A model generated the notes under the pieces. It did not search any database. It was not told the origin of the DNA and saw only the letters and a program-made list of their open reading frames with translations. The translations under genes and the position numbers were made by a program. This document shows positions 1-64,000 of a stretch of DNA of 64,000 bases, one piece after another (the stretch's first letter is position 1; the number at the start of each line of letters is the position of its first letter). The stretch lies in assembly GCF_058153355.1 (NCBI RefSeq), contig NZ_CM177019.1. One strand, 5' to 3'.

Positions 1-422
<422 letters not shown>

Positions 423-506
423 CATGCCTGCAATCTGGGAAACCGGGGTAGAAAAAAACTTGCAGGCCATAACAGTATCTACGTGATTCCTGCAATTTAT
501 TGAATT

Positions 507-542
507 TGTAGGCCGGATTAGGCGTTTACGCCGCATCCGGCA
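507..542. repeat. REP (repetitive extragenic palindromic) element
   Basis: tgtaggccggattaggcgtttacgccgcatccggca matches the classical E. coli REP consensus (GCCGGATGCGGCGTAAACGCCTTATCCGGCCTAC family). Confidence 0.7.
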
Positions 543-600
543 TGATCAAAGCTCACTTTGTCTGTAATCTGAATCCGGACCACCATGCCCAGTTTATTCT

Positions 601-3297
601 TTACTGCCAGCCGTAACGACGGCTATAGAACCCTTTCACCAGCTGGGTTAACGTCATATACCCTGCCAGAATCGCAACCAGCCACGGGAAATAGCTTAAC
701 GGCAGCGCCTGCAGTTGCAGATAACTGGCCAACGGCGAAAACGGCAATGCGATCCCGACTATCATCACAATCACGGTCATGATCATTAACGGCCACGATG
801 CACAGCTCTGAATAAACGGTACACGACGGGTACGGATCATATGCACAATCAGCGTTTGCGACAGTAAGCCCACCACAAACCAGCCCGACTGGAACAGCGT
901 TTGCGTTTCCGGCGTGTTGGCATGGAATACCCACCACATCAGGCAAAACGTCAGAATATCGAAGATCGAACTGATCGGTCCGAAGAAGATCATAAAGCGC
1001 CCCAAATCCGCCGGATTCCAACGCTGCGGCTTTTGAATTTGCTCGTCGTCGACGTTATCAAACGGGATCGCCACCTGTGACACATCGTACAGCAGGTTCT
1101 GGATCAGTAAGTGTAAAGGCAGCATCGGCAGGAAGGGCAAGAAAGCACTCGCCACCAGCACGCTGAACACATTACCGAAGTTAGAACTCGCCGTCATTTT
1201 TATGTATTTCAGCATGTTGGCGAAAGTCCGGCGTCCTTCAATAACCCCCTCCTCCAGCACCATCAGGCTTTTTTCCAGCAGGATGATATCAGCCGCTTCA
1301 CGGGCAATATCTACCGCACCGTCCACAGAAATGCCGATATCCGCAGCGCGTAAGGCGGGCGCATCATTAATACCATCGCCCATAAAGCCAACCACATGCC
1401 CTTCGCGCTTTAGCAAGGTCACGATGCGTTCTTTATGCATCGGCGTCAGGCGAGCAAACAGCGTGGTGCGCTGTGCAAGATTTGCCAGTTCGTCGTCAGA
1501 TAGCGTTTCAATATCACTACCAATGACCACCTCTCCCGCGTCCAGTCCCACTTCATGGCACACTTTCGCCGCCACTAACTCGCTGTCGCCAGTAAGGATT
1601 TTCACGGTAATGCCACTCGCTTTTAATGCCTTCAGTGCCGGAGCTGTTGTCTCTTTCGGCGGATCAAGGAAAGCAATATATCCTTCGAGGATCAGGTCGG
1701 ATTCATCCGCCCGCTGGTAATCCCCTTCACGTGCTGGCAGGTATTTCGTCGCCACCGCAACCACGCGCAGCCCCTGACGATTCAGCGTATCAGTAACGCG
1801 CTTAATCTTACGCAGTATGATGTCATCAAGCGGCACAATCTCACCATTGTGACGCACCTGCGAACACACATTGAGGATTTCCTGCAATGCGCCTTTGCAA
1901 ACCAGTTGATGATGTTCGGTATTCTCTGCCACTACCACCGACATCCGGCGACGCTCGAAATCAAACGGAATCTCATCAATTTTTTGCCAACGACTGGCCA
2001 GCGAGCGCGCTGACTCTTCATCCGTACCTTCGAGCACCGCTGTATCAAGCAGGTTTTTAAGTCCGGTCTGATAATGACTGTTCAACCACGCGCTATGCAG
2101 CACGCGTTCGCTGGTTTTACCGGAGATATCGGTATGATTCTCCAGCACAATTTTATCCTGCGTCAGGGTGCCGGTTTTATCAGTGCACAGAATATCCATA
2201 GCGCCAAAGTTCTGAATGGCATCCAGATGTTTGACGATCACTTTCTGTTTCGACAGCTTTACGGCACCACGCGCCAGCGTCGAAGTGACAATCATCGGCA
2301 ACATTTCTGGCGTTAAGCCTACCGCGACCGAAAGTGCGAACAGTGCCGCTTCCCACCAGTCACCTTTGGTGTAACCGTTGATCAGCAACACCACCGGAGC
2401 CATCACCAGCATAAAGCGAATCAGCAGCATACTGACGCGGCTAATCCCTTGCTGAAAGGCATTCGGCTCGCTTTCCTGCTCACTAACACGCCCCGCCAGT
2501 TGACCAAACCAGGTGTTGGCTCCTGTAGCAATCACCATTGCTTGTGCCGTGCCGCTCACCACGGTGGTGCCCATAAAACACAGGGTGTCGCACTCCAGCG
2601 GATTGCTGTGCTCCGGCTGGCGAGTGGTAGCAGCTTTTTCCACGGGCAGAGACTCACCGGTTAACGACGCCTGAGCAACAAACAGATCCCGCGCCTGCAA
2701 GATACGTAAATCTGCCGGGATCATATCCCCCGCCGCCAGTTTTATAATATCGCCGGGCACTAGTTGGTCTATCGGAATTTCCAGCCAGCCATTTTCACCT
2801 TTATCGTTAATTACGCGCAGTACCGTCGCGGTATTACTGACCATCGCTTTCAGGGCATCTGCCGCTTTGGTGGAACGAGCTTCCTGAATAAAGTTCAGCA
2901 ACGTAGAAATAGCGACCATTAGCGCGATAACACCTGCGGCAAATAAATCTTCCGTGGCGTAAGAAATAGCACCGAGAATGGTGAGCAAAATATTAAAGGG
3001 GTTGCGATAGCAGACCCATAAATGCACCCACCACGGCGACGGTTGTTGCGCGGGTAATTTATTTTCACCATGTTGTTCGCGGGCAGATTCCACTTCCGCC
3101 TGATTTAACCCTTCCGGATGGGTATTGAACGTTTTCCATAATTCCTGTTCTGGCATCACCGCCATTTTCAGGCAATGCGCACTTAAGGACGGCGGGACCG
3201 CCGTATTCACTGTCTGCTGCGCGCCAGGCAATGGATCGCGATGAACCAGACGGGAAGGTAAATGGCGAATGAGCCGGGTAAAAATTTCTTTAAACAT
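601..3297 (-). CDS. mgtA: Mg2+-importing P-type ATPase MgtA
   Basis: 898-aa ORF with the P-type ATPase phosphorylation motif DKTGTLT, the TGES motif and a GDGxNDxP hinge; length and sequence match MgtA. Confidence 0.97.
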   Translation of the reverse strand: MFKEIFTRLIRHLPSRLVHRDPLPGAQQTVNTAVPPSLSAHCLKMAVMPEQELWKTFNTHPEGLNQAEVESAREQHGENKLPAQQPSPWWVHLWVCYRNPFNILLTILGAISYATEDLFAAGVIALMVAISTLLNFIQEARSTKAADALKAMVSNTATVLRVINDKGENGWLEIPIDQLVPGDIIKLAAGDMIPADLRILQARDLFVAQASLTGESLPVEKAATTRQPEHSNPLECDTLCFMGTTVVSGTAQAMVIATGANTWFGQLAGRVSEQESEPNAFQQGISRVSMLLIRFMLVMAPVVLLINGYTKGDWWEAALFALSVAVGLTPEMLPMIVTSTLARGAVKLSKQKVIVKHLDAIQNFGAMDILCTDKTGTLTQDKIVLENHTDISGKTSERVLHSAWLNSHYQTGLKNLLDTAVLEGTDEESARSLASRWQKIDEIPFDFERRRMSVVVAENTEHHQLVCKGALQEILNVCSQVRHNGEIVPLDDIILRKIKRVTDTLNRQGLRVVAVATKYLPAREGDYQRADESDLILEGYIAFLDPPKETTAPALKALKASGITVKILTGDSELVAAKVCHEVGLDAGEVVIGSDIETLSDDELANLAQRTTLFARLTPMHKERIVTLLKREGHVVGFMGDGINDAPALRAADIGISVDGAVDIAREAADIILLEKSLMVLEEGVIEGRRTFANMLKYIKMTASSNFGNVFSVLVASAFLPFLPMLPLHLLIQNLLYDVSQVAIPFDNVDDEQIQKPQRWNPADLGRFMIFFGPISSIFDILTFCLMWWVFHANTPETQTLFQSGWFVVGLLSQTLIVHMIRTRRVPFIQSCASWPLMIMTVIVMIVGIALPFSPLASYLQLQALPLSYFPWLVAILAGYMTLTQLVKGFYSRRYGWQ

Positions 3298-3560
3298 AAG
3301 GAGTCCCTCCGCACTGTCTGAAACAGTGCAGAAATGTCTTCAGGCGTGGCGAAGCCTTACCTGAAGGTAATAAAGCTGAGCTGGGACGTTAAAACGTCAC
3401 GGCCTTACGCATCCGGTAACGCCGTGAAAAGACGGACTTACCGGAAAAGTTTTAATCTCCGTCGAGGGAGAGGCGTGGGATCAGGTTCCATATAACCTCC
3501 GGTAAGTGAAAAAAGCGCCGCAAATAATAAGGAGAATCCAATAATATTCGTGGCATTTAT
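3298..3560 (-). promoter_or_regulatory. mgtA 5' leader (Mg2+/proline-responsive attenuator region containing mgtL)
   Basis: Long untranslated region between the PhoP-box promoter and the mgtA start codon that contains the proline-rich leader ORF mgtL; the upstream boundary is approximate. Confidence 0.65.
3438..3491 (-). CDS. mgtL: mgtA leader peptide MgtL (17 aa, [17 protein letters not shown])
   Basis: Reverse complement of 3438..3491 is atggaacctgatcccacgcctctccctcgacggagattaaaacttttccggtaa. The ORF track merges it into a spurious 68-aa ORF (3438..3644). Confidence 0.85.
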
Positions 3561-3584
3561 GGCGATATAATACCTACTGGCAAC

Positions 3585-3601
3585 TAAACCAACGATAAAC
3601 C
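3585..3601 (-). promoter_or_regulatory. PhoP box (direct repeat GGTTTA-N5-GGTTTA) of the mgtA promoter
   Basis: The minus strand reads GGTTTATCGTTGGTTTA, matching the (T/G)GTTTA-N5-(T/G)GTTTA PhoP consensus, followed by a TATTAT -10-like hexamer. Confidence 0.6.
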
Positions 3602-3673
3602 AGACTTTACCCATTGCTGAATGCACGGGTAAAGTTAGGCTCAAATAATGAAACGCAATTACGGGACAACAGG

Positions 3674-4621
3674 ATGCAAAATCGGCTGACCATCAAAGAC
3701 ATCGCGCGCTTAAGCGGCGTGGGGAAATCTACGGTTTCCCGAGTGCTGAATAACGAAAGCGGCGTGAGTCAGCGCACGCGCGAGCGCGTGGAAGCAGTGA
3801 TGAATCAGCATGGATTTTCCCCTTCCCGCTCTGCGCGCGCTATGCGTGGGCAAAGCGATAAAGTGGTCGCCATCATTGTTACCCGTCTGGATTCGTTGTC
3901 AGAAAATCTCGCCGTCCAAACCATGCTGCCAGCGTTCTATGAACAAGGTTACGACCCGATCATGATGGAAAGTCAGTTTTCTCCGCAATTAGTTGCCGAA
4001 CATTTGGGGGTGCTGAAACGGCGTAATATCGACGGCGTAGTGCTGTTCGGTTTTACCGGCATAACCGAAGACATGTTAGCCCACTGGCAGTCATCGCTGG
4101 TTCTGCTGGCGCGTGACGCAAAAGGCTTTGCTTCGGTCTGTTATGACGACGAAGGGGCAATCAAAATCCTGATGCAACGGCTGTATGACCAGGGGCATCG
4201 TAATATCAGTTATCTCGGCGTACCGCACAGTGACGTGACGACCGGTAAGCGACGTCACGAAGCCTACCTGGCGTTCTGCAAAGCGCATAAACTGCATCCC
4301 GTTGCCGCTCTGCCAGGCCTTGCGATGAAGCAAGGCTATGAGAACGTAGCAAAAGTGATTACGCCTGAAACTACCGCGTTACTGTGCGCAACCGACACGC
4401 TGGCACTTGGCGCAAGTAAATACCTGCAAGAGCAACGCATCGACACCTTGCAACTGGCGAGCGTCGGTAATACGCCGTTAATGAAATTCCTCCATCCGGA
4501 GATCGTCACCGTTGACCCAGGTTACGCCGAAGCTGGACGCCAGGCGGCCAGCCAGTTAATTGCGCAGGTAACCGGGCGCAGCGAACCGCAACAAATCATC
4601 ATCCCTGCCACCCTATCCTGA
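3674..4621 (+). CDS. treR: Trehalose operon repressor TreR (LacI family)
   Basis: N-terminal helix-turn-helix (TIKDIARLSGVGKSTVSRVLNN) and LacI-type periplasmic-binding fold; start placed at ATG 3674 (315 aa) rather than the ORF-track start 3614. Confidence 0.93.
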   Translation: MQNRLTIKDIARLSGVGKSTVSRVLNNESGVSQRTRERVEAVMNQHGFSPSRSARAMRGQSDKVVAIIVTRLDSLSENLAVQTMLPAFYEQGYDPIMMESQFSPQLVAEHLGVLKRRNIDGVVLFGFTGITEDMLAHWQSSLVLLARDAKGFASVCYDDEGAIKILMQRLYDQGHRNISYLGVPHSDVTTGKRRHEAYLAFCKAHKLHPVAALPGLAMKQGYENVAKVITPETTALLCATDTLALGASKYLQEQRIDTLQLASVGNTPLMKFLHPEIVTVDPGYAEAGRQAASQLIAQVTGRSEPQQIIIPATLS

Positions 4622-4674
4622 TCGTTTCCTGAACGATAAATTGTGCTCTTCGCTGCGTTTCGGGAACGTTCCCG
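4621..4674 (+). promoter_or_regulatory. treB promoter region with two palindromes (candidate TreR operators)
   Basis: atcgtttcctgaacgat (4621-4637, inverted repeat ATCGTT/AACGAT) and the perfect 14-bp palindrome cgggaacgttcccg (4661-4674), both immediately upstream of treB. Confidence 0.4.
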
Positions 4675-4739
4675 TTTTTAAATTTTTCCGCGCACTATAT
4701 TCTGCAGCCAACCAAAAATGTCATCTGCCATGGGGCTTT

Positions 4740-6161
4740 ATGATGAGCAAAATAAACCAAACGGATCTCGATCGGTTGATTGAACTGGTCGGCGGGCGCG
4801 GCAACATTGCGACGGTGAGCCACTGTATTACTCGCCTGCGCTTTGTCCTCAACCAACCGGCCAATGCCAGACCGAAAGAGATTGAGCAACTCCCCATGGT
4901 GAAAGGCTGTTTCACCAATGCCGGGCAATTTCAGGTGGTAATTGGCACCAACGTGGGTGATTACTATCAAGCGCTGATAGCGACGACCGGACAGGCGCAG
5001 GTTGATAAAGAGCAGGTGAAAAAAGCTGCCCGGCAGAATATGAAATGGCATGAGCAGTTGATCTCTCATTTCGCGGAGATCTTCTTCCCGCTGCTGCCCG
5101 CGTTGATTAGTGGTGGTTTGATCCTCGGTTTTCGCAATGTGATCGGTGATTTGCCCATGAGCAACGGTCAAACGCTGGCGCAAATGTACCCTTCCCTGCA
5201 AACGATCTACGATTTTCTATGGTTGATCGGTGAAGCGATCTTCTTCTACCTGCCGGTCGGAATTTGCTGGTCAGCGGTGAAAAAAATGGGCGGCACGCCG
5301 ATCCTCGGTATCGTGCTTGGCGTGACGCTGGTTTCCCCACAGTTGATGAACGCTTATCTGCTCGGGCAGCAGCTACCGGAAGTATGGAACTTTGGCATGT
5401 TCAGCATCGCCAAAGTGGGCTATCAGGCACAGGTTATTCCGGCACTGTTAGCCGGGCTGGCGCTGGGCGTGATAGAAACTCGCCTTAAGCGTATCGTGCC
5501 GGATTACCTCTATCTGGTGGTGGTGCCGGTCTGTTCGCTGATCCTCGCGGTGTTCCTCGCCCATGCGCTGATTGGTCCGTTTGGTCGCATGATTGGCGAT
5601 GGCGTTGCCTTTGCGGTGCGTCACCTGATGACCGGCAGCTTTGCCCCCATTGGTGCGGCATTGTTTGGCTTCCTTTATGCACCGCTGGTGATCACCGGCG
5701 TACACCAGACCACGCTTGCTATAGATTTGCAGATGATTCAAAGCATGGGTGGCACGCCAGTATGGCCGCTTATTGCGCTGTCGAATATCGCTCAGGGCTC
5801 CGCCGTGATAGGCATTATCATTTCCAGCCGCAAGAGCAATGAACGCGAGATCTCCGTACCTGCCGCTATCTCCGCCTGGCTTGGGGTCACTGAGCCTGCA
5901 ATGTACGGCATCAACCTGAAATATCGCTTCCCGATGCTGTGCGCGATGATTGGTTCTGGTCTGGCAGGATTGCTATGTGGTCTGAACGGCGTTATGGCGA
6001 ATGGCATCGGCGTAGGCGGCCTGCCGGGAATTCTCTCTATTCAACCGAGCTATTGGCAAGTGTTTGCGCTGGCAATGGCTATCGCCATCATCATCCCGAT
6101 TGTACTCACCTCATTTATCTACCAGCGGAAATACCGCCTGGGTACGCTGGACATTGTTTAA
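4740..6161 (+). CDS. treB: PTS trehalose-specific EIIBC component TreB
   Basis: 473-aa product from ATG 4740 (MMSKINQTDLDRLIELVGG...); N-terminal EIIB domain with the CITRLRF cysteine motif followed by a multi-pass EIIC domain. Confidence 0.95.
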   Translation: MMSKINQTDLDRLIELVGGRGNIATVSHCITRLRFVLNQPANARPKEIEQLPMVKGCFTNAGQFQVVIGTNVGDYYQALIATTGQAQVDKEQVKKAARQNMKWHEQLISHFAEIFFPLLPALISGGLILGFRNVIGDLPMSNGQTLAQMYPSLQTIYDFLWLIGEAIFFYLPVGICWSAVKKMGGTPILGIVLGVTLVSPQLMNAYLLGQQLPEVWNFGMFSIAKVGYQAQVIPALLAGLALGVIETRLKRIVPDYLYLVVVPVCSLILAVFLAHALIGPFGRMIGDGVAFAVRHLMTGSFAPIGAALFGFLYAPLVITGVHQTTLAIDLQMIQSMGGTPVWPLIALSNIAQGSAVIGIIISSRKSNEREISVPAAISAWLGVTEPAMYGINLKYRFPMLCAMIGSGLAGLLCGLNGVMANGIGVGGLPGILSIQPSYWQVFALAMAIAIIIPIVLTSFIYQRKYRLGTLDIV

Positions 6162-6210
6162 TTTTCTTCGGGGCGCAATTGCGCCCCCTCGCATTTGCAG
6201 GAATAACGTA

Positions 6211-7866
6211 ATGACGAATCTTCCCCACTGGTGGCAAAACGGCGTTATCTACCAGATTTATCCCAAGAGTTTTCAGGACACCACGGGTAGCGGCACCGGT
6301 GATTTACGTGGCGTTATCCAACGCCTGGACTATCTGCATAAACTGGGCGTCGATGCTATCTGGCTAACCCCCTTTTATGTCTCTCCCCAGGTCGATAACG
6401 GATACGACGTAGCGAACTATACGGCGATAGATCCCACTTACGGTACGCTGGACGATTTTGACGAAATGGTGACGCAGGCGAAATCACGCGGCATTCGTAT
6501 CATTCTCGATATGGTGTTTAACCATACCTCTACCCAACATGCCTGGTTTCGCGAGGCGCTGAGCAAAGAAAGCCCTTACCGCCAGTTTTATATCTGGCGC
6601 GATGGTGAACCAGAAACGCCACCGAATAACTGGCGTTCAAAATTTGGCGGTAGTGCGTGGCGCTGGCATGCAGAAAGCGAACAGTACTATTTGCATCTCT
6701 TTGCACCAGAACAGGCGGATCTCAACTGGGAGAATCCGGCGGTACGCGCAGAACTGAAAAAAGTCTGTGAGTTCTGGGCCGATCGCGGGGTCGACGGGTT
6801 ACGCCTGGATGTAGTGAATTTGATCTCTAAAGATCCGCGTTTTCCTAATGACCTGGATGGCGACGGGCGTCGCTTCTACACCGACGGGCCACGAGCACAC
6901 GAGTTTTTGCACGAGATGAACCGCGATGTGTTTACGCCTCGCGGTTTAATGACCGTGGGTGAAATGTCCTCCACCAGCCTTGAGCATTGCCAGCGATACG
7001 CGGCACTAACAGGCAGTGAATTGTCGATGACCTTTAATTTTCATCACCTGAAGGTCGATTATCCCGGTGGTGAAAAATGGACGCTGGCTAAACCTGACTT
7101 TGTGGCGTTGAAAGCATTGTTCCGCCACTGGCAACAAGGAATGCACAACGTGGCATGGAATGCCTTGTTCTGGTGTAACCACGATCAGCCGCGCATTGTT
7201 TCTCGTTTTGGTGATGAAGGGGACTACCGCGAACCTGCGGCAAAAATGCTGGCGATGGTGCTGCATGGCATGCAGGGAACGCCATATATCTATCAGGGCG
7301 AAGAGATTGGCATGACTAATCCACATTTCACGCGCATTACTGACTATCGCGACGTGGAGAGCCTCAATATGTTTGCCGAACTGCGCAACGATGGGCGTGA
7401 CGCCGAGGAGTTATTGGCAATCCTCGCCAGTAAATCCCGTGACAATAGTCGCACGCCAATGCAATGGAGCAACGGCGATAATGCCGGGTTTACAACGGGT
7501 GAACCGTGGATTGGCCTGGGCGATAACTATCAAGAAATCAACGTAGAAGCTGCGCTGGCCGATGAGTTCTCAGTGTTTTACACCTACCAAAAGTTAATCG
7601 CACTGCGTAAGCAAGAAGCCGTCCTGACATGGGGCAATTACCAGGATCTGCTGCCAGACAGCCCTGTATTGTGGTGCTATCGCCGTGAATGGAAGGGGCA
7701 AACCTTGCTGGTCATTGCCAACCTTAGCCGTGAGATCCAACCCTGGCAGCCAGGGCAAATGCGCGGAAACTGGCAGCTTGTGATGCATAACTACGAAGAA
7801 GCCTCAGCACAACCCTGTGCCATGACTTTACGGCCTTTTGAGGCCGTCTGGTGGTTACAGAAGTAA
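6211..7866 (+). CDS. treC: Trehalose-6-phosphate hydrolase TreC (GH13 alpha-glucosidase family)
   Basis: 551-aa product from ATG 6211 (MTNLPHWWQNGVIYQIYPKSF...); GH13 motifs DAIWLTP, GIRIILDMVFNHTS and GVDGLRLDVV. Confidence 0.95.
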   Translation: MTNLPHWWQNGVIYQIYPKSFQDTTGSGTGDLRGVIQRLDYLHKLGVDAIWLTPFYVSPQVDNGYDVANYTAIDPTYGTLDDFDEMVTQAKSRGIRIILDMVFNHTSTQHAWFREALSKESPYRQFYIWRDGEPETPPNNWRSKFGGSAWRWHAESEQYYLHLFAPEQADLNWENPAVRAELKKVCEFWADRGVDGLRLDVVNLISKDPRFPNDLDGDGRRFYTDGPRAHEFLHEMNRDVFTPRGLMTVGEMSSTSLEHCQRYAALTGSELSMTFNFHHLKVDYPGGEKWTLAKPDFVALKALFRHWQQGMHNVAWNALFWCNHDQPRIVSRFGDEGDYREPAAKMLAMVLHGMQGTPYIYQGEEIGMTNPHFTRITDYRDVESLNMFAELRNDGRDAEELLAILASKSRDNSRTPMQWSNGDNAGFTTGEPWIGLGDNYQEINVEAALADEFSVFYTYQKLIALRKQEAVLTWGNYQDLLPDSPVLWCYRREWKGQTLLVIANLSREIQPWQPGQMRGNWQLVMHNYEEASAQPCAMTLRPFEAVWWLQK

Positions 7867-7878
7867 GTATCCGCTAAG

Positions 7879-7908
7879 CCCCGGTAATACTGGTCATTCC
7901 GGGGTTTT
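7879..7908 (+). terminator. Rho-independent terminator downstream of treC
   Basis: ccccgg-N14-ccgggg stem followed by tttt. Confidence 0.6.
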
Positions 7909-8010
7909 GCCTTTCAGTATGTTGTTTTTGTTGATTTTATAATCAAAAAATTCATTAAAAAATTTACATAACGCTGTAGCGCCCGTCATCCGTACGCTCT
8001 GCTTTTTACT

Positions 8011-8055
8011 TTGAGCTACATCAAAAAAAGTTCAAACATCCTTGATGCAAAGCAC
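8011..8055 (+). promoter_or_regulatory. Two FNR-like sites upstream of nrdD, centred about 31 bp apart
   Basis: ttgagctacatcaa (8011-8024; TTGAG-N4-ATCAA) and ttgatgcaaagcac (8042-8055; half-site). A TAAAAT -10 hexamer at 8069-8074 would put them near -64.5 and -33.5, consistent with FNR-activated anaerobic nrdDG expression. Confidence 0.45.
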
Positions 8056-8098
8056 TATATATAGACTTTAAAATGCGTCCCGACCCAATATGTTGTAT
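8052..8098 (+). promoter_or_regulatory. Two NrdR boxes overlapping the nrdD core promoter
   Basis: gcactatatatagact (8052-8067) and acccaatatgttgtat (8083-8098), each about 13/16 to the NrdR consensus acaCwAtATaTwGtgt, with about 31 bp between centres. Confidence 0.45.
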
Positions 8099-8259
8099 TA
8101 ATCGACTATAATTGCTACTACAACACCACACGAAAAAGGTGCGGCGTTGTGGATAAGCGGATGGCGATTGCGGAAAGCGCCGGAAAACGAAACGAAAAAA
8201 CCGGAAAACACCTTTCCCAATTTCTGTGGATAACCTGTTCTTAAAAATATGGAGCGATC

Positions 8260-10398
8260 ATGACACCGCATGTGATGAAACGAGACGGCTGCAAAGTGCC
8301 GTTTAAATCAGAGCGCATCAAAGAAGCGATTCTGCGTGCAGCTAAAGCAGCGGAAGTCGATGATGCAGATTATTGCGCCACTGTTGCCGCGGTTGTCAGC
8401 GAGCAGATGCAGGGCCGCAGCCAGGTGGATATCAACGAGATCCAGACCGCCGTTGAAAACCAGCTTATGTCGGGTCCATACAAACAACTGGCTCGTGCTT
8501 ACATCGAGTACCGTCACGATCGCGACATTGAACGTGAAAAACGCGGTCGCCTGAATCAGGAGATCCGTGGTCTGGTCGAGCAGACCAACGCCTCGTTGCT
8601 CAACGAAAACGCCAACAAAGACAGCAAGGTGATTCCAACCCAGCGCGACCTGCTGGCCGGGATTGTGGCTAAACACTATGCACGTCAGCACCTGCTGCCG
8701 CGTGACGTGGTGCAGGCGCATGAGCGTGGCGATATTCACTATCACGATCTCGATTACTCGCCGTTCTTCCCGATGTTCAACTGCATGTTGATCGACCTGA
8801 AAGGTATGCTGACCCAAGGCTTTAAGATGGGTAACGCCGAGATTGAACCACCGAAGTCGATCTCTACGGCAACCGCGGTAACAGCGCAGATTATTGCTCA
8901 GGTCGCCAGTCATATTTATGGCGGCACCACCATTAACCGTATCGATGAAGTGCTGGCACCGTTTGTCACCGCCAGCTACAACAAACACCGCAAGACCGCA
9001 GAAGAGTGGAACATCCCGGACGCCGAAGGTTACGCTAACTCTCGTACCATCAAAGAGTGCTACGATGCCTTCCAGTCGCTGGAGTACGAAGTAAACACCC
9101 TGCACACCGCCAACGGTCAAACACCGTTTGTGACCTTTGGTTTTGGTCTGGGCACCAGCTGGGAGTCGCGCCTGATTCAGGAGTCTATCCTGCGTAACCG
9201 TATCGCGGGCCTCGGTAAAAACCGCAAAACTGCGGTGTTCCCGAAACTGGTGTTTGCGATTCGCGATGGCCTGAACCATAAAAAAGGCGATCCGAACTAC
9301 GACATCAAACAGCTGGCGCTGGAGTGCGCAAGCAAGCGCATGTATCCGGATATCCTGAACTACGATCAGGTAGTGAAAGTCACCGGTTCGTTTAAAACCC
9401 CGATGGGCTGCCGTAGCTTCCTCGGCGTGTGGGAAAATGAAAACGGCGAACAGATCCACGATGGTCGTAACAACCTCGGCGTGATCAGCCTGAACCTGCC
9501 GCGCATTGCTCTGGAAGCGAAAGGCGATGAAGCCACCTTCTGGAAGCTGCTGGATGAACGTCTGGTGCTGGCACGTAAGGCGCTGATGACCCGTATCGCT
9601 CGTCTCGAAGGCGTTAAAGCGCACGTGGCCCCGATCCTCTATATGGAAGGTGCTTGTGGCGTTCGTCTGAATGCTGACGACGACGTTTCTGAAATCTTCA
9701 AAAACGGTCGTGCGTCTATTTCGCTGGGTTACATCGGCATCCACGAAACCATTAACGCGCTGTTTGGCGGCGAGCATGTGTATGACAACGAGCAGCTGCG
9801 CGCGAAAGGTATCGCCATTGTTGAACGTCTGCGTCAGGCGGTGGATCAGTGGAAAGAAGAAACGGGTTACGGTTTTAGCCTTTACAGCACGCCAAGTGAA
9901 AACCTGTGCGACCGCTTCTGCCGTCTCGATACCGCGGAGTTTGGCGTGGTGCCGGGCGTGACTGATAAAGGTTACTACACCAACAGTTTCCACCTCGATG
10001 TCGAGAAGAAGGTGAACCCGTACGACAAGATCGACTTTGAAGCGCCTTACCCGCCGCTGGCGAACGGTGGCTTCATTTGCTACGGCGAATATCCAAACAT
10101 TCAGCACAACCTGAAGGCGCTGGAAGATGTCTGGGATTACAGCTATCAGCATGTACCGTATTACGGCACCAATACGCCGATTGATGAGTGTTACGAGTGT
10201 GGTTTTACCGGTGAGTTTGAGTGCACCAGTAAAGGCTTCACCTGCCCGAAATGCGGTAACCATGACGCCTCCCGTGTGTCGGTGACTCGCCGCGTGTGCG
10301 GATATTTAGGTAGCCCGGATGCGCGTCCGTTTAACGCTGGTAAGCAGGAAGAAGTTAAGCGCCGCGTTAAACATTTGGGAAATGGGCAGATCGGTTAA
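8260..10398 (+). CDS. nrdD: Anaerobic ribonucleoside-triphosphate reductase NrdD (class III RNR)
   Basis: 712-aa ORF; N-terminal ATP-cone, C-terminal glycyl-radical region and Cys-rich zinc ribbon (CYECGFTGEFECTSKGFTCPKCGN); RBS ggag upstream. Confidence 0.97.
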   Translation: MTPHVMKRDGCKVPFKSERIKEAILRAAKAAEVDDADYCATVAAVVSEQMQGRSQVDINEIQTAVENQLMSGPYKQLARAYIEYRHDRDIEREKRGRLNQEIRGLVEQTNASLLNENANKDSKVIPTQRDLLAGIVAKHYARQHLLPRDVVQAHERGDIHYHDLDYSPFFPMFNCMLIDLKGMLTQGFKMGNAEIEPPKSISTATAVTAQIIAQVASHIYGGTTINRIDEVLAPFVTASYNKHRKTAEEWNIPDAEGYANSRTIKECYDAFQSLEYEVNTLHTANGQTPFVTFGFGLGTSWESRLIQESILRNRIAGLGKNRKTAVFPKLVFAIRDGLNHKKGDPNYDIKQLALECASKRMYPDILNYDQVVKVTGSFKTPMGCRSFLGVWENENGEQIHDGRNNLGVISLNLPRIALEAKGDEATFWKLLDERLVLARKALMTRIARLEGVKAHVAPILYMEGACGVRLNADDDVSEIFKNGRASISLGYIGIHETINALFGGEHVYDNEQLRAKGIAIVERLRQAVDQWKEETGYGFSLYSTPSENLCDRFCRLDTAEFGVVPGVTDKGYYTNSFHLDVEKKVNPYDKIDFEAPYPPLANGGFICYGEYPNIQHNLKALEDVWDYSYQHVPYYGTNTPIDECYECGFTGEFECTSKGFTCPKCGNHDASRVSVTRRVCGYLGSPDARPFNAGKQEEVKRRVKHLGNGQIG

Positions 10399-10420
10399 TC
10401 TTCACTCTGCGCTAAGCAAA

Positions 10421-10510
<90 letters not shown>

Positions 10511-10532
10511 GACTGATAAGCCAGGCGAAATA

Positions 10533-10997
10533 ATGAATTATCATCAGTACTATCCTGTCGACATCGTCAACGGCCCCGGCACTCGCTGCACCCTGTTTGT
10601 CTCCGGGTGTGTTCATGAATGCCCCGGTTGCTATAACAAAAGCACCTGGCGGGTAAATTCCGGTCAGCCATTTACCAAAGCAATGGAAGACCAGATCATT
10701 AACGATCTGAATGACACCCGCATCAAACGCCAGGGTATTTCCCTCTCCGGCGGCGATCCGCTGCATCCGCAAAACGTGCCGGATATTCTAAAACTGGTAC
10801 AACGCATCCACGCCGAATGTCCGGGTAAAGACATCTGGGTGTGGACAGGCTATAAACTCGACGAACTCAACGCTGCGCAAATGCAGGTTGTTGATTTGAT
10901 TAACGTGCTGGTCGACGGCAAATTTATGCAGGATCTAAAAGACCCTTCCCTGATCTGGCGCGGCAGCAGCAATCAGGTGGTGCATCATTTGCGTTAG
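10533..10997 (+). CDS. nrdG: Anaerobic RNR activating enzyme NrdG (radical SAM)
   Basis: 154-aa product from ATG 10533 (MNYHQYYPVDIVNGPGTRCTLFVSGCVHECPGCYN...); radical-SAM Cys cluster. Confidence 0.95.
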   Translation: MNYHQYYPVDIVNGPGTRCTLFVSGCVHECPGCYNKSTWRVNSGQPFTKAMEDQIINDLNDTRIKRQGISLSGGDPLHPQNVPDILKLVQRIHAECPGKDIWVWTGYKLDELNAAQMQVVDLINVLVDGKFMQDLKDPSLIWRGSSNQVVHHLR

Positions 10998-11288
10998 TCA
11001 CTCATCCAGCCGTTTTGTCGCGTCTTCATAAACGGCTGAGTTCTCTCTCTTACCAATAGCTATCACCAACACGAGTAACTCTTTATCATTGACCTGATAG
11101 ACCAGGCGATATCCCAGTGTGCGAAGCTTAATTTTGTAGCAGTCCGGCAAATCCCGTAGTTTAGCCGATGGATTGCGCGGCCTTTTCAGCACATCCCCAA
11201 GCTTTTTTTTAAATTGTTCCCGGACTTTCACGCCCAGTTTTTGCCACTCCTTCAGCGCCCGCGGATCAAAAGCCAGTTCATAGTTCAT
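10998..11288 (-). CDS. RelE/StbE-family toxin (type II toxin-antitoxin mRNA interferase)
   Basis: 96-aa product MNYELAFDPRALKEWQKLG...YKIKLRTLGYRLVYQVNDKELLVLVIAIGKRE, typical RelE/ParE fold signature; ATG overlaps the stop of the upstream antitoxin gene by 11 nt. Confidence 0.8.
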   Translation of the reverse strand: MNYELAFDPRALKEWQKLGVKVREQFKKKLGDVLKRPRNPSAKLRDLPDCYKIKLRTLGYRLVYQVNDKELLVLVIAIGKRENSAVYEDATKRLDE

Positions 11289-11520
11289 CCAGTCGGACCT
11301 TAATGGCCTCCTGTGGGTTGGCCAGTCGTTCCCTGACAGTGCGTAACAAGGCTTCTTCACTATCACTGACAGTGAGCGTTTTTACCGGCATTCGTCCATT
11401 TTCCGCAACGTACTGAAACAGCAGCCGCACTGCTTCAGTAGGCGTGATATTTAATTTTTCCAGCACCGCATAAGCCTCATTTTTCAGTTTGTCATCCAGG
11501 CGGACGTTAAGTGTGGCCAT
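11278..11520 (-). CDS. RelB/DinJ-family antitoxin (ribbon-helix-helix)
   Basis: 80-aa product MATLNVRLDDKLKNEAYAVLEKLNITPTEAVRLLFQYV...; ribbon-helix-helix N-terminus; GGAGG RBS 8 nt upstream of the ATG. Confidence 0.8.
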   Translation of the reverse strand: MATLNVRLDDKLKNEAYAVLEKLNITPTEAVRLLFQYVAENGRMPVKTLTVSDSEEALLRTVRERLANPQEAIKVRLDEL

Positions 11521-11544
11521 TATGCCTCCGGTAATTATGAAAAG

Positions 11545-11575
11545 TGTAATGCATTATAGCATTACATATGCATTA
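11545..11575 (-). promoter_or_regulatory. Inverted and direct GCATTAC repeats; candidate operator of the toxin-antitoxin operon
   Basis: gtaatgcattatagcattac (palindrome GTAATGC-N6-GCATTAC) followed by atatgcattac, located 25-55 nt upstream of the antitoxin start codon. Confidence 0.45.
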
Positions 11576-11710
11576 CATTCATTTCTGGAAAACGCCTCGC
11601 AAAAATGAGGACGACACGCAGGAATATGCCGTAGTGAAGATAGATATTGCGGTGATTTTACGAAGGGGAAGAAAGCGTTGGGCGGTAACGTTTCACCGCC
11701 CAATAAGGAA

Positions 11711-12100
<390 letters not shown>

Positions 12101-12149
12101 TCACTTCCTTTTTCTTATTAAGATTTGGCGCGGCAGGTCGCGCCTTTTT

Positions 12150-13502
12150 TTACTGCCCGGCGATTTTCATCTCCGGCAACAGCACAGAACCACACTGTAT
12201 ATTGCTGCGTGTTTCAATATCGTTACCGACGGTGACAATATTGCGCCACATATCTTTTAAATTACCTGCGATGGTGATTTCGCTAACCGGATACTGAATT
12301 TCGCCATTCTCTACCCAGAAGCCTGCAGCACCACGGGAATAATCACCGGTAATGGCACTCACGCCCTGGCCCATCAGCTCCGTCACCACCAGCCCGGTGC
12401 CCATCTCTTTGAGCATTTGTTCGAAGCTTAGCCCTTGCCCGGCAATCCGCCAGTTGTGAATACCGCCCGCATGTCCGGTGCTTTTCAGCCCCAGTTTCCG
12501 CGCCGAATAGCTGGTCAGCAGCCACTGAGTCAGGATACCATCTTTGACGATATCGCGGCGCTCGGTGCGCACACCTTCGCTGTCGAATGGTGTAGATGCC
12601 AGTCCTTTCAGCAGATGCGGATGCTCTTCAATGGTCAGCCAATCCGGCAGAATTTGTTTACCCAGCGAATCCAGCAGGAAGGTGGATTTACGGTAAACCG
12701 ATCCACCCGCTATCGCCCCCACCAGATGGCCAAAAAGTCCGGTTGCCACTTCATTGGCAAAAATTACCGGCGCTTTCATGGTGGAAAGTTTACGCGGTGA
12801 CAGGCGCGATAAAGTACGGCGAGCACAGTCGGCCCCGACCCACTCTGGCGTCTGCAGATCGCTCATCGCGCGACCAATGGTGTAGGCGTAATCACGCTCC
12901 ATATCGCCATTTTCTTCGGCAATTACGCAGCTTGAGAGTGAATGACGCGTTGAGCAATAACCCTGCAACATGCCGTGGCTGTTGCCAAAAACTTTGACAC
13001 CGTAGTGGCTGTTAAAACTGCCGCCTTCGGTATTGGTGATGCGTTTATCCGCCTGTAATGCTGCCTGTTCTGCGCGAGCCGCCAGTTCAATAGCTTCATC
13101 CGGGGAAACTTCCGCAGGGTGAAACAAGTCGAGATCCGGCGCGTCAAAGGCCAGCAGCTCTTTGTCTGCCACGCCGGCACAGGGATCTGGCGAAGTGTAA
13201 CGAGCAATATCCAGCGCTGCCTGTACGGTGCGGGCAATGGCCTGCGGGCTTAAATCGGTAGACGATGCGCTACCTTTACGGTTCTGGTGATAAACAGTGA
13301 TCCCCAGCGCGCCATCGCTATTGAATTCGACATTCTCCACTTCGCCATATCGCGTGCTAACGCTAATGCCGGTGGTCTTGCTGACGGCAACTTCCGCACC
13401 GTCCGATTTGCCTGAGGCCAACTCCAGCGCAGTGGAAACTGCTTCTTCCAGAATCTTGCGCTGCGCTTCAACTTGAGAGATTACTTTCATTGCAAGTGCC
13501 AT
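12150..13502 (-). CDS. pmbA: Metalloprotease PmbA (TldE)
   Basis: 450-aa ORF, PmbA/TldD family sequence ([27 protein letters not shown]...). Confidence 0.95.
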
Positions 13503-13595
13503 AATGTAGAGAGTTTCTCTGAAGTCTAACAGAGAACCGTTTTTCAGTGCGCATCTTAACTGGTAACATTAGCCTCTTTTTTTAAGGAGCCTGAG

Positions 13596-14147
13596 ATGAC
13601 TAAGCAGCCCGAAGACTGGCTCGACGACGTTCCCGGTGATGACATCGAAGACGAAGACGATGAAATTATCTGGGTCAGTAAAAGTGAAATTAAACGCGAT
13701 GCCGAGGAGCTAAAACGCCTTGGCGCAGAAATTGTTGATCTGGGGAAAAACGCGCTGGATAAGATCCCGTTAGACGCGGATCTGCGCGCGGCTATTGAGC
13801 TCGCCCAGCGTATTAAGATGGAAGGTCGCCGCCGCCAGTTGCAGCTCATCGGTAAGATGCTGCGCCAGCGCGACGTAGAACCGATCCGTCAGGCGCTGGA
13901 TAAGCTGAAAAATCGCCACAACCAGCAGGTGGTGTTGTTCCATAAACTGGAAAACCTGCGCGATCGTCTGATCGACCAGGGTGATGACGCCATTGCTGAA
14001 GTATTAAATCTGTGGCCCGATGCCGATCGTCAGCAACTGCGTACTCTGATCCGCAACGCGAAGAAAGAGAAAGAAGGGAATAAGCCGCCGAAATCCGCGC
14101 GCCAGATTTTCCAGTATCTGCGTGAGTTAGCGGAAAACGAAGGGTAA
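13596..14147 (+). CDS. yjgA: Ribosome-associated protein YjgA (DarP, DUF615)
   Basis: 183-aa acidic/basic product [40 protein letters not shown]...; AAGGAG RBS. Confidence 0.93.
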
Positions 14148-14173
14148 TTTTCGTTGTTGATGTGAGTATGGTT

Positions 14174-14278
14174 TGCCGGATGCGGTGCACCTGTAGGCCT
14201 GATAAGACGCATCAAGCGTCGCATCAGGCACTATGCTCAAATGCCGGATGCGGCGTGAACGCCTTATCCGGCCTACAC
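14174..14278. repeat. REP/BIME cluster between yjgA and mpl
   Basis: tgccggatgcggtgcacctgtaggcctgataagacgcatcaagcgtcgcatcaggca...atgccggatgcggcgtgaacgccttatccggcctaca. Confidence 0.7.
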
Positions 14279-14302
14279 ACACTATATCAGGCTGAGGCCG
14301 AA

Positions 14303-15676
14303 TTACTGCGCGGCTTCCGCTTTTTTCGCCAGACCATCCAGCAGTTTCTGATGAATACCACCAAAACCGCCGTTGCTCATCACCAGAATATGGTCGCCAG
14401 GCTGAGCGGTTTTCACCACCATATCTGCCAGCGTATCCACATCGCCACTCCAGTGTGCAGGCTGAACGCAGGCTTCTGCCACTTCTGCGACCTGCCACGG
14501 AATATGCGCCGGTTGCAGCAGGAAGACTTCATCGGCACGACCTAATGAAGGTGCCAAATCGTCTTTGCAGATCCCCATTTTCATGGTGTTTGAGCGCGGT
14601 TCCAGCACGGCAATAATGCGCGCCGTACCGCCAACTTTGCCGCGCAGCGCAGCCAGCGTTGCCAGAATCGCCGTCGGGTGATGGGCAAAATCGTCATACA
14701 CCGTCACGCCATTTGCTTCTCCGCGCAACTCCAGACGACGACGAGCGTTAATAAACGAACCCAGCGCGTTAGCAGCATCTGCCGGCGCTACGCCAACATG
14801 ACGGGCCGCCGCAATCGCCATCAGGCCGTTGTGCATATTATGTTCGCCCACCAGCGACCATTTCACTTCGCCCACTTTTTCGCCATCCAGCAAGACTTCC
14901 CATTCGGAAGCGTCAGTGGTCAGCTTTTTCGCCTGCCAGTGCCCCTGCTCGCCCACCAGCTCCTGCTCGCTCCAGCAGCCCATCGCCATGGTCTGTTTCA
15001 GGTTGATGTCGTTTTCAGGCCAGATAATACGCCCCTGCCCCGGAACGATACGCACCAGATGGTGGAACTGTTTCTGGATCGCTTTCAGGTCGTCAAAGAT
15101 ATCGGCATGATCGAACTCAAGGTTGTTGAGGATCAGCGTACGCGGGCAGTAATGGACAAATTTAGAGCGTTTGTCGAAGAAGGCGCAGTCATACTCATCC
15201 GCTTCGATAACAAAGAAGTCGCTTTCGCCTAAACGTGCCGAAACGTCAAAGTTCCCCGGAACACCGCCGATCACAAAACCCGGTTTATAGCCACACTGTT
15301 CCAGAATCCAGGTCGCCATTCCCGCGGTGGTGGTTTTGCCGTGTGTACCGGCAACGGCCAATACCCAGCGGTCACGCAGCACAAAATCGTGCAGCCACTG
15401 CGGGCCAGACATATAAGGGATGTTTTTTTCCAGTACCGCTTCCACACACGGATTTCCACGGGTCATGGCGTTGCCAATAATCACCAGATCCGGCTGCGGG
15501 TCGAGCTGGCTGGCATCGTAACCCTGAATCAGTTCAATGCCTTGCTTCTCAAGTAAGGTGCTCATCGGCGGATACACATTGGCGTCCGAACCCGTTACTT
15601 CATGGCCTAACTGGCGCGCCAGCATCGCCAGACCGCCCATAAATGTGCCACAAATTCCTAAAATATGAATGCGCAT
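14303..15676 (-). CDS. mpl: UDP-N-acetylmuramate:L-alanyl-gamma-D-glutamyl-meso-diaminopimelate ligase Mpl
   Basis: 457-aa Mur-ligase family protein (MRIHILGICGTFMGGLAMLARQLGHEVTGSD...GTHGKTTT). Confidence 0.95.
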   Translation of the reverse strand: MRIHILGICGTFMGGLAMLARQLGHEVTGSDANVYPPMSTLLEKQGIELIQGYDASQLDPQPDLVIIGNAMTRGNPCVEAVLEKNIPYMSGPQWLHDFVLRDRWVLAVAGTHGKTTTAGMATWILEQCGYKPGFVIGGVPGNFDVSARLGESDFFVIEADEYDCAFFDKRSKFVHYCPRTLILNNLEFDHADIFDDLKAIQKQFHHLVRIVPGQGRIIWPENDINLKQTMAMGCWSEQELVGEQGHWQAKKLTTDASEWEVLLDGEKVGEVKWSLVGEHNMHNGLMAIAAARHVGVAPADAANALGSFINARRRLELRGEANGVTVYDDFAHHPTAILATLAALRGKVGGTARIIAVLEPRSNTMKMGICKDDLAPSLGRADEVFLLQPAHIPWQVAEVAEACVQPAHWSGDVDTLADMVVKTAQPGDHILVMSNGGFGGIHQKLLDGLAKKAEAAQ

Positions 15677-15851
15677 ACGTCACTATCCTTTTTTAATCTG
15701 CCGCTCATTTTACGCATATGTCGGGCAAGTGAGAAACGCATTTCAGGATAATCCGTAATTTGCTGGCGCGATTCACCTGAGCGCAACATTGAGATTATTT
15801 GTTAAGATTGTTGCGGTCGCTTTACTCCATAAACATTGCAGGGAAAGTTTT

Positions 15852-16850
15852 ATGAAAACGTTAGGTGAATTTATTGTCGAAAAGCAGCACGAGTTTTCTC
15901 ATGCTACCGGTGAGCTCACTGCTTTGCTGTCGGCAATAAAACTGGGCGCCAAGATTATCCATCGCGATATCAACAAAGCAGGACTGGTTGATATCCTGGG
16001 TGCCAGCGGTGCTGAGAACGTGCAGGGCGAGGTTCAGCAGAAACTCGACTTGTTCGCTAATGAAAAACTGAAAGCCGCACTGAAAGCACGCGATATCGTT
16101 GCGGGCATTGCCTCTGAAGAAGAAGATGAGATTGTCGTCTTTGAAGGCTGTGAACACGCAAAATACGTGGTGCTGATGGACCCACTGGATGGCTCGTCCA
16201 ACATCGATGTTAACGTCTCTGTCGGTACCATTTTCTCCATCTACCGCCGCGTTACGCCTGTTGGCACGCCGGTAACGGAAGAAGATTTCCTCCAGCCTGG
16301 TAACAAACAGGTTGCGGCAGGTTACGTGGTATACGGCTCCTCTACCATGTTGGTTTACACCACCGGATGCGGTGTTCACGCCTTTACTTACGATCCTTCG
16401 CTTGGCGTTTTCTGCTTGTGCCAGGAACGGATGCGCTTCCCGGAGAAAGGCAAAACCTACTCCATCAACGAAGGGAACTACATTAAGTTTCCAAACGGGG
16501 TGAAGAAGTACATTAAATTCTGCCAGGAAGAAGATAAGTCCACCAACCGTCCATATACCTCACGTTATATCGGTTCACTGGTCGCGGATTTCCACCGTAA
16601 CCTGCTGAAAGGTGGGATTTATCTCTACCCAAGCACCGCCAGCCACCCGGACGGCAAACTGCGTTTGCTGTATGAGTGCAACCCGATGGCATTCCTGGCG
16701 GAACAAGCGGGCGGTAAAGCGAGTGATGGCAAAGAGCGTATTCTGGATATCATCCCGGAAACTCTGCACCAGCGCCGTTCATTCTTTGTCGGCAACGACC
16801 ATATGGTTGAAGATGTCGAACGCTTTATCCGTGAGTTCCCGGACGCGTAA
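15852..16850 (+). CDS. fbp: Fructose-1,6-bisphosphatase class I
   Basis: 332-aa product from ATG 15852 ([32 protein letters not shown]...). Confidence 0.95.
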
Positions 16851-16887
16851 ATGAGTTAACGCCGGAGCAGTCCGGCGTTTTCAATTA

Positions 16888-17403
16888 TCAATTAACAAAG
16901 GTTAATTTGACTCGTTTAGATACGCAAAAATAGGGGATCCAGATTGCAAGATGGATGATACTTTTCAGAAGCTCCCATGCATCTGTCAATTCAAATGAGG
17001 CATTAAGAAAGTGCATTGTCCCCCAAATATCAGCCACAATGAATGCAAACAGTGACAGAAGAAGGGCAATATAATACTGTGGAAGCTGGCGTTTTTTGTT
17101 AAAAAACAAATAAGTAGTATAAATCAACAGCAGAAACAAAACGGCAAATCCGGCGGTTTCCAGATAAAGTGCCGTCCTGAGCGGTTCTTCGTAAATTACG
17201 TGAGTAAGCCCCCAAGTATGGATAATTGAATACGCGTTCGCAAGAATACCAAGCACTAAACCAATTGCCGGCAGAAATAGCCAGCCGCCAATCCCTGTAA
17301 GCTTTTTATCCGCACAACTTTTACAATAATCGTCAGGTGGTAAAACAGCCACACCACAGTTTTTACATGTTGTTTGTAATTCTTCGCCGTCCTTCACCCA
17401 CAT
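16888..17403 (-). CDS. Small membrane protein with an N-terminal CxxC...CxxC zinc ribbon and about four predicted TM helices (DUF2569-like)
   Basis: 171-aa ORF MWVKDGEELQTTCKNCGVAVLPPDDYCKSCADKKLTGIGGWLFLPAIGLVLGILA...; AAGGA RBS 7 nt upstream; visibly AT-rich relative to its neighbours. Confidence 0.7.
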   Translation of the reverse strand: MWVKDGEELQTTCKNCGVAVLPPDDYCKSCADKKLTGIGGWLFLPAIGLVLGILANAYSIIHTWGLTHVIYEEPLRTALYLETAGFAVLFLLLIYTTYLFFNKKRQLPQYYIALLLSLFAFIVADIWGTMHFLNASFELTDAWELLKSIIHLAIWIPYFCVSKRVKLTFVN

Positions 17404-17430
17404 AAAAATATCCTTATATATCAGTAAAAT

Positions 17431-18435
17431 TTATTCTTTTAGTCTAATTTCCGGACTCACTCTCATTACTGGCGAACTCTGGCGATTCTCCCACAGCACC
17501 GTTAATCCACGCTGTAAGGCAATAAAAATGAACAGCAAAATGCCGATGGCGATTTTCGTCCACCAGGAACTCAGCGTACCGTCAAAGTTGATATATGTCT
17601 GAATCAGTCCCTGAATCGCCACGCCAAAAAGCGTCCCAAGTACTGTTCCAACGCCACCGCTCAAAAGTGTACCGCCAATCACCACTGAGGCGATAGCGTC
17701 CAGTTCCACACCTACGCCCGCCAGCGCATATCCGGCTTGGGTATAAATCGAGAAAACAATCCCCGCCAGTGTTGCCAGCCCGGTGGAGAGCATATAAATG
17801 CGAATAGTGGTGCTGCGAGTGGAAATGCCCATCAGGTTCGCCGACGTCGCGTTGCCACCAATGGCGTATACCTGATTACCAAAACGGGTACGATGCGCGA
17901 GGAATATGCCGATAACCACCACCGCAAGCATCAGCAGCCCCATCGCACTTAAGCGACCGCCGCCAGGGATTTTCCATGCAAGGCTTGAGAGCGTGTCATA
18001 AACAGGATGATTTATCGGGATCGACTCTTCCGAAACTAGATAGCTGACGCCACGCAAAAAGAACATTCCTGCCAGAGTAATGATAAACGCCGGGATCTTC
18101 AGGGCGTCGATCAAAAGCCCCATAAATGCGCCAAAGGCACAGCCCATCACCAGCACCAGTGGAAACGCCAGCAGCGGCGAGAGGCCGAAATCGCCAATCA
18201 CTTTTGCCAGAAACACGCCGGTAAAGGCGATCACCGAACCGACGGAGAGATCGATCCCACCGGAGAGGATCACAAAGGTCATGCCAACGGCGATGATCCC
18301 CAGAAAAGCGTTATCGGTCAGGATATTGCAGATCACTCTTGTGGAAGCAAAACCGGGAAACTGCGTCAGACAGTAGAGATAACCCAGCACAAAGACGCCG
18401 ATGGTGATCATAAGCGGCAGGTTACGTTTTATCAC
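17431..18435 (-). CDS. yjfF: Galactofuranose ABC transporter permease YjfF
   Basis: Multi-pass ABC-2/monosaccharide permease; last gene of the ytfQRT-yjfF cluster; exact start uncertain. Confidence 0.9.
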   Translation of the reverse strand: MIKRNLPLMITIGVFVLGYLYCLTQFPGFASTRVICNILTDNAFLGIIAVGMTFVILSGGIDLSVGSVIAFTGVFLAKVIGDFGLSPLLAFPLVLVMGCAFGAFMGLLIDALKIPAFIITLAGMFFLRGVSYLVSEESIPINHPVYDTLSSLAWKIPGGGRLSAMGLLMLAVVVIGIFLAHRTRFGNQVYAIGGNATSANLMGISTRSTTIRIYMLSTGLATLAGIVFSIYTQAGYALAGVGVELDAIASVVIGGTLLSGGVGTVLGTLFGVAIQGLIQTYINFDGTLSSWWTKIAIGILLFIFIALQRGLTVLWENRQSSPVMRVSPEIRLKE

Positions 18436-19444
18436 GGCTACGCACTCCTTTAATCAGACTGATAAAGCGTTGCGACTGAACAATCAGCACGCAAAGCACC
18501 ACTACCGCTTTCACCACCTGGTTCATCTCTGGCGGAAAGCCAGAAAGTAAAATTCCGGTGTTCATCCCCTGAATAATCAGCGCCCCTACCACTGAGAGCA
18601 GCAGGTTAAAACGCCCGCCCATCAGCGATCCGCCGCCAATCACCACCGCAAGAATGGCGTCCAGCTCCAGCCATAATCCGGCGTTGTTGGCATCGGCACC
18701 GCGAATATCCGCCGCCACGATAATGCCCGCAATCGCCGCACACAGCCCGCTCAACACATAAGTGAGCATGACGATGATTCGTGTGTTGACTCCGGCATTT
18801 TTTGCCGCCCGAATGTTGATACCAACGGCTTCGATAAACATCCCCAGTGCCGTTTTGCGGGTCAACAGCCAGAAGAGGAGAAGCGTCAGTACCGCAATAA
18901 TGACTGGTGTTGGCAGGAACACCAGCGATCCGCTGCCAAACCATGAGAGATCCGGCGAGTTAAACGTGACGATCTGTCCGGAGGTGATCAGTTGCGCCAC
19001 GCCGCGCCCGGCGACCATCAGGATCAGGGTGGCGACAAACGGCTGAATTTTGAGGATCGCTACCAGTATGCCGTTCCACAACCCCGCTAGGATGCCGGTG
19101 CCCAGGGCGCTTAACAAAACAATCGGCAGGCTGAATCCCGCGACCGTCATCGCAGCCGTTGTGGCTCCGGCGATAGCCATCACCGCCCCTACGGAGAGAT
19201 CGATACCACCGGTGGCGATAACCAGCGTCATGCCAATCGCCAGTAGCGCAACCGGGGCGGCGCGATTAAGAATGTCGATGGGGCTACCGAACAAACGCCC
19301 ATCCTGAAGCACGACCTGCCAGAAATGCGGGGCCACCAGGCTATCGACCAGCAGCACCAGCAATAGCGCCGCCAGCTGCGGCATTCCCGTTGGCCAGCGA
19401 AAGCGCCTTTTCGACGGCGTAGTGTCCGGGAGAGATTGAGGCAT
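18422..19444 (-). CDS. ytfT: Galactofuranose ABC transporter permease YtfT
   Basis: Permease with a strong RBS (TAAGGAGAA) immediately upstream of ATG 19444; the ORF-track start 19468 is rejected. Confidence 0.9.
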   Translation of the reverse strand: MPQSLPDTTPSKRRFRWPTGMPQLAALLLVLLVDSLVAPHFWQVVLQDGRLFGSPIDILNRAAPVALLAIGMTLVIATGGIDLSVGAVMAIAGATTAAMTVAGFSLPIVLLSALGTGILAGLWNGILVAILKIQPFVATLILMVAGRGVAQLITSGQIVTFNSPDLSWFGSGSLVFLPTPVIIAVLTLLLFWLLTRKTALGMFIEAVGINIRAAKNAGVNTRIIVMLTYVLSGLCAAIAGIIVAADIRGADANNAGLWLELDAILAVVIGGGSLMGGRFNLLLSVVGALIIQGMNTGILLSGFPPEMNQVVKAVVVLCVLIVQSQRFISLIKGVRSRDKT

Positions 19445-19457
19445 CACACAGTTCTCC

Positions 19458-20960
19458 TTACGCCGCAATGGCGTTCATGATCGCCGGAACGGAAAGCTCT
19501 GCCAGCGGGATCTCCGCAACCTGTTTGCGATCGCGCATGATAATCACCCGGTCGGCATAGCCCACCAGCTCTTCCAGTTCGGAGGAGATCACCAGCAGCG
19601 CCAGACCATCGGCGCATAGCGTTTCAATCAGGCGGATGATCTCAGCGTGGGCACCAACATCAATGCCGCGCGTTGGCTCGTCGAGGATCAGAAATTGTGG
19701 ACGAGTCAGCAGCCAGCGAGAGAGCAGCACTTTTTGCTGATTGCCACCGGAGAGAAACTCAATCGGCTGTTCGGTGGAAGGTGTGCGAATGCCAAGCTGG
19801 CGGATAAAACGTTCGGCAATCTCTTGCTGTTCTTTACGGGAAATCGGCCGTAGCCAGCCGCGCTGGGCCTGGAGAGCGAGGATGATATTTTCCCGCACTG
19901 AGGCGGCGGCGATGATGCCATCAGTTTTCCTGTCTTCCGGGCAAAAGCCGATGCCCAGTACCGAAGCCTGATGTGGCGATCGTAGCGTTTGCGGTTTTCC
20001 TTTGATCAGCGCCGTGCCGCTATCGGCTGGTTTGATGCCGAAGATCACTTCAGCGGTTTCTGTCCGCCCTGATCCCAGCAAACCTGCCAGCCCGACGATC
20101 TCACCAGGACGTACTTCCAGATCAAACGGTGCGATCGTTCCTTTTTTGCCGTAATTTTTGAACGCGGCAACGGGTTTGTCGCTCAGCAATGTTCGTCCGG
20201 CACGCTGTAGCGCGTGGGTGTCCAGCTCGCGCCCCAGCATCATTTTTACCAGTTCGATCTGCGGTAGCTCGCAGGTTTCCCGACAGCCTACGAAACTGCC
20301 GTTGCGTAAGACGGTGATCCGATCGCTGACCTGATAGACCTGATCGAGAAAGTGAGTAACGAAGATCAGGCTGACGCCGCGATCGCGCAACTGACGCATC
20401 AGGCCAAACAGTAACTCTACTTCCTGAGTGTCGAGGCTGGCGGTGGGTTCATCGAGGATCAGCACTTTGGCGGAGAGATCGATGGCCCGGCAAATGGCGA
20501 CGATTTGCTGCATCGCGACTGAAAAGCGGTTGAGCGGTTCCCGCACGTCGAGGGAGAAACCGTAAGATGCCATCAGTTCGGTGGCGCGCTTTTCCATCTC
20601 TTTACGGCGTAGAAGGCCGAAACGTTTGGGTTCGCGACCTATGAATAGATTATCAGCGACCGACATATTGGGTAGCAGGTTGACTTCCTGATAGACGGTG
20701 CCGATGCCGAGTTGTTGTGCGTGGGCGGTATTTTTCGGTGAGATAGTCTGGCCTTCCAGCCAGATGGTGCCACGATCGGCGTGGTAGACACCGGTTAATG
20801 CTTTGATTAGCGTTGATTTACCTGCTCCGTTTTCACCGAGCAGCGCCATGATTTCACCACGGCGCAGGCTGAAATCAACGTTGTCTAACGCTTTGACGCC
20901 GGGGAAAAATTTACTTAATCCTTCGGTGTGGAGGATTTCCTGGTGTTGGTTAGTATTCAT
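19458..20960 (-). CDS. ytfR: Galactofuranose ABC transporter ATP-binding protein YtfR (duplicated ABC domains)
   Basis: 500-aa product from ATG 20960 (MNTNQHQEILHTEGLSKFFPGVKAL...); two Walker A (GENGAGKST / GLLGSGRTE) and two signature motifs. Confidence 0.92.
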   Translation of the reverse strand: MNTNQHQEILHTEGLSKFFPGVKALDNVDFSLRRGEIMALLGENGAGKSTLIKALTGVYHADRGTIWLEGQTISPKNTAHAQQLGIGTVYQEVNLLPNMSVADNLFIGREPKRFGLLRRKEMEKRATELMASYGFSLDVREPLNRFSVAMQQIVAICRAIDLSAKVLILDEPTASLDTQEVELLFGLMRQLRDRGVSLIFVTHFLDQVYQVSDRITVLRNGSFVGCRETCELPQIELVKMMLGRELDTHALQRAGRTLLSDKPVAAFKNYGKKGTIAPFDLEVRPGEIVGLAGLLGSGRTETAEVIFGIKPADSGTALIKGKPQTLRSPHQASVLGIGFCPEDRKTDGIIAAASVRENIILALQAQRGWLRPISRKEQQEIAERFIRQLGIRTPSTEQPIEFLSGGNQQKVLLSRWLLTRPQFLILDEPTRGIDVGAHAEIIRLIETLCADGLALLVISSELEELVGYADRVIIMRDRKQVAEIPLAELSVPAIMNAIAA

Positions 20961-20993
20961 AGTTTCCCCCGTTGTAAAGCGTGCGCCAGATAA

Positions 20994-21058
20994 GACACAA
21001 CAGCGTCGCATCAGGCATCTCGCACAACCGCCGGATGCGGCATAAACGCCTTATCCGG
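20994..21058. repeat. REP element in the ytfQ-ytfR intercistronic region
   Basis: cgtcgcatcaggcatctcgcacaaccgccggatgcggcataaacgccttatccggcggcgtaca. Confidence 0.6.
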
Positions 21059-21092
21059 CGGCGTACAAGTCGGCATCAGGTATTGATGTCCC

Positions 21093-22049
21093 TCAATACC
21101 CCATATTTTTCTTCTTCTCTAACTCTTCTTTTGCGGTATCAGGCAGGTAAAGGGTGGACTTGGTCAGCGTCAGCTTTTCAGGCATCGTGCCGTCTTTTTT
21201 GTATTTCTCCAGCGCGTCAAAAGCAGGGCCTGCCATATTCGGCGTCAGTTCAACGCTGGCGTTCGCTTCGCCATCAATCATCGCTTTGTAGATGTCCGGC
21301 ACGCCGTCGATAGAGCCTGTCAGGATATCTTTGCCCGGTTTCAGGCCCGCTTCTTTAATTGCCTGAATTGCACCAATCACCATGTCATCGTTATGGGCGT
21401 AAACCATGCAGATGTTTTTGCCGTTGTTTTCCGCTTTGATAAAGCTCTCCATCACTTCTTTGCCTTTGCTGCGGGTGAAGTCACCTGACTGCGAGCGGAT
21501 AATTTTGATATTTGGCGCATTCTTAATGGCTTCGGCAAAGCCTTTCTTACGGTCAATGGCGACGCTGGCCCCAACGGTGCCCTGCAGCTCCACCACGTTA
21601 CACGGTTTGCCATTCACTTCTTTTACCAGCCAGTCACCGATCAATTTGCCTTCGAGGATGTTGTCGGCAGTGACGGTGGTCATATAGAGAGATTTGTCTT
21701 TCACATCGATGGAACGGTCAAGCAAGAAGACCGGGATTTCGGCATCTTTCGCCTCTTTTAATATCGGCTCCCAACCGGTCGCTACCACCGGAGCGATAAA
21801 GATCGCATCCACCCCTTGCGCGACGAAGGAACGTACCGCTTTAATCTGGTTTTCCTGCTTTTGCTGACCATCGGCAATTTTCAACGTAATTCCGCGCTTT
21901 TCGGCTTCACTTTTCGCCACATTGGTTTCTGCGGCGCGCCAGCCGGATTCCGATCCGACCTGCGAAAATCCTACGGTTAATGGAGCAGCCAACGCCATAG
22001 ACGACATGGCTGCCGAGACTGCAGAGACTACAAGTAAGCGTTTCCACAT
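21093..22049 (-). CDS. ytfQ: Periplasmic galactofuranose-binding protein YtfQ
   Basis: 318-aa product with signal peptide (MWKRLLVVSAVSAAMSSMALA) and sugar-binding periplasmic protein fold. Confidence 0.93.
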   Translation of the reverse strand: MWKRLLVVSAVSAAMSSMALAAPLTVGFSQVGSESGWRAAETNVAKSEAEKRGITLKIADGQQKQENQIKAVRSFVAQGVDAIFIAPVVATGWEPILKEAKDAEIPVFLLDRSIDVKDKSLYMTTVTADNILEGKLIGDWLVKEVNGKPCNVVELQGTVGASVAIDRKKGFAEAIKNAPNIKIIRSQSGDFTRSKGKEVMESFIKAENNGKNICMVYAHNDDMVIGAIQAIKEAGLKPGKDILTGSIDGVPDIYKAMIDGEANASVELTPNMAGPAFDALEKYKKDGTMPEKLTLTKSTLYLPDTAKEELEKKKNMGY

Positions 22050-22119
22050 AGGGTTGTCCTCGTCGGGGTAATTATTATTGGTGAAAAGATGTTCGCGAAA
22101 AAACTATAGACAATTCGTT

Positions 22120-22140
22120 ATGTAACGGATTGCGTTACAT
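22120..22140. promoter_or_regulatory. Palindrome ATGTAACG-N5-CGTTACAT in the ytfQ/ppa divergent promoter region (candidate LacI/GalR-type operator)
   Basis: atgtaacggattgcgttacat, a perfect 8-bp inverted repeat about 70 nt upstream of ytfQ. Confidence 0.3.
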
Positions 22141-22358
22141 CACACTTCAAAAAAGTAAATAAAACGTTAATCACAAGTTTGTAATCGCTTTCATCTCACT
22201 ATGAAAAATGCGGCTACGGTTATGGATTTTCCTGCTCTGTAAACCTTCTTAAAACTGGCGAAAAAGGAAAATGAAGACGAAAACAAGCGAAGACATTCGG
22301 CGCGAGTTGGCTATAATACTCGGCACTTGTTTGCCACATATTTTTAAAGGAAACAGAC

Positions 22359-22889
22359 ATGAGCTTACTCAACGTCCCTGCGGGTAAAGATCTGCCGGAA
22401 GACATCTACGTTGTTATTGAGATCCCGGCTAACGCAGATCCGATCAAATACGAAATCGACAAAGAGAGCGGCGCACTGTTCGTTGACCGCTTCATGTCCA
22501 CCGCGATGTTCTATCCGTGCAACTACGGTTACATCAACCACACCCTGTCTCTGGACGGTGACCCGGTTGACGTACTGGTCCCGACTCCGTACCCGCTGCA
22601 GCCAGGTTCTGTGATTCGCTGCCGTCCGGTTGGCGTTCTGAAAATGACCGACGAAGCTGGTGAAGATGCGAAACTGATTGCTGTTCCGCACACCAAGCTG
22701 AGCAAAGAATACGATCACATCAAAGACGTTAACGATCTGCCTGAACTGCTGAAAGCACAGATCGCTCACTTCTTCGAGCACTACAAAGACCTCGAAAAAG
22801 GCAAGTGGGTGAAAGTTGAAGGCTGGGAAAACGCAGAAGCCGCTAAAGCTGAAATCGTTGCCTCCTTCGAGCGCGCAAAGAATAAATAA
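22359..22889 (+). CDS. ppa: Inorganic pyrophosphatase
   Basis: 176-aa product [45 protein letters not shown]... Confidence 0.97.
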
Positions 22890-23237
22890 GTTCTTCTAGT
22901 GCCATAACCCTGAACGCCGGGCTTCGGTTAGTAAGGGTTTTTTATGCCCGCGATAAATAAACTCTCTATTCCCCTATCATTATTCTCAGCGCTTGCAAGG
23001 CTTGAACGGTAAGAACAAGCAAACACGACCACCATTTTGCTGTTCATAGCCGCTTGCTGGAAATTAGCCGACCTCACTCATTCTCACCGTTCAAAGCATG
23101 CCCCCGTTTTACCCCTACGTAATTGTGAACGCCAGCAGAGTTTTTTATGCGTTTACGGATATGGAAAGCGGCTCGGAGAGAAAAGCTAAAGATAGGGAAG
23201 TTACAAAAAAAATCGCGAGATACATCGCATAAAACAA

Positions 23238-23263
23238 CGCCACCCGAAGGTGGCGTGCTTTTA
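23238..23263 (-). terminator. Rho-independent terminator downstream of ytfP
   Basis: cgccacc-cgaa-ggtggcg stem flanked by an A-tract and a T-tract (potentially bidirectional). Confidence 0.6.
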
Positions 23264-23266
23264 TTA

Positions 23267-23608
23267 TTACTTATCCCTGTCTAACCAGTCGCCGCTTTCA
23301 ATTAGCTTTAATCCATCGACGGGTCGTTGATAAACGTACATCCATGCACTCCCGTACGGCGTCTGAATCAACTGGCGCGCATATTCACCGCCCCTGGTGC
23401 GCAAGGCATCAAGTTCGGCCAGCGTGGCGTTGTCAATACGATAAACTTCACCGTGTACTGTTCCGTTCCCCGGAACTGCGCCTGGATAGTGGCCCAGGCT
23501 ATACAACTGGTAGTTATCGATACTGAAATCGCCCAGTAACTGGGCATTGGTCATCCAGTGACTGTTGCCTTGTTTGTGGCGTAAACTGCCGTAGACAAAT
23601 ATTCGCAT
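23267..23608 (-). CDS. ytfP: Gamma-glutamylcyclotransferase-family protein YtfP
   Basis: 113-aa product MRIFVYGSLRHKQGNSHWM... (AIG2/GGCT fold motif YGSL). Confidence 0.9.
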   Translation of the reverse strand: MRIFVYGSLRHKQGNSHWMTNAQLLGDFSIDNYQLYSLGHYPGAVPGNGTVHGEVYRIDNATLAELDALRTRGGEYARQLIQTPYGSAWMYVYQRPVDGLKLIESGDWLDRDK

Positions 23609-23610
23609 TG

Positions 23611-29162
<5,552 letters not shown>

Positions 29163-29325
29163 TTAAACGGCTTAACAAAAATCCAGTAATATGGATTAAA
29201 AAGCAGACTAAACCCCAAATATTTCTTATGTTTTACTTTAGACCTATTCACGGTGGTTATTGTGTGCAAATACGTCTCTTGTTACAACCTTAACCCCAAT
29301 GACCGATTTTCGGGAGAGCGACACC

Positions 29326-29964
29326 ATGAGTTTATTTGATAAAAAGCATCTGGTTTCCCCCGCCGATGCCCTGCCTGGACGTAACACCCCGATGCCCGTA
29401 GCCACGCTGCATGCGGTCAATGGTCACTCAATGACCAATGTACCTGACGGAATGGAGATTGCCATTTTTGCGATGGGTTGTTTCTGGGGTGTGGAGCGTC
29501 TGTTCTGGCAGCTACCCGGCGTTTACAGCACCGCCGCAGGTTACACCGGCGGATATACGCCAAACCCCACTTATCGGGAAGTGTGCTCCGGTGATACTGG
29601 TCATGCCGAAGCGGTGCGCATTGTTTACGATCCTTCCGTCATCAGCTATGAGCAGTTGCTACAAGTATTTTGGGAGAATCACGATCCCGCCCAGGGAATG
29701 CGTCAGGGCAATGACCACGGCACGCAGTATCGTTCAGCGATTTATCCGCTGACCCCAGAACAGGATGCCGCCGCTCGTGCCAGTCTGAAGCGTTTTCAGG
29801 CGGCGATGCTTGCCGCCGATGACGATCGTCACATCACCACGGAAATCGCTAACGCCTCACCATTTTATTATGCCGAAGATGACCACCAGCAATATCTGCA
29901 TAAAAACCCATATGGTTACTGTGGAATTGGCGGAATTGGCGTCTGTCTGCCGCCGGAAGCATAG
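29326..29964 (+). CDS. msrA: Peptide methionine sulfoxide reductase MsrA
   Basis: 212-aa product from ATG 29326; active-site GCFWG motif. Confidence 0.95.
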
Positions 29965-30010
29965 CGTTACGGTTACAAACTCAGATTGTTGATAAAGTGA
30001 GCTTTGTTTA

Positions 30011-30110
30011 TGCCGGATGCGGCGTAAACGCCTTGCCAGGCCTACAAAACCCTCAAAATTCAATGTATTGCAGAGACTTCGTAGGCCTGAACAGCATAGC
30101 GCATCAGGCA
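30011..30110. repeat. REP/BIME cluster downstream of msrA
   Basis: tgccggatgcggcgtaaacgccttgccaggcctaca ... cgtaggcctgaacagcatagcgcatcaggca. Confidence 0.65.
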
Positions 30111-30286
30111 GTTTTGCATTTATCAGTCGTCTGAATTTTAACCCTCTGGCGACTTTACAGTACCTTACGCTATACTAGCCACTGAAAATGCCGGTTCACT
30201 TTCTTCGAATCGGCTTTCAATGTGTATTTCACACAAATTAATCAACTTCCCCTTCCGAGGATCTGGCCTGAAAGGTCGGATAAGAT

Positions 30287-31630
30287 ATGTTAAACAGTAT
30301 TTTTGTCATACTCTGCTTGATCGCTGTAAGTGCGTTCTTCTCGATGTCCGAGATCTCACTTGCCGCTTCACGCAAAATCAAACTAAAACTGCTGGCTGAT
30401 GAAGGCAATATAAATGCCCAACGCGTTCTGAATATGCAAGAAAATCCTGGCATGTTCTTTACCGTGGTACAAATCGGTCTTAACGCAGTGGCGATTCTCG
30501 GCGGTATTGTCGGTGATGCGGCGTTTTCTCCAGCTTTTCACAGCCTGTTCTCCCGCTATATGTCGGCGGAACTCTCTGAGCAACTGAGCTTTATTCTCTC
30601 TTTCTCGTTAGTAACTGGCATGTTTATCCTGTTTGCGGATTTAACTCCGAAACGCATCGGTATGATTGCGCCAGAAGCGGTGGCTTTGCGTATCATCAAC
30701 CCGATGCGCTTCTGCCTGTACGTTTGCACCCCGTTGGTGTGGTTCTTCAACGGCCTGGCGAACATGATCTTCCGTATCTTTAAACTGCCAATGGTACGTA
30801 AAGATGACATCACTTCTGATGACATCTATGCAGTTGTGGAAGCAGGTGCACTGGCAGGCGTGTTACGTAAACAGGAACACGAGCTGATAGAAAACGTCTT
30901 TGAGCTGGAATCCCGTACCGTTCCGTCGTCAATGACACCGCGTGAAAACGTGATTTGGTTTGATCTCCACGAAGATGAGCAAAGTCTGAAGAATAAGGTG
31001 GCGGAACATCCGCACTCGAAATTTCTCGTCTGTAATGAAGATATTGACCACATCATCGGCTATGTCGATTCTAAAGACCTGCTGAACCGCGTGCTGGCTA
31101 ACCAAAGCCTGGCACTGAACAGCGGCGTACAAATTCGCAACACACTGATTGTGCCGGATACATTAACCCTTTCAGAGGCATTGGAAAGTTTTAAAACTGC
31201 GGGTGAAGACTTCGCGGTGATCATGAACGAGTACGCGCTGGTCGTGGGGATCATCACCCTCAACGACGTAATGACCACACTAATGGGCGATCTGGTCGGT
31301 CAGGGACTGGAAGAGCAGATTGTCGCCCGTGATGAGAACTCATGGTTGATTGATGGCGGCACCCCGATTGACGACGTAATGCGTGTGCTGGATATTGATG
31401 AGTTCCCGCAGTCAGGCAACTACGAAACCATCGGCGGCTTTATGATGTTTATGCTGCGTAAAATCCCGAAACGCACCGACTCGGTGAAATTCGCCGGCTA
31501 CAAATTTGAAGTGGTGGATATCGATAACTACCGCATCGACCAGTTGCTGGTAACGCGGATCGACAGCAAGGCCACCGCCCTTTCGCCCAAACTGCCTGAC
31601 GTTAAAGATAAAGAAGAAAACGTCGCGTAA
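30287..31630 (+). CDS. ytfL: Inner-membrane protein YtfL (CNNM/HlyC-CorC family: DUF21 + CBS pair + CorC domain)
   Basis: 447-aa product MLNSIFVILCLIAVSAFFSMSEISLAASRKIKLKLLADEGN... Confidence 0.93.
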   Translation: MLNSIFVILCLIAVSAFFSMSEISLAASRKIKLKLLADEGNINAQRVLNMQENPGMFFTVVQIGLNAVAILGGIVGDAAFSPAFHSLFSRYMSAELSEQLSFILSFSLVTGMFILFADLTPKRIGMIAPEAVALRIINPMRFCLYVCTPLVWFFNGLANMIFRIFKLPMVRKDDITSDDIYAVVEAGALAGVLRKQEHELIENVFELESRTVPSSMTPRENVIWFDLHEDEQSLKNKVAEHPHSKFLVCNEDIDHIIGYVDSKDLLNRVLANQSLALNSGVQIRNTLIVPDTLTLSEALESFKTAGEDFAVIMNEYALVVGIITLNDVMTTLMGDLVGQGLEEQIVARDENSWLIDGGTPIDDVMRVLDIDEFPQSGNYETIGGFMMFMLRKIPKRTDSVKFAGYKFEVVDIDNYRIDQLLVTRIDSKATALSPKLPDVKDKEENVA

Positions 31631-31645
31631 CCCCAAGAAACATCA

Positions 31646-31675
31646 ACGGCTCCTGAATCAGGAGCCGTCTTATTT
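31646..31675. terminator. Bidirectional rho-independent terminator between ytfL and ytfK
   Basis: acggctcctg-aat-caggagccgt stem followed by a T-rich tract. Confidence 0.6.
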
Positions 31676-31692
31676 ACTGCATAGCACTTTGG

Positions 31693-31899
31693 TTAAGCCA
31701 TCTCTGTTTGCAGACGCATAACCTGACGGTTAACTTCGGACATCACTGACAAATGCAGCTTATCCTTCACTTTTGGGATAAGAATCTTACCCTTATCAAA
31801 TTCAAAAGCGCCAACGTCCTTGATGTATAACCGTCCACGGAACAGGATCTTTACGTACTTCGCCACCTGCAGTGGGTTGTACCGTTGGAAAATTTTCAT
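31693..31899 (-). CDS. ytfK: Small protein YtfK (DUF1107)
   Basis: 68-aa product [38 protein letters not shown]... with AGGAGA RBS; the ORF-track N-terminal extension is rejected. Confidence 0.85.
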
Positions 31900-32224
31900 T
31901 GTTATCTCCTGCTGAGTATTACGCCTTTGCGGTGCCACAATCGGCCCAACTATTATGAGGCGCAAATTTTAATGCTTAGTGACTATAGACTATCCGGGTA
32001 ATGTTTCCACCGCGTATAACTTTTTTTACCTAAAGGTTACAATTATTCAGAATTATCTTTTTACCGAAGCGCGGTATTCAGTATAAGCATTCATTTTTCA
32101 TATGATTTGTGCGCTTGACCGCAAACTGGCATCACACTTGCGGGAAATTCGATAAATAGCACATATGATTAAAAGTCAGACCCCAAGTGGTCGGATCACC
32201 TGCATATCATAAGAAGGATACACC

Positions 32225-32779
32225 ATGACCCTACGTAAGATTCTGGCACTCACCTGCCTGCTGTTGCCGATGATGGCTTCCGCACATCAGTTTGAAACCG
32301 GTCAACGAGTGCCACCGATAGGCATTACCGATCGGGGCGAGTTGGTGCTTGATAAAGATCAGTTTAGCTACAAAACCTGGAACAGCGCGCAGTTAGTGGG
32401 AAAAGTGCGAGTACTGCAACATATTGCTGGTCGCACCTCTGCAAAAGAGAAAAACGCGACGCTGATTGAAGCGATTAAATCAGCAAAGTTACCGCATGAT
32501 CGTTACCAGACCACCACCATTGTGAACACCGACGACGCGATTCCGGGTTCTGGCATGTTTGTGCGCAGCAGTCTGGAGAGTAATAAAAAGCTTTATCCCT
32601 GGTCGCAGTTTATTGTCGATAGCAATGGCGTCGCCCGCGGTGCCTGGCAGCTAGATGAAGAAAGTTCCGCTGTAGCGGTGCTGGACAAAGACGGTCGAGT
32701 GCAATGGGCCAAAGACGGTGCGCTCACTCAGGAAGAGGTGCAGCAAGTGATGAACCTGCTGCAAAAGTTGCTCAAATAA
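32225..32779 (+). CDS. ytfJ: Periplasmic protein YtfJ
   Basis: 184-aa product with signal peptide MTLRKILALTCLLLPMMASA. Confidence 0.9.
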   Translation: MTLRKILALTCLLLPMMASAHQFETGQRVPPIGITDRGELVLDKDQFSYKTWNSAQLVGKVRVLQHIAGRTSAKEKNATLIEAIKSAKLPHDRYQTTTIVNTDDAIPGSGMFVRSSLESNKKLYPWSQFIVDSNGVARGAWQLDEESSAVAVLDKDGRVQWAKDGALTQEEVQQVMNLLQKLLK

Positions 32780-32811
32780 TGTTAATAACATAAATTCTGG
32801 AAAAATAAATT

Positions 32812-32840
32812 TCCCCTATCGATATATATGGGATAGGGGA
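32812..32840. terminator. Hairpin between convergent ytfJ and ytfI (weak terminator candidate)
   Basis: tcccctatc-N11-gatagggga stem. Confidence 0.4.
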
Positions 32841-32879
32841 ATTAAGTCTCTGAGTTTTTACGCCGAACTCATACTAGTA

Positions 32880-33803
32880 TCAATAACCATTATTCGCGTT
32901 TAACGGTTTTACCTCTTTTTTAAACGCTTCAATGGTAGATTTATATTTCTCGGAAATCTTTTCTTCGGTATAATTACCATTTGCGGCCAGATTTGCACTT
33001 ATAATCGCTTCCACTTGCTCGGTTATTTCCACTTGTTGGCAACCTGCATTAACCAGAAAATTATAAATAAGAGAGTAATCTTCACCCTGCAAAAAAATAT
33101 AAGAGCCAGTTCGAAATTCCTCATCCCCTCCATAGATTTTAAGAGCAAAGCCCAAAGATTCTATGACCATGGCATAATTTCTATTATTTATTTCCTCGCA
33201 AAAATACCATCCTTCACATTCTTTAATGCTACCTTCTGGCCCTTCAAGTTCAAATTTACCCCGTTTTAATTTGCTTACTACATTCTCCAAATAAGCAGAA
33301 TCGTAAGATAAGTTACCCGCCGCCTTCCGAAAATAACCGTTAATCCTTTCAGGTATGTCAGACTGTTTTTTCTGCAAAATATCATAGGCATACAATCTTC
33401 TATTTTGTGCTAGTGGAAATTCACGGTTTTTAAAGTCTATAAATGAGTTATACTCATTTATTGTTATAGGGATTTCTTCGTATTCAAATCCAGTGCCTCG
33501 CAATGTCATTGTATATTCGGCACCGTTATCTTTAAGGCGGAAGCTGATAAGAAAATTATCCATGGAGTGAACGGTTTCATCTTTTGATGAAAGCACCTGA
33601 TAACTATTTTTATCAATCTGTGTTGCTCTAAGAAAGAACTCCCTTAAAATTAACAGACTATCATAATTCGAAATCCAATCCCTTTTCTTAAATGCATGCT
33701 GAATATTATTAAAGAAATTATTTGAATGTATTTTTGTATGCGATGACTTTACAAATAACTCCACTGCACCAAAAAAATTATTGTGTCTGATCTTGGGTAA
33801 CAT
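32880..33803 (-). CDS. ytfI: Hypothetical protein, YtfI-like (function unknown)
   Basis: 307-aa AT-rich ORF with ATG start and no recognisable domain; position between ytfJ and cysQ corresponds to K-12 ytfI (from memory). Confidence 0.6.
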   Translation of the reverse strand: MLPKIRHNNFFGAVELFVKSSHTKIHSNNFFNNIQHAFKKRDWISNYDSLLILREFFLRATQIDKNSYQVLSSKDETVHSMDNFLISFRLKDNGAEYTMTLRGTGFEYEEIPITINEYNSFIDFKNREFPLAQNRRLYAYDILQKKQSDIPERINGYFRKAAGNLSYDSAYLENVVSKLKRGKFELEGPEGSIKECEGWYFCEEINNRNYAMVIESLGFALKIYGGDEEFRTGSYIFLQGEDYSLIYNFLVNAGCQQVEITEQVEAIISANLAANGNYTEEKISEKYKSTIEAFKKEVKPLNANNGY

Positions 33804-34015
33804 ATGACAACCTTATTATATTTGGTTATTCTATGTCGCCATTAAATATCTTATTAAAGAAGTAAACTATCAAAAAAAGCTCATTATTAAAACATAACTT
33901 ATTAACGTTAGAATATTTACACTTTAAATACAATCCCTTTATATCTATAACTTTTTAGGTTGGAAACAAATCAGGATGGCAGAATCAGGAAATACACTGT
34001 TTCTGCCATATATAT

Positions 34016-34756
34016 TTAATAAATAGAGACTCTGAACCCAGGATTCAGGAACGACTCGCGCGGGGTATAATCCAGCGGTTTACCCTGCCAGTCGTGAACG
34101 TGCGCTCCGGCCGCTGCCGCAACTGCGTGACCGGCAGCGGTATCCCAAATATTAGTTGGCCCGAAACGCGGATAGAGTTGAGCCTGCCCTTCCGCCACCA
34201 GGCAGAATTTCAGCGAAGAGCCGATAGACGTGGTTTGATGTTCGCCAAGCTGTTGCAGATACTCTTTCAGCTCCGCATCCGCATGGGAACGGCTGATCAC
34301 CACCAGCGGCGGGCGCGCATCGCGGACCTGAATCTGCTTGCGTACACCGCACTCTTCTTTCCAGGCTTTGCCGTCTGCCGCGCTGTACATTACGTTCATT
34401 ACCGGCGCATACACCACACCTAAAATCGGTTTGCCGTGGTCGATGAGCGCAATATTAACGGTGAATTCACCATTACGTTTAATAAACTCTTTAGTACCAT
34501 CCAGCGGGTCTACCAGCCAGTAACGCTGCCAGTGTTGACGGACTTCCCAACCGGGAGGATCTTCTTCAGAAAGGACCGGAATATCCGGTGTCAGCGTACG
34601 TAAACCGTCCATGATAACGGTGTGTGCGGCAATATCCGCTGCCGTTACCGGAGAATTGTCCGCTTTGCTGACGACGTCCATCGGTTTCGTCCCGTCGTAG
34701 ACCTGCATAATGGCATCGCCTGCATTCCGTGCAAGCTGGCATACTTGATCTAACAT
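34016..34756 (-). CDS. cysQ: 3'(2'),5'-bisphosphate nucleotidase CysQ
   Basis: 246-aa inositol-monophosphatase-family protein ([22 protein letters not shown]... with DPLDGT motif). Confidence 0.95.
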
Positions 34757-34945
34757 TTCTCCACCTCGTCTCTGTGAGCGGTGTTAACTTGTTGTTTTAC
34801 TTATACCCTATCGTTAAAGAATGCGCCAACTGTGATAGTGTCATCATTTTCAAAGCGTTAAATTGTGGCATTCTTCACTGTTCTAAAAGTAAGAGGTTTA
34901 TTCTCCCTTTTCTTTCGAATTCCCGATGATAAAAGGATGTCCCTG

Positions 34946-36889
34946 ATGATTAAGTTTAGCGCAACGCTCCTGGCCACGCTGATTGCCGCGAGTGTGAATG
35001 CAGCGACGGTCGATCTGCGTATCATGGAAACCACTGATTTGCATAGCAACATGATGGATTTCGATTATTACAAAGACACCGCCACGGAAAAATTCGGACT
35101 GGTACGTACGGCAAGCCTGATTAACGATGCCCGCAATGAAGTGAAAAACAGCGTACTGGTCGATAATGGCGATTTGATTCAGGGGAGTCCGCTGGCCGAT
35201 TACATGTCGGCGAAAGGATTAAAAGCCGGAGATATTCACCCTGTCTATAAGGCATTGAATACGCTGGACTATACCGTCGGCACACTCGGTAACCACGAGT
35301 TTAACTACGGTCTGGATTACCTGAAAAATGCACTGGCAGGAGCGAAATTCCCTTATGTAAACGCCAACGTCATTGACGCTAAAACCAAACAGCCCATGTT
35401 TACACCGTATTTGATTAAAGACACCGAAGTGATCGATAAAGACGGAAAAAAACAGACGCTGAAGATTGGCTATATTGGCGTCGTACCGCCGCAGATTATG
35501 GGATGGGATAAAGCTAATTTATCTGGCAAAGTCACCGTTAACGATATAACGGAAACTGTGCGCAAGTACGTACCTGAAATGCGCGAGAAAGGTGCCGATC
35601 TCGTTGTCGTTTTGGCGCATTCTGGTCTCTCTGCCGATCCGTATAAAGTGATGGCAGAAAACTCAGTTTATTATCTCAGTGAAATTCCGGGCGTTGACGC
35701 CATTATGTTTGGCCATGCTCACGCCGTCTTCCCGAGTAAAGATTTTGCGAATATCAAAGGGGCTGATATCGCCAAAGGCACGCTGAACGGCGTTCCGGCG
35801 GTAATGCCGGGCATGTGGGGCGATCATCTCGGCGTGGTCGATCTGCAACTCAATAATGACAGCGGAAAATGGCAGGTGACGCAGGCGAAAGCGGAAGCAC
35901 GGCCAATTTACGATATCGCCAATAAAAAATCCCTCGCGGCGGAAGACAGCAAGCTGGTAGAAACACTTAAGGCCGATCACGAGGCCACACGCCAGTTTGT
36001 CAGCAAACCAATCGGTAAATCTGCCGACAATATGTATAGCTATTTGGCGCTGGTGCAGGACGATCCGACCGTGCAGGTGGTGAATAATGCACAAAAAGCG
36101 TATGTCGAACATTACATTCAGGGCGATCCGGATCTGGCAAAACTGCCGGTGCTTTCAGCTGCCGCACCGTTTAAAGTCGGTGGTCGCAAAAATGATCCGG
36201 CAAGCTATGTGGAGGTGGAAAAAGGCCAATTAACCTTCCGTAACGCCGCCGATCTTTACCTCTATCCCAATACGCTGATTGTGGTGAAAGCCAGCGGTAA
36301 AGAGGTGAAAGAGTGGCTGGAATGCTCCGCCGGACAGTTTAACCAGATTGATCCTAACAGCACGAAACCACAGTCACTGATCAACTGGGATGGTTTCCGC
36401 ACCTATAACTTTGACGTCATTGATGGTGTGAATTATCAGATTGATGTTACTCAGCCCGCTCGCTATGACGGCGAGTGCCAGGTGGTTAATGCCAATGCGG
36501 AAAGGATTAAGAACCTGACCTTTAACGGCAAGCCGCTTGATCCGAACGCGATGTTCCTCGTTGCCACCAATAACTATCGCGCTTACGGCGGCAAATTTGC
36601 AGGTACGGGCGATAGCCATATCGCTTTTGCTTCACCGGATGAGAACCGCTCGGTGCTGGCAGCGTGGATTGCAGATGAGTCGAAGCGTGCGGGAGAAATT
36701 CACCCGGCGGCAGATAACAACTGGCGTTTAGCACCGATTCCCGGCGATAAGAAACTGGATATCCGTTTCGAAACCTCTCCGTCAGATAAAGCCGCAGCGT
36801 TTATTAAAGAGAAAGGGCAGTATCCGATGAATAAAGTCGCGACCGATGATATCGGCTTTGCGATTTATCAGGTGGATTTGAGTAAGTAA
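34946..36889 (+). CDS. cpdB: 2',3'-cyclic-nucleotide 2'-phosphodiesterase / 3'-nucleotidase CpdB
   Basis: 647-aa product from ATG 34946 with signal peptide ([19 protein letters not shown]) and calcineurin-like metallophosphatase motifs. Confidence 0.95.
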
Positions 36890-36914
36890 AACACTTTTCC
36901 CGTCTATAGATATG

Positions 36915-37012
36915 AACCGCATCCGGCATTTATTGGCGGATGCGGTGCTGCTGCATCTTATCCGCCCTACAGGTCATGAACCGTAGGCCGAATAAGCGCA
37001 GCGCATCCGGCT
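36915..37012. repeat. REP/BIME cluster between cpdB and ytfH
   Basis: Multiple gcatccggc / gccggatgcg REP half-sites. Confidence 0.65.
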
Positions 37013-37013
37013 G

Positions 37014-37394
37014 TTATGCCGCACGTTCATCCCGCACTGCCAACACCTCAGGCAAATTCAACTCAATCCAGTCCGCCAGTGCAGCAACCTTTTCGCTCAC
37101 CTGCTCGCCCAGCGGCGTGAGGCTGTATTCCACATGCGGCGGCACCACCGGATAAGAGATACGGTTAAGAAACCCATCCTGCTCTAACGCCTGTAACGAC
37201 TGCGCAAGCATCTTTTCACTCACCCCACCCATCTTGCGGCGCAGGTCGCTAAAACGGTGCGTACCTTCGCGAAGCGCGACCAGAATCAATACCCCCCAAC
37301 GACTGGTGACGTGTTTCAACACCTCGCGCGACGGGCACTGTTCGGCGAAGAGGTTACCCTCTTTCAGTTGTTGCGACAGGCTAGCCTGGCTCAT
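37014..37394 (-). CDS. ytfH: HxlR-family transcriptional regulator YtfH
   Basis: 126-aa winged-helix protein (MSQASLSQQLKEGNLFAEQCPSREVLKHVTSRWGVLILVALREGTHRFSDL...). Confidence 0.9.
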   Translation of the reverse strand: MSQASLSQQLKEGNLFAEQCPSREVLKHVTSRWGVLILVALREGTHRFSDLRRKMGGVSEKMLAQSLQALEQDGFLNRISYPVVPPHVEYSLTPLGEQVSEKVAALADWIELNLPEVLAVRDERAA

Positions 37395-37481
37395 TCATAC
37401 TTACCTTTTTGTACGTACTTACTAAAAGTAAGTTTAGGTGGTAGCGTATTTAAACACAAGACAAACCGATGGAGGCTTCCC

Positions 37482-38342
37482 ATGATCGCAATTACCGGCG
37501 CAACCGGCCAACTTGGTCACCATGTTATTAACTCCTTACTGAAAACCGTTCCTGCCAGCCAAATAGTGGCTATCGCACGTAACCCGGCAAAAGCGCAGGC
37601 ATTGAGCGCGCAAGGCATTACTGTACGTCAGGCTGAATACGGCGATGAAGCCGCACTGACATCTGCGCTTCAGGGAGTGGAAAAACTGCTGCTGATCTCT
37701 TCCAGCGAAGTGGGGCAACGTGCCCCGCAGCATCAAAATGTTATTAATGCCGCTAAGGCGGCGGGCGTGAAATTTATCGCTTATACCAGCCTGCTACATG
37801 CTGATACCTCCCCGCTCGGCCTCGCCGATGAGCACATCGAGACGGAGAAAATGCTGGCTGTTTCTGGCATCGCTTACACCTTGCTGCGCAACGGCTGGTA
37901 CACCGAAAACTATCTCGCCAGCGCCCCGGCAGCACTGGAGCACGGCGTATTTATCGGTGCCGCGGGCGATGGCAAAATTGCCTCAGCTACGCGAGCTGAT
38001 TATGCGGTAGCTGCGGCGCGCGTAATTAGCGAAGCAGGTCACGAAGGCAAGGTTTATGAACTGGCAGGTGATAGCGCCTGGACACTGACACAATTAGCGG
38101 CGGAACTCACCAAACAGAGCGGCAAACAGGTTACCTATCAAAACCTGAGCGAAGCTGATTTCGCCGCGGCGCTGAAAAGCGTCGGTCTGCCTGACGGGCT
38201 GGCGGATATGCTGGCAGATTCTGACGTTGGCGCATCGAAAGGCGGCCTGTTTGATGACAGCAAAACGCTTAGCAAATTGATTGGCCGCCCAACGACAACA
38301 TTAGCCGAGAGCGTAAGCCATCTTTTTAATGTTAATAACTAG
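37482..38342 (+). CDS. ytfG: NAD(P)H:quinone oxidoreductase YtfG (NmrA-like SDR)
   Basis: 286-aa product from ATG 37482 (MIAITGATGQLGHHVINSLL...); Rossmann GxxGxxG motif. Confidence 0.92.
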   Translation: MIAITGATGQLGHHVINSLLKTVPASQIVAIARNPAKAQALSAQGITVRQAEYGDEAALTSALQGVEKLLLISSSEVGQRAPQHQNVINAAKAAGVKFIAYTSLLHADTSPLGLADEHIETEKMLAVSGIAYTLLRNGWYTENYLASAPAALEHGVFIGAAGDGKIASATRADYAVAAARVISEAGHEGKVYELAGDSAWTLTQLAAELTKQSGKQVTYQNLSEADFAAALKSVGLPDGLADMLADSDVGASKGGLFDDSKTLSKLIGRPTTTLAESVSHLFNVNN

Positions 38343-38440
38343 TTAATTAAAGTGGCATCCTCACGCATCCTCTCTGATAATGACGGGATGCCGGGAGCAA
38401 TCATGTCTGCTTCCTGAACTTTCTTCTGACAGACCAATGG

Positions 38441-39415
38441 ATGCCAGTAATGATTAGCGGCGTGCTGTACGCCCTGTTAGCAGGGTTGATGTGGGGGCTT
38501 ATATTTGTCGGGCCGTTGATCGTGCCGGAATACCCGGCGATGTTGCAGTCGATGGGCCGTTATCTGGCGTTAGGGTTAATTGCGCTCCCCATTGCCTGGC
38601 TGGGGCGCGTGCGTCTGCGTCAGTTGGCGCGTCGCGACTGGCTTACCGCCTTGATGCTCACCATGATGGGCAACCTCATCTATTACTTCTGCCTTGCCAG
38701 TGCCATTCAACGTACTGGCGCGCCTGTTTCCACGATGATTATCGGCACCCTGCCGGTGGTGATTCCTGTCTTCGCCAATCTGCTTTATAGCCAGCGTGAC
38801 GGTAAACTCGCGTGGGGGAAACTCGCCCCGGCGCTGGTTTGTATTGGCATCGGCCTGGCATGTGTAAATATTGCTGAGTTAGACCACGGACTCCCCGATT
38901 TTGACTGGGCACGTTATACCTCTGGCATCGTGTTGGCGTTAGTTTCCGTGGTCTGCTGGGCGTGGTATGCCTTGCGCAACGCCCGTTGGCTGCGGGAAAA
39001 CCCAGACAAACATCCGATGATGTGGGCAACGGCGCAGGCGCTGGTCACGCTGCCGGTTTCTCTCATCGGCTATCTCGTCGCCTGTTACTGGCTGAATACG
39101 CAAACGCCGGGCTTCTCCCTACCTTTTGGCCCCCGTCCGCTGGTGTTTATTAGTCTGATGATTGCGATAGCCGTGCTTTGCTCATGGGTTGGCGCACTCT
39201 GCTGGAACGTCGCCAGCCAGCGATTACCGACGGTGATTCTCGGGCCGCTGATTGTCTTCGAAACGCTGGCAGGTTTGCTGTACACCTTTTTGTTACGCCA
39301 GCAAATGCCGCCGCTGATGACGCTGAGCGGTATCGCGCTGTTAGTGGTTGGCGTGGTCATTGCGGTCAGAGCAAAACCGGAAAAACCCTTAATTGAACCT
39401 GTCTCAGAAAGTTGA
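38441..39415 (+). CDS. ytfF: Inner-membrane transporter YtfF (DMT/EamA-like)
   Basis: About 10 predicted TM helices; start codon ambiguous (38441 or 38450). Confidence 0.88.
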   Translation: MPVMISGVLYALLAGLMWGLIFVGPLIVPEYPAMLQSMGRYLALGLIALPIAWLGRVRLRQLARRDWLTALMLTMMGNLIYYFCLASAIQRTGAPVSTMIIGTLPVVIPVFANLLYSQRDGKLAWGKLAPALVCIGIGLACVNIAELDHGLPDFDWARYTSGIVLALVSVVCWAWYALRNARWLRENPDKHPMMWATAQALVTLPVSLIGYLVACYWLNTQTPGFSLPFGPRPLVFISLMIAIAVLCSWVGALCWNVASQRLPTVILGPLIVFETLAGLLYTFLLRQQMPPLMTLSGIALLVVGVVIAVRAKPEKPLIEPVSES

Positions 39416-39473
39416 CACGCTGGCAGTGAGTTAAATAAGCCTCTGCTACGTAAGGGTTATAGCATTTGCCTTA

Positions 39474-39496
39474 AAGATGCATTTAAAATACATCTT
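39474..39496 (+). promoter_or_regulatory. NsrR operator in the ytfE promoter
   Basis: aagatgcatttaaaatacatctt is a near-perfect match to the NsrR palindrome consensus, 27 nt upstream of the ytfE ATG. Confidence 0.8.
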
Positions 39497-39522
39497 ATAT
39501 TATTAAGAATGAGGTATCAGCT

Positions 39523-40185
39523 ATGGCTTATCGCGACCAACCTTTAGGTGAACTGGCGCTCTCTATTCCTCGCGCTTCGGCTCTGTTTCGTCAATATGAT
39601 ATGGATTACTGCTGCGGCGGTAAGCAAACGCTGGCGCGTGCGGCGGCACGTAAAGAACTGGATGTTGACGTCATTGAAGCCGAACTGGCAAAGCTTGCTG
39701 AACAACCGATTGAGAAAGACTGGCGTAGCGCCCCACTGGCGGAAATCATCGACCATATCATCGTGCGCTACCACGATCGTCACCGTGAACAACTGCCGGA
39801 ACTGATTCTGCAAGCGACTAAAGTCGAACGCGTTCACGCCGACAAACCGAGCGTGCCAAAAGGGCTGACAAAATACCTGACCATGCTGCATGAAGAGCTT
39901 TCCAGCCACATGATGAAAGAAGAGCAGATCCTCTTCCCGATGATCAAACAAGGCATGGGTAGCCAGGCGATGGGGCCAATTAGCGTAATGGAAAGCGAGC
40001 ACGATGAAGCGGGTGAACTGCTGGAAGTAATCAAACACACTACCAATAACGTCACACCGCCGCCGGAAGCCTGCACCACCTGGAAAGCGATGTATAACGG
40101 TATTAATGAACTGATTGATGACCTGATGGAGCACATCAGTCTGGAAAACAATGTGCTGTTCCCGCGCGCGCTGGCGGGTGAGTGA
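39523..40185 (+). CDS. ytfE: Iron-sulfur cluster repair di-iron protein YtfE (RIC)
   Basis: 220-aa product [38 protein letters not shown]... Confidence 0.95.
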
Positions 40186-40193
40186 TTCGTTCG

Positions 40194-40226
40194 ATCAACG
40201 ATCCTGACATGTACAGGATCGTTGAT
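40194..40226. other. 13-bp perfect inverted repeat (hairpin) at the boundary between ytfE and the accessory operon
   Basis: atcaacgatcctg-acatgta-caggatcgttgat; no flanking T-tract. Confidence 0.4.
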
Positions 40227-40237
40227 TGTTAAGAGGT

Positions 40238-41731
40238 TCAGTCTTTCAATGGACGTAATTCATTGTTGTAACTGGTGTAACTGCCTTCAACGGTAAGTAG
40301 ATTGCCGTTTTCATCAAGATGCGCCGCATTGAGTTGTCGAGTTTCATTACGCCGCTTCGCATCACGTACCAGCCCATCGCCTACGTAATAAATATAGTGG
40401 TCATCATGAGCAAAGGTATCTGATAATTGACCATTGGCGTATTTAAACCACGTCCATTGGCCTTTCAGTTCAAATTGCTCAACCGTGTTTTCATCAATAA
40501 AATACGTAAAGCGATCGTCATGTGCTAAATAATTTAATGGTGTGCCATCGTGGCTTTTATACCACTGCCATTGCCCATTAATATCAAAAATAGTCACATC
40601 ATCGCTCGCAATGAAATAAAATTTATTCCCTATAATATTAACGCCTTCATGTAATTCTTGTTGTGGGTCGGGTAAATGAATAACCGACAGTGTTTTTTCG
40701 ACCCCAGAAACATACTTCACCAGATAGAGCGAATCTTTATATTGCGCCACATTCTTCGTCAGCGGGCGAAAATATTCCGGATCAACATCAGGAATGGTCG
40801 CAACCCGGCAGTCATTGGCACGCCAGGAAACGTCACGCGTCATCCATGTTACTTTATCCCGCTGTAGGTCAAACGTATTTCGGCACTCTTTACCGAACGC
40901 ATAACGTTTCTCCCCGTCCTTATCGCGATAAATCAGCAGGGAACCGGCTATCCAGCGCACAATATGAAAGGTGTCCGGATCGGCGTTGATGGAATCTCCG
41001 TTCACAAAGACCTGCGATTTTGTCCGCCAGATTGTATCCCAGGGTGCGGGATGCCCCCAATTTTCACAAGTGTTTGGCAAATAAAGAATATTCCGTTGGG
41101 CCCAGGGTTTAATGTCAAGAATAGAATATCCTTGCGTACTACCCAACCAGCGTCCCTGAAAGTAAAGATTGCGACGATCTTTCAGTACATCCGCGGAATC
41201 AATTAAATTCATCCTCCCCCCCACCTGTTGCAGCGAATCCATATCGACCTGCTTTTCGCCGTGATTATCATCCGTGCGTTCGCCATCAAAATAGAGGCTG
41301 TCTTTATCAGCGGCAAAACGCCCCCATGCGCGGAATGTTGCGGCATCGACTTTCGGTGTTCCCGGCGGGTTCTGAACTATTTTCCCTGCCCATAAAATAT
41401 GGCGACCATCGGTCAACCAGTCGAAACGCCAACTACCGTTAGTTCTGATATTAGTGCCAGCATCTACCTGAACATAATCATTATTGATATCATCAGGAGA
41501 ATCATATTTATCATCAGTGCCGTTGGGTACGCGGCGAAGTTGCTTAAACTTCACCTGCGATAAATGAATATCCGGAAAATAGAGTCCGTAACCATCACTA
41601 TCTTCAACGATATATTTTGTTCCTTGCCCCCACGGCTGGTAGTAAAACGCAGCAGCAGGCACACCGGAGCAGGCTAGTGAGGAGGTTGAAAATAAAGCCA
41701 GTGCGAGACAAACGGGTTTAATTGGCAACAT
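40238..41731 (-). CDS. Secreted repeat protein, paralogue 1 (DKNYY-like repeats; function unknown)
   Basis: 497-aa product with signal peptide MLPIKPVCLALALFSTSSLA; repeated D-K-x-x-[LIV]-Y-[FY] and A-D-x-x-T/S-F motifs (e.g. VDAATFRAWGRFAADKDSLYFDG); AGGA RBS. Confidence 0.75.
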   Translation of the reverse strand: MLPIKPVCLALALFSTSSLACSGVPAAAFYYQPWGQGTKYIVEDSDGYGLYFPDIHLSQVKFKQLRRVPNGTDDKYDSPDDINNDYVQVDAGTNIRTNGSWRFDWLTDGRHILWAGKIVQNPPGTPKVDAATFRAWGRFAADKDSLYFDGERTDDNHGEKQVDMDSLQQVGGRMNLIDSADVLKDRRNLYFQGRWLGSTQGYSILDIKPWAQRNILYLPNTCENWGHPAPWDTIWRTKSQVFVNGDSINADPDTFHIVRWIAGSLLIYRDKDGEKRYAFGKECRNTFDLQRDKVTWMTRDVSWRANDCRVATIPDVDPEYFRPLTKNVAQYKDSLYLVKYVSGVEKTLSVIHLPDPQQELHEGVNIIGNKFYFIASDDVTIFDINGQWQWYKSHDGTPLNYLAHDDRFTYFIDENTVEQFELKGQWTWFKYANGQLSDTFAHDDHYIYYVGDGLVRDAKRRNETRQLNAAHLDENGNLLTVEGSYTSYNNELRPLKD

Positions 41732-41763
41732 AGCATCATCCTGAAGCTGTTAGCGTGAAGAGG

Positions 41764-42921
41764 TTATTTAAATAAGGGTTTAAGACCGCTCGGGGGTTGC
41801 TTCACCGATGACCAACCTCCCTTACCTAAGTTATAACGCAGCCATTCACCTTGTTGGGCGTGCTCTTTCCCAATTCCAGTCGCTTGTTGAGTGTAAAGCT
41901 GCCCGTCTGTTGATATAAACGTGTTAGTTAATCCCCAACTACCACCTGCTTCAAGTGAGTCGGTGAGATCCTCTGGCTTGAGATTAATCAACTCCCCTTC
42001 GCCCAGGGCGTTGGTTGTTACTTTATAAATTTGGTTCTTATATAAACCGGTATTCCGAACAAACAGATAAAAATATTCCGGATCAACTCCCGCCAGCGTT
42101 TCATAAACACAATCACTACCCGCTGGCGTTGCTTCTTGTTTGAGCCAGGACACAGTCTTCAAACCAATATTAAATGACGCACAACTGTGACTAATATCCT
42201 CCAACTTATAGTCATGCTCACCGCTTTTATCGCGATAAACCAACCGTTCGCCAGGCATCCAACGTTTAATCTGAAAAGTTTTGCGATCGGCGGGCAGTGG
42301 CTTGCCATTAACGATCACCTGCGAATTTGTCAGCACAACAAATTGCAGGGCGGAATCATGCCGCACGATTTGAAATCCATCGGCATGACCCAACCAGCGC
42401 CCTTTATGCCAGAGGCCATTTTTATCACGCAGTAAATTCCAGATGTCCGTCTCTTCCAGCGTTGACATATCCACCTGCTTATCACCGCTATTATCATCGG
42501 TACGCTGGCCGTCAAAATAGATACTGCGTTTATCGGCAGCGAAAGCGCCGAATGCCTGAAAACTGGCAGCGTCGACTTTAGGTTTACCGGGGGGATTTTT
42601 CAGGACTTTGCCTGCCCAAATAACAAAGCGTCCATCGGTGAGCCAGGAATGCTGGCAATCCCCCTTATCATCGCAATCGAACTTATCGGGATTAAAATCG
42701 GACAGTAACCGGCAATCTTGCTTATTAGCTAAATTGGCAATGCGCCAGAGGCGGGAAAAATTAACGTCTGGTAATTCGGAGAGGATCTCATCTTCTTTTC
42801 CCTTCTGTTCGGCAACGTAAACCGTGCCTTTATCATGCTGGCGGTAATAAAAATCCGCGCCCCAGGAAGGTAAAATGGAGAGAGGTAATGCGGCGATTAA
42901 TAACCAACTGCGCTTAACCAT
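41764..42921 (-). CDS. Secreted repeat protein, paralogue 2 (DKNYY-like repeats; function unknown)
   Basis: 385-aa product from ATG 42921 with signal peptide MVKRSWLLIAALPLSILPSWGA; shares long identical or similar blocks with paralogue 1 (WLTDGRxxxWAGKxxxNPPGxPKVDAAxFxAxGxFAADKxSxYFDGxRTDDNxGxKQVDM). The ORF-track N-terminal extension (to 43080) overlapping cycA is rejected. Confidence 0.7.
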   Translation of the reverse strand: MVKRSWLLIAALPLSILPSWGADFYYRQHDKGTVYVAEQKGKEDEILSELPDVNFSRLWRIANLANKQDCRLLSDFNPDKFDCDDKGDCQHSWLTDGRFVIWAGKVLKNPPGKPKVDAASFQAFGAFAADKRSIYFDGQRTDDNSGDKQVDMSTLEETDIWNLLRDKNGLWHKGRWLGHADGFQIVRHDSALQFVVLTNSQVIVNGKPLPADRKTFQIKRWMPGERLVYRDKSGEHDYKLEDISHSCASFNIGLKTVSWLKQEATPAGSDCVYETLAGVDPEYFYLFVRNTGLYKNQIYKVTTNALGEGELINLKPEDLTDSLEAGGSWGLTNTFISTDGQLYTQQATGIGKEHAQQGEWLRYNLGKGGWSSVKQPPSGLKPLFK

Positions 42922-43013
42922 AGTGAACTCTGCAACGAGTGGCAAAGATCCACGGTAAGCTCGCGCCTGAGGGCTGTCTATGATGGTAGATTTTTTTAGG
43001 AATATATAAAGAC

Positions 43014-43035
43014 AAAGGCACCCGCAGGTGCCTTT
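43014..43035 (-). terminator. Rho-independent terminator downstream of cycA
   Basis: aaaggcacc-cgca-ggtgccttt stem with flanking T/A tracts, 20 nt after the cycA stop. Confidence 0.55.
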
Positions 43036-43054
43036 CAGAGTTATAAACGCGGCA

Positions 43055-44458
43055 TTACTTCGCCATGCGTTTTTTACCAATAAACAACCAGCCCAACCCC
43101 AGCGCGATAAACCACAGCGGGGTAACTATCAGCGCCTGGCGAGTGTCATCTTCCAGTGTCAGCAGCACGACCACGAACACAAAGAACGCCATACATACCC
43201 AGCACATCAGCTTGCCGAGCGGCATCTTGTAGATAGACTTCTCATGCAGGTGCGGACGCTGTTTGCGATACACCAGGTATGAGCAAAGGATAATCGTCCA
43301 GACGAACATAAACAGAATCGCGGAAACAGTCGTGATCATCGTGAACGCGCCAATTACACTTGGATTCACATACAACATCACCACGCCGCCAAGCAGACAG
43401 ATACAAGAGAAGGTCAGCCCTTTCGCGGGTACGGCGCGCTTAGAAAGTTTAGCGAACGCTTTCGGCGCAACACCTTCCTGGGCCAGACCAAACAGCATAC
43501 GGCTGGTAGAGAAGACGCCGCTGTTAGCGGAAGACGCCGCAGAGGTCAGCACCACAAAGTTGATTACGCTGGCAGCCGCAGGCAAACCCACCAACACAAA
43601 CAATTCAACAAACGGGCTTTTCTCCGGGACTACTGAACTCCACGGCGTCACGGACATAATCACAATCAGCGCGAAGACGTAGAACATAATGATACGGATC
43701 GGAATGGAGTTAATCGCACGTGGCAGTGATTTCTCCGGATCTTTCGTTTCCGCAGCGGTTGTACCGACCAGCTCAATCCCCACGAAAGCGAAAACCGCTA
43801 TCTGGAATCCGGCAAAGAAGCCACTTAAACCTTTCGGGAACCAGCCGCCGTCATTCCACAAATGCGCGAATGACGCTTCCACACCGGTCGGTGACTGAAA
43901 GTGCATCGCCACCATGACCAGGCCGACGACAATCAGTGACACGATGGCGACAATTTTGATCATCGCAAACCAGAACTCCATCTCACCGAACATTTTCACG
44001 GTGGCGAGGTTAAGCGTCAGCAGCAGCACTATCACCGCCAGCGAGGCGACCCAGTCGGAGAGATCGGGGAACCAGAACTGAGCATAGGCAGTGATGGCCA
44101 CCACGTCCGCCATACCGGTAACCACCCAGCAGAACCAGTAGGTCCAGCCAGTGAAATATCCCGCCCATGGCCCCAGTAAATCGGAAGCGAAGTCACTAAA
44201 AGATTTGTATTCCAGATTCGAAAGCAGCAATTCCCCCATTGCCCGCATCACGAAAAAGAGCATAAAACCGATGATCATATAAACGAAGATGATCGACGGT
44301 CCGGCAAGGCTGATTGTTTTACCGGACCCCATAAACAACCCCGTACCAATGGCCCCACCAATGGCAATAAGCTGAATATGTCGGTTTGTGAGATTGCGCC
44401 GTAGCGACTGTTCAGCCGGAGCCTGATCATCGGCAACGACTTTTACCTGATCTACCAT
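43055..44458 (-). CDS. cycA: D-serine/D-alanine/glycine:H+ symporter CycA (APC family)
   Basis: 467-aa product MVDQVKVVADDQAPAEQSLRRNLTNRHIQLIAIGGAIGTGLFMGSG... Confidence 0.95.
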   Translation of the reverse strand: MVDQVKVVADDQAPAEQSLRRNLTNRHIQLIAIGGAIGTGLFMGSGKTISLAGPSIIFVYMIIGFMLFFVMRAMGELLLSNLEYKSFSDFASDLLGPWAGYFTGWTYWFCWVVTGMADVVAITAYAQFWFPDLSDWVASLAVIVLLLTLNLATVKMFGEMEFWFAMIKIVAIVSLIVVGLVMVAMHFQSPTGVEASFAHLWNDGGWFPKGLSGFFAGFQIAVFAFVGIELVGTTAAETKDPEKSLPRAINSIPIRIIMFYVFALIVIMSVTPWSSVVPEKSPFVELFVLVGLPAAASVINFVVLTSAASSANSGVFSTSRMLFGLAQEGVAPKAFAKLSKRAVPAKGLTFSCICLLGGVVMLYVNPSVIGAFTMITTVSAILFMFVWTIILCSYLVYRKQRPHLHEKSIYKMPLGKLMCWVCMAFFVFVVVLLTLEDDTRQALIVTPLWFIALGLGWLFIGKKRMAK

Positions 44459-44766
44459 GTTTTTTTCTTCCTGTACCTGTCTGTGTTGTTCAGGCTCTGC
44501 GGCCTTTAGTCAGTCTATGATACGACGAATCTGTATCGGGACTCATCGATATTAGGTAACAATACGCGGGATGAATACTAAGATTTAGATCTAATGTTAA
44601 TTTTATGTTTAAAGTGAGTGTCATATCACGGTGATAACGCGAAACAGCTCACAAAAATACACGCTTACGTGGTCTTTGCAACACAAAATAGCGCCATTTG
44701 GCAAACTGAAGGGTTTATTGCTGAATGCCTGCTCCCCTCTGGCTCGAGGGGAACAGAATGCGCTGC

Positions 44767-45387
44767 TTAGAGGATTTCCAGCAGTTCGACTTCAAACACC
44801 AGGGTGCTGAACGGAGGGATGGACGCGCCTGCGCCACGCTCGCCATATGCCAGTTCCTGCGGGATAGTCAGTTCCCATTTAGAACCTACCGGCATCAGAG
44901 TCAGTGCTTCAATCCAGCCAGGGATCACGCCGTTAACCGGGAATTCAGCTGGCTCGCCACGGGCAACAGAGCTGTCAAACACAGTGCCGTCGATCAGTTT
45001 ACCGGTGTAATGAACACGAACGCGGTCAGTGCGTGCCGGAATTGCGCCTTCCCCCTGATTGATCACGCGGAATTGCAGGCCAGATTCGGTGCTATTCACA
45101 CCTTCTTTTTTGGCGTTTTCTTCCAGGTATTTCACACCTTCAGCAGCCATCGCCTGGAAACGCTGACGACGAACGGCATCGGCGCGTTCGTGGATTTCAC
45201 GCAGCGCGCGGTGCACCACATCAACCGGAACAGCCGGATGTTTGCCTTCCAGCGCATCGGCAATGCCTGCAACCAGTGCTTCTGGCAGCAGCCCTTCCAG
45301 GCCAGATTCACTCAGTTGTTGCCCTACCTGCAAACCAATGCCGTAGCTTGCTTGCGCTTCGATGGTGTCAAAAGTTGGGGTGGTCAT
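44767..45387 (-). CDS. fklB: FKBP-type peptidyl-prolyl cis-trans isomerase FklB
   Basis: 206-aa product from ATG 45387 ([25 protein letters not shown]...); FKBP domain at the C-terminus. Confidence 0.95.
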
Positions 45388-45604
45388 CGTATTTCCTTTC
45401 TTAGGGTATAAAGTAGCGGGCAGCATATCAGCCACACTTCTTTGGGTAAAACTTTGTCGCGGGAATGATGACAAATCCCGGGGAAAAAGAAACAATAGCA
45501 ATATCCCGTATGAATATAATAAAGGCGGGTTTACCACGGACATCATAGCGTTAGCTTATTCATAGGCTATGATTGAGGAACAAGACGCGGAGCAGGAGGA
45601 AACC

Positions 45605-46243
45605 ATGCCCGGGCGCTTTGAACTAAAACCAACCCTGGAGAAAGTCTGGCACGCGCCGGACAATTTTCGCTTCATGGACCCGCTACCGCCGATGCATCGT
45701 CGGGGGATCATTATTGCCGCTATTGTATTGGTGGTCGGATTTCTACTCCCGTCTGATGATACGCCAAACGCGCCGGTGGTGACGCGTGAAGCACAGTTAG
45801 ATATTCAGTCGCAATCACAACCGCCGACAGAAGAACAGCTGCGGGCGCAATTAGTCACACCACAAAATGATCCTGATCAGGTGGCTCCGGTCGCTCCAGA
45901 ACCGATACAGGAAGGCCAACCGGAAGAGCAGCCGCAAACCTCGCAAGTGCAACCTTTCCAGCCAGATAGCGGAATTGACAATCAATGGCGCTCTTATCGT
46001 GTCGAACCCGGTAAAACAATGGCGCAGCTGTTCCGCGACCACGGACTGCCCGCTACCGATGTCTATGCAATGGCGCAGGTAGAAGGCGCGGATAAGCCAC
46101 TGAGTAATTTGCAAAATGGGCAGATGGTGAAAATCCGCCAGAACGCCAGCGGCGTGGTGACGGGCTTAACCATTGATACGGGAAATAATCAACAGGTCCT
46201 GTTTACCCGCCAGCCGGATGGCAGTTTTATTCGCGCGCGGTAG
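45605..46243 (+). CDS. ytfB: Cell-division protein YtfB (OapA/LysM-like)
   Basis: 212-aa product from ATG 45605 ([42 protein letters not shown]...). Confidence 0.9.
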
Positions 46244-46874
46244 ATGAAGGGTCAACCAGAAGCCAGCTAAGGATCGTCTCTTTGATGACCTTACGCCTGG
46301 CTTCCAGTGCCTGCGGTGAAACCATACTGATGTGATAAACCAGGCCAAGCGTATGTTGGTTGATCAAATAATATCCTCCAAGAGCAGCAATATTAATATT
46401 CACCTGCAACGGGTCGATATCTGGCTTAAAAATATTGCGCCGTTTGCCTTCAGCTAATAATGACTCCATTAACTGTAAGTGTGCGTGGTTAATTTCTAAA
46501 AGGCGCTGTGATTTTGCATAATGCACCCCTTTACTCTGGTTTTCACTATGCACAATTTTTAAAAACCAGGGGTTAGCAATGTAATAATCCCAGGTGAAAT
46601 CGATAATTTTCTCAATGGCTTTTTGTGGCGGAAGACCTGAGAAATCAAGGGATTTTTCTTTTTGCCGAATATCATTCCAGGTATATTCCAGCACTTCGAT
46701 AAATAAATTTTCTTTATTACCAAAGTGATGATAAACCGTCTGTTTACTGCACTCCGCGGCCTTGACGATATTATCGACTCTGGCCCCTTCGTAACCATAT
46801 TCGGCAAATTCATTAACCGCACATAACAACAGCTTTTCCTTCAGGCTTTGTACGTTGCTGGTATCAAGATACAT
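46227..46874 (-). CDS. TetR/AcrR-family transcriptional regulator (divergent from the catabolic operon)
   Basis: N-terminal TetR helix-turn-helix ([44 protein letters not shown]); start placed at ATG 46874 (the ORF track begins at a GTG at 46934). Confidence 0.75.
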
Positions 46875-46996
46875 TCCGCTTCCCCACGTCTTCTTCGTGA
46901 TGACTATCTTAACCCGATTTGTTAGAAGCTCCACTAAAATGGCTAAAAACTCGCAATTTCATCGGGTTATCAAATGCTCTGTGATCATTATCGCAT

Positions 46997-47018
46997 ATCA
47001 ACCAACTAGATGGTTGAT
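46997..47018. promoter_or_regulatory. Perfect 8-bp inverted repeat ATCAACCA-N6-TGGTTGAT in the divergent promoter region (candidate TetR operator)
   Basis: atcaaccaactagatggttgat, between the regulator gene and the first gene of the operon. Confidence 0.4.
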
Positions 47019-47085
47019 CTTTCTTGCCACACATTGCAAGCTAATCGTCACTTAAGGAAATAATATTCAAAAAGAGGGTTATTGT

Positions 47086-47877
47086 ATGAAGTCAACACGT
47101 CCTGTTGCTGTCATCACTGGAGCCGCACGTGGTATTGGAAAGGGCTGTGCACTGGAACTTGCGCGTGGCGGATTTAATCTGCTGATTAATGATCGTCCGG
47201 ATGCCGACAGCGTAGAAAAATTACATGCCACACAACAAGAATGTCTGGCGGAAGGCGTGGAAGTCATTTGCTTCCCTGCCGATGTCGGCGATCTCTCCTT
47301 GCATGAAGAGATGCTCGACGCGGCGCAAAACCAGTGGGGGCGTCTGGACTGCCTGCTCAATAACGCCGGGATTTCAGTGAAAAAACGCGGTGACCTCCTC
47401 GACCTCGAACCAGACAGCTTCGACCAAAACATTGCCATTAACACCCGTGCGCCGTTCTTCCTTGCTCAGGCATTCAGTAAGCGATTACTGGCACAGCCGA
47501 AACCGGAAGCAGAACTGCCGCACCGCTCGATTATTTTTGTCAGTTCCATAAACGCCATCATGCTGGCGATGAATCGCGGCGAATATACCATTGCCAAAAC
47601 TGCCGTCTCCGCCGCAGCTCGCCTGTTTGCCGCTCGCCTTTGCAATGAACAAATTGGCGTTTATGAAGTGCGCCCTGGCCTAATCAAAACCGATATGACC
47701 ATTCCGGCAACGGCTTATTACGACGAACTGATTGCTAAGGGGTTAGTGCCGTGGGGACGTTGGGGTTATCCGGCTGATATTGCCTCAACGGTCCGCGCGA
47801 TGGCGGAAGGCAAACTGATTTACACCTGTGGTCAGGCGGTCGCCATCGACGGCGGCTTAAGTATGCCGCGCTTCTGA
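47086..47877 (+). CDS. Short-chain dehydrogenase/reductase (SDR) family oxidoreductase
   Basis: 263 aa; TGAARGIGKG cofactor motif, NNAG, catalytic YTIAK; RBS AGAGGG. Confidence 0.85.
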   Translation: MKSTRPVAVITGAARGIGKGCALELARGGFNLLINDRPDADSVEKLHATQQECLAEGVEVICFPADVGDLSLHEEMLDAAQNQWGRLDCLLNNAGISVKKRGDLLDLEPDSFDQNIAINTRAPFFLAQAFSKRLLAQPKPEAELPHRSIIFVSSINAIMLAMNRGEYTIAKTAVSAAARLFAARLCNEQIGVYEVRPGLIKTDMTIPATAYYDELIAKGLVPWGRWGYPADIASTVRAMAEGKLIYTCGQAVAIDGGLSMPRF

Positions 47878-47886
47878 GGCTGAATC

Positions 47887-48729
47887 ATGAGAGATCTGTT
47901 ACAACGCCCGGATTTATTCAGTATCAATACTGCGACACTGGGCTATAAAACACCGCTACCTGCCATTATTGATGCCTGCGCCGCACGCGGTATTGGCGCG
48001 ATTGCCCCCTGGCGCAGGGAGTTACAGGGTGAAGATCTCCAACAAATCGCCCGCCAGCTTGCTGCCAGTAACATGAGCGTTTCCGGTTTGTGCCGTAGCA
48101 CCTATTACACCGCGCCGACGCTGACGGAACGCAAACTGGCGATTGATGATAACCGCCGGGCGCTGGACGACGCCGCTGTACTGAACGCCGCCTGTTATAT
48201 GCAGGTGGTTGGCGGTCTGCCAATGGGAACAAAAGATCTGTACGAAGCGCGGGAACAGGTGAAACAAGGGATTCGCCAGTTGCTGCCACATTCGAAAGAT
48301 GTCGGCGTACCAATTGCGCTGGAGCCGCTACACCCGATGACCGCCGCCGATCGCTCTTGCCTGTGCACGTTACGTCAGGCGCTGGACTGGTGTGATGAAC
48401 TCGATCCCGATGGGGAGTTTGGCCTCGGCGTGGCGGTGGATGTTTATCACGTCTGGTGGGACCCGGATCTCGCCAGTCAGATCCTGCGTGCCGGAAAGCG
48501 CATCCTCGCGTTTCATGTTTCCGACTGGCTGGTGCCAACCACCGATTTAGTCAATGACCGGGGAATGCCGGGAGATGGCGTAATCAATATTCCGTCTATT
48601 CGTCGCCAGGTAGAAAATGCCGGATTTAACGGTGCTATTGAACTGGAAATATTCTCACCGTACTGGTGGCAAAAAGATATTAACAGCACACTGGATATTA
48701 GCGTCGATCGCATCGCGCATTATTGCTAA
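47887..48729 (+). CDS. Sugar-phosphate isomerase/epimerase-like TIM-barrel protein (xylose-isomerase-like fold)
   Basis: 280 aa; pattern typical of the AP-endonuclease-2/xylose-isomerase-like TIM-barrel family (family-level call only). Confidence 0.7.
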   Translation: MRDLLQRPDLFSINTATLGYKTPLPAIIDACAARGIGAIAPWRRELQGEDLQQIARQLAASNMSVSGLCRSTYYTAPTLTERKLAIDDNRRALDDAAVLNAACYMQVVGGLPMGTKDLYEAREQVKQGIRQLLPHSKDVGVPIALEPLHPMTAADRSCLCTLRQALDWCDELDPDGEFGLGVAVDVYHVWWDPDLASQILRAGKRILAFHVSDWLVPTTDLVNDRGMPGDGVINIPSIRRQVENAGFNGAIELEIFSPYWWQKDINSTLDISVDRIAHYC

Positions 48730-48732
48730 GGA

Positions 48733-49515
48733 ATGATCATGAGTGACCAACCCGTTCTGTTCAGCAGAGCGGCGGCTTCCTGCCGCCTGACATTGAACCG
48801 TGAAGATAAATGTCATGCTATTAATGAAGAAATGATCGAATCTCTCGACCATTATTTAAATGAAATTGAAAACGACACCACATTACGATTAGTCGAATTA
48901 ACGGCAACCGGCGATAAATTCTTTTGTGCAGGCGGCGATATTAAATCGTGGTCAGCCTATTCGCCATTAGATATGGGCAGAAAATGGATTAAACGCGGCA
49001 ATGACGTTTTTAATCGCCTGCGCAACTTACCCCAATTAACCGTTGCGAATCTCAACGGTCATACCATCGGCGGCGGTATTGAACTTGCCTTGTGCTGTGA
49101 TATTCGTATTGCCCGCCCCGGCGCGAAATTCTCTAACCCGGAAGTGATGCTCGGCATGGTACCTGGCTGGATGGGCATTGAACGCGTGCTTAATCAGGTC
49201 GGTCCGGTGGTCGGTCGCCAGATGCTGATGCTGGGTAAACGCCTGACGGCGCAGGAAGCTCAGGCGGCGAATTTAATTGATGAAGTGGTAGAAAAAGAAC
49301 AGGTGGAAAGCTGGATGGCGAATCAGTTAGCGCAACTGGAAAAATGTGGTCCGGTAGCGCTGGCACATATTAAGCAACTGATTCTGGCGCTGGAAAATAA
49401 ACACGCCGATTACCCGCACCAGTTACTGGCTGGATTAATGTCCGCCACTCAGGATTGCCAGCAGGCGACGCGCGCATTTGCCGAAAAAGCCAGCGTGAGC
49501 TTCCATAATCAATAA
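48733..49515 (+). CDS. Enoyl-CoA hydratase/isomerase (crotonase) family protein
   Basis: 260 aa; crotonase signature region FFCAGGDIKSW ... NGHTIGGGIELALCCDIRIA. Confidence 0.85.
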   Translation: MIMSDQPVLFSRAAASCRLTLNREDKCHAINEEMIESLDHYLNEIENDTTLRLVELTATGDKFFCAGGDIKSWSAYSPLDMGRKWIKRGNDVFNRLRNLPQLTVANLNGHTIGGGIELALCCDIRIARPGAKFSNPEVMLGMVPGWMGIERVLNQVGPVVGRQMLMLGKRLTAQEAQAANLIDEVVEKEQVESWMANQLAQLEKCGPVALAHIKQLILALENKHADYPHQLLAGLMSATQDCQQATRAFAEKASVSFHNQ

Positions 49516-49524
49516 GGAAATTGT

Positions 49525-51066
49525 ATGCGTAAGATAACAACCGCCGAGACACTGGCGGCGCAAATTCAGGACGGCGCAACCATTGCCATTAGCGGTAATG
49601 GCGGTGGCATGGTGGAAGCGGACCATATTCTGGCTGCTATTGAAGCGCGTTTCCTGCAAACCGGACACCCGCGCGATCTGACATTAATCCACTCACTGGG
49701 CATTGGCGATCGCGACTGCAAAGGCACTAACCGCTTCGCTCATGCAGATATGCTCAAACGCATCATTGCCGGACATTTTACCTGGTCGCCCAAGATGCAG
49801 GATCTGGTGAAAAACAATGCTATTGAAGCCTACTGCTTCCCTGGTGGCGTAATTCAGGCACTGCTGCGGGAGATCGGTGCCGGACGTCCAGGGCTTTTTA
49901 CCCACGTTGGGCTGGGATCGTTTGTTGATCCGCGCAACGGCGGCGGTAAGTCGAACGCCAGCACCACTGAGGATCTGGTAGAACTGATTGAAATCGACGG
50001 TGAAACCAAACTTCGTTATCGCCCTTTCAAAGTGGACTACGCGATTTTGCGTGGCACTTATGCCGATCCGCGTGGCAACGTCAGCCTCGAAGAAGAGGCG
50101 ATTGATATGGATAGCTATTCCATGGCGCTGGCAGCACACAACAGCGGCGGCAAAGTGTTCGTACAGGTGCGCGATGTGCTGGAAGCTGGTGCCATTGAAC
50201 CACGCCGGGTCAAATTACCGGGCATTCTGGTTGATGGCATCGTTGAACACCGCGAACAACCGCAAACCTATCTTGGCGGTTACGACCTGACCATCAGCGG
50301 TCAGCATCGCCGTCTAAGTTCTAACGACGCTATTGAACTGGTTAGTCATCCGGTGCGCCGCCTGATTGCCCGTCGGGCAGCACGCGAACTGGTGGCTGGC
50401 GCTTCAACCAACTTTGGCTTTGGTATTCCGGGCGGTATTCCAGGAGTAGCGCTGCGCGAAGGCGTGCCTTATCAAAGTTTATGGCTGAGCGTAGAACAGG
50501 GCGTACATAACGGCATGATGCTGGATGATGCTCTGTTCGGCTGCGCCCGTAACGCCGATGCCATTATTCCATCACTCGATCAATTCGAATTCTACAGTGG
50601 CGGAGGGATCGATATCACCTTCCTCGGCATGGGAGAGATGGATCAGTACGGTAACGTCAACGTCTCCCATCTCAATGGCAATCTCATTGGCCCCGGCGGA
50701 TTTCTCGAAATTGCGCAAAACGCCCGTAAAGTGGTGTTCTGCGGCACGTTCGACGCCAAAGGTAGCAAGATTGATGTAACACCAGATGGCTTGCATATTG
50801 CCCAGTCAGGTCAAATCCCTAAACTGGTTACCCAGGTGGAAAAAATCACTTTTAGCGCCGCCTACGCACAGCAAAGCGGTCAGGAAGTGTTGTATATCAC
50901 TGAACGTGCAATATTCCAGTTAACGGCAGAAGGCGTTGAATTAATTGAAATCGCACCAGGTGTGGAGATTGAGCGCGACATTCTGCCATATATGGCTTTC
51001 CGTCCAATTATCAATCAGCCACGCCTGATGGAAAGTAGCCTGTTTACGCCGATGGAGGATGCATGA
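49525..51066 (+). CDS. Fused alpha/beta family-I CoA-transferase (acyl-CoA:acetate/3-ketoacid CoA-transferase-like)
   Basis: 513 aa; resembles fused short-chain acyl-CoA transferases (YdiF type); stop overlaps the next start (ATGA). Confidence 0.75.
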   Translation: MRKITTAETLAAQIQDGATIAISGNGGGMVEADHILAAIEARFLQTGHPRDLTLIHSLGIGDRDCKGTNRFAHADMLKRIIAGHFTWSPKMQDLVKNNAIEAYCFPGGVIQALLREIGAGRPGLFTHVGLGSFVDPRNGGGKSNASTTEDLVELIEIDGETKLRYRPFKVDYAILRGTYADPRGNVSLEEEAIDMDSYSMALAAHNSGGKVFVQVRDVLEAGAIEPRRVKLPGILVDGIVEHREQPQTYLGGYDLTISGQHRRLSSNDAIELVSHPVRRLIARRAARELVAGASTNFGFGIPGGIPGVALREGVPYQSLWLSVEQGVHNGMMLDDALFGCARNADAIIPSLDQFEFYSGGGIDITFLGMGEMDQYGNVNVSHLNGNLIGPGGFLEIAQNARKVVFCGTFDAKGSKIDVTPDGLHIAQSGQIPKLVTQVEKITFSAAYAQQSGQEVLYITERAIFQLTAEGVELIEIAPGVEIERDILPYMAFRPIINQPRLMESSLFTPMEDA

Positions 51067-53135
51067 GTCAGCTTGATGACACCCTCCTTGATGCGCTGAC
51101 GCACGTCACTTTCCCGAAGGGTTTTGTGTCAGCAGAGCCAGCGTCAATTGTCACGGTTGAAGATGTCGATTACCCGATCTGGCAAGTTGATGCGCTAGTC
51201 GTTGGTAGCGGCGCGGCAGGGCTGCGCGCAGCGGTTGAACTTAAGCGCCGCCAGCAAAATGTGCTGATCGCCTCCGCCGGGTTATATATGGGGACATCGG
51301 CATGTTCTGGTTCCGATAAACAGACGCTGTTTACCGCCGCTACCGCGGGCAACGGCGATAACTTCGCCAAACTGGCGGAAGCACTGGCGAGCGGTGGGGC
51401 GATGGATCACGACACCGCTTATGTCGAAGCGGTAGGTTCTCTGCACACTCTTGGCGGGTTGCAATATCTTGGTCTGGAATTACCGGAAGATCGCTATGGC
51501 GCAATTCTTCGTTATCAAACCGACCATGACGAAGCCGGGCGAGCAACCTCGTGTGGGCCGCGTACTTCTCGCCTAATGGTGAAAGTATTGCTGGAGGAAG
51601 TGCAGCGTCTTGCCATACCACTACTGACCAGTGCAACGGTGATTAAGCTCCTGCATCAGCACGGAGAGAATGGCGAAGATCGCGTTGCGGGGGCTATTCT
51701 CGCAACCGGTTCCCGCGCCTATAACCCCTGGGGGCTGGCTATTGTGACGGCGCCCAATGTGGTACTGGCAACGGGCGGACCGGGCGAGCTTTATCGCGAC
51801 AGTGTTTATCCACATAAATGCTTCGGCTCGCTGGGACTGGCACTGGAAGAAGGTTTGACGCTAACCAATCTGACCGAAAGCCAGTTTGGTATAGGCACGC
51901 CGCGCAGCACGTTTCCGTGGAATTTGTCCGGCACCTATGTACAGGTGATCCCATATATCTATTCCGTGGATGCCGGGGGCAACGAGTATAACTTCCTCGC
52001 AGATTACTATCGCACCACCCAGGAGCTGGCTTCAAACATCTTCCGTAAAGGCTATCAGTGGCCGTTTCACGCCACACGAGTGATGGATTTTGGCTCCAGC
52101 TTGTTAGATATGGCAGTAGCGCAAGAGCAGCAATCAGGACGTCAGGTATTTATGGATTTCAATCGCAATCCTGAACCTGTGCCGGGTGACCTGCCGTTCT
52201 CATTAGATCGACTGGACGACGACGTTCGCGCGTATCTGGAAAATAACGACGCTCTGGCACCATCGCCCATCGAACGACTGCAACGAATGAATCCGCTGTC
52301 TATCTCGCTGTATAAGATGCACGGTTACGATCTCACCACGCAGCCATTGCAGTTTGCCATGAATAATCAGCATATAAATGGCGGCATTGAAGTGGATATC
52401 TGGGGGCAAACCTCCCTGCCCGGATGTTTCGCCGTGGGGGAAGTTGCTGGCACACACGGCGTCACTCGCCCTGGTGGTGCGGCATTGAATGCCGGGCAGG
52501 TTTTTGCTGTTCGTCTGGCACGTTTTATTGGTTGCACGCAAAAACGTAATATTGATGGAGATATAGCACAGCTGGTAGCTCCGGCACTGGCTTCTATAAG
52601 AGAGATCATTACTCAGGCGCACGATAACGGGACCGGGATGCCGTTGTCGGTTGTGAGGGAAAAAATTCAGGCACGAATGTCTGACTACGCGGGATTTATT
52701 TGCCATGCCGATAAAGTCCGACGCGCCACTCGTGATGCCCTGCTATTGAACGAATTTGTGCAACGGCATGGATTGGCAATCAAACATGTGGGTGAAGTTG
52801 CCGAGCTATTTATGTGGCGGCATATGGCGCTGACTTCTGCCGCGGTATTAACACAATTAACGCATTATATTGATGCTGGTGGTGGTAGCCGTGGGGCGCG
52901 TATGGTTATTGATCCACAAGGCAAATGCCTACCACAAACTCGTCGCGGCGCAAAAGAAGAATGGCGTTTTCGCTCTGAACTCGCTGAAGACAAAAATCAC
53001 AAATTAACAATTCAATATTCGCAAGGTTCTTTTATTACCGAAGTAAAGTCTTTACGTATGCAACCGTGTATTAACGGTATTTACTTTGAAAAAAACTGGC
53101 CAGACTTTTTAAAGGGAGACATTTACACACAGTAA
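51063..53135 (+). CDS. FAD-dependent oxidoreductase (fumarate-reductase/succinate-dehydrogenase flavoprotein-like superfamily)
   Basis: 690 aa; N-terminal dinucleotide-binding motif DALVVGSGAAGLRAAVEL and a second glycine-rich region (VLATGGPGELY). Confidence 0.75.
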   Translation: MSQLDDTLLDALTHVTFPKGFVSAEPASIVTVEDVDYPIWQVDALVVGSGAAGLRAAVELKRRQQNVLIASAGLYMGTSACSGSDKQTLFTAATAGNGDNFAKLAEALASGGAMDHDTAYVEAVGSLHTLGGLQYLGLELPEDRYGAILRYQTDHDEAGRATSCGPRTSRLMVKVLLEEVQRLAIPLLTSATVIKLLHQHGENGEDRVAGAILATGSRAYNPWGLAIVTAPNVVLATGGPGELYRDSVYPHKCFGSLGLALEEGLTLTNLTESQFGIGTPRSTFPWNLSGTYVQVIPYIYSVDAGGNEYNFLADYYRTTQELASNIFRKGYQWPFHATRVMDFGSSLLDMAVAQEQQSGRQVFMDFNRNPEPVPGDLPFSLDRLDDDVRAYLENNDALAPSPIERLQRMNPLSISLYKMHGYDLTTQPLQFAMNNQHINGGIEVDIWGQTSLPGCFAVGEVAGTHGVTRPGGAALNAGQVFAVRLARFIGCTQKRNIDGDIAQLVAPALASIREIITQAHDNGTGMPLSVVREKIQARMSDYAGFICHADKVRRATRDALLLNEFVQRHGLAIKHVGEVAELFMWRHMALTSAAVLTQLTHYIDAGGGSRGARMVIDPQGKCLPQTRRGAKEEWRFRSELAEDKNHKLTIQYSQGSFITEVKSLRMQPCINGIYFEKNWPDFLKGDIYTQ

Positions 53136-53227
53136 TTTTCAATATTTACTCTGTACCTGATTTTTATTGCCTATTACATGGAAATACCAACAACCAGGGT
53201 TTATTAATATAATTAAAAGGTTTAAAA

Positions 53228-54505
53228 ATGAATAAAATAAAGAATTATCGATGGCATATGATTGCCCTCGTATGCTTTATCACTGTAATCAATTATCTGG
53301 ACAGAACGGCGTTAGGTATTGCGGCTCCAACGATTATGGAGACAACCGGAATAACCAAAGAACAATATTCATGGATTGTCAGTGCATTCCAGTTGGCCTA
53401 TACATTGGGGCAACCGGTAATGGGCTTCTTTATTGATACCGTGGGTCTGAAGTTAAGTTTTGCGATATGTGCCGCAATCTGGGGCCTGGCGACAATGGGG
53501 CATGCCTTGACAGGAACATGGTCAGGTCTGGCATTTATGCGCGCCCTGATGGGTTTCAGCGAAGCATCGGCAATTCCTGCGGGTGTAAAAACCGCATCAA
53601 CATGGTTCCCGGCAAAAGAGCGTGGCGTGGCGACAGGTGTTTTCAATATGGGCACCTCACTCGGCGCGATGCTTGCTCCACCGTTGATTGCCTGGTGCAT
53701 TATGTTTCATAGCTGGCAATTTGCGTTTATTGTCTCAGGTAGCCTTGCTTTACTCGCGGCTTTATTTTGGTTCTTTTGTTATAAAGATCCAAAAGATGCT
53801 AAACGCCTTTCTGATGAAGAGCGCCACTATATTGAGTCTGGGCAAGAACAGCATCTTAAAACAGATAAGAAAGAAAAAACGTCAATCAAGCATATCCTCA
53901 GCCAACGTAATTTCTGGGGGATTGGCATCGCGCGTTTTCTCGCTGACCCGGCATGGGGAACCATTAACTTCTGGGTACCGATTTTCTTCGTCGAAACGCT
54001 GCATTTTAGCCTGAAAGAAATTGCCATGTTCGTCTGGCTGCCTTTCCTGCTGGGCGATCTCGGCTGTTTAGCCAGTGGTTTTGTCGCGAAGTTCTTCCAC
54101 GATCGCGGCGTGAGTTTAATTAACTCACGAAGAATTACCTTCACTATTGCAGCCGTCATTATGATGACGATTGGTCTGGTGAGTATTGTCGAAAATCCCT
54201 ACATCGCCGTATTACTGATTAGCATTGGCGCATTCTCGCATCAATGTCTTTCTACTGTAGCAGCAACTCTGGGCGGTGACCTATTCAAAAAAGACGAAGT
54301 AGCTACCGCAGTGGGTATGGCAGGAGCCTGTGCGTGGAGCGGTCAGTTGATTTTCAACCTGTTCATCGGGGCATTCGTTCACATTATCGGCTTCGCGCCG
54401 TTCTTTATTGCCCTGGCTTTCTTTGACATTATTGGTGCTATTGCGTTGTGGACGCTTATCAAAGTTAAAGATGAAGAACCACAAGTACAGTTAGCTACCC
54501 ACTAA
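53228..54505 (+). CDS. MFS transporter, anion:cation symporter (ACS) family, ExuT-like (hexuronate / sugar-acid type)
   Basis: 425 aa, about 12 TM helices; N-terminus (MNKIKNYRWHMIALVCFITVINYLDRTALGIAAPTIME...WFPAKERGVATGVFNMGTSLGAMLAPPLIAW) closely parallels hexuronate-transporter family proteins. Confidence 0.8.
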   Translation: MNKIKNYRWHMIALVCFITVINYLDRTALGIAAPTIMETTGITKEQYSWIVSAFQLAYTLGQPVMGFFIDTVGLKLSFAICAAIWGLATMGHALTGTWSGLAFMRALMGFSEASAIPAGVKTASTWFPAKERGVATGVFNMGTSLGAMLAPPLIAWCIMFHSWQFAFIVSGSLALLAALFWFFCYKDPKDAKRLSDEERHYIESGQEQHLKTDKKEKTSIKHILSQRNFWGIGIARFLADPAWGTINFWVPIFFVETLHFSLKEIAMFVWLPFLLGDLGCLASGFVAKFFHDRGVSLINSRRITFTIAAVIMMTIGLVSIVENPYIAVLLISIGAFSHQCLSTVAATLGGDLFKKDEVATAVGMAGACAWSGQLIFNLFIGAFVHIIGFAPFFIALAFFDIIGAIALWTLIKVKDEEPQVQLATH

Positions 54506-54520
54506 TTATTTTAAATAAAA

Positions 54521-54549
54521 ACGCTATAATTGAGGTTATGGCGTTTTTA
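54521..54549 (+). terminator. Rho-independent terminator after the MFS transporter gene
   Basis: acgctataa-ttgagg-ttatggcgt stem followed by ttttt. Confidence 0.5.
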
Positions 54550-54774
54550 AAGAAGCTTGAGTTATCGAACCTCGCTTACCAACGCGTTGTCAGTCATCTC
54601 CCCCCTCCCTGGTGCATCGTTATATCCGTGATGAGCGATTTTTGATATTAATATCTTTCACCATCCGCTATTTTCACCACTTCAGAAAACAAACTTATTT
54701 TTATTAATATCAATTCTTTTTCTTTGAACATTCAACTGCGATATTTGTAAAAATATTAAACAGGCAACAATAAA

Positions 54775-55569
54775 ATGACATTACCAACAACTATTTATTC
54801 ATTCCCCGCATATTTACCTCGTTTTTCGTCCACCGACAAACCAGCAAAACTAAAATTTCATCAATACGCACGCGCTACATTACTGTCAAATCGTGGAAGA
54901 GATCATAATTGCGATGGCAGACGTACTGTTGAGATCCACAAACTAGATCTCTCAGACTGGCAAGCATTCAATAAGCTAGCGACGAGGTGTAATACTTACG
55001 ATGGAATAACAATGAATGGTGATAATTCTTTTGGATGGAACCATGAAGCTACATTAGATAATATTCACGCCCAGAAATACAATAAAGCTTACGCGGGTGC
55101 GCGGTTAACCGCAGAACTGAAATATTTATTGCAAGATGTCGAATCCTTCGAACCCAACAGTAAATACACAATACACGAAGTGGTTTTGGGACCTGGTTAT
55201 GGTACTCCAGACTATACCGGCCAAACGATAGGATACGTTGTAACCCTTCCTGCCCAAATGCCTAATTGCTGGTCATCTGAACTACCAACAATCGATCTTT
55301 ATATCGACCAACTTCGCACTGTTACAGGCGTTTCTAATGCCCTCGGATTCATCATTGCTGCATTGCTAAACGCGTATTCTGATTTACCCCATGATTTGAA
55401 AATTGGTCTACGTTCCTTATCAAATTCAGCCGCAATCTACTCGGGTTTAGGTTTCGAGCGAGTGCCGCAGGACCGAGACATAAGGAGTGATCGTATGCAT
55501 CTAACGCCAGCAAACCATCCTGACTTATGGACACAAGAGAATGGTGAATGGATCTACTTGCGAAATTAA
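54775..55569 (+). CDS. yjfZ: Hypothetical protein YjfZ (function unknown)
   Basis: 264-aa ORF with ATG start, preceded by a very AT-rich 270-bp region; no recognisable catalytic motif. Confidence 0.8.
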   Translation: MTLPTTIYSFPAYLPRFSSTDKPAKLKFHQYARATLLSNRGRDHNCDGRRTVEIHKLDLSDWQAFNKLATRCNTYDGITMNGDNSFGWNHEATLDNIHAQKYNKAYAGARLTAELKYLLQDVESFEPNSKYTIHEVVLGPGYGTPDYTGQTIGYVVTLPAQMPNCWSSELPTIDLYIDQLRTVTGVSNALGFIIAALLNAYSDLPHDLKIGLRSLSNSAAIYSGLGFERVPQDRDIRSDRMHLTPANHPDLWTQENGEWIYLRN

Positions 55570-55591
55570 TGCCTGACGAAAAATAGAAAGC

Positions 55592-55619
55592 AAAACGCCG
55601 ACCAATGGTCGGCGTTTTT
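55592..55619. terminator. Bidirectional rho-independent terminator (yjfZ on plus strand; rpsF-priB-rpsR-rplI operon on minus strand)
   Basis: aaaa-acgccgacc-aat-ggtcggcgt-ttttt. Confidence 0.65.
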
Positions 55620-55639
55620 ACGTCTCGTTGAATAACGAA

Positions 55640-56101
<462 letters not shown>

Positions 56102-56130
56102 TCAAAGTCGTATTAATGGACCGTGACCGA

Positions 56131-56677
<547 letters not shown>

Positions 56678-56683
56678 CAGAAA

Positions 56684-57097
<414 letters not shown>

Positions 57098-57406
57098 TTA
57101 TTCAGCCTCCTGTCTGGGTCAGCCGAATCCCGGGGAGGCAAGGAACGTGTTAAAGGTCGGCTGAAAAATGACGCGTTATAGTACTGACATACCCCGCTAA
57201 ACTCAAGGCCAGCCGACAAATAAATCTCATCTTTCACCAAATCGTACTAACACGCTGATTTGAAGTTCATCACACCTCATCATGGTGTTTTTTTGAACAA
57301 CTGCATCAGAAATGGTCACCATCCACTTCTTTATCATTGATTAAAATTAAATCAGAAGATCACCACAAGAGGAGAGCACACAAAGTCAGCCGTCGAGGAG
57401 GTATCT

Positions 57407-57682
57407 ATGTTCAGCCGTGTTTTAGCCCTTCTGGCTGTGCTTTTGCTAAGTGCAAATACATGGGCAGCCATTGAAATTAATAACCACCAGGCCAGAAATA
57501 TGGACGATGTGCAAAGCTTAGGCGTGATTTATATCAATCATAATTTCGCCACTGAAAGTGAAGCACGTCAGGCATTAAATGAAGAGACAGATGCGCAGGG
57601 CGCAACGTACTACCATGTGATTCTGATGCGGGAACCGGGGAGTAACGGCAATATGCACGCCAGCGCGGATATTTATCGCTAG
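57407..57682 (+). CDS. yjfY: Small periplasmic protein YjfY (YdgH/BhsA/McbA-like, DUF1471)
   Basis: 91-aa product with signal peptide MFSRVLALLAVLLLSANTWA; GGAGG RBS. Confidence 0.9.
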   Translation: MFSRVLALLAVLLLSANTWAAIEINNHQARNMDDVQSLGVIYINHNFATESEARQALNEETDAQGATYYHVILMREPGSNGNMHASADIYR

Positions 57683-57722
57683 CACCAGGTATAACCAACG
57701 AAACATTGCCATAGTTTGCTTT

Positions 57723-57746
57723 GCCCCCTTCTCAGGGGGCTTTTTT
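57723..57746 (+). terminator. Rho-independent terminator downstream of yjfY
   Basis: gccccc-ttctca-gggggc followed by tttttt. Confidence 0.6.
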
Positions 57747-57755
57747 ATGCGCCAT

Positions 57756-58307
57756 TCAACGAATAACGACTTCCGGATCCGGCTCATGAGTAATGCGATT
57801 ACGTAAGTCGCGGCGCATAATTTCTATTATCCAGAACCAGAAAATGTGCCCAAGGATTTCAGATGCATATTCGTCAAAAGGCAATTGAGTGAGCGGCGGC
57901 GTTAAATTCAGCGCCGGGCAAAATATACCGTGGACTGCCACTGTCACAATAAGCCCTGCTAATATCCCCTGCCATAATTTCACTTTCGGGAAAATTTCCG
58001 CGACCACACAATACCCTATCGCAAAAACCAGTGAGAAAATGATATGCGTCACCATCACCGGGTTGATAATATGTTCCGAGAATGTATACACAGTTTGGGT
58101 TGGGTCGATCCCTAAATAATCCCGTAGAAAGATATACGGCGGATTAAACTCATCGCGACCACCGGAAAATGTGCGCGGTGGCAAGGGAACTTCCGCTCCC
58201 CATTTAACAAATGCTGAAATAATTCCTGAAAGTACACCCACAAGTAACGCAACGCCATAACGGCGACGCTGCGGATCCGTTCTGACAAACAATCCGTTGA
58301 TAGCCAT
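57756..58307 (-). CDS. YagU-like inner-membrane protein (DUF1440)
   Basis: 183-aa product [47 protein letters not shown]...[26 protein letters not shown], strongly similar in pattern to the YagU family. Confidence 0.8.
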
Positions 58308-58403
58308 AAAAACACCTGTTGTTTATACGATTTTTTAACAGAAACGGCCCCGGAATCAGACCAATTACATCCCGCAGGAGGTAATAATTCCGGGGCGCAC
58401 TGC

Positions 58404-59090
58404 TTACTTCTGCCCGTAATAGGCGTTAGGACCGTGCTTACGCATGAAGTGTTTATTCATGAGATAGCTGTCGATGTGATTCAGTTGTGGGTTAATGCCG
58501 CGGGCAATCCACGCCATTTTCGCCACTTCTTCCATTACCACCGCGTTATGCACCGCATCGTGAGCATCTTTCCCCCAGGCGAATGGCCCGTGCTGATACA
58601 CCACAATTCCCGGCGTATGCAGCGGCTCGGCGTCACCCAGCGTTTCGATAATCACTTTGCCAGTGTTTAGCTCGTATTCCCCCTGCACTTCTTCTTCGCT
58701 TAACCCGCGCGTACAGGGGATATCGCCAAAGAAGTAGTCAGCATGCGTGGTGCCTAATGCCGGGATAGCCAGCCCCGCCTGCGCCCATGCGGTGGCATGC
58801 GTGGAATGGGTATGGACAATGCCACCAAGCGACGGATAACGACGGTAGAGTTCAAGATGCGTCGCAGTGTCGGAAGACGGACGATACTCCCCTTCCACCA
58901 CCTTGCCGCTCATATCAACCACCACCATATCGTCTGCTTTCATGGTTTCGTAGGCGACACCGCTGGGCTTGATCACCACCAGCCCGCGTTCGCGGTCAAT
59001 GGCGCTGACGTTACCCCAGGTAAAGGTCACCAGCCCGTAACGCGGCAGATCCATGTTGGCTTCAAATACCTGCTGTTTCAGCTTTTGCAT
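58404..59090 (-). CDS. ulaF: L-ribulose-5-phosphate 4-epimerase UlaF
   Basis: 228-aa class-II aldolase/epimerase; start overlaps the ulaE stop (TAATG). Confidence 0.95.
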
Positions 59091-59944
59091 TATGTCGCCT
59101 CCACCATGCCTGCTTTAGCCATGCGCGCTTTCACCCAATCACGCGCTTTCGCCACTTCTGCCGCCGGGTCTTCCGCCGTTTCGCTCCACATCTCAATCAG
59201 GTACGGCCCGCAATAACCACTCTGTTTGAGCGTTTCGAAGCAACGTTCGAAATCCACTACACCTTCCCCAAACTGGACGTTTTTGAAGACGCCTGGTTTG
59301 GTGTCTTTCACATGCACCGCGACGATATGCCCGATCCCGGCCTGCAACTCCATCTGCACGTCGTTATCCCACGCCGACAAGTTGCCGATATCCGGGTAGA
59401 GCTGGAACCACGGGTTGTTAAGATAGTGCGCGTAACCCAGCGCCTTGCTGATGGAGTTCATCAACGGGTAATCCATGATCTCCATTGCCAGCGTCACCTG
59501 CGCGCGGCTCGCCATCTCAACGCTCTCTTTCAGGCCGTCACGGAAACGACGACGCGTTTCGTTATTGGCTTCCTGATAGTAAACGTCGTAGCCCGCCAGT
59601 TGGATCACGCGAATACCGACATCCTGGGCGAACTGGATAGCTTTGCGCATAATCTCCAGCCCCTGCGCCCGCACTGCGTCATCTTCGCTGCCCAGCGGGA
59701 AACGACGATGAGCAGAAAGGCACATGGATGGTACGCGCACGCCGGTTTCAACAATCGCGTTCACCAGCGCCAGACGCTGCTCGCGGCTCCAGTCAAGGCG
59801 CGAGAGGCGATCGTCCGTTTCATCTACCGACATCTCGACAAAATCGAAGCCTAACGTTTTTGCCAGTTGCAGCCGTTCCAGCCAGCACTCCCCGGCGGGG
59901 AGCGCTTTTTCGTAGATGCCAAGCGGGATTTGTTTGGACAACAT
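59090..59944 (-). CDS. ulaE: L-ribulose-5-phosphate 3-epimerase UlaE
   Basis: 284-aa xylose-isomerase-like TIM-barrel protein [42 protein letters not shown]... Confidence 0.95.
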
Positions 59945-59953
59945 ATCCGCTCC

Positions 59954-60604
59954 TTAGCCCCACAGTTCGGCGATGGAACGTTTGAACTGACGCGCGGCTT
60001 CAACCGGAGAGGCGGCATCACGGATACTACGCCCAGCGATAAACACATGAATCGGAATGCCTTTGAACAGCGGCAGGTCTTCCAGCGCCAGGCCACCGGT
60101 GACGGTGACTTTGAAGCCCATATCGGAAAGACGTTTGATCGCGGTGATATCCGCTTCGCCCCACGCCACGCCTGCGGCCTGCGCGTCACGGCTGCGGTGA
60201 TAAACCACCTGCTGGATACCTGCGTCGCGCCACTGCTGCGCCTGTTCCCAGGTCCAGTAACCGGTCAGTTCGATCTGCACGTCGCCATTAAACTCTTTTG
60301 CCACGTCCAGCGCGCCTTTGGCGGTGTTGATATCTGCACAACAAATCACGGTCACCCAGTCAGCGTTAGCTTCAAAGCACATACGAGAAAGGATTTTGCC
60401 CGCATCGGCGATTTTGGCGTCTGCCAGCACGATTTTGTGCGGATAAAGCGCTTTCAGATCGCGAACCGCACGCACACCTTCGCCCACGCACAGAATGGTG
60501 CCCACTTCGATAATGTCGACTTCTTCGGCAATCAGGCGAGTGGTTTCGTAGGCGCTAGCCATAGTCTGGTTGTCCAGCGCGACTTGCAACATCGGTAATG
60601 ACAT
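59954..60604 (-). CDS. ulaD: 3-keto-L-gulonate-6-phosphate decarboxylase UlaD
   Basis: 216-aa product from ATG 60604 ([36 protein letters not shown]...); the ORF-track extension is rejected. Confidence 0.95.
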
Positions 60605-60617
60605 TTTCAATTCCTTC

Positions 60618-61082
60618 TTAAGCAGCCGCGTTGGTGCGGTCAATGAGATCCAGGACTTCCTGCTCGGTACGGCAGGCGCGTAAACGGTCGAAATTCTCTT
60701 CATCTTCAAACAGGTTGACGATCTGCATGATGCCCACTTCCTGATGCGTGTTGGCATCGACCGCCGCCATCGTGATGAGGATATCCACCGGGTCGTTATC
60801 TTCGTGGTTGAACTCCAGCGGCTTTTTCAGCGTCACCAGTGCAAAACCCGTTTTCTTAACGCCCTCTTCCGGGCGACCATGCGGCATTGCCAGGCCCGGT
60901 GCGAGCACAAAGTACGGACCGTGCTGTTCAACCGCATCCAGAATCGCCTGGTAGTAACGCGGCTCGACAACATCCGCCGCCACCAGCAGGTCAACGCCGA
61001 TTTTTACGGCTTCCTGCCAGGTATTGGCTTCCGCCTGTAAACGGATGGATTTATTCTCAGCCAGCGAATCACGTAATTTCAT
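60618..61082 (-). CDS. ulaC: PTS ascorbate-specific EIIA component UlaC
   Basis: 154-aa product [33 protein letters not shown]... Confidence 0.95.
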
Positions 61083-61091
61083 AGCGCGCCC

Positions 61092-61397
61092 TTACTTCAC
61101 GTCCTGCGGGAAATGTTCTTTGATCACTTCCAGCAGTTTCGGGCCAAAGTCAGCAGGAGAGAGCATGTTGCGCACGCCAACGACATATTTGTTGCCGGTC
61201 ACGGTGATTTCGCCCGCGATGTGCGTAGAAGCGATGATGATATCCGCGCCGCTCAACTCGCTTTTGTATTCACCAACCGCGCAGCTGTTTACCGTGTGGT
61301 CGATGTTCGACTGGGTTAAAAACTGGTCCACTTTCATTTTCATGATCATGGAACTGCCTTGTCCGTTGCCACACACAGCCAGAATACGTACGGTCAT
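61092..61397 (-). CDS. ulaB: PTS ascorbate-specific EIIB component UlaB
   Basis: 101-aa product from ATG 61397 ([23 protein letters not shown]...); phosphorylatable Cys in the CGNGQGSS motif. Confidence 0.95.
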
Positions 61398-61412
61398 AAT
61401 CAAAACTCCTTA

Positions 61413-63164
<1,752 letters not shown>

Positions 63165-64000
63165 ATGAGTAAAGTGAAAAGTATCACCCGTGAATCCTGG
63201 ATCCTGAGCACTTTCCCGGAGTGGGGTAGCTGGTTGAATGAAGAAATTGAACAAGAACAGGTAGCTCCTGGCACATTCGCGATGTGGTGGCTAGGCTGCA
63301 CCGGGATCTGGCTGAAATCGGAAGGTGGCACCAACGTTTGCGTCGATTTCTGGTGTGGTACTGGCAAACAAAGTCACGGTAACCCACTAATGAAACAGGG
63401 TCACCAGATGCAGCGCATGGCTGGCGTGAAAAAACTGCAGCCAAACCTGCGCACCACCCCGTTTGTTCTTGATCCGTTTGCGATTCGCCAGATCGACGCA
63501 GTACTGGCAACTCACGATCACAACGATCATATCGACGTCAACGTCGCTGCTGCCGTGATGCAGAACTGCGCTGATGACGTGCCATTTATCGGGCCGAAAA
63601 CCTGCGTGGATTTGTGGATTGGCTGGGGTGTGCCGAAAGAACGTTGCATCGTGGTCAAACCGGGCGATGTCGTTAAAGTGAAAGACATTGAAATTCATGC
63701 CCTTGACGCGTTTGACCGTACTGCACTGATCACTTTGCCTGCCGATCAAAAAGCGGCTGGCGTACTGCCAGACGGCATGGACGATCGCGCGGTAAACTAC
63801 CTGTTCAAAACGCCGGGCGGTACCCTGTATCACAGTGGCGATTCCCACTACTCTAACTACTATGCGAAGCACGGTAACGAGCATCAGATCGACGTGGCAT
63901 TAGGTTCATACGGTGAAAACCCACGTGGTATCACCGACAAAATGACCAGTGCTGATATCCTGCGTATGGCAGAAGCGCTGAATACAAAAGTGGTTATCCC
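63165..64000 (+). CDS. ulaG: L-ascorbate-6-phosphate lactonase UlaG (metallo-beta-lactamase fold), 5' portion; continues beyond the window
   Basis: ATG at 63165 opens a frame to the window end ([51 protein letters not shown]...HDHNDHID). It is missing from the ORF track because no stop codon lies in the window. Confidence 0.9.

Follow-up and report, generated by a model that had tools for sequence, protein, structure and literature searches.

Does yjfZ, a low-GC gene lying directly downstream of a catabolic gene cluster, belong with that cluster, how might the AT-rich DNA in front of it govern its expression, and what kind of protein does it encode? We addressed these questions in a 64,000-nucleotide stretch of DNA, referred to here in its full length as the window. 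By sequence comparison, the window is E. coli chromosome; positions 54400 to 55700 share 99.9% identity with strain EC42405, and 5425 of 5426 complete E. coli genomes contain matches to parts of this segment. ORF calling on the window placed an ATG-start ORF of 264 aa at positions 54775 to 55569 of the forward strand, confirming the ORF and coordinates of the initial annotation, and Pfam DUF2686 (PF10887) matched the product from end to end (E value 1.7e-151; 503 bits against a gathering cut-off of 25; YjfZ residues 5 to 264 aligned with profile positions 17 to 285), identifying it as a member of the DUF2686 (YjfZ/YjiC) family. This CDS carries the name yjfZ in annotated E. coli genomes. Its GC content is 42.4%, versus 40.8% for the whole yjfZ module and 50.8% for the window. 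The module is about 1 kb long (roughly 54550 to 55590), its edges being the terminator of the upstream gene and the bidirectional terminator shared with rplI:

53228 to 54505, forward strand: MFS transporter gene, upstream of yjfZ and final member of a TetR-regulated catabolic cluster with six genes
54516 to 54549, forward strand: intrinsic terminator of the MFS gene, with a 15-bp stem followed by UUUUU
54775 to 55569, forward strand: yjfZ CDS, 264 aa, DUF2686, with a predicted GNAT-like fold after an N-terminal extension
55592 to 55618, both strands: bidirectional intrinsic terminator with a 12-bp stem, serving yjfZ (forward) and rplI (reverse)
55640 to 56089, reverse strand: rplI, downstream of and convergent with yjfZ, last of the rpsF-priB-rpsR-rplI group

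Terminators on both sides of yjfZ

RNA folding gave the hairpin at 54516 to 54549 a ΔG of -15.6 kcal/mol (z score, -5.73), with none of 200 shuffled sequences equally stable, and the hairpin at 55592 to 55618 a ΔG of -20.5 and -21.1 kcal/mol with z scores of about -5.3 on either strand. The latter terminator is kept in all locus variants in the alignment, yjfZ positive and yjfZ negative alike. The matches from an Rfam scan were all below threshold and fell on the terminator hairpin. With hairpin terminators at both flanks, yjfZ is thus monocistronic and insulated on either side.

yjfZ and the catabolic cluster are close to mutually exclusive

The initial annotation described yjfZ as the conserved neighbour of the accessory catabolic cluster, and in the window it does lie directly downstream of the cluster's MFS gene on the same strand. 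Comparison of strains revealed four arrangements of the locus:

Type A: TetR - cluster - MFS - yjfZ - rplI (this window and EC42405)
Type B: truncated TetR (ytfA) - yjfZ - rplI (K-12, O157, and 042)
Type C: cluster - MFS - rplI, without yjfZ (STEC409 and BL21)
Type D: cluster - TRAP transporter - rplI, without yjfZ (ML35)

yjfZ was found in 2538 of the 5426 complete E. coli genomes and was missing in 53%. The MFS-to-yjfZ junction of type A occurred in 289 genomes, making the arrangement in the window a minority one (about 5% of genomes), while the type B junction between the truncated TetR gene and yjfZ, with the cluster deleted, occurred in 2228. The cluster's FAD-oxidoreductase gene was present in about 3130 of the 5426 genomes. 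Accordingly, yjfZ accompanies the cluster in about 9% of cluster-bearing genomes and the cluster accompanies yjfZ in about 11% of the yjfZ carriers, so that either one comes close to excluding the other. This quantified population structure of the yjfZ locus is new here, and the counts correct the view that yjfZ and the catabolic cluster next to it go together. A conserved neighbourhood is refuted by the 289 versus 2228 junctions, by STEC409, BL21, and ML35, all of which carry the cluster without yjfZ, and by the terminator between the two, which is predicted to insulate yjfZ from the cluster.

The same evidence bears on the idea of a functional tie, in which YjfZ would, for example, modify the substrate of the TetR-regulated cluster. 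The adjacency and shared strand seen in the window speak for such a tie, but we consider it very improbable, and the co-occurrence counts have already largely refuted it: yjfZ stands beside the cluster in only 289 of the approximately 3130 cluster-bearing genomes, the cluster is gone from 2228 of the 2538 genomes with yjfZ, a strong terminator stands between the MFS gene and yjfZ, and the paralog yjiC has unrelated surroundings, with iraD and uxuR as its neighbours.

The ytfA-yjfZ spacer of K-12 (positions 3902 to 4003 of the K-12 locus) holds a remnant of about 100 bp that is 83% identical to positions 47175 to 47276 of the window and derives from the first cluster gene, encoding a 3-ketoacyl-ACP reductase. 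A type A-like ancestor therefore gave rise to type B through deletion. In STEC409 and ML35, the yjfZ module is cleanly missing between about 54509 to 54550 on one side and 55584 to 55587 on the other. The module borders showed neither repeats nor mobility genes, and transposon- or integrase-mediated insertion of the module was rejected on that account.

The alleles at this locus are of uneven relatedness. yjfZ (54775 to 55569) is 100% identical to its EC42405 counterpart, and the FAD-oxidoreductase gene of the cluster (51063 to 53135) is only 96.5% identical to the same genome and 90 to 95% identical to nearly all others. This suggests a mosaic locus, either through recombination within it or because the cluster allele is rare among complete genomes.

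Two further strain-variable segments were observed elsewhere in the window. A 584-bp segment between yjfY and ulaF (57747 to 58330) is missing from K-12, STEC409, and ML35 and is unannotated in EC42405; its reverse-strand ORF (57756 to 58307; 183 aa) matches Pfam DUF1440, a small membrane-protein family (E value, 3.9e-45). A segment of about 2.9 kb adjoining cycA (40187 to 43067) is missing at the corresponding place in K-12, and the 438-aa reverse-strand ORF there (41764 to 43080) gave only a weak, sub-threshold match to the DKNYY family in Pfam.

A two-paralog family and the target of the "YjfZ" qPCR assay

In the searches run, YjfZ and YjiC (Pfam DUF2686) form a two-paralog family restricted to Escherichia/Shigella. 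YjiC (b4325; 276 aa) is 42% identical to YjfZ over 226 aa. Exhaustive phmmer searching of 1.84 billion representative proteins returned YjfZ fragments together with fragments 35 to 62% identical, the latter belonging to the paralog yjiC; one repeat protein from this search was set aside as a false positive. Every protein recovered by a profile search of 5.8 billion proteins was a DUF2686 member from E. coli, Shigella, or E. albertii. When one genome from each of 100,044 species was scanned, two loci emerged, i.e., the E. albertii yjiC ortholog, which occupies the same uxuR-side locus as in E. coli, and a 1283-bp contig from a "Collinsella sp." MAG (JAIJJM010000835.1), whose encoded protein is 96% identical to YjfZ. 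This contig almost certainly reflects contamination of the bin with E. coli DNA. No YjfZ-family match was found in phages, and the "plasmid" matches were records of 0.37 to 4.9 Mb, several of them chromosome sized, which suggests chromosomal sequence filed as plasmid.

YjiC is like YjfZ in its DUF2686 assignment, predicted fold, organization as a single-gene low-GC unit, and restriction to Escherichia. It differs in its locus, between iraD/ytiD and uxuR, in being 12 residues longer on the N-terminal side, in having an ortholog in E. albertii, and in carrying His where YjfZ has Tyr222. It is also the commoner paralog, with a qPCR probe sequence placing yjiC in at least 4399 of the 5426 genomes, compared to 2538 for yjfZ. 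The yjiC gene of strain SK1144 (4695 to 5481 of its locus sequence) is annotated as frameshifted, and several DUF2686 entries in the databases are fragments of truncated or frameshift-like appearance. Each of the two paralogs is therefore dispensable in certain lineages. The sole phenotype that we found in the literature for the family is that of a yjiC transposon mutant, biofilm deficient and uncomplemented, in one atypical enteropathogenic E. coli (EPEC) strain (PMC4100040), and queries with b4204 and DUF2686 returned nothing functional.

A published "YjfZ" qPCR assay for water quality describes YjfZ as a highly conserved E. coli signature protein (PMC11057252). The primers and probe of this assay all lie inside yjiC (1466 to 1579 of O157:H7 PV15-279), delimiting exactly the stated 114-bp amplicon, and the forward primer had no match in the yjfZ-bearing window even with up to three mismatches allowed. 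The assay thus actually targets yjiC. This matters to those who use or interpret the "YjfZ" qPCR. The genome counts also show that yjfZ cannot serve as a universal marker of E. coli.

The AT-rich upstream region and H-NS

The intergenic gap between the MFS gene and yjfZ measures 269 bp (54506 to 54774) and has three parts, the first of which holds the MFS-gene terminator. The other two are as follows:

54550 to 54606, forward strand: distal spacer of about 57 bp, about 51% GC, with the C-rich run CTCCCCCCTCCC; not AT-rich
54607 to 54774, forward strand: AT-rich putative regulatory region of yjfZ, 168 bp, 29.8% GC overall and 25.6% in the last 125 bp

Taken together, the 225 bp from 54550 to 54774 are 35.1% GC, which is within the lowest 2.2% of all 225-bp segments of the window. 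GC content is, however, uneven along this stretch, and the initial observation of about 225 bp of very AT-rich DNA with A/T tracts is therefore true of the proximal 170 bp or so only, not of the first 57 bp. Six A/T tracts of 4 to 5 bases each are found in the proximal part, at 54639, 54671, 54686, 54698, 54717, and 54749. Homology to the K-12-type locus starts within or just after the distal spacer, at about 54581 to 54607, with blastn breakpoints at 54607 against K-12 and 54581 against FDAARGOS_1288. Other AT-rich stretches in the window are located immediately 5' of the MFS gene within the cluster (52951 to 53359; 28% GC), at 33497 to 34084 (24% GC), and at 62815 to 63215 (28% GC).

The 168-bp proximal region is common to the seven alleles compared, from both major locus types, and is strongly conserved. 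A 237-column alignment of the seven upstream alleles, which also takes in divergent sequence further upstream, had a mean column identity of 91%. Such conservation is expected if yjfZ's own promoter and regulatory sites sit there, and on this basis 54607 to 54774 should hold the yjfZ promoter. A consensus sigma-70 scan gave no match of at least 9/12 upstream of yjfZ; by eye, we read weak candidate elements in TTGAAC (54724 to 54729) and in the extended -10-like TGtAAAAAT (54746 to 54754). The 24- to 35-aa ORFs in the 269-bp gap are not conserved between locus types, and a small upstream antitoxin or leader ORF was accordingly rejected.

In a genomic SELEX study, the K-12 yjfZ/ytfA spacer is listed with both an H-NS site and an RpoD-holoenzyme site (Shimada et al. 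2014, PMC3946193). That spacer includes the same 168-bp region as the window. The same pattern is seen at yjiC, where the CDS is about 40% GC and the DNA upstream of it 28% GC. The high-affinity H-NS motif TCGATAAATT had no match in 54607 to 54774 with up to two mismatches and was only slightly enriched across the window. A literature search on yjfZ returned neither expression data nor data on repression or de-repression. Silencing of yjfZ by H-NS is a reasonable reading, given the low GC content, the AT-rich upstream DNA, the SELEX site in K-12, and the parallel with yjiC; it is partly published, its basis being in vitro binding of the K-12 allele together with the AT-rich upstream region. 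H-NS bound on the AT-rich 168 bp would probably hold yjfZ expression low.

With H-NS-silenced AT-rich genes of E. coli, yjfZ shares a GC content below that of the genome, AT-rich promoter-proximal DNA (29.8% and 25.6% against 50.8% GC), strain-variable presence, and reported H-NS binding for the K-12 allele (PMC3946193). It differs from horizontally acquired genes of this kind in having no detectable donor lineage. The promoter had been proposed to be xenogeneically silenced. The AT-rich proximal DNA, the low-GC gene, and the K-12 in vitro H-NS site agree with that proposal. As to its "xeno" component, the searches described above recovered homologs solely from E. coli, Shigella, and E. albertii, with none from phages or true plasmids, and a foreign origin is therefore not demonstrable. 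An origin of yjfZ within Escherichia is equally possible.

Conservation and selection

Conservation between the YjfZ and YjiC paralogs is unevenly distributed, with 25% of positions invariant overall, 8% in residues 1 to 39, 67% in residues 40 to 48, and 61% in residues 173 to 200. The three segments are as follows:

54775 to 54891, forward strand: N-terminal extension, residues 1 to 39, Ser/Thr/Pro rich, 8% invariant, pLDDT 27 to 29
54892 to 54918, forward strand: family signature RGxxHNxDG, residues 40 to 48, just before predicted β1, 67% invariant
55291 to 55374, forward strand: residues 173 to 200 (IDLYIDQLRTVTGVSNALGFIIAALLNA), predicted β4-loop-α3, the structural equivalent of GNAT motif A

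The last of these is the conservation peak of the family (IDxYIDQxxTVxGVxNxxGFxxAALLNA). Among alleles of yjfZ itself, the ORF was intact in all seven compared, and pairwise dN/dS ratios (Nei-Gojobori) were 0.12 to 0.46 in 21 of 21 pairs, with dS reaching 0.11. The gene is under purifying selection, somewhat relaxed. At least 80% of its length is kept in 2523 of the 2538 carrier genomes.

These data need to be set against the alternative of a decaying, functionless orphan ORF that persists only through being silent. The gene's absence from 53% of complete E. coli genomes is compatible with decay, as are the lack of homologs outside Escherichia, a promoter that is weak by consensus, the absence of any function or phenotype for yjfZ in the literature that we found, the frameshifted yjiC of at least one strain, and the many fragmentary family members in databases. 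Decay would nevertheless sit poorly with dN/dS ratios well below 1 in every allele pair, with near-full-length retention in almost all carriers, and with paralog conservation that is structured and concentrated in fold-relevant segments, and we regard it as improbable. We conclude that yjfZ is a genuine, monocistronic, lineage-restricted accessory gene of E. coli, previously known as a y-gene but uncharacterised.

A probable GNAT fold for DUF2686

The protein had been described as having no obvious domain, which holds at the sequence level. Pfam searches of 15 family members at E values up to 10 returned DUF2686 only and no GNAT match; for YjfZ there was no match in NCBIfam, in PADLOC, or, by phmmer, among PDB sequences, and only one chance match in PHROGs (E value, 0.19). 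Structure prediction and remote homology searching had been suggested as a way forward. The PDB profile search gave two chance matches (E value, about 1), but fold searches with the predicted structures of YjfZ and YjiC retrieved GNAT folds only. The predicted topology of the AlphaFold models, β1-α1-α2-β2-β3-β4-α3-β5-α4-β6-β7, is that of a GNAT domain, and long structural alignments were obtained to LasI, EsaI, and FeeM. Both models were built on very shallow alignments of 11 to 15 sequences, effectively three to four lineages, and their confidence was low for YjfZ (pLDDT 43) and only moderate for YjiC, for which four of five models fell below 40. TM-scores to GNAT structures were modest, at 0.4 to 0.54 of target length. 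Comparison of DUF2686 with a RimI profile by hhalign gave a probability of 0.2, both profiles being very shallow (Neff 1.9 and 1.4) and the RimI one built from sequences at least 83% identical only. With two paralogs and two search programs converging, a GNAT fold is the likely assignment.

Compared with members of the GNAT superfamily, i.e., 2qml (BH2621), SpeG, AAC(6')-Ib, and RimI, the YjfZ model has the same order of secondary structures, and its most conserved segment falls at the position of the acyl-CoA pyrophosphate site. It differs from them in having no detectable sequence similarity, in an insertion between α1 and α2, and in an extra N-terminal extension of about 40 to 50 residues containing RGxxHNxDG; nothing in the structural neighbours corresponds to the N-terminal 40 residues or to this motif. 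The [QR]xxGx[GA] signature was absent by regular-expression search from all intact YjfZ and YjiC sequences, the single match lying in a divergent stretch of one sequence, away from the β4-α3 loop. In its place, the motif A position carries the invariant TVxGVxNxxGF. Y222, at the position of the usual general-acid Tyr, is His in YjiC. Given the absence of the signature and this substitution, YjfZ is best filed as a non-canonical GNAT variant rather than as a classical acetyl-CoA N-acetyltransferase. New here is the probable placement of DUF2686 in the GNAT fold, with a cofactor loop that is non-canonical.

Proposed function

In GNAT proteins, the pyrophosphate of acyl-CoA is bound by motif A, the β4-α3 junction, with the acyl group placed between β4 and β5. 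The corresponding stretch of YjfZ has two invariant glycines, and two acidic residues, D174 and D178, lie on β4. In the models, these features speak for an active transferase that has kept its donor-binding site, and D174 and D178 could act as general base. YjfZ would then consist of an unstructured N-terminal extension of about 40 to 50 residues followed by a divergent GNAT-type α/β fold, and it would most likely be an acyl-group transferase. The acyl donor would bind in the cleft of the conserved β4-loop-α3 segment (TVxGVxNxxGFxxAALLNA) and might be either acyl-CoA bound in an unusual manner or another activated acyl carrier. Overall, we lean, at somewhat better than even odds, towards yjfZ being an accessory gene that would encode a GNAT-type acyl transferase and would be silenced by H-NS in vivo.

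Alternatively, YjfZ may be GNAT-like and no acyl-CoA enzyme, be it a pseudo-enzyme, a ligand- or protein-binding module, or an enzyme with a different donor. AHL synthases, FeeM, and Fem-type proteins, all of GNAT fold, use donors such as acyl-ACP or aminoacyl-tRNA. We judge this alternative rather unlikely.

GNAT toxins of type II toxin-antitoxin systems (KacT/7byy, TacT, and AtaT) are among the closest known systems, and YjfZ and YjiC might be orphan toxins of the TacT/AtaT/KacT type, tolerated through H-NS silencing. Toxins of this type acetylate aminoacyl-tRNA. Against such a role, there is no antitoxin gene and no conserved ORF in the 269-bp upstream gap; in place of the adjacent, co-transcribed antitoxin (RHH or similar) of TacAT, AtaRT, and KacAT, the upstream neighbour of yjfZ is either the terminated MFS gene or the truncated TetR gene. 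We give the toxin reading a slim chance.

A bolder proposal, which we put forward as a long shot, is that DUF2686 represents a genus-restricted, non-canonical GNAT acyltransferase that departs from the usual use of acetyl-CoA, or else a silenced orphan GNAT toxin. As an example of the former, YjfZ may be an N-acyl-amino-acid or AHL-synthase-like enzyme, dependent on acyl-ACP or acyl-CoA, whose product is a small acylated signal or surface-modifying molecule. The following would be in keeping with a non-canonical acyltransferase: motif A has been lost, long structural alignments link the predicted fold to LasI, EsaI, and FeeM, and the yjiC transposon mutant is biofilm deficient (PMC4100040).

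Apart from the fold assignment, the population structure, and the qPCR mismatch, the yjfZ locus is an ordinary one. YjfZ and YjiC are among the remaining K-12 y-gene products without an assigned function or fold. The probable GNAT assignment makes DUF2686 testable, through acyl-donor binding, the acidic residues of β4, and the RGxxHNxDG motif, and it provides a rationale for de-repression and overexpression work on yjfZ and yjiC.

Follow-up and report, generated by a model that had tools for sequence, protein, structure and literature searches.

Introduction

The closest described relative of the gene reported here is yagU of Escherichia coli K-12, which is located between paoA and ykgJ. For a yagU::kan strain, survival at pH 2 was reported as 19% versus 70%, about 3-fold lower (PMC1626474), and external acid was found to raise yagU expression 16-fold, an effect that internal acidification did not produce (PMC2270276). 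Upstream of yagU, binding of CpxR was detected by ChIP-exo (PMC7657598), and OmpR was found to bind there as well (PMC5217608). The DUF1440 family to which YagU belongs is small, with only 264 clusters at 50% identity matching at E <= 1e-3 out of 1.84 billion representatives, and it features neither a solved structure nor a structural relative in the PDB. Our search of the literature on DUF1440 returned no functional paper; mentions of yagU in papers on honeybees and on sRNAs turned out to be irrelevant.

The second described system bearing on this locus is the ascorbate utilisation operon ulaABCDEF, whose last gene is ulaF. In K-12 MG1655, ulaF and yjfY are adjacent and separated by a 129-bp spacer without any gene between them, which confirms an adjacency that a preceding sequence-only reading of the DNA studied here had given; MG1655 was also checked for the gene described below and does not carry it at this position. 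That reading had noticed a YagU-family gene between yjfY and ulaF and recorded it as an additional copy and a small accessory difference. Herein, we describe this gene, its predicted product and its distribution, and we weigh the explanations for its presence in some strains and its absence from others.

The gene and its surroundings

In the window, by which we mean the whole analysed stretch of 64,000 nucleotides from contig NZ_CM177019.1, an intact open reading frame of 183 codons with an ATG start occupies 57756..58307 on the minus strand, exactly as the sequence-only reading had it. It encodes the short form of a DUF1440/YagU-family inner-membrane protein that matches PF07274 (DUF1440) from end to end, covering profile positions 1–135 of 135 with 153.7 bits and an E value of 3.9e-45, above the curated gathering cut-off of 34.7 bits. 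A Shine–Dalgarno sequence AGGTG is found at 58313..58317 (−), with 5 nt between it and the start codon at 58307, and alignment shows it kept at the same position in E. coli W and Escherichia whittamii. No NCBIfam model covers the protein, and the PADLOC defence models gave no match to the gene. Reading frame, PF07274 match and matches of the flanking genes together bear out the assignment of a 183-aa YagU-family gene between yjfY and ulaF. We take 57756..58307 (−) to be intact and functional, encoding a small inner-membrane protein of this family. Its exact product is present on 404 public contigs and equals a RefSeq DUF1440 entry of the MULTISPECIES type assigned to Escherichia; gene and protein are already annotated in public databases and constitute an ordinary strain difference.

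Downstream of the gene lies its convergent neighbour yjfY (57407..57682, +), which encodes a DUF1471 periplasmic protein as judged by a YdgH/BhsA domain match. A terminator scan located the intrinsic terminator of yjfY, consisting of GCCCCCTTCTCAGGGGGC followed by TTTTTT, at 57723..57746 (+), 10 nt past the stop codon of the DUF1440 gene, which likely shares this terminator. An identical element is present in the spacers of K-12 type. On the other side, ulaF (58404..59090, −), identified as L-ribulose-5-phosphate 4-epimerase by the corresponding NCBIfam model with 509 bits, is positioned directly upstream of the DUF1440 gene in the same orientation, with 96 bp between the two.

Most of this 96-bp interval is filled by a hairpin just 3′ of ulaF (58347..58396, −), for which RNA folding gave −33.9 kcal/mol at a z score of −3.8. 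Its stem is formed by GCCCCGGAAU and AUUCCGGGGC and contains an internal AUUAC/GUAAU helix. The U tract after the hairpin is weak, reading CGUUUCUGUU in the window and CUCUCCAG in strain W; strains of K-12 type have CGUUUUUC. Base changes in K-12-type strains, Salmonella and Pseudocitrobacter compensate one another so that the stem persists, and conservation extends to the motif GGGAUGUAAUUGGUC in the loop. As judged from its sequence, the hairpin probably acts as terminator or stabiliser of the ula operon, perhaps leaking transcription into the DUF1440 gene. Its conservation exceeds what a plain terminator needs, and it could be an RNA-processing site, a protein-binding site or a small RNA derived from the 3′ untranslated region. 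A search of the intergenic regions against Rfam returned no family for the hairpin; apart from STnc280, which scored below threshold where the yjfY terminator lies, it reported only the RpsF leader (RF02893, 110 bits) at 57077..57161 (−), which lies upstream of rpsF and is ordinary.

Relation to YagU and predicted protein structure

Alignment with K-12 YagU showed the window protein to be 57% identical, with a gap of 21 residues after the first helix, an identity that by sequence comparison is far beyond chance. A low-stringency blastn search of the 5,426 complete E. coli genomes detected the window gene at 95% identity or more in 603 of them and a yagU match of about 66% identity in most, and the number of matching places exceeded the number of matching genomes by 596. 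Since the records of sampled carriers of the DUF1440 gene contained a further match resembling yagU, these 596 extra places indicate that most of the 603 carriers described below hold both genes. With its separate locus, its limited identity, the missing 21-residue loop and the coexistence with yagU in most carriers, the gene is a paralogue of K-12 yagU and not its orthologue; the sequence-only reading had likewise called it a paralogue.

Conservation was assessed in an alignment of 43 sequences reaching down to about 26% identity. P44, G114, G118, H126 and E150 are invariant therein, and K35, G37, E39, P43, P56, P57, H88, Y99, P131 and S149 are nearly so; all of these family-wide conserved residues are present in the window protein. 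An AlphaFold2 model built on the same alignment (pLDDT 88.9, pTM 0.85) predicts helices at residues 17–39, 83–105, 107–132 and 144–173, with a short helix and a beta-hairpin in the loop between helices 1 and 2. Hydropathy reveals three strongly hydrophobic segments and a fourth, amphipathic one, and positive charges are found at the N-terminus, in the turn between helices 2 and 3 and in the C-terminal tail. With 183 aa, the modelled fold and this hydropathy profile, the protein falls among small (about 170–215 aa) polytopic inner-membrane proteins, its membrane location being predicted. An N-in/C-in topology agrees with the hydropathy profile and the placement of charges; in it, the protein would be a bundle of four helices whose N- and C-terminus are both cytoplasmic. 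A Foldseek search of the model against the PDB gave nothing below an E value of 1, and a sequence-profile search of the PDB gave one chance-level match with an E value of 0.25.

In this arrangement, K35, E39, H88, H126, S149/E150 and usually H154 would be situated next to the conserved PPR/NPP loop, close to where the helices end on the periplasmic side, a placement that derives from the predicted model and the positive-inside rule. The model suggests that these conserved polar residues form a periplasm-facing site for binding protons or metal. Through such a site, the window protein would help the inner membrane and envelope to cope with acid or envelope stress. This role, via a protonatable or metal-binding site, is borrowed from a protein of 57% identity, and we put it forward tentatively, as a possibility with clearly less than even prospects. 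The link of YagU-family proteins to acid tolerance, to which the sequence-only reading had pointed, holds for K-12 YagU itself (PMC1626474, PMC2270276), whereas its transfer to the paralogue in the window is a matter of analogy.

Distribution in E. coli

Strain variation at the locus, which had been proposed for checking, is pronounced: megablast with the gene alone detected it at 95–100% identity in 603 of 5,426 complete E. coli genomes. Carriers thus account for about 11% of these genomes, and about 89%, K-12 among them, are without the gene. The 129-bp spacer of K-12 type was found essentially at full length in 4,820 of the same genomes. Both groups together make up 5,423 of the 5,426 genomes, so that two states of the locus can be distinguished. 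E. coli W is among the carriers, its protein being WP_000985137.1, and the names assigned by PGAP in carriers are "YagU family protein" or "DUF1440 domain-containing protein". The allele of the window is rarer, with only nine complete genomes at least 99% identical in DNA, and it is 96–97% identical to the common W-type allele.

In E. coli W, ulaB (3913..4218 of our locus L061) is annotated as a pseudogene with an internal stop, so that the ascorbate PTS may be defective in this strain, a well-known one among those with the DUF1440 gene.

Origin of the two locus states

Outgroups were scanned with one genome per species, which yielded 53 loci with orthologues. Searching with the window neighbours by tblastn revealed the order ulaE-ulaF-DUF1440-yjfY-rpsF in E. 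whittamii and Pseudocitrobacter faecalis, and ulaE-ulaF-DUF1440 in two species each of Hafnia and Budvicia. A Salmonella protein of 92% identity is encoded in the same slot between ulaF and yjfY, and in Salmonella with one common YjfY protein, which covers 87 contigs, the gene was present between yjfY and ulaF in all ten places listed. STM4389 was considered as the Salmonella locus tag of the DUF1440 gene and rejected, as it denotes yjfY. The 90% cluster of the exact window protein also includes members from Salmonella enterica and Pseudocitrobacter, and a neighbouring cluster contains members from Salmonella bongori and Shigella sonnei. When the orthologues were placed in a neighbour-joining tree, its branching broadly agreed with taxonomy, with the ula-linked copies in two separate clades. 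Because the same slot is occupied in Salmonella, Pseudocitrobacter and E. whittamii, presence of the gene at this site predates the split of Escherichia and Salmonella, and the K-12 state represents a loss. As judged by gene order, the ancestral state of the ulaF-yjfY interval in the Escherichia/Salmonella lineage is the one with the DUF1440 gene.

Comparison of carrier and non-carrier spacers places the loss between two direct repeats of 7 bp, TTTTTTA, whose left copy lies at 57741..57747 and whose right copy lies 590 bp away at 58331..58337. The 590 bp between both runs are missing from non-carriers, and the short form retains the yjfY terminator and the hairpin proximal to ulaF. The predicted deletion product GGGGGCTTTTTTAACAGAAACGG and the observed junction of K-12 type GGGGGCTTTTTTTGAAAAACGG differ at about four positions, so that the breakpoints are approximate. 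The junction is identical in four non-carriers from different backgrounds, and one of these four, EC42405, combines a ula operon 99% identical to the unusual haplotype of the window with a K-12-type junction. Our reading of these alignments is that the non-carrier spacer would be one old deletion allele that has been moved between ula haplotypes by recombination.

The ula operon of the window together with ulaG (58404..64000) represents a divergent haplotype, whose identity is about 94% to K-12, to W and to almost every E. coli and about 95% to E. whittamii. Only 25 of 5,426 genomes match it at 95–99%, the best being EC42405 with 98.5%. The segment from rplI to yjfY is 98–100% identical to K-12, which places the change from high to low identity between yjfY and ulaF. 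The ula operon of strain W is a mosaic as well, with 94–99% identity to K-12.

Where it has been kept, the gene is under strong purifying selection. The window and W alleles differ by 18 synonymous and two non-synonymous changes, and dN/dS amounts to 0.03 versus W as well as versus E. whittamii and to 0.025 versus Salmonella. The reading frame is intact in every carrier inspected. As 89% of E. coli manage without the gene, it is dispensable in many niches.

Taken as a whole, these data describe an ancestral, functional YagU paralogue that was kept by about 11% of complete E. coli genomes and lost elsewhere through a single 590-bp deletion, and we hold this reading to be probable with good confidence. 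The wording of an additional copy and an accessory difference in the sequence-only reading implies the opposite, namely a gain, and outgroups with the gene in the same slot as well as the deletion shared by non-carriers point to loss instead. A recent horizontal insertion between yjfY and ulaF in the lineage of the window might be concluded from the absence of the gene from K-12 and 89% of E. coli, from its GC content of 46.6% versus 55% for ulaF and from the flanking 7-bp direct repeat, which is mistakable for a target-site duplication. However, the supposed duplication is simply where the yjfY terminator has its T run, the GC content of yjfY is just as low (46.7%), K-12 yagU equals the DUF1440 gene in this respect, and the gene tree agrees with taxonomy. 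The 590-bp segment contains only the coding sequence and its ribosome-binding site, with no integrase, transposase or inverted repeats; with no mobility genes, no true target-site duplication and occupied outgroup slots, it does not have the makings of an inserted mobile element. A recent gain is thereby largely refuted by outgroup synteny, and we consider it extremely improbable. Equally hard to credit is a non-functional relic on its way to loss, despite most E. coli having lost the gene already, since the frame is intact here and in all carriers inspected, the ribosome-binding site is good and the low dN/dS holds both within E. coli and to Salmonella; the substitution pattern, as far as sequence comparison reaches, contradicts such decay.

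An early loss followed by re-introduction, in which the 11% regained the gene by homologous recombination from other Escherichia, deserves more attention. It draws on the strongly mosaic ula region, where the ula identities to K-12, W and E. whittamii given above contrast with 98–99% for rpsF-yjfY, and on the uncoupling of gene presence from ula haplotype, for which EC42405 is an example. On the other hand, carriers possess several alleles that are 3–4% away from that of the window, and the gene region of W is only about 93% identical to the E. whittamii sequence, which makes E. whittamii no obvious donor. As a long-standing polymorphism of presence and absence, shuffled by recombination, explains the same data with one step fewer, we judge re-introduction unlikely.

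Expression and linkage to the ula operon

A sigma-70 scan placed no promoter site in the 96-bp interval upstream of the DUF1440 gene; the two sites it reported are both inside the DUF1440 coding sequence. Inspection of the same 96 bp by eye for a CpxR box (GTAAA-N5-GTAAA) gave no more than GTAAT-N5-TGATT, a poor match that lies within the loop of the hairpin and was rejected. Lacking a recognisable sigma-70 promoter of its own and positioned 96 bp behind ulaF and a hairpin with a poor U tract, the gene probably receives partial read-through from the ula operon, and it would be transcribed at least in part in this way. Partial read-through from the ula promoter is plausible on the basis of this arrangement, although the very stable hairpin could end most ula transcription, in which case an unrecognised promoter would be needed. 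In Hafnia, the spacer between ulaF and the DUF1440 gene is 26 nt long and contains a ribosome-binding site without any hairpin.

Linkage to ula extends over Escherichia, Salmonella, Pseudocitrobacter, Hafnia and Budvicia, and about 45 of the 53 species-level loci are unlinked. The neighbours of the unlinked orthologues in other genera are unrelated and variable, with no common partner, examples being a PTS IIB gene in Klebsiella and NagK in Providencia. In Citrobacter (our loci L008–L012 and L054, about 1300..4540), the orthologue follows a co-oriented DAACS-type symporter and a MetC/MalY-like C–S lyase and adjoins a divergent LysR regulator, a context kept in six species and unrelated to ula.

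These data also bear on a dedicated seventh component of the ula system, dealing for instance with some effect that taking up or fermenting ascorbate has on the membrane or periplasm, and not acting as a general stress protein. Such a component would be consistent with the co-oriented adjacency of ulaF and the DUF1440 gene across Enterobacteriaceae, Hafniaceae and Budviciaceae, with the operon-like spacer of Hafnia and with the lack of an own promoter in the window. However, most orthologues are found away from ula, and the unrelated neighbours at about 45 of 53 loci argue against an ascorbate-specific function. Furthermore, K-12 and most E. coli possess the ula genes without the DUF1440 gene, in Escherichia and Salmonella a strong hairpin stands between ulaF and the DUF1440 gene, and conserved gene order in Enterobacterales could by itself explain the adjacency. 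We consequently regard a dedicated ula component as improbable. The same low expectation, roughly one of a long shot, applies to the specific version in which the short form of DUF1440 would be a seventh, co-transcribed ula gene whose periplasmic His/Glu site handles a by-product or stress of ascorbate use; if true, strains would differ genuinely in physiology, as most E. coli have lost this gene.

Significance and comparison with known systems

As a discovery, the gene matters little, being annotated in hundreds of RefSeq genomes. Its value lies in the direction of change: K-12 displays the derived state, and with K-12 as the point of reference the gene would wrongly be listed as an accessory gain. 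Common strains such as E. coli W and Salmonella harbour in it a second conserved and constrained member of the uncharacterised YagU family, by which single knock-outs of yagU in such strains may be buffered. The recurrent position behind ulaF furthermore offers a cheap and testable lead on the function of DUF1440.

Compared with YagU (b0287), the window protein belongs to the same PF07274 family and displays the same helix layout, and both have common conserved motifs including SEI(F/L)GH as well as a nearly identical cytoplasmic tail. In contrast, YagU has 204 aa versus 183 aa for the window protein, which is without the insert of about 21 residues after helix 1 and hence without the two cysteines that this insert holds in YagU. 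Compared with ulaABCDEF, the DUF1440 gene is located directly downstream of ulaF and co-oriented with it, an adjacency that is kept in several genera and operon-like in Hafnia, whereas the operon as defined in K-12 excludes the gene and a stable hairpin separates it from ulaF in the window. The closest counterparts are the DUF1440 entries from the ulaF-yjfY interval of E. coli W, Salmonella enterica, E. whittamii and Pseudocitrobacter, which are orthologues in the same slot and orientation, are 87–99% identical to the window protein at the amino acid level and show no difference of substance from it.
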